NCBI GenBank assembly: GCA_025786725.1
Contig: JAHLTZ010000048.1
Span: 1 to 64,000 of the forward strand
DNA from: Syncephalis fuscata S228
Taxonomy: Eukaryota; Fungi; Zoopagomycota
Length of the DNA: 64,000 bases
Direction: 5' to 3'
Shown here: positions 1 to 64,000 of the stretch, piece by piece
Numbering within the stretch: position 1 is the first letter of the stretch
Layout: the number at the start of each line of letters is the position of its first letter
The notes under the pieces: model-generated
Database searches by the model: none
What the model was told of the DNA's origin: nothing
Seen by the model: only the letters and a program-made list of their open reading frames with translations
Program-made: the position numbers and the translations under genes

Positions 1-11063: not shown

Positions 11064-11900
11064 AGCTACTTCCCTTTGAGTCTCTAGCTTCAAACTAGAC
11101 AAAAAGATCTGTAACTCGAATAAACCGTCAATCAGTTTTTACTACTGAGAAGTGGTTTGTTGAAACAGTGTCATATTAACTCCGATTGAATCAAGTGGAG
11201 TCTTAATTAATCTGCACTATTTTCAATATTAAAACAGATATTAAATAGTATTTCATGTTACATACAACAGAATATAATTAATAGATAAATGTTGATCCAT
11301 ATTATGGTTGCTGTAAAGTATTCAAAGCATTATAATTTGATATTTGATGTCACTCGCCATCCAGTTCCATGTTTAGTAGAACAACAAATGTGTAGTTCAT
11401 CAAGTAAAAAATGTTAGTTTTGATCTTTTGACACTGAATCGCATGAGTCTACATATCAATTATTTAATATTAATAAGCTATTTTACTTTGACTCTTAAAT
11501 GTATATTTACTTATTTCACTTCCTTTTTTTAATACTTTTAGATACAATTAAACACTCATCCATCACTGTTTCATGTGCATTGTAACATGTAAAATATTAG
11601 AAAATAAAATAATCCATTTGGATGCAATAATCCATGCTGTACATAGATGTAATAACAACAAATGCGGAATGACATGGAATCGCAATTATATGGCCTCTAT
11701 TGCTATTCAATCAGTCTTTCTACACATGGCCAACAACACCAATAATCGGCCTCAAATGTTTCAAAAAAATCAAATAACATGTTACATCATTTAAATCAAT
11801 TTATTAACAGCATATTAATAGTAAGTAATATAACTATGTTGTGCATACTAGTGCGACTTCAATTGAAACAAATTTTGTTTTGGGACATAAAATGTGGAGT
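11064..11900 (-). mobile_element. Copy C of the 1.06 kb repeat (inverted, chimeric)
   Basis: 11064-11613 is a near-identical reverse complement of 7372-7919. 11614 to ~11900 is a diverged version of the left module. Confidence 0.8.
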
Positions 11901-12734
11901 CAACGTAAAATTTAATTATTTGTTTTCAATATGCATGTTAAACTGCCATAGTACTCATGCTTTAAAGGCCTTATTTTCATGCTAACACGCCCACAATTGA
12001 CAGTTTTAATCTTGTCGATCACAAGCTAATAAACAGTGCCATTTATCTTCACGTTCATAAGAATAGATTTTTTGTTGCACAATATAGATATCAGGCTATT
12101 TACAACTAGCAACTGGAAATGTGGTAATTAAAGAGTAGTCGATTATTTATGAACACTGAATACAGAAAGAAGTTAAATGTTGATTTGTATATTAGTCAGC
12201 GAATTATTTATGTTATATAACATTGTTACAGAATAGTTAAGAACTACTGATTATATAGCTATTTACTGTCGATACAACTTTTTATATTAAATAACCGGTT
12301 AGTTTGATAGTCGAATTTGTAAGATAGTTGGCTGAATTGCCTTAGCTTGCAGATAACGCCCAATTTTTTGTCTAAAACTCACGAGTCTAAAGTAACTATT
12401 GTGTTGTAGCTTTATTGGATGGTCCTATCTCGGCCAAAAAATGGGTGCGTGATTACTATTCACTTAATCTAGCTAGAAAAAAACGTGCATCATTTATAAA
12501 TGAAATGTCTATTAGGAGGCTAGATTTTTGAACCATTAAAAATTATCAGAAAACGAGGCAGCCAAACTTGTTTTACGATGCGCACGTGTGTACCTCAAGC
12601 ATATTGCCAGCCCCGCTGACTATCCTCCCACTTTTGTTGTTCCAATTATCGCGAGTTTGTTTATTGCTTTTATTTACAAGCTATTGACATTATATAGTAT
12701 TATATTTATATTTATTTATTGGAGGCTGTTGAGC

Positions 12735-14628
12735 ATGAGACTTGCTACGAGTTGCTGTATCTTTCTATGGATATTAGCTTTACTGTCGGCCCAGATAGCT
12801 GTGACCAACGCAAGACTCTATTTAACTACTAAAAATAATACAGTAATAAAACTTTCAACTCTCGACTATTTTCTATATCGACAGCCGTATTATCACTATG
12901 AGGGTGCGGGTGTGCAGTGGTCATGGGCCGACAATGGAACCAGCTGTGCATTCCAACCAGCTCATAGCTCCGACTCGCAATTGCAAACTATTGCGAAAAT
13001 GCAGTCATCACATCCTGATGTCGGACTGTTTGTAGATGCAGATGAGGCCGCTAATGCTGGATGCCAAACAATTGCTCAGGTAATAACTAGACAGATTAAA
13101 AAAGAAACAAAGCATTGACAAATGAGCAAATTAATACTAGATTGGATTGGCAACAACAAAACTATCAGCACAATTTGTACAATCTAACTATCCGCCTATT
13201 AAATTAATTGTCTTGATGAAAATTACGAATGATACAGCGCCTTACTGGGGCCCCAATTCACTAGAATACGTCTCATATAAACCAACCTCTATACCCGACG
13301 GCCCTCCCTCGATCGATATAGCAATGCTTGATCAATGGGCAAGCCAAACCTTTCTTGATGCAAAATTAACAAACAAATCGGTCTTTCACTTTATGGCCGA
13401 ACAAGGTAAGCTGAGAAAGCATTAGCTGTATTAGCGTTGTAACTGTTAAAACTAGAACCGGGACCATGGAATCAAATCTTTCTTGGACCCAAGTTTATTG
13501 GCTATCAATGGGCTTATTTTGCCGTGGTAATGCTACTTGTATTAGATACATATATCATTTTATTTACAATATGGTTGTATTATATTTATTTATATTTACA
13601 GATCAGCGGTGCATTATTATACGCATGGTCGCGGGTGATTATGTTGTTTGTATTAAGAATACTACCTCAAGACATTCGATTAATAGCATTTATCATCACT
13701 TCTATTTATTGCCTAAGTAGGTTGACTGTTGTATCGGCCAATACAATGCTAACCTACCTCTTCTATAGTACTACTGTTCTATTTGACCGCACAAACTATT
13801 TCCTATAAGCAGGAAATTATTGACGCAGTTGTCTATGGCCTTTCATCAATTTCACTTATTATTATTATTTTTAGATGGCAAGTAGCGATTCCATAGTGTG
13901 TACATATTGAGCTAACATTGTATTTAAAGGGCATCTCATTGTAAAAATATATTTTCAAATATATCTCTTGTCTGCTTTCAAATTACTATTGTAATTAGTA
14001 TAATGCTCGCAATAATTATATTTATAATGAATATGATTATATCATGTGGCGGTATAGAGCTGAGAAAATATATTATGGCAAGCTTTATTGGGTGTTATAT
14101 TATGCCATTTTTTCCACTTGCATCATTTATTAATTTTGGTGGTTTCGGTAAGTTGTTTTGAGCTTGATAATAGTAATAGTACTCTTGACTGATCATGTTT
14201 AACTATGCAGCAATCTGGTTTGGTTGTTGTGCATACCGAATGAAAGACTACAGGGAGCTACGAGCCCGTTTTATACAGGTGTGTATACAGCGCAGAATTA
14301 ATCGATACCTTATTGTTTTATATATTAATACGACCATTGTACCTACTAGTTAACTCTATTCTCGACAATAGCGTCGATCACGTTTATATACACCATGTTG
14401 GACAACCTTTTGCTAGCGCTAGAATTGAAAAACGTTCAAAATGAAACCATCACAAAAACAGCTCTGTTCTACATCTTTGGCCATACAGCACTATTGATCC
14501 GGGCATTAGTCTGTCTCACTATACTGGGCGTGCGATGGCCAAAACTAAGGTCAAGAAAAAATACTACACTTGAAATTGACATCAATTCCATACAAGTAAA
14601 ATCCCCATTTACGGCAATGCCAAAATAA
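12735..14628 (+). CDS. Signal peptide + ~200 aa ectodomain + seven-TM receptor-like protein
   Basis: Signal peptide MRLATSCCIFLWILALLSAQIAVTNA. EPGPWN linker, then seven hydrophobic segments after splicing. One GC-AG intron (13878-13929). Confidence 0.7.
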
Positions 14629-14711
14629 ACGTATAATTTGTATTCTATAAACTATGGAAAGCACTTTATTTTAATAATATCACTCGTCTATTTAGTCGAG
14701 AAACAACGCTT

Positions 14712-16228
14712 TTAGATGCTTAAAAACTCATCACGTCTGCGATAGTATTCGTTAAAGCGTAGTACAGCATAACTTATATAGTCAAAGTCGATATTCGACA
14801 ATTCTGCTTGTACCTGATTGATTAATAGATTAGCGTTTGCATGTAAATGGTAGTCGCCACTTACCAGTGCCCATAGCCCCCAGTAAAAGTGGCTAGCCAA
14901 CGCAAATTGATTCACTTCACGATAGAGTACGTGCAATGACTCGTCTGTAACCGAATCACCACTCTTTGTCAAATATTGACGCAACCAGTCAAGTTGTATT
15001 TCTTTAGATGGGTATCGCTCGTAGGCACACTCAAAGCCTATTTATCATTAATCTGTGCTGTCCATTTGACACTAGTGTCTTGATTCATACCTGCAAACTC
15101 ATTGAAATGATTGCCAATATCAAAACCACGATAATTGTAACTGCCGTATTCGTAATCAATAAACGAGATTTCATCTAATATTAATAATAGACGGTAATTG
15201 GTAAATAATCAGCTAAAACAAATGGTATAGTGTCGTGCTAGTACCTTTCTCCTCATCAAAAATAAGATTGGCTGCCAGCAAGTCGTTGTGTGCAAATACT
15301 ACTGGCGCATTCAATTGCTCGAGTTGTGATTGCAAACGTTTTAGCTAAGTTTCATTCATCCAATTAGCTTTAATGCATTGCAGTCATAATATCCCTACCT
15401 CAGCTTGCAGTTCGGGCAAATCAATCTTTTCCGTAAAAGTGGCCTGTGTCTTTACATTATTATACTCGGCAGGTACTGTTGTGTGCATTTATTAGCTAAA
15501 ATCATAACACATTTTCTTTACTTGCCTTCATTCATCCATCGCCACAACGTGGTAAACAATTTGGACTCGACCGGACCGGGTATAAGAACACGATGCCAAG
15601 ACGCTAGCTTATCGGCAATACAACGTCCCATATGCGCATCGTTCAATTGCTCTGGCTGCAAAACACGGCCAGGAATAAAACCATACACCAGACCATTATT
15701 GAACCGACCGTAGAGTGGTGGACATAAGCCTAGCTTAGCTAGACAAACAAGGTTCTAAATATAAATAATATTAGCTGATATTTTTATAAACAGCCATTCA
15801 ATAGCTACCGTAATTTCCTGTTTACGATCAATGATCACTTCGCTGCGTCGACCATAAGCACGGATGAGTATGTTGGTCTGTGACGGTATATGTGTACAGC
15901 GAATAAGCTTGTTAGTAATGCCATCCTTGCATTGTACGAGCTTAAGATCATCGCTCTTCCAGTTGGTGAATACATCAAGTACAATGGCTGTTGCGTCTTC
16001 AAAAAGATGCGTATGTCGAACAGGTCGATCCAGAATACGAACATGCTCATCTAGATAAGCTGCAACATCAGCCTCACTTGGTGCAGCGACCGATTCTTTA
16101 TGTATATTTGAAGCGGCCGATACAGCCTCGTTTTCGGTAGTAGAAAATGGTGTCTATAGCTTAATCGTTAGAATAAAGGCTTGGCAATCGTGTATGTACA
16201 CACATGTGTATGTAATGCAACCTACCAT
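14712..16228 (-). CDS. Ethanolamine/choline kinase
   Basis: DGITNKL, IRAYGRRSEVIIDR, YGRFNNGLVYGFIPG, VFAHNDLLAANLI, FIDYEYGSYNYRGFDIGNHFNEFAG, LASHFYWGLWAL. First exon is the ATG only. GC-AG intron at 15476-15525. Confidence 0.93.
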
Positions 16229-18239
16229 ATTAAATGTGTTTATGCAGTAATTACTATTCGCAATGCCGTCACAATCAACGTACTAAACTAGACGAAAAAT
16301 AGCAGTGAATAACCAAATGGTTGAAGTGTGTCGGATGACAAAAAAAGAGGTCGCGAACTACAGTGGAGATATCTTCAGTTGGTAGGTGGATTCCCACGTG
16401 CTGCTGTAGTTCATACACTCACTGGTCGGCAACCAAGTGTCCGTGCTATCATATTCTCATTTACAATTCGATTAGTATTAGTCAAATTATTACACGCCAG
16501 TGTCACGTGATTAGCTGAATTACCACGCGATTGTGGACTCGCATGTAGGATCTGATTAAAACCATGTGACAATGCACAAGTATGATGCATTATGAAAGTA
16601 GCTACATACCAGTAGTAGTAGTAGTAGTAGACACTATTGTAATGATAGAATCAGTATTTGGTTTAATTCAGTACATGATTAGCCACAGGAACGATAGAAC
16701 GTTGTATCAAGAAAATAACAACATATGACGTTCAAGTTTATTTTTAATACTATTCCTTATTTACGTGGTATTCTACCATATAGATGTTTGGTTTTATTGT
16801 GTATCAAATAGACATTGGCATGTATTTTACCTATTTTTTATTTTTAAGAGTTTTAAATTGAAAAAGCAATTTGGCAAGTGTTATAAAAGTAGTGTAATGT
16901 TTTGCTCCATCCTATTAATAATTCAGCTGTCAACGTTAGCACATAAAGTACCATGATAATTTATGATGGTAGACAGTGTATTGAGCAAGTTATGTTAAAC
17001 ATGATTTCTATTATGTTGGCTTTGTCATCCGCTTATTGCATTGTTATGCATACCGTAACAATGGTGCGCTTTAATAGCCATTTAAACACAATAGCAAAGT
17101 ATAGATAAATACAATGCAATCGTATGTAATTGCAATGTCATGAAGTCGCTTGATTTGTACCTTATTTATTTATATTGTTATCATTACACTAGTATTAAAC
17201 AAATCATCAACAGCTTAGTATGTCATAATGTTCAAGTAGCTACCTTTGATAATATTTACATGATTAAACTGTAAATTTGTTTTAGTAAACATCAGTATTT
17301 ATACATCCTCCTTTGTTCATTCATTTAATTTTATGCTATTCTATATTTTATTAATCACAATTTATTGACAAAAGTAATGTTTTATCATTAGCTATTTGTG
17401 TAATTGCTCAACAATGAAGAAGTAAAAGCATCTAAGACTATTTGTATATTATTATCAATATTGTAAAATAATATCTAGTTTAATAAAACATAGCGATACT
17501 CATTTAAACTTTCAGAAAAACAACAAATACTTAACTATGGCCTATTAAGATTAGCAAAATGCTGCTCAACCAACTGATCACTTCAAACATTAATGTCGGT
17601 TAAAATATTGGTTTAGACCAGATTAAACTAAAATAATAGATGCATTTCAAATAATTTATTAACTACGCATTATTATCTCCACTCAGTCTCTATATACTAG
17701 CCCATCACATAGACACAAGCACCACTATACATTAAAAGATGATGCAATGCCCATTTATCCATCTATATATAAATCTATCAAATCGGAAAGGCTCGGGATT
17801 TCCGTTTTCTATTTCACGTGACAAACGCGCAGTCCCTTTTGATAGATATTATACCAATGACAGGAGCAGTGTAGACTGTGAATGAAGAAAACGCAGCCAT
17901 CTATAAACGGCCAGCTTTGACGGATCATACCGGCAATGATGACGCCGATACCTCACTAAAACGAGGTCACACACACACAACAATAACATGCAGCTACTGC
18001 AGCTATAAGCGAATATTTTATTGATCCATCATATATTGTCATGACGACCGTGGGGATTTAACAAAACCAATATAAATATAAAGATTGGCCAATTCCACAT
18101 CTTCATCTTTAATCTTTTCGTTTGACTGTCTATATATTCACACACGTACGCTTTGCCGTCACTCCTTTGCTACTTCTTTACTGCTACGCGCACACACAAA
18201 CACTCGTTCTATCCTTTTTACTAAAGCTTATTAGTGACC

Positions 18240-19951
18240 ATGGCTCCATTCGATAGCAAAGTAGCTGGTGTCCAAGTATTGGCTCCAGTCACACCGGACC
18301 AAGCAACGATACTGACTCCAGAAGCACTTGCTTTTATTGCTCATCTCCACCGTTCGTTCAACGCTACTCGATTGAATTTACTGCAGCGACGCCAGTTGCG
18401 TGAACAAGAGTTGCGTGCTGGCCGTTTGCCCGATTTTCTACCAGAAACGCGCGCTATCCGTGAAGATCCATCATGGCAAGGTGCTCCACCAGCACCTGGT
18501 CTTGTCGACCGCCGTGTTGAGATTACTGGTCCAGTTGATCGCAAAATGGTTATTAACGCGTTAAATTCAGGAGCAAAGACGTTCATGGCTGATTTTGAGG
18601 ATTCATCGGCACCCACTTGGGAAGTTGTTGTTGATGGCCAGATCAATATGCGTGACGCTATTCATCGCAAAATTTCCTATAAGGGACCAAATGGCAAGCA
18701 ATACAATTTGCGTAAAGATGGCAAATTGGCCACACTTCTTGTTCGGTAAGTTAATGCCTTGATTATGCCGCTTTAATGCATTCTAACAACAACCAAATCA
18801 TTGCTGCTTATAGTCCACGTGGATGGCATTTAGACGAGAATCACGTGCTGGTCGATGGCCAGCCATTATCAGGCGGTATTTTCGACTTTGGCCTTTACTT
18901 TTTCCATAATGCACGCAAGTCTATTGAAATTGGTGCTGGTCCTTACTTCTATCTGCCAAAGATGGAGTCACACTTGGAAGCACGTCTGTGGAACGACATC
19001 TTCAAACTATCACAAGATATGCTAGGTGTACCACGAGGCACCATTCGTGGCACTGTCTTAATTGAAACCATTTTGGCCGCCTTTGAAATGGATGAAATTA
19101 TCTACGAGTTGCGCGAGCATAGCAGTGGTCTTAACTGCGGTCGCTGGGACTATATCTTTTCGTTTATTAAAAAGTTCCGCTTTGATGCACGTTACGTGCT
19201 TCCAGATCGTAGCGATGTCACCATGACAACGCACTTTATGGATAGCTACGTTCGCTTGCTTATCAAGACATGCCATCGTCGTGGTGTTCACGCCATGGGT
19301 GGTATGGCTGCGCAAATCCCCATTAAGGACGACCGCGAAGCAAATGACCGTGCTATGGCCAAGGTCCGTGCCGACAAGGAACGCGAAGTACGTGCCGGCC
19401 ATGACGGTACTTGGGTAGCCCATCCAGCTCTTGTAGCCATTGCCATGGAGCAATTTGATCGTTATATGCCACAGCCTAATCAGCTATTTGTACGCCGTGA
19501 AGATGTGCATGTTACGGCACTTGATCTGCTAAGCACAAAGGTCAGCGGCCAAGTTACCGAGGCTGGTGTACGTGGCAATATCTCTGTTGCATTGACATAC
19601 ATTGAGTCATGGCTGCGTGGTGTTGGCTGCGTACCTATTCACAATTTGATGGAGGACGCAGCTACAGCTGAAATTTCACGCTCGCAACTTTGGCAATGGA
19701 CACATCATCGCGTTCGTACTGCAGAAGGCAAGGTATGTGATCCAGCCTGGGTACAAACTGTACTAGATGAAGAAATTGTCAATCTACGCAAGAAGCTAGG
19801 TGAGCAGCGCTTTACGCAAAGCAAATACGAAGAAGCACGTCGTATTCTTGCCCAGCAAATTACGGGTGAAGCTTATGCTGATTTCCTTACATCACTTTGC
19901 TACAACGACATCTGTTTGCCATCAGCTGTCGCTTCTCGTCCTAAGCTTTGA
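18240..19951 (+). CDS. MLS1: Malate synthase A (glyoxylate cycle)
   Basis: [71 protein letters not shown]. One intron at ~18746-18813. Ends -RPKL. Confidence 0.97.
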
Positions 19952-20123
19952 ATGCTTTCTACTACAGCAGTTTATGCTTGCCAGTAATGTGTATAAAAGA
20001 GCGTGTTTATTTCACTTCTCTTTTATCCACCCTCCCCCCCACATTCACATTCACACTCACACACGTACTCTTTACTGCTTAGCCATAGTAAATAAAAACA
20101 CGAGATATTGCAAATAAAATTTG

Positions 20124-21188
20124 GTTTATTAAATTAGATTGTGTTTAAATGATATCATTCACAATAAATATTAATACAATAACATTATCATTTCCATAAA
20201 ATAGAATTAATTGTAACAGAACATTGTATCAATCATAATATTAAATATTAAAATAAACAATGTAGCATACTATTTGATTTCATTGAAACATTTAAGGTCA
20301 ATTATCGTTGTTGCTGTTGACCATGTAGAAAAATTGATCGAATATTAATACATTGTTCCGCAGTCGTTGCATCTACGTACCGCATGGATTATTGCATCTG
20401 AATGGTCTATTCTATTTTCTAATCTTCTACTGTTGCATTTTGGACATATTTACAATGTAAGCTCAAGATTAATATAATTATTATAAAGCCGTTTATTAAA
20501 CAGCCACTTTCCCTATAGCCAATCTGACTAAATAAATGGCATTTGAACAATCAATATCATAGATAACAATATATATTAAAACAATAATAAAGATAACTAA
20601 TTAATTACATTATTTTATTTTCTAATATTTTACATGTTACAATGCACATGAAATAGTGATGGATGAGTGTTTAATTGTATCTAAAAGTATTAAAAAAGGA
20701 AGTGAAATAAGTAAATATACATTTAAGAGTCAAAGTAAAATAGCTTATTAATATTAAATAATTGATATGTAGACTCATGCGATTCAGTGTCAAAAGATCA
20801 AAACTAACATTTTTTACTTGATGAACTACACATTTGTTGTTCTACTAAACATGGAACTGGATGGCGAGTGACATCAAATATCAAATTATAATGCTTTGAA
20901 TACTTTACAGCAACCATAATATGGATCAACATTTATCTATTAATTATATTCTGTTGTATGTAACATGAAATACTATTTAATATCTGTTTTAATATTGAAA
21001 ATAGTGCAGATTAATTAAGACTCCACTTGATTCAATCGGAGTTAATATGACACTGTTTCAACAAACCACTTCTCAGTAGTAAAAACTGATTGACGATTTA
21101 TTCGAGTTACAGATCTTTTTGTCTAGTTTGAAGCTGGGGACTCAAAGGGAAGTAGCTTTTAAGATTAATTCGATTAAGATGGGAAATA
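20124..21188 (+). mobile_element. Copy B of the 1.06 kb repeat
   Basis: Runs from gtttattaaattag to gatgggaaata, with only a handful of differences from 6887-7950. Confidence 0.85.
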
Positions 21189-21323
21189 ACATTTAGGAAG
21201 AATAATGATAACAATAATACTTTATTATTATTAAACATTTACTTGATTAATATCATTACGACATTAGCGTTAATATTACGCATGTTCCATGATTAGGCGC
21301 CATTGCTACATACTAAGTAAAAG

Positions 21324-23031
21324 CTAAGCCTTTTCTTCGGTCTTAGCAGCGGCCTTGTTGTTATCGGGTTTCTTGCCACGGCCAGAGGATGACTGCTTTT
21401 GCTTTCGGCTATCGGCAGCAGCTGCGCGCTCTTCGTTACGCTTTTGCTCACGCTTTTGTTCGCGTTCCTCCTCGCGCTTATAATCTTCTTCAGCACGGCG
21501 CTTCAACTCTTCGACCTTCTCCTCGGCACTTTTACGATTCGTCTCAGTGGCCTCGGTTTGGTTGTTAGCATACCATTGCTTACGCTCCTGGACCGCCTCA
21601 AGCGTCTTTGAAACGTCGTCGCGTGACGTTGGCACTTCTACTTTAATATCCCAGAAGCGCTCCATCACAGATAGCGGTAGCTTGAAAGGTGCAGCCTCCT
21701 TGCGCGATGTAGAAGCAGCGGCAGGTTGTGCTTTCTTAGCCGTTTGCTTCTTGCCAACAAAATAGTCGTCATCGTCACGTTGCGACTTCTTCTTCAAAGC
21801 AGTGCCTTTGGGTGCATTGCCTGATGATTCAACACGGCGGATTTCAAGTGCGCCACCGACGGGTGTGGCAGTAGTATCGCTGGTTGTAGTGCTAACCTTA
21901 TCCTTACCGCCGGCCAAATGAGTTTGCAAATACGCTGTAATGGCATCGCAGCTTTCAATTTCTATGGTGTAAGCAGGTGCATCGGCTGTCTCCAGAATCT
22001 CTTTGATTTGCGCCTCTAGCTGCTCCTCGTGTTCGCGATGACGACGAATGCGCATGGCTTCAGCACGTCGTACACGATCCTCCTGTTGCCACTGATAATA
22101 AGCATCGTTGGCTTCGCGGAAAGTGGTATTAAGCGTGCGTCGGCTATTGTAAAGCTCGTCCAGTTCCTTTTGAATCTCATCACGCTGGCTAAACAAGGTA
22201 CGACGCTGGTCCCAGTCGGCATCATTGGCTTTGTTAAGATTATCCAGTTCCTTTTGGATATCTGAATATCTATCGCTAAGTGCCTTGCTGTTATAAGCAT
22301 CAAGCTGTTTACGAATCTCATCCGCACGCTTCTTTTCCTCGTCAATTGCTTGCTGTTGTTGCTCAAATGTCTCCACAACACGACGTGCTTTACGCAGCGC
22401 AGTTATGTCATTAATAGCACGTTTTTCCTCAACCAGCTTTAGACGACCGTCCTGGATAACGCTCTCCAGTTTACTAATTAATTAAATTAAATTATTAAAT
22501 TATTAATTCTCAATAATAACAATAATGCAAGTAATGCAGCTCTAACTTACTTAATCTCGTCGTCAATCTCACTAACCGATTTATATGGCACTTTATCCTT
22601 GGCTGTGCGCAGCTCAGTCACCTTGCTCTTTATCGATTTATTAATGGCGTCGAGTTGGTCAAATACCTTTTGGCGCGATTGCTTCATGCCGGCCTGTTTG
22701 TCGCGGATTTCTTTCAGCTCGTTACGCAATTTAGTACGTTTATCATCTGGCTGTCCCTTGCCGCCAGTTGATTTACCGCCGATTTTATCTTTAACAACCG
22801 TCTATTACGTAATAAATATTGTTTATTGGTATGCCGTTTCTATTATTAACCTATACTACTTACCAGGCGTTTACGAGTTGCCTCCATTTTGGCATCGATG
22901 TCAGCCAGATTCTTTTTTTGCTCATCAGCAGAGGGCTTTGGCGGGGCCTTGCGCGCATGTGCTGGCTTGCTTTCATTAGTTGTTGCAGTTGCAGCCAGAT
23001 CGGCCGGCGCACTGGTTTCTACAGCAGCCAT
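21324..23031 (-). CDS. BFR1: Bfr1-like coiled-coil mRNP/nuclear segregation protein
   Basis: KVPYKSVSEIDDEIKKLE...LKLVEEKRAINDITALRKARR, APAYTIEIESCDAITAYL, DDDYFVG, FKLPLSVMERFWDIKVEVP. Probable 5' UTR intron at ~23033-23175. Confidence 0.8.
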
Positions 23032-23889
23032 ACTATAGATTCGTGGTAAGATCGGCGATTACACCGTGTAAGTCTCGAGATGCTTATGATTCGTTTTATT
23101 GCGCGTCCGCCACTTCAAGCTCGCTGGTAACAGTGATAATATAATCATCGCTGGTACAGATCTGTTGTTACTTACATTTTTTAATAGCAAATAGTAAATA
23201 AACTAAGCAACGTATATTTATACGCAAATAACACGAGGTACGCAGAAAAGAATGAAAGAAAAGGTGGTTGTTTGAATATCTGAACGCAAAGGCTGAAACT
23301 ATAACGTGGCATTTTGATTGGCTCCGTCTTGAACTCAATATAGTGTTTTTTTCTGGAGTTTTAGCTATTGAACAATATGGCGGTTTATAGCTAAATAAAT
23401 GTTATTTTACTAGAAATCATGACATATAAGCAAACTATTTTATTGCGCAGTATATTAATATAAACTTTTAGAATTCTAGCTCATATTTAATTATTTGGTA
23501 CAAATAGATAACTAGAATTAAGATAGTACCGAGTCGAGCACAGTTATATTGAATCATGTATTTAGCAATGACTATATTGGAACATAAGAACGTGGCTCAA
23601 ACATTATTTTTTTGACGTCTAGAATAGCTGTAGCCTATTATAGCCATATTTTTTGTTAATAATATAATATGATGAGTAAATAAAAGTGCGCGAATACTGG
23701 TGACATGACTATAGTGTATATAACAATCTAATGAACGAAAAGAATCAAAATATACAACTTGTAAAGCTAGTACCAAATAAACAGTAGCTTCAGATAGAGC
23801 ATTTTTATTATAGCCCAGAATGATGTACAATATAGTAATTATAAATAATGTTGAACGGCGATTAGCCGCGAAGTTATTGAATATAATGA

Positions 23890-24340
23890 GCGAAATCAGT
23901 CGAAATTTATTAATAATAAAGCTAGAACAGAAATAAAAATAGAATTGAATAAAAGAAAACTAAGAGAATATAGAATAATATAATAAAATGAATATACAGT
24001 GGGAAGAGTGTAATAAATGGTGTCAAAGGTATAGTGTATATAGCGTAATGAGTGGCCTGAGTAAAATATATTGAAATTTATAATAATAGAATGTGTCCAA
24101 TATAACATAAAATTATATATAATATAATAGAATATGGATGATATAAGTAAATAGTGGATATATGCATATTGGATAATAAATCTATGATAATGAGCAATTT
24201 AGACTTTGATGTTGCTCATCACTCAGCTTTATGTTTAGTAGAACGAATATGCAGTTTAGTTGCACGAATATGATTAAATGTAGTCACTTGACCCCCAAGC
24301 TATAATAAATATTAATAAATTACACAACAATGTTAAATGA
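23890..24340 (-). repeat. Diverged copy of the 170-700 repeat module
   Basis: aataaagctagaacagaaataaaaa...taatgagtgg matches 40330-40470 and the reverse complement of ~480-690. Confidence 0.65.
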
Positions 24341-24725
24341 CACAAACATGCTAAATGATTAATATATTTTATTAATTAATACCAGGGCCCATAAACTCCG
24401 AATTAAAATTATAAATGAAATAAAACACAGTACACATTTATTAGTTTAATAACATTTGAATAAATAAGATATTAACTAAATAAAAACTGGCATTATTATC
24501 ATCACAATAAACAATATAGTTATAGCTATGCTAAATACAACCAGTTATATGACTGTATATTTTAGCCAGTAACAACTAACTAAATTGGGTCACATGTCCG
24601 CAGCCAAGCACAAAACAGACCGTGCACTGACGCGTACTTCACTCATTACTTCTTGTTTTTTCTGGAATTGTCTTTGGTCTATTGTCTCATTACTCAGTTT
24701 TATTGACCGCATTACCGTTTTAAAT

Positions 24726-27006
24726 ATGGAACCAAAAACTACAAACGTCTTGGCGTGGGCAAAGCGCTGCTACAGAAAGATAAACGAACTTATAGCCCAA
24801 ATCAAAGAAGGAAAATACTTATATGGAGAAGCAAAAAAGCGGCCCGAAAACGAGCTAGGCGACGCAGTACAGTTAACTAGTTATAAGTGCTTGAAAAGCG
24901 GGGTAAAACAGCTTTATAAAGACTTACAAACGGAAACTGAGAATGCAATTGCTATTATTTTGGAGCAACCAGCAATTAGAGAACAAGAGCGCCAATATGT
25001 AAACAGTCTAAAAGATCAATGGACGCCTCAGTGGACGCAACACATGCTGCAAGCATACACAAATGATACGCCATATTCTTTAGGCGCGGTAGTTCAACAA
25101 CTTCAATATACATTTGGTGAGTATTATAAATATAGTAACTACCGTTTTATTAACTGATATGTTGCTTTATAAAGCAAACTATATCGACGATAAAGATGCT
25201 GATATTCGGCTCCTGCTAGAACTGTGGGATATTACAGCAAAAGAAAACCAGTTTAAGGTTATAAAGCGTCCTTTCTTAGTTGATAATAGGGTAAGTTGGT
25301 ATTAGATGCCTTATTATTGGACGTTATGATTACTAATACCGAATATAAATTACTAGTTAAACGGCAACCGTACATGGTCAATTCAAATAATTGATCCAAA
25401 CAACAAACCATTGGCAATGGTTAAAACATTTGTCGATGTTAAGGCTGGCAATTGGGAGATTGGTTTGTATCGACATCTGTGCAGCCTACCAGCTGTCGCA
25501 AAATACATACCAGCATTTCAAAAAAAATTCAATTTACTTCGCATGCCGACTATGATAACCGACTATGTCAAATCAAAGACACGCCGCGTATATAATGATA
25601 TCGAGCAAATTACATATGCCAAAAATTTGATAAAGGTATGTAAATAATGGCTCATGTTCATGTAGATTACTAACATTATGCTAGGCTGTTTCTGCGTTAC
25701 ACAGCGTTGGTGTTACGCATGGTGATATTAAACCAGGCAATGTTCTAGTTGATAGCAACTGCAATGTCAAGCTAATTGACTTTGGCTCAGCACACATTGC
25801 CTACGACGCCGAAATGTGTCGTGAATTTGTAGATGGCGAGGTCTATAAAACTACAGCTGGCACCAGAGGATATATGTCGCCAGAGTGCGGGCGCAAAGCC
25901 ACCAAGTCCTCCGACATGTACTCTATCGGAAAAACACTGGCAAAGATATTTAAAGTAAGATAATTATACAGTTGAATTTAGGTATGGTTTGTTGACAAGT
26001 CACGGCGTCTATAGGATTCTAAAAAATGTCGAGACATGTACATACTAATCGATATGCTAACATTTGAAAATCCGCATAGTCGAGCTGATGCAAGCGAGGC
26101 TTTTGAATTACTAGCAAAAATGCAAAAGGAACAAGACAATGGTGAAGCAGCAGCACCAATTCCGGCAGCGAATATACAGCAATTAAGAAATTGGCAGCCC
26201 ATGATATTTGCCGAACAAGATAATGGTGGGCAGCAACACCAATGCCGGCAGCGAATATACAGCAATTAAGAATCAGCAACCTATGATATTTGCCGAACAA
26301 GAAAAAGAGAACAAGGTCTCTATGGCAAATGTATCCGAAATGTTTAAGCAGCTAAAGAAACAGAACACAATTTTATTAAACACGCTGCATTATTAGAAAA
26401 AGGCCAAAGCCAATTAAATCGTCAAATGACTATTATGAAAAAAGAGCATATAAAAACAATGGCTGCAATTAAAAAAGTGCAAAAGACACTTGATAAGCAA
26501 CAATCAATAAGCAGCAACAAAAGTGGGAAAAGAAAGAAAAGTAATACAATTGATGTATCATTGATAGTAACAAGCAAAACAAGAAGAGAAAATACTCAAT
26601 ACGGTCAAGCCAATGGTACAAGTTATTAAAAAAGCCAAGAAGAGAAATGTATTTGATGAGGCGGATAACAACGATACGCCAATAGCTAATAAAAAGAAGC
26701 GAGCATTGGATACAGGTAATTAGGTATATAAATATAAATAACACACGCTAATTATTGTCACTATTAATAGATGAAGAAGAAAATGGCCATGATGTGAAAA
26801 AGCGCAATATCAAACAACAAAAGACAACATTGCCGATGAACGTAACCGGCAATTCTAAACTGCAGCACCACTTAGAAGATGAGAGAATAAATTTGCAGCA
26901 ATCTCAAGAAACAGATCCAATATTAGCGCACAAGCACAAATACCAAACACGTGCTAATACAGCAAAATCTAAAATGGCCAATCAGCAGCCGGTTCGACGA
27001 TATTGA
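24726..27006 (+). CDS. Orphan non-RD Ser/Thr-type protein kinase with coiled-coil/basic tail (several frameshifts in the tail)
   Basis: AMVK, HGDIKPGNVLV, KLIDFGSA, GTRGYMSPE, SDMYSIG, PHSRADASE. No GxGxxG loop. Confidence 0.8.
26129..26302 (+). repeat. Tandem 84-nt coding duplication (EQDNGEAAAPIPAANIQQLRNWQPMIFA)
   Basis: Units start at 26129, 26213 and 26295 (partial). The second unit is 82 nt because two single bases are missing. Confidence 0.85.
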
Positions 27007-27293
27007 CGTATATAGTAAATGATTTTACTATATTTAGTAAACTATAAAATATGTAGTCTTTTTGTAATAAAATTTCAGTATTATAAGTATATCACAGAAA
27101 TTTTATTTGTATAATTACTAATACTCTTAACATACAGCGTAAAATATAATAAATAAATAATTTATATCATTGTATCTTTTTTATAATATGTTGAAAGTTA
27201 GCATGTTTTATGATTACATTTATAATTAATGTAGTGATTATTTTTTTTAATTCTTATCCTTATTAAGACTAGCGGTTATTTGATAAATTTAAT

Positions 27294-28839
27294 TCAATTC
27301 AGTACAAAGCTTGTAATGAGCGTTGTCTCTTTAGCCATCAATACCATATGTCCATATACAGCTGTACAATGCTTTACTGCTGGTATTGGGAACGAATAAA
27401 CATTCACATCACCTGTTACGACATCGATAATACAGTATTGATTAAAGTCATAGCCGTGTCCAATGATCTTTGTATCAATAATATGCTGGAAATAATTAAA
27501 CCCATCGCTTAAGTTGCTTATATTGGCATGCTGCTGAATCTGTTCATTTAGCAATGAAATAATAACTAATGGCGAGTAAATTAAGCGAAATACGACCAAG
27601 TTATGTTGCGGAATTAAAATCGGCTTTTCAAACTCATTTGCTGGATAGATGCGTTCAAGAATGGCGCCTTTGCTTAAAGAAATTACTTTAATGTGGCGGT
27701 ACCAACTTATGTTAGTACCATGCTGTTCTTCTTCGGACATATAAGCTTGGCAGTTGGCTAATATCCGATAATTGAATAAAATTCCAGCTGCTTAATGTTT
27801 GAGTAATAAGGTGATTTGAAATCAGCTGAAATGATTGTAGTCATTTGTGGCATGCCGTGATCAGTCATCACTAAGTCGGCATTGGGCGTCAACGATACAC
27901 GGACTATCTTATACAAAGTTCCACGTGAACTATCAGAGGACTGCGAGAAAATCATTTTATTGTTGTTCGCCGTATGTGTTCTGAAATTATTACATTTACT
28001 GATATTTGAGATATTAAAAGGTCGAGGTTTACGTAATTGTTTCTTTGAAAAACCGCTATAAAGTAACCTGGTTTTATCATTTTTTTGAAAAAAAAGAAAA
28101 CGCATTCCAGAATTGAGATTTGAAAACAACAAAAACATACCAATAATTCTACTATCCCAGTAAGCATCAAGAGCAATAGATTGCAACAGTTGGCGATTAT
28201 TTGCGTTCCATATTTCAAGTGCGCTTGAACGGATTTTAGCGCACCCTAAACGTAAAATTAGCCGCATACCATCATCAATGTCGCTTGTTCGTTTTCGGTC
28301 TTGATAAGATGTTATGCTTGCTACTTTTCCTAAACTATTTTTATCTATATCCAATCGATAAACTTTGATCATATTCTTTGACGAGAGTTTAAACAGCTCA
28401 AACTGTAAATTACAAGTTACTATTGCAATCCATCTAGGATAACTTGCAATAGCTGATCGCTTTGGAAGTTGCAGTTCTGCTATTTCATCTATATTAAAAG
28501 GCTTTAGATGAACATTTGATGGCGATTTGTTATTTTGCCAATTCATATTCATATTGCTACGCTGGTTGTATTTTTGAAACCGAGTAAATGTCGCTGCAGC
28601 TTTAATTTTGGCATCAATTGCCACTCCGACCAGTCAATATCCATGTTAACATCGCGAGGAAAATTTTGCCGATACAGTTTGTGCCAGAAACTATTATAAG
28701 TACCGATGCAATTGTACAATGATTTACAAGTACATGCCAAAGCAACTGTGGCAGCTGGTTCACCTAATATCACTATATGATTAACTATTTTGGCAACTAA
28801 CCATATCTTTGATAGTGTGTTATTATTTTGTGTTGACAT
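27294..28839 (-). CDS. Intronless F-box-like protein with beta-rich C-terminus, split by two frameshifts (possible pseudogene)
   Basis: IVNHIVILGEPAATVALACTCKSLYNCI...SFWHKLYRQNFP, then Y..R...NW. Three consecutive same-strand ORFs. Confidence 0.6.
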
Positions 28840-29724
28840 GATGAAAACAAAATTGAAAAATACTTATAGTAAATAAGGCTTTAACATAAATATGCATGAC
28901 GAACTGCAACTATGACACATTTAAACGAAGCCATTTAGCGTTAACGATTGCTTTTGTAAAATAATCTGATGCTATATACCCATTCTAATTTAATTATAAT
29001 AAACTGGATAACTTATATGATACTAAATATAATCAAGACTAAACTAAAAAAACTTATTGCCTTTATCGGTATTGAATATAGCTATCATTATATAATGAAT
29101 ATAGCTAATGACAAAGCTGGATGCTTTATAGTGTTGCCGTTTTGATATTTTGGACAGGTTTTGCAAGACTAAGAAATATACTATGTGATTGGATAGTCAA
29201 TTAAAACTGCATGTAATAGGCCACAAGAATAACATACATAGCAAATATCGGCACAATTGCTAGCAATAAATGTTTATTAGAAAGATATGACGAGTAAACA
29301 TTTATTAGTTGTAACCACATGAGTAGCCACTTGGATTAATATGCTGTAATAATGATAAAATACTACAAAGCATTCAGGTTACGTTATTAGCTATATTTAT
29401 TATAAATGCTAGTTATATTTGATATTAATAAAGCATAATTGCAATTTCTAAAACTAGAACTGTAACAACATTAAGTGTAACAGATAAAAATACAAACAGC
29501 TCATTATCTATCAATTTACCTACACGCATATATAAATATTAAAAATACAACAATTTAATAACGTAAACTGTCCATAGCCTCATAGTATAATTAAACTATT
29601 TCTTTATTAATATAAAATGATGTGTTATAAAGTATGAATAAAAGAATTCGATTTGAATTGTATTAAATTCCCGACAATGGCCATATCAGAACATAGTAGC
29701 TAATAGTCACGTCATTGTGAATAA

Positions 29725-31536
29725 TCAGCTAAGCTCACGTAGACACCAATCACGTAATTCTTCTATCTCTTCGTGTGCATATATTTCACTAACACTAGCA
29801 TCGTCCCAGGTTGCTACTAATTCATTGCCATCATAACGGCATCCTAAATAGATACAAACAAGTAAGTTGCCTATCTATCATAAATATAGCAATATTTTAT
29901 TTAAAACATACCTCGCCACTTTGCAGTCATCTGGTGTAATAAAGATAGGTATATCATAGAGGAACTAAATAGGTCAACATCAGTAACACGCCCATGGCTA
30001 CAGCGTAATGTAATACGCTATTGATGTTAATTAATAAAGGCGATTAGTAACGACTAATAACTAAATTGCATTACTGGCAATCGTCCAAATAATTACCAAT
30101 TGAGCCCAGTCAAAGGTATGCTCGATAGTATGTGTAAATTTAGGTGTTTGTCCAAAAGTCCAATCCCATGTCTAATAAAACAAAATGTTACTAAACCCTG
30201 CTATTACCATTACTATCGCCGCTGCCAATTATCCAATTACCTTTAATTGCTCTTGATACTCTTGAATCTTGGGCTGATTTGCTATAAATGTTTCATCAAT
30301 AGGAATCATCATCTGTAATTGACCTTGTCATTAGCTACTAGGCTGCCAATCCGCAATTTATCCATTAACCAACACTTACTGAGGACTCTTTTGGTCGCCA
30401 TATAGTCCTAAAAACTCATAATGAACTGCCTCACAAAACGACAAATGATCCACAGTATAAGAGTAATTACGTAGATTCGTAACCGGAGAACGAACACTTG
30501 CTGTACCTGCTGCGTCTAATCTTGTCTATAATGTATTAAGTAAACCATTAGTATTATTCTATCATTACTGACTTTATTATACCTTATTACTACGTAGAAA
30601 ATGACCAAGACCATCAAGATCTGTGTCAATAAGCATTGTACCATGATGATATGCTCGATCTGAAATCAATTTAAATGCTGAGCCAGATACGTAATTCATT
30701 GATGTAAGCGTATTATTATTATCATTATTATCATTATCCTTATAATACTACTACTACTACTACACATAATAGCTAATATAAAGGATATTTTACGCCGATG
30801 AACTGCAATATCATATCGCTCATTAACTACAGCAGGAATATCAAGTTGATTTAATGCCCGTGTCACCATTTCAACATGAGTTTGTCGCTTGAATACCTTA
30901 CGAGGCATCATTACACAGTAATTAGTATTACCCATATCCTACCATTTAATATTATTTATCCATATACATTAATAAATTTAATAGTTAACAAACTTCAATA
31001 TAATTTATTATCTTATCGCTTACATGATAGACAGCGCCCCACCACTTTGTCGACGTATAATCTCTACACCATCCTCAGACATGGCGTTTAAATTACATTC
31101 TGCCCATGGATTCTATAGTTAATACACACCACCATTAACAACAGCCCAATCTGACGTCAGCAATGGCTTACTTGGTTACGTCCAAAAATAACACAAGGCT
31201 TATTACGATACATAAACAATACATAACTAGCAGGATCTCCATGGCGAACTAGCCTAGATCGATATATATATATATTATATTACAGTCATTCTAGCCCCTT
31301 ATCCCTTTACCATTCTTCTACCGCTAAATTGGACCATGGGTCATTTACTTTTGATATATAGCATAGTATTGATTTAGCAGTATTTTCCTAAGTATATAGT
31401 AAATAGCCATTTGTTTTCTCTTTTCTCCTATTTACCGTGCCGTTCTGCATCCCTTTAGACTGTACATTCACGCTACTAAACAGCGACGTGCAAGTCCCCA
31501 CGATATTCGCGGTAATCTATAGCTGTAGACTCTCAT
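29725..31536 (-). CDS. Mitochondrial lipoate-protein ligase A / lipoyltransferase (Lip3/Aim22 family), with a U12-type AT-AC intron
   Basis: [41 protein letters not shown]|VSGSAFK...[27 protein letters not shown]. Presequence ...ARRCFSS needs one extra T at ~31479. Confidence 0.92.
30691..30788 (-). other. U12-type (minor spliceosome) AT-AC intron, 98 nt, phase 0
   Basis: 5' end ATATCCTTT, 3' end GAATTAC, candidate branch site CGCTTAC about 15 nt from the 3' end. Removal restores the conserved RK-VSGSA motif exactly. Confidence 0.92.
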
Positions 31537-33159
31537 TAGAACACCCAAATAGCAGTTATACGTATACTAGCAAGAAATAGCAGACAAGTAAAAACAACAC
31601 TTTATTTGCCATTGTACCAACTTCTATCTGTACTTTGTAGTCGACCCGATCACAATACAGGTTGACTTGATTCAAGTCATAGCCGTTTCTTGTACATATC
31701 ACGTCAGTCCATCATTCAATGGTGTGGATGATTAGTGCAACAACAACAAAAAAACAACCATATTAACAAGCATCCTTATTGACAATCCCATATCTACTAC
31801 ATTCCTTTTCACTTTCATTTTATTTTCAAAACATCAAACGTCATCTTCTCTTTGTTGGATACCCAAACTATGTAAGTTGTATAAGCAAGGTTAATAGCAA
31901 CCATAACAACCATAATAAACACCACCACCACCATCGTTATTTTTATGCGTACTCATTAATGCCTACTGTGAGCATGAGTTTCATCATGAATAGCGCCAGT
32001 CACGCATATGATCGCCCTCGCCTCCACAGTTCTCTTTTTTTTCACCTCTGCCATTCTATTCTCTTTTGTAACCACATTTGTTTCGCTTATTGTAATATTG
32101 CCTTGTATTGACGTCTGTGCTCTTCCGTTAAACGTTAGTAAAGACTTGTTTATTTCGTCATCTCTCAGTGTCAACCAGGTCATTTCTCCGCCACCCTCTA
32201 CTCTTTTTTACTTTTTCGTCCATTAATTGCCGTACACACCACTCATAGCCACCACCTTTCTCTATCCGTCTCTCTAATATTTCTGTGAATGTGTTTGTGA
32301 GTGAAAGTGGTCACCTGCTTCAAAAGTGTGGTCACACCCCTTCTGGCTATCTCCTTTATATCACACTAGGCTATTACTGCATTGTATTGCCAATACTACC
32401 ACACCTGCTTACTACAGCTCACTACTACGGCTTTTCTCACTTCTTACTCTCTCACTTTTCTCTTTCTACACACACACACACACACAACATAAGCACACAC
32501 ATTATATCACATACTACTCTTTCAACTTACTTCTTCGTCATACTACTTACAATATAGCACGTACACACACACGCGCGTACCAAGGGAACAGAATTGCTGT
32601 CTGCCAGTCTCAGTCGTTGAAGTTTGTTCACAGCCTTGTACGCTTTCCTTCCTTGTTCCTTACACCTGCTTTTCTCTGATTCCGCACGGTCTCTCTTCTC
32701 GCTCATTACTCTCGTTATTTTGCAGCAGCAGCAGCAGTCGCAATAGCCGCAACAACAATAACAACGACAACAACGACAACAACCGTAGTAGTAGTAGCAG
32801 TAGTAGTAGAAGAAGAGACATTTGTGTTGACTATGCAACGTTGAAGTACTGCGACTCTAACTTTCCACTCTACTCATCTATACCTCTGATACGCATACGC
32901 TAGCATTCCTATTATTCCGTGCGCGAGTTTTATTATACTGCTTTGAAACGCTGACCAACGTACCAACTGATTGATTGACTAATTGATTAACTAACTAACT
33001 AACTAACTAGTTAGCTAACCGTCTTTCTTTATATCAACAACAGCGATATTTCGCGTGTTTCTGTTCTTTATTTCTGTAGTTGATTCTTTGACCGGTGTAT
33101 GTCAGTCTAAGTTTGGTCGTTAACACTACAGTTGGTTATTATTTCTCTGCAGTAGCGGT

Positions 33160-36100
33160 ATGAACCGTTTGTCAACGCAACAACACCAGCAAATGCCTTT
33201 CCACTACAGCTACCTACTTCGTTGACCGCGCGGCCGGCTTCTCCATCCCCAGACTCTGTTGCTCGGCCAAAACGGGTTTCAATGCTAGCATCCAGTCCAA
33301 TGCGGCCAACCGGTTTACAAAGGGCCAAATCGTCCGATAGCATTGTATTAAAACGTAAGTGTCACAAAATCGGGACTATGTATAATGATGCTATCGGCTG
33401 TATTTCGCCGTTGTCGGGAGAATGATAACAACAACAGACCGAACTGGTCAATGAACAAAAAAGGAAACCGGATCCCCAATATTTGAATACTGAGTAGATA
33501 GAGATGACGGTTACTATGTTTGGTGAAAGAAAAGGGGCAGTGCTAGGAGGATTAGGAGAAGTAGGGGAGTAGCAATAGGAGAAAAATAGAACCAGACTGA
33601 AAACACTGTGACGTGTCTATTGTTAGTCTTGTGTATTTGTTCATCCATCTGTTTTATTTGTATGTTACTGCTTATTAGTGGCTGTGTATAAGATAATTGT
33701 TAAACTATTATTACCAGCTTGTTTTCTTTATTCTGCATCTTGCATTTTACCCCATTGGCTGTTCTATGCGTTTACCTTTACAGCATGCATCAAAATGCCA
33801 AATTCACTCGTCTCTATCTGTTCTGTATACTGATGTATACAGGTAAGTTAGATGGAAGATGATAGAAACTGATAGAAGATGGTGTGCACATCGACCCCAA
33901 AAGCTAATGACATTATATGTGTCATGCTACATTGCTTTTTTGAGTTAAATACTATTAACAAGTCTAGCCAGCTGGTTAGACGCAACGGCTACTGCTCGAT
34001 TTATGCTTTGCCTAACTACTTTACTCCTTGATAAGCAGCAGCATTTGTGTGCATTATGCATATAGGCATATATATACATATATATAGTTAGTACATTGAT
34101 ACTGTACTGTGCTATTCATTCTACAAAATGAATACCAAACCTTCTTCTGTATATACAAATAACACTGACTCAGATCTACCTCCCTATACTCCTATAGGTC
34201 CTATGTTGTCTAACATACACACCAACAACTTACCATCCACCAAAGATACATCCTCTTCATCCTCCGCGGCCACAAGTGCATTTCCAGCCGCGTTTACTTT
34301 TAACGACCACACCAACGATACTGGCAGCACTGGCAGTTTCAGCACCAACAATGCCATGGCAACAACGCCCCTCTCAATCATTGATGAGAACCGTCGTCGA
34401 CAAGGCCGTCTACTGCTTGTATCGTTGTTAGAGAATTTTTGTCAATTATACGATCAAAATCCCGAGCAAAGCCGTCGACTATTCTTTCTTATATGTCGTG
34501 CGCTCTACCACATGGGTGTGATCAATCAGGAGTACATAGATGAAATGGCTCCTGCTCGAGCTGCTTATAAACGAGCATTTTCCGAATTGGTTGCACAAGC
34601 CATCACGGCAATTCAGGTAAGCGCACTGACTGCGTTGATGTATGATGACCATTGGTATTGCAGCAGTTATCTGCTGTAAACAGTGGTATTTGTTAAATTG
34701 TATGAATTATAATGTAATAATCTATTGTATTTATTCTATTTATTATATATTGTTATCATGCCTACTTCTCTTTTATAGCAAGATACTGCAGATGATCATC
34801 GGCTATTGCTAGAAGCAGCCGTTGAAGATGCTGCCAAAGATCTTACACGTATTGACTCTAGTCTGAGTGCCTCTTCTATCAGGTAAATAAGCCAAAATAG
34901 TATAAAGCATTTGTAGTTGGAAGAAATAGATGAATAGAATGATAGATTGAATGAATAGACTATTGAATGGATTGAATAGATTGAATACAAATGACAAGTG
35001 CTTTTAATGTCCATTAATAATACTATTTATTTATTATCATAATCATTTACTAATAACAATTTACAAATAGCCGACCTTTATTTGGAGCTACTCCACCAAG
35101 TCGTAGCGAATCCACTTCACCTGCTATTTTAGATGGTGCCACTGTGAATTTTACTGATTTATTGGATGTACATACAAGTCGGTATCGTGATGACTATGAG
35201 GAAATGCGTGCACTTGGCAAGGGAGGCTATGGCAGTGTATGGCATGTAAGTAACTATTGACAACGATATTAAAATAATACTTACTAAGTAATCACTATTT
35301 TATTACATTATAGGTACGTAACAAACTAGATGGCTGTGACTATGCCGTCAAAAAGATTCGGTTATCACAGAATGATGTTGTTTTGGAAAAGGTATTTCGT
35401 GAGATCAAGTCTATGCCACGTTTGGATCATCCTTATGTTGTACGATACTATGGATCCTGGCTTGAACACGTCGAATACGCAGTGCGTCGTCCTCGTTCCC
35501 GTACATCACCATTCAATGGCAATCATGGCTCTCATAGCTCACGTCGCAGTAACAGCAGTCTATCTAGATCACTGTCTGGCCTAAATAGTTTGGATACCGG
35601 TCTGCGCATTGATGTACTACTTAGTACTGCCGGTGAATCAGAGGATATTCTAGGCGAAGAGACGGAAGAGGAAGAGGAGGAAGAAGAAGAGACCGGTGTA
35701 CTTGACAGCGTCGAAAATGGTCTTTCTGAATCAGAAGACGATGTAGTATTTCGTGTATCGGAAGATGAATTATCAGATCTAGATGAAACTACTAACGATT
35801 CTTGTTTACGTCATCATCGAAGACGCCATCGATCACACGATATGGCATTTGATGATTCTGCTTCATCTTTTTCTACCGACAACGATGATCACAACGATGA
35901 AAATGATCAAGATGACGACAAGGATGATTGCTTATTAGAAGATAGTGAAGATGACGACGATGGCATTTGTTTTAGTGAAGAGGCCAGTCGACACACAATG
36001 TCATCGTCTGCAAGTCGCTATTCAACGCAACACAAGCTTAGTCAAAGCTACAATCATAGTAGCAGTAATAGTGCCAACAAATGGACTGGTCGTGAACCAT

Positions 36101-37625
36101 TTGCCCATTTACCCTTCACCAATCAACCTCGTATTCGGCCAACGCATAGACGCCATCCTAGCAGTGGAGCCTGGAGTGCCGCATCTGGTTCTGCTGGATC
36201 ATCGCAGCGACTGCCATCGTCAGTTGAAGATATCATTACGTTTCTATCATCGCCACCCAACTCGCCACCTGGTAGTGGACTGCATCCATTGGCCACTTCT
36301 ATGACTGCATCTACACTGGGTAGTAAAGCTAGTACTAATGGCTATAAACCAGCCACTGAACGTGTACTCACCTTGTTTATTCAAATGCATCTATGTCGAT
36401 GCACACTTAAAGACTATTTGCGCCATCGAGATGATGCTATTTGCGGTGAAGGCATGCAAAATAACAATGACATGTCATCGCGCGACCCGCTCTCATTTGT
36501 CGATGGTATTGCCAATGTTCGTTTATTTAGACGTATTGTAGAGGGAGTGGCTTATATCCACGCCCAAGGCTTAATGCATCGTGACTTGAAGCCTCCTAAT
36601 ATATTTTTGGAATTTGCCAATTCTTCTGCTAGTACGCCCGAACCAGATTGGCTACGTCGTCACGCTGCCTACCAACAGGTGGAGGCGCTTATTCCAAAGA
36701 TTGGTGACTTTGGCCTAGTGGCGCAAATGAACAATACGGCCGCATCGACCTCTACCACGTCATTGGCCTCATCGACCTCTATGATGCCATCGCCTATTTC
36801 ACCAGGCTATATAGCGGCCAGCAATCCTTCTACACTACAGCCAAAGGATATAGGCTATGGACCATGCAGTATGTTTGGCCGATCAGCACCTGTCAAGTCA
36901 ACATACGGTATTATATCACCATCTGGCATGATGTCTTCATCACGTACCAGCGGTGTAGGCACAGTAACAGTAAGTAGATAGATAACTTTATAATATGCTT
37001 TTTATTAATAAGTATATACAGTATGCTGCGCCAGAACAGCTCTCAGGTCATCCAAACAACTATGATGCCAAAGTAGATATTTATGCACTTGGTGTCATCT
37101 TTCTTGAGCTATGCCATCCATTTGGCACATTGATGGAACGAGCAACTGTGCTTAAACGTCTCCGTCAAGGTGTACTGCCAGATGCATTTGTGCGGGCCTG
37201 TCCTAAAGAAGTAAGTCATTTACTATAGCCACCTATTATTAATAGTATAACTAACAAATGCGCATAGGCTGCCTTTATTCTTTGGCTTACCGCAATGGAT
37301 CCAGCATTGCGTCCAACTGCTCAACAAATTCTGGAATTTGATCTGATGCGTCCTGAATCTATTGTAAGTATACATACAATAAATATAATAACATTTGCTA
37401 ATAATACTAATAACAACGCAATACTAATAATAGGTGAATGCACCAGTATGGCCAATGCATGTAGATATGTTACGTTCGGAAAACGAATCACTTCGTCAAC
37501 GTATTGCCGAACTAGAAGCACGTATGCAAGACTGCCATTTATGTTCCTCTAGCCCATCACTCGCCTCCTCTTCTTACCATGCGAATAGCTGTTCTTCTCC
37601 ACTTAGCCAACATCGCCCACAATAG
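33160..37625 (+). CDS. eIF2alpha kinase, HRI (heme-regulated inhibitor) type
   Basis: HRI N-terminal domain LLLVSLLENFCQLY...LFFLICRALYHMG, SRYRDDYEEMRALGKGGYGSV, YAVKKI, VVRYYGSWLE, long acidic insert, LFIQMHLC, HRDLKPPNIF, KIGDFGL, GVGTVTYAAPEQ. The 5' end is uncertain (33160, 33833 or 34128). Confidence 0.88.
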
Positions 37626-37799
37626 CGGGTATTTTCTTTACAAAAAGTATATTGTATTCTCAATTACTTTTTCTCTTTTTATCCTACGCTGTGCTCATTC
37701 TGCTACGACAATGACAATAATATTACTTGCAATACCATCATGACTATTAATACTACTACAATTATTATAATGAATCAAAATGTAAAACTATATTGATAA

Positions 37800-38870
37800 T
37801 TAAGCATGAAACACTTCTTCAACTGGATCTGCAGGCAGTTTGGTGTTGGTCGATCTTTCTTCACGTTCCAATAGCTGCACTCGCTTGTCAACGTATTTAT
37901 GGGCCCGACGTTGAATGAGTGCCGCACGTACCTAAATAAATAAATACATTAATATTAATAAATAATCATTAGTGCTATAATAAATATGCTATCATTTAAA
38001 CGATTTACCTGGTTAGGCGAAATGTATCGTGGATTTTCCCATACAACAGCACCGCCAAATCCACCGGCAAATATCTTGATTGGCTGTAGGACAAATCGAG
38101 GGCCTACTTCAACAAGCTGTGTCTTCTTCTCTTCTCCCTTAATGGTTGTTGACACCACCTCACTATCTTTGTCTATAATCTGATAATTACGGAACCATAG
38201 ACGGCCATCGACAATAGAGAAACTAATAACGTGATCCACGAATGGCTTACTCTTGCGTGTGCCTTTAGGAACACCAAAGATACGAGTAAGAAGCGATTTC
38301 ATCACTCGTAGATGGGGTGATTCGTCAAAGTTCTTATCAAACGATACAATGGGACGTGATCCCTTCAAGTGATTACCCGTCATACGCAATTCATCCATAG
38401 TATGAACTAATGGCCATTAGGATCAATTACATAAATACGCATCAATTATTAACAACTTACTGTTCTGTACGTGGAATTTAACGGTAGGGCCATTGGGTGT
38501 CTTGGCCATCCATAGGTATAAATCGGACTTTTTACGTGCTTCAAAGAAAAGACAGTTGTTGCAGTTATTAAGTTCGGCCAATTCGTTAAGCGCGTCAAAT
38601 CCATGTTTAGTATCAAGTTTGGCATCTACCAATTAATTAGTATTATTGATTTGTTAGATTCAATAACTTACCGCGTTTAGAATGAGGTAGCAATACTTCA
38701 ATATCGCTCATAAGATGGCGCTGGCGGAAATTGATACCGCGCGTACTAAGTATCAGGACTCGCTGCTTATTGCGCACTACGGGACTCTTGCTTGCACTGG
38801 TAACGGCATCATTCTCAGTAGTCGTATCCTTGCCTCGCTTCTTCACCGCTGATTTGTAGGCACTTGCCAT
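37800..38870 (-). CDS. BRX1: Ribosome biogenesis protein Brx1 (Brix domain)
   Basis: NKQRVLILSTRGINFRQRHLM, LNELAELNNCNNCLFFEARKK, HTMDELRMTGNHLKGSRP, LVEVGPRFVL. Confidence 0.95.
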
Positions 38871-39379
38871 TTTATATATGTTAGACGTAATAAAGGCGGT
38901 AAAAGGATCAAAGAGATGAGAATGAATCAAGTTCAAGTAAAAATCTTGAAAAAGAAGAAAAAACAAAATATTTTTAAGTGAAAAGAGATTAACACAAATC
39001 CACCCACATAAATTAATAAGTAGGAACTATTTTACCTTGGCTCTCACATTTTTATTTACTCATTTCACCATCACTTTCTTATTATTATCTATCTCTATTA
39101 TAATATATATACGTATGTTGAATATAACAATATAAATAGCATCGTATTTACATCATAAAAACATTTTCAGTCCCTAATTTTATTTCTCTTATTTACAAAC
39201 ATCTGTTCAAGTAACCTCAACGCATGCGTATATTGCATATGGTGGATGCCATTTGCTTCATCAATGGTTGGCAAATAAACTGCGCTACCAAGTTGATCTC
39301 AAGAATGCTCAAGAGCGTGGTGAACATCAGAAATGCTAGTTTTTTACCTTTTTGTCACCATAACGAGTATATTACATCG

Positions 39380-40740
39380 CAAATATGCAAAAATACAATA
39401 CTAGAAGATAGAAAATAGAAGAGACCATTCAGATGCAATAATCCATGCGATACGTAGATACAACAACTGCAAACGATGGGAAATTGCAATTATATGGCTT
39501 CTATTAATATTTGATCAATTTTTCTACACATGGCCAACAACAATGATCGGCCTCGTGGATTTCAAAGTAGTTAAATGAACATTATAACTATGTTGTTTAT
39601 ACTAATATACGACTTTAATTGGAACGAATTTTGCTTTGAGGACCTCAAATGTAAAAGTCAAAATACAATTCAATCTTATGATAACAAGTGTTGTTACACT
39701 GATAGCAAACAATTTATTAACAATTTAGTGTGATTTGGGGGTCAAATAGTTATATTTGACAATATTCGCGTAATTAACTACATTTTCGTTCTATTGAACA
39801 TGAGGACAAGTGGTGAGTTTTATTTAATCGTCACATTATCACATTTATTGCTTTTTAGTAGTCAAATGGCTATTTTTAATAACATTCAATCTATCGAACA
39901 TGATGGTGAGTGGCGAATGACATCAATTATCAAATACTCATCAATGTAATTCGTTATCCAGTATGTATATAGCATCACAGTATGTGTTATTACTATGTAT
40001 ACCCGTCGCCTTGCTTGATTACCACTAAAATCATAACTAATCAGCATAATCTAATTTATTTATAAATAACCTTAATAAAACATAACCCGTTTATATTCAT
40101 ATTATTTGTTCTATTAATATAACTTAGTGGGCAAACTAAGTACGATAAGTCAATTTTATTAATAAAAGAGCTGAACATACAGACAACGGCTGTATACAGC
40201 GTATAGCCAATATATAGTAAAATGATAAACATTGTAATGAATAGGCAATATTGAGCGAGACTAGCAATGTTTAATAACTTGAACATATATGCATGAGCAG
40301 ATGGCCGACATTAGTCGACATTTATTATTAATAAAGCTAGAACAAAAATAAAAACAGTTTTCAATACAGAAAGCCTATGCGAGTATAGAATGATACATCA
40401 AATGATAAATATACGGTAATAAAGCATATAAAACGATGTTAAAGTTATAGTGCATATAATGCAATGAGTGGAATGAGTGAAGTGTAATGAAACATATAAA
40501 CAATAGAATATGTCTAATATGTCGTAGAATGATATATAGTAGTGTGGGTATATTGAAACTGATATAGATAAATAGAGTATATGTGTATACTGGATAAAAA
40601 ATCTATGATGATGAGTATTTTAGATCCTGATGCAAATTACTCCTAGTTTCATTTTCAATAGAAAGAAAGTTTAAGTTGAATGTGTAAATATTATTAAATA
40701 TATTAATTTGGCCCTAAATCACAATAAATTATTAATGAAT
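39380..40740. repeat. Mosaic of diverged repeat modules with inverted arms (~39890-39970 and ~40520-40660)
   Basis: Matches the left module of the 1.06 kb repeat (39380-39680) and the 170-905 module. aaatactcatca/tgatgagtattt and ttatccagtat/atactggataa form inverted pairs. Confidence 0.65.
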
Positions 40741-42330
40741 TGTTCAATGTACAAAAAGAATGCTTATTTTTATTTAATTAATAAATAATGTAATATATAC
40801 AATCTATAAATTGAATGACATTGTACATAAAAAGACTGAAAAATTGAAAAATAATAAGGAATTGCTTAAGTGGTAAATAAAAGAAAGAATAAAATCAATA
40901 GTATAAAATTAAATATATTCATAGAACAATGTCAACAGTAAAACAATAAATGTAATAAGAATGACAAACAACAAACAATAAAGACAAGTATATTCATAGA
41001 ACAATGCCACTAGTAAATAAGAAGGATGGATATTAATGCATAAACAAATGTGATTATTTTAGAACATGATATTATAATTGACAGCTAAGCTTTTAAGCAT
41101 TAGATTTAGTATATAAGCAACAGTGTTTATTGTGAATGATGATTTAAACACAAATAAGTCTAATCAACTCATTACGATCGATTGCATAAAAAGATTTATT
41201 GCCCTGAAAAATACAAAGTAAATTTTCAACCAATTTAATAAATTCAAATTTAAATATTAAGTGAAAAGAGAAATTGTAATAAAATGAGTTCAAATGACAA
41301 ATGGTAATTTCAATATAAATCAATTTAATCGACTTGTCAATTATTCAAGTCTTTATGGTTAATCTCGTGAAATAAGCAACTTATTTGGCATTTTTGGCAA
41401 AGTAATATTTGGTTAATAAAAAAAAATAAAGGTTACTTTTGTTGTATTTCATTACATTTATACAATAAAAATAATAATTACATTAATTTAAGAATTGGTC
41501 AGGGCAGTCAGGGATTAAGAAAGCTATATATTTTATTGATAATATTTGATATTTTTTTATATAATGTTTTCTATGTAATGCCATATCAACACTTGGACAT
41601 TTAGTAGGTGAATTCTGGATTTTCATAGTATTAAGAATTGTATACCATAATGATTGTATTTTACGACACACTTTTTAAAAGCTGTACAGTATGAATACTG
41701 TTTTGGATTACTCATCTCAACAAGTTGATATAAAAATAAAAAACAAGATGTAGATTGTAAAAAACACGGAAATACAAGCTGTAAAGACACAGCAAAACAT
41801 TCAAATAATATTTATTGCTGGTGTTTGATATTTTGTTTATTATGTATACTTTACTAGTGATTTTATATAGTTGGTCAAAAAAGAAAATTGACCAGTGAAG
41901 AAAATTTGCTAATAAGCGGGTTAAACAGGAAGGACGCTGGCAAAGGGAGTCCTATGCCAAACAAAGACATTTCTAATGAGAATGTTTATCTAATTGTAAC
42001 ATGTAGCGATAACGCTACTCAGATAAAATGTACAATTTACCAAGGTAGTGCAAAGGTAACGGAGAATCAATGCTGATTTTTTACTAATTTCCTTTTTAGG
42101 AAATTGCCAAATAAATAATTATTCCACCCATTTATTATTACTAATTTCAGCTATAAAGTAGCTGTAATTACACGCTATTGAATAAAACATTAATTCGTTT
42201 CCTGTGCACATTTAGGCCACATCTTGTAGAAATTTAAGTTTATTTTAGTTATAAATTTTATACGTTTCAAGTACATTGTTGAATCAGTAATACTGAAATA
42301 TTATTGCTGCTGTTATTGTTGCCTTTACCA

Positions 42331-43961
42331 ATGTTGCCTCATTCAGTGATTCGTCGAACTGTTCAACATATAAGTCTACGCCAGAATGTAGCGCGGTATT
42401 TTGGCACTGCACCATCGCCCGTTTCAACAAGCCAGCTTGCATTTGCGTTTGATATTGACGGTGTACTTGTAAAGGTATGATATAGTATAAATTGAATAGG
42501 CCAATACTGACAATAGTAATGCAGGGCAGTAGAGTATTACCACAAGCACTAAATGCACTCAAGTTTGTTAATGGAAACAATCCGCTGGGCGTGTAAGTAT
42601 TAATTTATTACACAAGTCATACAGCATTAACAGTGGTGGTCAGTCAGTTGCCCTACATTCTTTTAACAAATGGTGGAGGTGTAACTGAGGTGGAAAAGGC
42701 AAAAGAACTAACGGAAAAATTTGATATTGAAGTAAGAAATACGCATATGTTGATCGGTATACTAATAGCGTTGTAGATATCGGCTAAGCAATTGGTGTTG
42801 GCCCATTCTCCGATGCGTTCGTTGGTCGACATATACGGCGACAAGCGTATTCTGGTGGTGGGTGGTGAGGGCGAGTCTTGTAAACGAGTAGCACATCAGT
42901 AAGTTAAGTGATAACAATAATGGCCCAGCTCGCTAACATATGATAAAGATATGGATTCCAGCATGTTGCTCAGCCTAATGACATCTTTCGTTGGAATCCA
43001 TCTGTTTGGCCATTCAAGACAACACATACATGGTTGCCTGATGTAGGAAGTTATTTACTATTTGTATTTGCGTATTAATTTAGCATAACTATCATTAGGA
43101 AAATATTGATTTTACCAAAGAACCTATTCATGCTGTTATGATGTTTCACGATGGACGAGATTGTAAGTGCTAAGCTTGTAAATATAAATTAGTATAGTTT
43201 ATTTACAATGAATATCTAGGGGGTACAGAGCTACAAGTAGTCATGGATGCCTTATTGGCAAAAGATGGCTACATTGGCACGCAACGGTCGGCCAATGACC
43301 AGAGTCCACAGATACCGCTCTATTTCTCAAATCCAGACCTGGTAAGTAGCTGAAATATCTAGCTTTGTACCCAATTTAAATATGTAATAGCTATGGAGCA
43401 ACGATTATCCTGTAGCACGCTATGGCCAAGGTGCATTTCGTGTTGCTTTAGAAGCATTATATGAGGTATCTAGTAGACAATATTTTGTTAAATAATATTA
43501 AATGGGTATAAATTAATTAAATAGAGAATAACTGGAAAGAAATTAGAATACACTTTATTTGGCAAACCAGAAACAGTTACATATCGATATGCAGAACAGC
43601 TATTACGCCAACAATTACCTATGCAAGATTTATCTATAAAGCCATTGCATGTTTATGGTAAGTAGCTAATTAATTTATAATAGATAATATTACTTATTTG
43701 CGCTATATCCAGCTATTGGAGATAACCCAGCTTCAGGTAAGTAGCAAAGTGTTATAATAGTAGACATTACGAACTGCGACTTACGTATTATGATCAGATA
43801 TTGCGGGGGCTCGTAAATATGGATGGAATTCGATATTGGTACGAACCGGTGTTTTCCAGGGACAGGATAATGACGTCAATCATCCGGCAACTCATGTTGC
43901 AGCTCATGTTGATGATGCCGTACAATGGGCATTTGAGCGTGAAATGACAGGCAAACAATAA
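42331..43961 (+). CDS. HAD-superfamily class IIA hydrolase, CECR5/HDHD5 type, with mitochondrial presequence
   Basis: AFAFDIDGVLVKG, YILLTNGGG, LAHSPMR, YFSNPDLLWS, RYGQGAF, FGKPETVTYRYAE, IGDNPASDIAGARKYGWNSILVRTGVF. Confidence 0.92.
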
Positions 43962-44255
43962 AATCATGCTTAGCAAACACTAATCAAATAAACGCATTAT
44001 GGACATTTATGAAAATGATGCCAAGCTAGGCACAGCTTGCATTGAATTATATTTCTAACGGCAGACATATCAGAATATACAAATATTTCTTAAAAGTTGT
44101 CACTTTCAGCATTCAGAGTAATTGCAAAATTCGTTGAAAAATTGTTTTTATTTTGTATACATATTAATAAAAGCAATACGCTTATATTAGAGTGTAACAG
44201 CTTGTAATATAACCAAAGTTTACATCACTAATTATGATTGTAGCTAGTAATTGTT

Positions 44256-44723
44256 TCACATTATAACTACAGTACATGACGGATCATTGGGAATACATCC
44301 TGCTCGGGCAAGCAGATCACTTCTTGATACAACCACTTCTCTACGTGGAACAGCTCCTAGTGGAATTACTGTATATCCCATATTAACGAATGGATTGCCA
44401 ATATATCTGGGTGGCATACCTTGTATAGCATTGACTCCTGTTGTATAGAATGGGTCGTTGTTGCTAAATGATCCTTGGTTAGATCCGGAGGAAATAGGCT
44501 TAATAACATCATCAACTGAGACAACGCCGTTAAGTTGGCCGTTTCTAGCTACGGACTTGGCTCCCAAATCAAATATATCCTTTATATTTTCTGTTCTACG
44601 TTGGCCATTTTCTCCCATCATGTATCCAACTGCCACGGAATCGGAAAATGCCACGGGCCTAGCCTTGACAGTGTCAACCAGAAGGGCGGCAAGTAAGCCA
44701 AATAATCCAACTTTAAAATTCAT
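44256..44723 (-). CDS. Small secreted protein, 155 aa, single exon, unknown function
   Basis: Signal peptide MNFKVGLFGLLAALLVDTVKA. Two C-terminal cysteines (GCIPNDPSC). Confidence 0.75.
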   Translation of the reverse strand: MNFKVGLFGLLAALLVDTVKARPVAFSDSVAVGYMMGENGQRRTENIKDIFDLGAKSVARNGQLNGVVSVDDVIKPISSGSNQGSFSNNDPFYTTGVNAIQGMPPRYIGNPFVNMGYTVIPLGAVPRREVVVSRSDLLARAGCIPNDPSCTVVIM

Positions 44724-45789
44724 AGCGCAAATAATTCGTAAAAAGGGTTTAATGAAATACTATTGTAATGGCGTTGGTTAAATAACAACTTTCAAGATTT
44801 TAATCAATGCCCGACCGTTTCAAATACATGACGATTGCTTAAAGCGTCAATTTAACTCTATACTCCGAACAGTAATTTAGGCAATGTATAATTGCACTAT
44901 CTATTTTTGAGCAGTTCCCACAGTAAATACAAATATAGTATTTTTAAATTTGATGGGACCTTTATGGCTTAAAAAAAATGTTTGTGCGCTGTGGAGAACG
45001 CAAGGAATTCTGCTAGGGCCATAATCGTTTGCTACCAATAGAATAAGACTCTGTTTGCTGTAGCAAGAAAACTTGGCATTCTAGAATAGACATTGCGATA
45101 AGAAGATAAAAGAATAGGTTATGTTTATTGCAATGGGGAAATTAGAAAAATACACCGTTTTTTAAATTCAAATATTTTTATTAAATATCTTTATAAAATA
45201 ACTACATCAATTTTTTATTTTTATAGCATAAATACACAATACTATTACTCAAATAATAATGGAAAATAATAGCATCTGCTAAGCATTGCAATTGTTAGTG
45301 TATATTAAATAATTAAATATGTACTTAATACTTCTACTTGTACATCTGTTGATTTTACATTTGAGAAGTTAGCAACATCATTTGTAATATATTTAGCGAT
45401 AGACTTAATAGTATCATTACCAAAATCATATGAACAGCCATTAAAATGCTTAATATTGCACTGGTTAATCTTTACTAGGCCAGTTTTCTGCTTTCTGGTA
45501 GTCAAAACAAACTGACATTTGTTGCTGAAACAATCTTTATGAGACAAAAAAGCTGTAATCTTGAATCATTATTTTTTTTCTTAAAATTGCAACCGTTAAC
45601 AAGCTTAAACTCGTCAACAGCGGCCCTTAGTTTTTCAAAAATGTATTTTAATAATAAATTTAAAAATTTAAAGAAATTTATTATGGTGAAATTTAAAAAC
45701 AATGTATTTTTTAATTTTCCTTATTGCAATAATAAAAATTTGATTAATAGTTGTATTAGTATCTGTCTATATACACACACACACACACA

Positions 45790-48700
45790 CTATTGTGCTT
45801 CAGATTCAGGTTCCGTCACGCTTTTTAAATGTCGTACCCATTGCCAGTGAAAATTGGCCACTTCCACTTTGAAGCGGTGTTCTTTTCCAGAAGCAGTAAT
45901 AATGACAATTTCGTCTTGAGAAGCCTCAATGGTTGCTTTTTCTAGATTAATTCGACTTTTATATTCACGTTTGCCGTCGGCTAAATCTTCGTGACTAGCA
46001 AAAGATCGTTAAACAAAAAGCACGTCCTAGTTTCGGATTTCCCAAATGGCGTGCCCGAATAACATAATGCACCTTGATATACAAGGTAGCGATCGGGCGT
46101 CACTAGAGTAAAATCGTTATATACTAAGAGCAATGAATCTGGGCAACATCTTCCTGCTGCTGGACAACTCGAAGGCTATAGCACTCAATTATAAGTAATG
46201 TAGTATTAGTGTGGTAACAACACTTACATTTGTGTGTATTCGTCGTTTAAGCACTGGATCTTTACCGAGCATCGAACAATCAATAAATACTCGGGATCGT
46301 ATGGTTGGTATAGATCGACCATTTTTTGCAAAAAGTTATGGTAGCGTAGGATGCAGTCTTAGGATGGGCCAAGAAAGCACGCACGTTGAAATGATCCGAA
46401 CTTGACTCGCATTCCTATAGCAACTGTTAGCATCGTATATCATTGTATTAATTGGCTATTTACCTTAAGTATACGCCGAAAGTGTTGATTGCGCTTTTGT
46501 AGTTGATCAAGCATGCAAATAGCTGCTGGATAGCTGCGTAGATAATCAAAATGAAAATACAGTCCTTTATACTATATACACAATGTAAATAAACAAAAAA
46601 ATCACCGTAGTATACTTACATGCTTGGCAAATGCATCAATGGCATCTTCAATTGTACCGGAATAGCCGTGATTATCGGCACTGTAACATGACAATGTAAG
46701 CTATTACTATTCTGCATTGATGCTGATAAACAATTACCTTTTTCCAAATCCATTAGCAATTGCTCGTGAACTGGTAGCAACTTTTCAACTGTACCAAATA
46801 CAGCAGAGATATCTTTATCACTAAATGATCTGCCAACATAGATACCAGGCTTCTTTGCAGCTTGTCGAAGCGGAGTAATGAACTCACGCTTTAATAGTCG
46901 TAACATACGAACAAACTTCTGTTCGCTCTTGAGGAGAGTCAAAAGAGACGCACAGCGTTCATTTTCCAATCGCTCCAATTCTAATAACAAAAATTCGTAC
47001 ATTATATTAATAATCTATTTTTTGTACACTCAGTCGCTCTATCCTATTACCTTCTTCGTCTTCATTTAGCCATGAATCACGGAAATTACCAAGAGCATCG
47101 ATAAATGCCCGATAATCCTCTTTCAATGCAGCTGACGGTGGACACGACCTTGTGCAGCCGACCATTCTTCCTCTGAAAATGTGTGATTCATTTCCGTTGA
47201 TACAACTGATGCAGGCGCATCTTTTGTAACTTCAACATCTAAAAATGACGAAGTGATAACCGATATTGGTCTTTCGCTAATGCCACTATTAATAGTAGAT
47301 GGTGAGCCTATCTTTTGTAATGACTGTAAAAGATTCGGTGATAGCTGCATATAGGCTAAAGTGGACGTGTCAGGTGTATCGGTAGTGGGTGACATCGCTA
47401 ATGTATTGATACTTTCGCGTCGTTTCAAACTTTCCGCACTAGCGATACTCTTAGTAATATAGGCGCGTCGATTCTTAGCCAGTGTAGATGCACACGATGT
47501 ACGACGGCTTCTATCGATCTGATTTGAAAAGCTTGATGATTGCACATTAAAATCATCAGATTCCTCTCCAATAAAAGGCAATGGAGGTGAATCCATCTGA
47601 CTGTTCATAGTACCTTTCCTTGATCTTGATGGACGATTTGCATCATCAGTACTATTACGTGGCTGATTTTACATGTTGATTTTATTATAAAACACGTCGT
47701 TAAATAAACAGTTTTAGTTTATATAATAACAACTTACCGCTTTGCCCTTTTTATCACGTTTCTTTTTACTGGCTGTTGTGGTGGTATTTATGTTAAGTGG
47801 GCTACTCATAATCACCATAACATTTTCCTCAACAAACTTTGCGTTTTTTGATTGAGATGTTTTAGAGCTGCGCTTTTTGCGTGAATATGTGCTGGATTTT
47901 CTACCCTTTGTATTATCGACACCATCATTGCTATCATCGCTTGTCTAATGAATGTACATGATTAGTTAGGCAACTAAGTAGTTAGAGTAATTGTACGTAC
48001 TGTAGCCAATTCTGTGTGCTCATTTATGGCATTCAAGTCCGCCCTACTTTTATTACGGCTTTTCTCTAGTTTTCGTCTGGAATCTTTAATATCGGATTCA
48101 GACGCTGTGGCACGCAGCTGCTTTGGTTCCTTTGGGCCTAAATAGTTATATCAATTAATTAGATGCATTGAATGCCGATGACATGTATAACTTCCTACCA
48201 AAAAACAGCTGTTTAAACGTTGACCGATTGCCAATTTGTGTCAATGTCGGATTGGTGACGGACGAATCATTGGATGCTTTGGTGGTGGTGGTCTATAATA
48301 ACGAATTAAATTAAAACATAGATGACAACTAAATTACAAAAATACTTACGTCTTTATCTTGCATTACAATAGTTGTTTCTACACTTTTGATAAGCTACCA
48401 TATCATTGTTGAAACTATGGCTTACCTGATTGGTGATTTGATGAATAGATGCTATGTTTGGGAAAAGCTAAAGATAGTAGTTGGGCGGTATTAATTTCGG
48501 TAGGCGGTATTATGGTTGTATTGCTGTAGCAAGTCGTGGCAGATACATCTGACCACGCACGAGCTCGGTTGCGAACCTTCAACGACGCTGGTTCGCTTTG
48601 ATGCGGTAATAAATCGGGATAGGGTGTAAAAGATGTAGGTGTGCGAAGTAAAGACTGATCTGGACTAACGGCATCTTGAGATGATACGTCAAGTAGATCG

Positions 48701-48840
48701 GTTGCTCTATCGCTGGTAATCAACGAATTACGCGGAACAGTAGAAGACAATTCAACGGACACTCTATGTCCGCCTTCCTCGCCCTTCCTATGCTCATTAA
48801 GTACCTCGCTCACCATCACAGATAGTGGGGCGTTGTTCAT
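45790..48840 (-). CDS. Dbl-homology + PH domain RhoGEF with long disordered N-terminus (at least four apparent 1-nt deletions)
   Basis: LLKSEQKFVRMLRLLKREFITPL...VFGTVEKLLPVHEQLLMDLE, FLAHPKDCILRYHNFLQKM...YDPEY, PH motif RTCFLFNDLLLVT...WQWVRHL. Confidence 0.78.
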
Positions 48841-49730
48841 TGTAAATAATTGCTAACAACAAAAGCCGGCTAATCAGCTGATTGATTTAATCGAACAATA
48901 GGCTATAGCAACAATTAAAAAGCCGATAGCTGTTTATAAAGAATTGGTTCTAAGTTTGCGAATAAGAGACGAATGCTTAATGTAAAAGGCCAGTGATAAA
49001 GAAGACCAGCGATGCGTTTGCTTGAAGAAGAAGCACAGAGTAAAGCGTTTTGCTTTCCTGTGGCTTAAAATGAAATGACTATTAATGAACAGAACCGATC
49101 ACGTTGAAAGTTCGAAGCGTGCAATATCAGGTTTATATCTAGTTGACCGGTTCGAACAACTGTATGAACGCTGCTGCATCTGTGATGCATCTGTTCAGCA
49201 TCCAGTGTTGCCAATAGGACTGTGTGTTTCACATGGCCATTTGATATCCAAAACCGACCAATCAACAGATATAGTTGGTCACATAGTTGTTGCCCTCAAG
49301 GCACAACCGGTTCATCAAGTGGAATCAATAACATCAATCTATCTATTCTATTCCCCCGCACCACGCCAAAAGTGTGTTGTTAATAAACTAAAGTTACGCT
49401 AATAGTACAGCAAATAAAGTAGCATATCACTCATTACTATTACTCTTATGGATTAGGAGTAGATAGGATTGATAGTCGCTATCTAGTTGTTATTACAGCT
49501 GCATTCGTGGTTGTTTAGATACCGCAATTAGCAATGTCATGTATTGCAAAACAATAAATATAACAGCCATTTTCATAGATACATGATACATGCCAACAAT
49601 GTTACTAAGGAATACATTTGCAACAGCAATTAGCCATGATGCACATTGGCAATATAAGTGGGCTAAAAGGGCAACGCTGCCCCTTGTTCTTACTCTTGTC
49701 TTTACTTTCTACCGCTACAAAGTTTGTAAC

Positions 49731-51417
49731 ATGATCATATCGTTTGAACAACCTCAAAAAGGTATTGCTATGACTAATAACGAGGCCAAAAACGCCGTCT
49801 GGCTTAGCATCGTTGCCTACCCCTCATAATTAGCGATACTAACACATGCGTAGAGTGTGGTGAATTCACCGAGCTTCCATCCACTAATAAAGATGCGGAT
49901 ACTCGCAAAACATGCTTTATTTGTTTGGAAAAGCTAGTCAAGTCTACACAACTTGTAGACGGCCACGTTGGGTACTCAGGCCCCGGACTACCTTGTCAGT
50001 CGCTTAAATGTGGCCATACTTACTGCACGCCATGTCTTGCAACTTATCTGAAGATTAAGTTACGTGGCTTTAGCAACCCCTTTCCGCTCTACTGTCCTCA
50101 GTCGAACTGTCCGTGTGAGGTAGCCGACAGCCAGATTGTCGATATCTTATCGGGTTCTGACTATGATCTATGGAAGAGCAAAAGGGCCGAGAGTGATATG
50201 CGCAATAAAGTACTACTAATCAATGAAATGGATAGCACTACTAATGATAATGCTTATAGATCTATTGTCCAAACAAGAGATGCAGCATTCTAATCGATAT
50301 CAATGCTATCTCTAGTATTGATGGCAGTTTGACCATGTGTTCTAGCTGCCATCATGCCATTTGTATTCACTGCAAAGTTCTTTGGCACAACGGTAAAATA
50401 CATTATGCCATTATTACAGGTTATTTACCATTTCTATATAATTATACTGGCCATTTAGGATATTCATGCAAGCCTATGAAAAACTAGAGATGCACGGGGA
50501 GAGTAACGAAGACAGTGCTGTTTTGTATATGGCAACAGAAGAGAATTGGTGCCGCTGTTTTAATTGCAAAACACTAATTGAATTAAAAGAAGGCAGCAAT
50601 CATATTACATGTCGATGTGGCACTCAATTGTAAGTTAGCTATATTTAATTTAATAATCGATTGATAGTTATATAATATCTAGATGTTATCGATGCAATGG
50701 ACCATGGGACAGTTTTTCTCGTCAATGTGGTAGACATCAATGTCCTTTATGGGATAAAGAAGTGGCCAAAAACGAACAACGCTGTGATCAATTAAATAAT
50801 GGCAGTTCAACGAATGCTATTTTGAATGTCACGATAAACACTAATAGTAGCGATACAAAGATAGACATACCAACAAAAGTAGTAGAGACAAGTGTATCTA
50901 CAAAAAATAGTGTTGATAGAGAATTACAGCCACAAACAACTCTACCAGAACCCATAAAAGAACAACCTAAAGCTTTAAAACAACAGTTCCAGAGTTTTAT
51001 CCATGCATGTATTGCACTAAAGTTTTCGTTTCTATGGAAACACTTAATGCCCACATGGATAATACTCAACAGCACAGCGTTTATCGCTGTTGTGGTGCGA
51101 TATTTCCAAATCTTGCTACTATGGAGTCACATCAGGTTGAAGCAAAATGTCAACCAAAAAACTGTATCAACATTCGACCTGAAATTAAGATATCAGATGT
51201 ACGTAATGGCTCGACTAAAAACCGTCGCGACTGGTTTTACAACAAAATTATTCTGCTTCAATGCTGTTACTGTTCAGTAAAGTTTTCTTCGCCAGAAGCA
51301 CTAGAAACCCATCTTCGTACGACAACCAGTCACAACGTTTATTACTGCTGCAAACGATTCTTCCTTGATAAATCGTCTATACAACAACACCGAAAAGGAA
51401 GCACATGCAAGAACTGA
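49731..51417 (+). CDS. RING-IBR-RING (RBR) protein with C-terminal C2H2-type zinc fingers; RING2 catalytic Cys replaced by Ser
   Basis: RING1 CFIC...CGHTYCTPC...CPQSNC. IBR YCPNKRC...CSSCHHAICIHCKVLWH. RING2 CFNCKTLIELKEGSNHITCRCGTQLCYRC. Fingers CMYC..H, CCYC..H. Needs +1 nt at ~50470 and ~50997. Confidence 0.85.
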
Positions 51418-52330
51418 TGACCAAGCTTAAAGCAGTAGCTAAAGACTAAGTTTCATCATTGTTTATATCGATTGATTGAAATGATCTACGCGATTTAAAT
51501 AAATGAATATCAATTTAGTACTTTATAAAATAACATTGACTCTATCTAATTTAATTTGTATATTATCATTTTACTTTTATTAATGTGCTGTATTATTTTT
51601 CATTAATAATAATAACATTGGTTTATTTATCTGCTATAACATACTATTTAAACAAATACGGTTTAATGCGATATAGATTTGTTTACCTTTACAAGTCTTT
51701 ATCAATATTGAATAAACACATGCACCAAATGAAATTGATATGATAGCTGCAATTTGAATACTAATTCATAATAAATAAATAATAATACTCTTGTCGAAAT
51801 ATAGAATGCGTATTTTACGCTATTATTATATCACTTAATAGTTTGCTACTACGAAGCATAACAAAACAATATATACATTTAGTGTTATTAATTGTTAATT
51901 ATTTAGTATTAATTTGTGTTAATCCAGCATAGTGACTAATTCATAATAACTATTAATTAATAAATTATGTTTGATTAATTCGAAAAAGACTGATATCTAC
52001 GTGTTTATTCATTATCGTAAATAATGTGGAAATAATATGAAGCTGAATCGATTAACATTCAAACAATCAATGTAAAGTATGAATAGTAAACGATTGGTGT
52101 TATTATCGGAACATTACGGATAAAAGAAGGCAAGGTAAAGGCGAGTAACAAAGACCATGGTTGTAAAGGATTTCCGTAGAACATGGAAAGGGAGGAGGAT
52201 GAAGAAAGCTAATAAACAATACGACTAGCTTGCAATAACTATCTGGCATAATCTAATCAATTGACCAGATAGATAGATGGAGGATAGACAAATAGATAGA
52301 CAAGTAAACGAGTAAATAAGTAATCAATGT

Positions 52331-53698
52331 TTAAGCGCGTACATCAATCTTCAAAAGAGCACGCAGATTGCTGCTGTACATCTCGTTAATGAGCATCTTG
52401 TCACCGGTCGATGGTAGTAGCTGACTTGGAGCAGCAGCCATAGAAGCAGATTGTTGCCATTCAGGCAATGGTGTCTGGTGCAGTGGCTGTTGTGGCTGTT
52501 GATGATGGTGGTGGTGGAAATGATACGGCTCCTGAGCTTGAGACATGGTATTCGCTGGCTGGCCAACATAGAATGGATCGCATGGATAAGATGCCGCCGG
52601 CACCGATTGTCTAGGTGGCGGCAGCGTATATGAAGTAGCCGTGGCTGTTTGGGCTGCTTTGCCATATGGATGATTAGCATTGCTACCACGTAGCATGTCC
52701 AATAGTTCACGTGAACGCATGCGCAATGCATCGGTGTTGTCAAAGCTCGCTACCGAGTCTGATGACGACGACGACGACGCTGGCATCGATGTGCTGTACT
52801 CGTTGCTATTAGCAAACAAGTCGGCACCAGACATAGCACGGGTCGGCGATGGTGGTGCACTATAGCCACTGTACTGATGCAGTGACGTCGTAGACGATGC
52901 AGGCGAAAGAGACGGTACTGGACCTGAGTTGGTGCCATTGCTATTCAGCAAAATATCCGGCATAGGCAAACGGGATGCGGCGGGCGAGTTACTGAAGGTA
53001 GGACCGGCATAAGCATGATCGCGTGTTGGTTTGCTAGGTGGCGATGCGGCTACAGGCGATGCACGCTGCTGTTGCTTAATAGGCAATGCTGGCGATTGAC
53101 CAACTGTGGCAATATCTTGATGACGCTGTAATATAACAATTGGAGTGGTGGACGACTGCTTTGAAGCAGAGGATGGCGTCACAGCTGGGGGTGAACGACG
53201 TGCTTTACGTTGTGGTGTAGCAGGTGCAGCTCCATTCTGGCCATGATTATTGGCACGAGGGGTCGTCGACTGTTTGGCACGAGTGTGTTTAGATGCTGCT
53301 TTTGGCGTGGCGGGCAAGTTTTGAACAGCTGTTGTTGCCGCAGCCATCGATGCCATGGCAGCAGTCAGCTTGCTCTTTACCTTGCTCGATGTGATGTTAT
53401 CAGTCGATACTGTCACATTATCCAATGGCTTTTTATCTGAACGAGCACGTGTACGTTTAGGACGATCAGCAGCATTATCTTTACCATTCTTGTTGTTACA
53501 AGGACGTGGGCCTTTCGTGGCAGTAAGATCGGTGGCAGATGCACTCTTCTTTCGAGAAGTAACTTGGACCGAAGCGGAACCATCGGCAATAGCTTTGGTT
53601 GAATCCGTCTTTGATTTACGTTGACCATTTATCGATTTAGCAGACGGCGCGGCCGACTTTGCCACAATACCGATAGGTGCAGATGTGCGGGGAGGCAT
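52331..53698 (-). CDS. PNRC/Edc1-type mRNA decapping activator (disordered)
   Basis: YAGPTFSNSPAASRLPMP (YAGxxF plus LPxP). C-terminal LRALLKI resembles the PNRC2 terminal LxxLL box. Confidence 0.8.
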   Translation of the reverse strand: MPPRTSAPIGIVAKSAAPSAKSINGQRKSKTDSTKAIADGSASVQVTSRKKSASATDLTATKGPRPCNNKNGKDNAADRPKRTRARSDKKPLDNVTVSTDNITSSKVKSKLTAAMASMAAATTAVQNLPATPKAASKHTRAKQSTTPRANNHGQNGAAPATPQRKARRSPPAVTPSSASKQSSTTPIVILQRHQDIATVGQSPALPIKQQQRASPVAASPPSKPTRDHAYAGPTFSNSPAASRLPMPDILLNSNGTNSGPVPSLSPASSTTSLHQYSGYSAPPSPTRAMSGADLFANSNEYSTSMPASSSSSSDSVASFDNTDALRMRSRELLDMLRGSNANHPYGKAAQTATATSYTLPPPRQSVPAASYPCDPFYVGQPANTMSQAQEPYHFHHHHHQQPQQPLHQTPLPEWQQSASMAAAPSQLLPSTGDKMLINEMYSSNLRALLKIDVRA

Positions 53699-55189
53699 GT
53701 TGTGAGGTCGTAGAGTACACAGATGACAAAGAACCGAAAGTTCAACAATTACAAGCACCGATCCGTAGCGGCAAATCAAGCAAACAAAGTTGGCAGTAGT
53801 AGTAGTAGTAGTAAAAGAGTGACAATAAAGATATTACACGCCTATAATAAACAGGCGAATAAACAGAACGGAAGCACAAGGTAGACACACAGGCGCAAAC
53901 ACAGACCAAAAAAACTATAGTATAAGTGAAAAAGCAAACAAGGATGCTAATAAATGAGCACGGCAAATAACGAACAACTCGGTTGAAAAAGATATACGAG
54001 TTGATACAGAGACTGCCAATGCAAAATAGTGTATAGAAATGTGGTCTGTGAATCAGATAAAATACGAGAAAGCGTAAGTGAGTAAGTGCAAGTGCGTGCC
54101 GTTGAAAATGTATCACATAAAACAATCCAATTGACGTAGACTGTGTTGAATATCCGTGATGACGTCAATGATGGTTACAAAGATGGTCGTCGTCGTCGTA
54201 GTTATATTGTTGTTGTTGTTGTTGTTGATATTATAATCAACTTCAGATAAAAATATCAGTAATCGGTGCAGCCAGGCGTGGTAATATCAGTACGGAATAA
54301 AGAGCTGAATATCCGACAAATCCACGTGAGAATAGATGCAACAGAATAGTTAATAAAAGGCCCAAAAGTACCAATGGATAGCTGCGTGCAATACGAGGCT
54401 AGTCAGCAAATGTGTGGTCAAAATGCGATCGTTACAAAGGCGTCGGGGCCAGCACAGCGGGCGATAATATTCTTATAAAATGCGCAAAAACAAAAAATGA
54501 AAACGTATGCTGCGAGCAAAGATATGTATAGCTGTGGTAAATGCCAAAGGTTATTAGGCGTTAACGAATACAACTAAAGAGAAATGCTACTATGTACACA
54601 GCAAAACGAAACGAGAGAAAGAAGCAGCAAGTGTGGTTGGTTGGTTGGTTGGGTATTTGTGTGTGTATATGTGTGTGTGTGTGTGTGGATAAATAGGCAA
54701 CAAACCAAACTGGTTGCTAACAAGCACTAGTACAATATGTGTGTGTCGGCACCCAAATAGAAAAGAAGCCTAGACACCACGGGCCAAGCCGGGAGCAGAA
54801 GCGTATGTTTAAAAAACGAAGCTTAACGAAAGAATAGAGTCGACTATAACGATAGATCGACGATAACGTTTACAGTAGATGTGGTAGAACTGTAGATCGA
54901 GAGAAGGAGCATACACTCAGTAATACGAGGTGATGATCCGTACTAATTGCTGCTGCTATTGTTGCTACTGGTACTCTGTTGCTACTGCAATCAATCACCA
55001 AGCTCTCTAAGGATGTATGCTATATCACGTGCACTAAGAAAAGGCGAGCGTAGAAGCCAAAAAATGATGGCAAACAACGAGGAAATCAACGAAAGTAAAA
55101 CGCACGCACAAAACAAGTCAAACGAAGAACGTAGAGAGTGAGAGTGAGAGTGAGGTGAGTCAAGGTAAAGGAGACACAATCAGTTTAAA

Positions 55190-55480
55190 GTAGTAGTAGT
55201 AGTAGGTAGTAGTAAGTAGTAGTAAGTAGTAGTAGAGTAGTAGTAGTAGTAATAGAGTGTTAAAAAGGATAAAACCTAATGAGCAATCATAGAGAAAGTA
55301 AGAATGTGTGCGTATGGGAACGTACGAAAGAAAGAAAAGAGAAAGGGGCAGAAACCAAAGGCGTTGTGGTGTGTGTCTCGGGTAGAAATAGCAGTATCAA
55401 ATACGTGAATAGAGAAAAGGGGTAGATGCATCATGCTTATTGGTCAGTGGGTAATATGTGTGTGTGTGTGTGTGTGTGTG
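55190..55480. repeat. (TAG)n-like and (GT)n microsatellites upstream of the PNRC-like gene
   Basis: Imperfect TAG array at 55190-55252 and (GT)12 at 55457-55480. Confidence 0.8.
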
Positions 55481-56705
55481 AATGAGTAATTGAATGGCTG
55501 ATAAATTCACTCCATCTAGTTATTGTGTGTATGTATGGTGTGTATGTATATGTATGGTGTGTATGTGTATATGTATAGTGTCATGCGACTTGGTACAAAC
55601 AAGGCTGTTTCCACCCTTGCATGTCCATTAGGCCTTCTCTCCGTTCATTTATTCTATTGTCACGTTGCTTGCTGACGCTCTCACTTGCTCTCTTTTCCGT
55701 TTGGTCCATTGCTCTTTCCCCACAGTATTGAGACAGTGCATGTAAGATTTAGAAACAACTACAAACAGGATAGCTACCTCGTCTCAAATAGAGAATAGAG
55801 GGCTATTAGAAAGGGGCCTATGCTTTATCCATCGCTATACCAATATGTCAATAAACGTGCTGACCCGTTACAAGTTGTATATGCCGATGGCTCATTTCGG
55901 ATCAACGCTCAAGGTGTTATTCCGCTTCCGTAGTGTTAGTAGTTGGCGTGTGATACGAATGAGATAGAAAATATAATTGTCAAATCAAGATAAGTTTTAT
56001 TTATAGATAAATAATAATCTATATTGTATATTGTATATTGTATATTCTAGAAATAATTACTAGAAAAAATGTACTCGTAAACGCCAATTATTAGGTATTT
56101 GGTACAATAGAACCAGTACCAAAATACTGATACAATAGGTACAAATTACACACATAGTAGAAGATTGGTTACACATCGGCTTTATAGTTATAGCGACTTT
56201 GAGCTACAGTTTAACATTTAACACTATTAACTAGGAATTCAGATTGTTTCTGTTGGTGGCTGAATGATTATATTAAATTAATAAACTAAAAGATGTGTAA
56301 TAGTAATATATTATTATTATTAGAGTAAAATAGTTTATAAATGTTTGATGCGGTGGAGTTATTATTACTCCTGTTACTATTATTGCTCCTATTGTTATTA
56401 CTCCTATTGCTATTATTGCTCTTATTATTACTACTTCTATTAATATAAATGTTATTATTGTAGTATAGTGGAAATAAACGACAGAATGAATGAAATAGAA
56501 TAAAAATGAAATTATCAAAAAAATAAAGTGGCGATGATTGTAATAATAGCAATAAAAAACTACGCGTGCTTATTTCTTCACCCAAAATTGAATGAATCTT
56601 TACAAATATTCTAATGATTTACGAACAACAGAAACATAGAACAACAATAGATATGCATAATAGTTCAATCCATTAATGGCGACAGTGGTGTCATTATTGT
56701 TCTTG

Positions 56706-58749
56706 CTATTGCTGTTGTGAATGGTGCGACATAGAATGAAGTCGAAGCATTCTTTCTTCTTCAGGTGAAGGCGTGCGTGGCACTGTAGTGTTGCCATGAT
56801 TGTTATTGTTATTACTGCTGCTATTCGTAGTGCTGCTATGATGGTTTATAATTGTTGTTGGTGTCATCATAGAAGTATTTGTAGTTGTAGTGGTGGTAGT
56901 GGGCATAGGTGTTGAGGCAATACGACGGAATGGTGCAGACATACTCATATCTACGCCGGTTTCTTCTTCCGGTGTAGCTAATAGTGAAGACAATGCGCCA
57001 TATGTATCTGATAGTCCAGGTTGTTGCTGTTGCTGTTGTTGTTGGCTACTTGCTGACCAACGTTGCAATGTACGAGCAATGGATGCAGCATGGCTACTAC
57101 TATTGTTGTTATTACTTTGTACTTCAGATGGAATGGTGGGTAATGTCGTGGTCGACATTGAACGTAGACGAGTCGATGTAGGGGCAGATACAGATGATGA
57201 TGATGATGACGATGAAAGTGTAATAATGGGTGTATTACGTTGACTATTTAAATTACGTTGTTGCTGTAAAGCTCGAATATGTTGTTGGCGCTGTTCAATT
57301 GTTTGTTGATTCAACAATTGAAGTAGTCGTCTCCGTGTGGCATCAGCACGCTCTTGATGACCAGCTACACCGCCACTATTGCTATTAGGCGTAGTAGCAG
57401 CTGTTGTGGTAGCTGGTGTTGTACTAGCACTATCTAAGCCTTGGATAGGAAACTCGGGCATTGTTTCGGCAAATGGTGATGGCAGTGGAAATGCTGCCGA
57501 TCCAAAGTTTGAGTTAAAGTTTGGCAACGATGGAAACGGTACATGTGGATTGCCAGGCTCATAGAGTGGCGTATTAGCAAGACTGGTACTGGCACTAGTA
57601 TTGGCACTGGTACTTGTATTGCTATTGGCATGAAGACTGGGTGGTGCACCTGCCACAACTGATGACCGACGACGGGCCCGTATTAATGGATGTCGGAAAG
57701 CAGCAGCCGCAGCGGCAATGGCTACTGGATTGGGTTCGCCCAAGGGTGGTGTGGCCGAACTTGCACCTAAATTAGGTGAGGCAATAGCCGAGTTGTGGCC
57801 ACTATTGTCGCCGGGTACATCAAGCATATGAGATCCACTTCCACCTCCATTGGCTCCAGTATTGCCTAGTCGAGATAATACGCGTAGAAATGGCGATGAA
57901 GCAGTCGATGTGGGCCGTGTTGGTGCTGCACTGGTATCGGCGCTAGATGGATGCGATGAGTGATGGCCTGATTCACTTGCCATACTATCTCGTCGACTGG
58001 CCAGTGTTGAACGCCATGGCCGAACTGTACCCGATCGAGATAAACGTGGCATATTGGCCCAGTTCACATATCGTTCATCGTTATTGGCACTGCTGCTCTG
58101 TTGTTGTTGTTGTCCATCTGTATCCAATTCTAGCCACTCGGCCAATTCATCTGCTGTCACGCTAAACGGCATCTCCATAACCGGTGATGATATTGATGTT
58201 ACCTCTTCATGAAGTGCTTCGGTTAGTTGGCGCAATAACGTATAAGAGTCGCTATTACTATTACTGCTACTATTGCCGTTGTTGTTGCTATTCTGATTAA
58301 TATTGCTTAGTGTGTTACGACGCAAAGCAGCTAATGAACCGGTATCAGTGGTGGAATAACCACGTAGACGATTTTGTGCATCAGGATAAGGTGATGCACG
58401 GTAGCGTGTCTTGCGATGTCGGCGATATACTTCCTGTTGTAGTTATTAAAAATTATGCAATTAATATGCTATTTGCTAATAGATAAATGACTATTTACCT
58501 TGACAAAATTATCAAAAGCCCGGCGAATTGAACGGTCATTTTCATCAAATGAAGTAACAAAGGCTTCAAAGTTAAAATCATGCTATACATAATACATTTA
58601 TCGTTAATATACATAACCATTAGTATGCCAGCTATATCCATTCTATTTACCTGATTGTCGCGGATAATTTGACTCATCGACTCTTGAAACAGCGTCTTCA
58701 CCTTGCATAGTAGATCATTCTCGTAAGCAGATTGCGACCAACGACCCAT
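56706..58749 (-). CDS. Hypothetical protein: short helical N-terminal domain plus long Ser/Gln/Thr low-complexity region (3 exons)
   Basis: MGRWSQSAYENDLLCKVKTLFQESMSQIIRDNQ|HDFNFEAFVTSFDENDRSIRRAFDNFVK|EVYRRHRKTRYRASPY joined in frame, through two GT-AG introns, to the 539-aa ORF. Confidence 0.7.
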
Positions 58750-59795
58750 GCTGTAGCAATTCTCACTTGTTTAATTGTTAATTTGTACGAGTACGCGTGG
58801 ATCGACACTCGTACAAGAACGTCGTATTGAGATGTTGTTGTTGTTGTTGTTGGTTGAAGATAGGAAACAGCTGGTGGTCTGGTCGTTAGAAAAAGCGTGC
58901 AAACCAGCGCATAGATAGAAAGTTCAGCGGTATGCAGTATCCTCGTCAAATGCAAACTACAAGTTTGTCAATATCATCCAAGGAAATCGTTGGAGGATCA
59001 GCATATACGTACCACAGTTTGCAATCGTAAGAGTAACAACGGCAAAACTAATACTAGAATAAAGAGCGCTAACAGATTGTTGTTATTTAGGTAGTCCAAA
59101 ATATGGCATGCCAGAGGAAAAAAGTGTTATGTGCGTGTGTGGTGAAAGTAAGTTGAAAAAATCCTTTGAAAAATGAAAAAGATAGCTTTTGTTGTGATGT
59201 GGCTGAATATGTATTTGTTTATGTGTGTATTATTTGTGTGTGTGTGTGTGGAGAAAAGTCGCTCTTTAGATATTAAAAGAAAAATTATGTTACAAATCAA
59301 AACTTATACAAACACACACACACACACTTGCATGCATATAGACAGTGCTGTTATGGCTATTATTTGATTCGCCTTAGCAACAATGAAAACCCGTCCAGTA
59401 AAATAAGATCACATTGGCTTGTATTAGCGTTCAGGTAGAAACGTGGTTATACTATATACAGAAGTATAGTCCCATGTATTTGCAGTCTACTTTGTAGAAA
59501 GGACCAAGTGGCTGGATGTTTTGTAAAAAGAAAATAATGTCCATTTTGAAACGACGGCCTTGATCAGAAATAACCTGTAACAATACTTGTTAATAAACAA
59601 TATTGATTGGCATTAGCCATTGGTTGTCCATTTAAAGACAATATTGGCCATAATTCTTGCTATCCAGTATTCTTAAAACTAAATTCATTATGGATATGAT
59701 CGATTAGTAAAAGTTTAAAGTAGCACATTCGATTGGTAATAGTTTATTTAAGCCATACTGTTGTTGTAACTATTGATCAATGACTGACTAGGCAA

Positions 59796-60991
59796 TTACT
59801 CAGTCTCCATTGGCGCAACATCGGTGGAGGCAGCGGCTGTTTCACCACGGGTCGGTGCAAGACGGGCCAAATAGTCGGTTAGAGCATCTCCTTCAATCAC
59901 TGTAAATGACTGGTCAATGCCAACATAGGCTACACTCGCGTTCTTTATATCTAGCGTCTTGTCTTGTTGTAACGTTGCTTGTAGTGCAGTTAATCCTTCA
60001 TGAATTAAAGTATCCAATGGGGCTATACAATAATACGTTCGTTAATTTATTTCATTATAATCAACCGCTAACATAAATACTAAAGTGTAAACACTTACCA
60101 TCGCTAAATTCTCATATTGTCGCTCCAAATATGTCTTGGCCGATTGACCTCGCGATCCAATGGCCATGGCGTAGTATTCAAAGTTATTGCCCGATGGCGA
60201 GCACTCAAATAGATGTGGACCCGTTTCCTAATTATTTTACAGTTAGTTAAAACATTTATTTCTAATTTATTTATACATTTTGACTGTATTATATTTACTA
60301 GCAATCTACTTACATCGCATCCAATGACCAATAGACCAACACCGTATGGACGACCACCATAATTCTGCGTGTTAACTTGTGCCTCTATTGCCGTATCGAT
60401 AATTAAAATAATAATAATAATAATGCATTTACTATTAACCACTTACTGTCGGCCAATGCTGATACAATTCGTCCTACTGGCAATGGTCGTTCAAATAGCA
60501 TTTTTGATCGCATTGCTTCTGTACGCATATAATTGCTAAATACCGTCCATAGATCAATGAATAAATATATGCGTAAATCTAGCTGCTTTGCCCTATCGTT
60601 CTTTGCTATCTATTTACCTAATAACGCGTGCATCTGAAGTTAGACCGGCAATAGCAATGCCCATATGGTTATCGATACGTAGAATCTTCTTCTGATAAGA
60701 GGCTAAATCACCTGGTGTTCGCTATACCGCCATACTTGTCAATAATGTAGCTTGTTATAGTAAAAGCCGATTCTAAGCGTCAGTTACCTTAACTGCTACC
60801 AAGACAGCATGCGTCTTAGAGCGCAGTCCTACAGCCGCAGAGCCCTGTTTCACCGCCTCCAATGCATACTCGACCTGATGAAGACGGCCCTGCGGACTCC
60901 ATACGGAGATGTCGCTATCGTACTGATTACGAAACTAAATAGCTTCTCTATCAATAACAATATAGCCACGATCGCTCATTAAACTTACCAT
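59796..60991 (-). CDS. PRE5: 20S proteasome subunit alpha-6 (PSMA1/Pre5)
   Basis: M|[81 protein letters not shown]-only first exon. Needs +1 nt at ~60107. Confidence 0.95.
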
Positions 60992-61391
60992 GTTTGCAAT
61001 AAAATAGTAGAACTACCAGGTACGCTGTTATAAACGGCAAAAAAACAATGACAATAGTAGTAAGATGGCCAAGAGTGACGACGACACGATAAATTGAACG
61101 GTGTTCAACAAACTGTGTGCGTCATCCTCGACAATAATATGACAGCAAGAACTGGCAATATTTCAACAGTTCTTACTTTAATCACCGGATAATTGACTGT
61201 GCTAACCAATAATAATAAATCTTGTCGTTTAACAAAAAACTGAGTCATACATCCAAAATTAATATTACGAATATTGTTGTCGTTTTTAGTATCAATATTA
61301 CTATCGCTTTTGTTGTTTCCAAGGCTTTAACAAGACATTGACTATCGATTTTCTGTTATATTCTTATCCAATTGTCAAATAGCAAGTATTC

Positions 61392-64000
61392 ATGTTGCCT
61401 CGTTCTATTACGGAACTCTGTCATAACCCAGAAGGCTGGGTAAGTATTGCTATTGTCTATACGGATTCAACTAGATGTGCTTACTCATCAATGACGCGTA
61501 CAGGGGCCGTGGAGCAGAAGGCGTACCTTTGACTTTACGCCATGCTTTCTAGAGACGTATGTGAATGCACAAAGCTAAAGATAAAGATAAAATAAATAAT
61601 AACTAATTGCTCTATGTTATATACAGCGTGGTGGTAACCATACCATGGTTTCTAATGGCTATTGTGGCCAGTGTTCGTATAGAAGAGCTACGCAGTCGAT
61701 CGGAACTGGCTAGCAACCTAACCAAATCCCGATTATACATCACTAAAATGGTAAGAAAATGATTAATAGCTATTTATAAACCCAGCTTATTGATGCTAAT
61801 CTATAATAACTAGTCTATTCTGGGTGCTATGTTGGGCGTTACTGTCTATGATTTTGTCTATTTGCTAATCCATCAATCATCAGTGGTTGTAACCAGTAGT
61901 AATCTATCGGATATCTTTTTAATAACGGCTATGGTAAACCATTACTACAGATTAGCCATAATTCACTAACTTATCAATTTATAGATTGTGGCTATTATCC
62001 TACAACACTATGAACATACACGTAATCGCATTCCTTCGTCTATCTTTCTTCTTTTCTGGCCTGTTGCGTTGATGGCCGATGTTATACAAATCAGGTCATG
62101 GATACTACGCGATATTAGTCACAAGGAGAATACTCGATTCTGGCTATTATTGGTGCGCACTACTTGTAGTCTACTTGCTTTCATCGTCGAATTTATTCGT
62201 AAACCAGTATTGGACTATCAAAGCATTGGCGATCATCAGGTAAGCAAGTTTATTCATTTATAATATGCACTAATAAAGTATATATATATATAGGATTTAA
62301 GTATAGAAGAAAAATCCAATATCTATTCCTATCTCACCTTCCAATGGATGTCACCGATATTGGCACTTGGTTATCAAAGACCATTAGTAATGAACGATCT
62401 TTGGTCAGTAGTATATATATATATATAATATATATAATAGCATTTGCATAAATATCTAATAATATACACTATTAGGCCTGTATCTTCTAAACATCGTACT
62501 CGTTATGTTTCATCCTTATTCGATAATTGTTGGAATTATTACTTGAACCGTGGACAGTAAGTATCAATAGACGTATTAGTAAATACAAAATACTAATCTA
62601 TTAATAATTAGACCTTCATTAGTTAAAACACTTGTTTATTCATTTGGATCCAAAATGCTTGTATCAGGTGTAAGTATTGTTATTAAATCCACTATTTGTA
62701 GTTATAATAACATTGTTAATCATTTACATAGGTATGCAAGTTTATCCACGATCTTTTGGCATTTGTTCAACCATTTCTACTTAGCAAATTAATGATATTT
62801 GTTAGTTCATATGCGACTAAACATCCTTTGCCTGCTTATCAAGGATTTCTTATATCAGGTAATTAGATATTTTATTATACGCGTAATACACTAACGTGTA
62901 TTAAAGGATCCATGTTTTTGGCTACATTAATACAGACGTGCTTTTTACATCAATATTTTCAACTATCTCAAGTAACAGGCATGAATGTAAGTAGATAGTC
63001 ACTTTCTGGCTATATATCTAAACAAGTAATAGGTACGTACGGCTATGAGTACGGCTATTTACCGTAAAGCACTTCGACTGTCCAATGCATCACGACAAAA
63101 ATATACAACCGGAGAAATAGTTAATATGATGAGTGTTGATGCTCAACGATGTGAAAGTTTGTGTAATTTTCTACATCTACTATGGAGTAGTAAGTATTTG
63201 TATTTATAGTAACCATCTATAATAATAATAATTATACAAATTACAGGTCCATTTCAAATCATTCTGGCACTTGCCATGCTTTATAGAACACTGGGTTGGA
63301 GTGCACTTGCTGGTGTAGCTATTATGGTATTATCAATTCCGGCCAATGCAAAAGTTGCAACTTATTTGCGATCATTACAATTGCAACAAATGAAGAACAA
63401 AGATCAACGTACCAAATTGATGGTAATTAGTTAACGTTATTTGAAATATATACTAATACATGAATGAATAGGATGAAATTCTAAGTGGTATTAAGGTTAT
63501 CAAGGTAATAAATACAAATACACTAATTAGTACGTAATTAACTATTTGATGATTAGTTGTATGCCTGGGAGATTCCATTCTTTAAAAAGGTAAGTAAATC
63601 TTATATTAATACCAAGTAAATACGTATATATTTATACACATTAGATTCGAGCCATTCGTAATGATCGAGAATTGAAAACATTGAAAAATACGGTATTGGT
63701 GTTGCTTCTTTATCATTTATCACTGGACTTGGTTCTATACTTGTTAGTTTGGCTACCTTTGGTGTCTATGCTTTACTGGATGGTAAATCGCATGGTCCAC
63801 TTGATGCCAGTCTTATTTTCGTATCACTTTCTCTATTCAATCTACTGGGTTTCCCGTTGTCCGCCTTCCCACAAGTCATCACCTTTGTCATTGAAGCATC
63901 GGTATCTGTGACTCGTGTTTTCAATTACTTAACTAGTGAAGATTGGATATTACTGCCGTGAAGCGCACTTCACTTTCTGCCCATGCAGAGACTGGTGAAT
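61392..64000 (+). CDS. ABCC/MRP (Ycf1-like) ABC transporter, 5' part; continues past the window
   Basis: TMD0 start CHNPEGWGP...[74 protein letters not shown]. Confidence 0.92.

Follow-up and report, generated by a model that had tools for sequence, protein, structure and literature searches.

The window, a 64-kb stretch of Syncephalis DNA, carries on its minus strand a gene of the lipoate ligase/transferase family. A tentative start exon encoding MQNGT lies at about 31450-31436, and the following exon (31311-31387), placed by translation and tblastn, ends in W with a GT donor at 31310. The exons at 31172-31253 (also seen with tblastn) and 31024-31112 cover positions 17-40 and 41-65 of the Pfam profile LplA-B_cat (PF21948), the latter ending in GAVYH and interrupted by a 1-nt frameshift within the GGGG at 31037-31040; the next exon enters the profile from position 71. 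This exon (30789-30938), placed by translation, PF21948 and tblastn, encodes DMGNTNY...DIAVHRRK, and its last codon, AAA at 30789-30791, specifies the conserved lysine. The exon at 30583-30690 begins with VSGSA and was placed by PF21948 and Escherichia coli LplA. The one at 30380-30525 encodes ...GDQKSP(Q) and was placed by tblastn and comparison with L011, an environmental contig; its donor region, CAG|TAAGTG, would need one more base to give a canonical GT donor in frame. Four short C-terminal exons complete the gene, two of them (30241-30312 and 30097-30171) placed by frame and co-linear tblastn matches, and two (29912-30017 and 29725-29843, with the stop codon TGA at 29725-29727) by eye and weak HSPs. 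With tblastn the C-terminal exons are co-linear with orthologs up to ...DWAQL, while a Pfam search with each of the four taken singly gave no match, Lip_prot_lig_C included. Exon by exon, the gene matches PF21948 over positions 17-199, and its remaining introns have GTAAGT- or GTATGT-type donors and AG acceptors.

Similar to E. coli LplA, yeast Lip3 (Aim22) and human LIPT1, the gene combines an LplA-B catalytic domain with the motifs RKxSGSA, formed solely by the AT-AC junction described below, and HHGT, and it is co-linear with fungal orthologs annotated as lipoate-protein ligase A or lipoyltransferase. It differs from these three members in that the window copy carries two 1-nt defects and its start is tentative. 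The earlier note on this DNA had described the lysine of RKxSGSA as the adenylate-forming residue of the family. Its position is indeed aligned, but "adenylate-forming" fits the bacterial member and not necessarily this Lip3/LIPT1-like enzyme. The yeast and human proteins move lipoyl or octanoyl groups from H protein to E2 subunits and are not ATP-dependent ligases (PMC7831266), and "ligase" may thus be the wrong word for the activity here. Searching the assembly with the PF21948 profile returned two loci, the window gene and G000:C1:770818-771273 (+). The second may be a LipB/Lip2-type octanoyltransferase, which would leave the window gene as the only LplA-type locus found in the assembly.

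The open reading frame of the window copy is not intact, as it contains two 1-nt defects that each amount to one missing G. The GGGG at 31040-31037 lacks one base, so that the SGG and GAVYH halves lie in different frames, where orthologs read SGGGAVYHD. Further downstream, the donor after ...AGT CCT reads CAG|TAAGTG (30374-30381, minus strand), and no GT-AG pair joins it in frame to the ATG ATG ATT at 30312; the equivalent donor in L011 is CCG|GTACGG. If both anomalies were real the gene would be broken, perhaps a pseudogene of recent decay in which the AT-AC segment is the relic of a U12 intron. Such decay would fit the change of frame from SGG to GAVYH and the exon pair 30380/30312 that cannot be joined (defect at about 30379). 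We nevertheless consider it improbable: every exon is open and follows the order of the orthologs, no other splice site is damaged, the gene is the sole LplA-type locus that the assembly yielded, and each defect comes down to the loss of a single G. Because the exons are otherwise open and conserved, we regard both defects as assembly errors, an explanation we hold to be likely; the shortfall in GGGG is probably a homopolymer error. The true sequence would then show a run of five Gs in place of the GGGG at 31037-31040, and the donor would read CAGGTAAGT.

Between the exon ending in RK and the exon beginning with VSGSA lies the segment 30691-30788 (minus strand), which we read as a phase 0 AT-AC intron, U12-type by its 5' splice site and placed by sequence, the Pfam boundary 125|126 and orthologs. 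It is 98 nt long, not a multiple of 3, and has a GC content of 0.22. On the minus strand, CGT (30794-30792) and AAA (30791-30789) are followed by ATATCCTTT (30788-30780), and at the other border the intron ends with ...CGCTTACATCAATGAATTAC at 30691, after which GTA TCT GGC TCA GCA is read from 30690. U12-type 5' splice sites read [A/G]TATCCTT from the first intron base on, and ATATCCTTT conforms to this. The terminal AC (30691-30692) is the first AC or AG 3' of the putative branch site and is followed by VSGSAF. Rich in A and terminated by AC, the final 34 nt, TGATAATAATAATACGCTTACATCAATGAATTAC, contain no polypyrimidine tract. Retention of the intron yields the read-through ...RLHQ* with a TGA at 30698-30696. 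Re-reading the minus strand bore out all coordinates and sequence statements of the earlier note, among them its claims that the U12-type consensus is matched exactly at the 5' site, which we find at the break in homology, and that retention leads to this TGA. The intron body (30713-30763, minus strand) consists mostly of simple repeats, (GTA)5-6 followed by ATAATG and ATAATA units.

Counting motifs in the 64-kb window does not single out this site, as the octamer ATATCCTT is not enriched there (3 found versus 3.47 expected), and neither is GTATCCTT. Further octamers of these two kinds occur at 36844-36851 (minus strand), 44575-44582 (plus strand) and 38824-38831 (plus strand). They were considered as U12 sites and rejected, two being read without a downstream branch-site motif and the third lying antisense to a long kinase ORF; they are probably chance occurrences. 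The signal is the placement of the octamer, not the motif count: ATATCCTT begins where LplA homology stops, and the AC ends where homology resumes. From base composition we estimate the chance of such a placement at ~1e-6.

Homology fixes the junction. In PF21948, exon 30938-30789 matches positions 71-125 (E=1e-7) and exon 30690-30583 matches positions 126-159, so that the two exons abut exactly, 125 and 126 being consecutive in the profile. The downstream exon also aligns with residues 134-168 of E. coli LplA (E=1e-5), starting at V134; the residue before it, K133, is the catalytic lysine of that enzyme. In tblastn the orthologs of Spizellomyces punctatus and Polychytrium aggregatum run co-linearly over the junction, reading ...KK | VSGSA.... 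A phmmer search of the upstream exon against solved structures gave only spurious matches to designed leucine-rich repeats. We enumerated all candidate introns that keep the frame open, comparing junction peptides of a few codons and searching the exons singly. RK-VSGSA is lost or damaged with every GT-AG or GC-AG pair that preserves the frame, and only AT(30788)...AC(30691) restores the motif. The most plausible alternative in this enumeration is an in-frame GT-AG intron, ggc|GTAAAATAT...GGCTCAG|cat (30678-30793, minus strand, 116 nt), and splicing at 30793/30678 would turn RKVSGSA into P.

U12-type branch sites follow TTCCTTRAY, lie ~10-15 nt upstream of the 3' splice site and pair with U12. 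Here the putative branch site is CGCTTACATC versus the consensus TCCTTAAC, so the CGCTTAC that the earlier note described as departing from TTCCTTRAC is non-consensus indeed. The putative site, CTTAC-A-TC at 30701-30708 (minus strand), was placed by the U12 duplex and by conservation in L011; its bulged A, at 30703, precedes the last intron base by 12 nt. Folding the U12 box of the same genome against the last 45 nt of the intron predicted a duplex with U12 GAGUAAGGAUA in which CUUAC pairs with GUAAG and UC with GA (5+2 bp) around the bulged A at 30703. This is the best U12 pairing in the intron outside the 5' site. The complementarity between CGCTTAC and U12 that the earlier note had named as a check is thus predicted, at -6.2 kcal/mol, but taken alone this energy falls short of significance (shuffle fraction 0.08).

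Conservation adds to this. The 10 nt CTTACATCAA are identical in L011, the closest relative, at an equal distance from the 3' AC; the two introns share 14 of their last 24 nt, 10 of them consecutive, despite a GC content of 0.56 in L011 versus 0.22 in the window. Because this 10-nt identity persists despite the strong difference in composition, it supports the branch site, which we consider plausible. Two Gigasporaceae have TCTTAT at an equal distance from the 3' end. Genome-wide, a loose CTTAC branch pattern showed no enrichment (49 versus 41 in the control).

We searched the assembly (29.4 Mb, 371 contigs) for components of the minor spliceosome. A U11 gene scored 47.5 bits, above the Rfam cut-off, and has the conserved 5' end AAAAAGGG. 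The U6atac gene lies inside the window itself (4451-4610, plus strand), with 37.8 bits versus a gathering score of 33 and a conserved AAAGGAGAGA box. The U12 candidate reached 34.6 bits, below the Rfam cut-off of 53; it is full length, with AUGAGUAAGGAUA and an Sm-like site, and its AUGAGUAAGGA box is intact. On the protein side, a candidate resembling PDCD7 (U11/U12-59K) passed the Pfam cut-off with 29.2 bits, and the assembly gave no match for U4atac or for zf-U11-48K, the zinc finger of U11-48K. The combination ATATCCTT...TCCTTAAC occurred in 9 candidates genome-wide versus 0 in a reversed control; measured as far as the branch motif these are 52-136 nt long, and in most of them an AC follows 8-16 nt further downstream. 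U11, U6atac, the sub-cut-off U12 candidate and the PDCD7-like candidate together point to the presence of a minor spliceosome in this organism.

The position of the intron was compared by searching protein representatives with exon 30525-30382, which gave 47 relatives, many of them fragmentary, and reading the genomic DNA at the junctions. At the K|VSGSA boundary the window reads K|ATATCCTTTA...CGCTTACATCAATGAATTAC|VSGSA (98 nt). The environmental contig L011, 85% identical over the query exon (30525-30382) and with a GC content of 0.61, reads K|ATATCCTTTT...GCCTTACATCAAAGCAGCAC|VSGSA (55 nt). Introns of this form are also found in Basidiobolus ranarum (ATATCCTTTT...CTCCTTAATTCAGGATAAC, 77 nt), Dentiscutata erythropus (ATATCCATTT...AATCTTATTTCTGTCTAATAC, 160 nt), Cetraspora pellucida (ATATCCGTTT...AATCTTATTTTTGTTTAATAC, 100 nt) and Polychytrium aggregatum (ATATCCTTTG...TCCTTAAC, with the AC 27 nt further, 111 nt). 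Position in orthologs, which the earlier note had named as a check on its reading, therefore agrees: five further loci, from four other early fungal lineages, have K|ATATCC...AC|VSGSA at this codon boundary. The ATATCC-type AT-AC intron in phase 0 after the lysine codon occurs in Zoopagomycota, Glomeromycota and Chytridiomycota.

Other species differ at this boundary. Mortierella alpina has an AT-AC intron with the U2-like 5' site ATATGT (ATATGTCAAC...CTCACTTAC, 169 nt), and Nowakowskiella sp. JEL0407 one with the U2-like 5' site ATAAGT (ATAAGTATAA...AATTTAC, 65 nt). Dimargaris xerosporica has a GT-AG intron (GTACTTTTAT...TTCACAG, 163 nt; GTACTT...AG), and the intron is absent from Mucor hiemalis, Globomyces pollinis-pini, Spizellomyces punctatus and Coemansia biformis. 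As judged from these sequences, the comparative evidence is the strongest line of support for the intron.

Taken together, we conclude that 30788-30691 (minus strand) is very likely a genuine U12-type AT-AC intron between RK and VSGSA in an LplA-type (Lip3/LIPT1-like) gene. The U12-type interpretation put forward in the earlier note is supported by the continuity of the profile, the lack of a GT-AG option that keeps the motif, the snRNA genes and the five ortholog loci. With catalogued U12-type AT-AC introns (Larue and Roy 2023, PMC10639083) it shares ATATCCTTT, the AC end, the lack of a polypyrimidine tract and the short distance of 12 nt to the putative branch A. Minor snRNA genes in the genome and a position common to U12-like ortholog introns are further likenesses. 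It differs from the catalogued introns in its putative branch site, CGCTTACATC and not TCCTTAAC, and in a predicted U12 register shifted by one base.

In the proposed mechanism, U11 and later U6atac would pair with ATATCCTTT, and U12 (GAGUAAGGA) would bind CUUAC-A-UC in such a way that the A at 30703 bulges out 12 nt before the 3' end. Splicing would then use the first AC downstream of this A as the 3' site, and removal of the intron would join AAA to GTA and restore the frame. Without removal, the protein would stop 32 codons later and lack SGSA, HHGT and the C-terminal domain. Lipoylation may thus depend on minor splicing in this organism, a suggestion helped by the fact that the window gene is the only LplA-type locus found in the assembly.

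The apparent U2-like AT-AC introns that Mortierella alpina (ATATGT...) and Nowakowskiella (ATAAGT...) have at this position, together with the non-canonical branch site here, would fit an AT-AC intron of U2 type that is removed by the major spliceosome. We regard this as very unlikely, since the 5' site matches ATATCCTTT perfectly, whereas neighbouring introns have GTAAGT/GTATGT-like donors, a polypyrimidine tract is lacking and the genome retains U11, U12 and U6atac. Least probable of all is that transcripts mainly use a GT-AG pair, 30793...30678 (116 nt) or 30793...30660, and encode a protein without the lysine motif, for although GTAAAATAT is acceptable as a donor and the frame remains open, the product would lack the RKVSGSA kept by every full-length ortholog, no ortholog intron has such borders and the acceptors lie inside conserved coding sequence.

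The AT-AC junction also bears on deposited gene models. RK-VSGSA exists only after AT-AC splicing, so models restricted to GT-AG introns lose the catalytic motif, and several ortholog protein models are without the lysine motif or begin directly behind it. The deposited models skip the VSGSA exon, run into the intron (KISIFLLKYYL) or mis-join (KKIRSAFK), leaving annotated proteins without the catalytic motif. Affected are P0015 and P0049 (Mortierella alpina), P0042 (Dentiscutata), P0034 (Cetraspora), P0045 (Nowakowskiella) and P0039 (Dimargaris). The earlier note had predicted that GT-AG-only predictors would mis-model the gene, and the deposited ortholog models that omit the VSGSA exon or enter the intron confirm this. 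For this and related fungi, GT-AG-only models would lead to predicted proteins that are truncated or catalytically dead.

The simplest reading of the series is one ancestral fungal U12 intron that later became a U2-like AT-AC or a GT-AG intron in some lineages and was lost in others. The intron would then be ancestral in fungi, with its ATATCC...AC form retained in Zoopagomycota, Glomeromycota and Chytridiomycota. Conversion of minor to major introns via U2-type AT-AC intermediates was reportedly described by Burge et al. in 1998 and Dietrich et al. in 1997. Such a route is also discussed in PMC10639083. The borders ATATCC...AC (five loci and the window), ATATGT...AC, ATAAGT...AC, GTACTT...AG and none (four species) are the states expected along it, the difference being that here both the direction of change and the spliceosome at work in each species are read from sequence only. 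Our judgement is evenly divided on the fuller proposal, namely that a single ancestral U12 intron after the lysine codon has all stages of minor-to-major conversion preserved at this position, and that the branch register with U12 is shifted in the Syncephalis lineage (CUUAC-A-UC). If true, the position would offer a natural series for the study of minor-intron conversion and, as a marker, would help to correct faulty annotations of lipoylation genes in early-diverging fungi.

Minor introns are known from Glomeromycota (Rhizophagus, 205) and Zoopagomycota (Basidiobolus, 249) and are absent from Ascomycota and Basidiomycota (PMC10639083), and our literature search turned up no report of a U12 intron in connection with lipoate ligase or LIPT1. 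The window gene would provide one more well-supported U12 intron in a fungal group already known for minor splicing and leaves existing knowledge of splicing and lipoylation unchanged. What it adds is a positional series across several phyla that resembles minor-to-major conversion, together with the wrong models deposited at the junction in several fungi. Found in at least three fungal phyla, the intron position would be useful as an ancient marker and would illustrate apparent conversion in compact form, and the junction would allow minor splicing in a mycoparasite to be tested by simple RT-PCR. A neighbouring kinase ORF has its best named matches in Glomeromycota, Basidiobolus, Piptocephalis and Mucoromycota, consistent with an early-diverging fungus.
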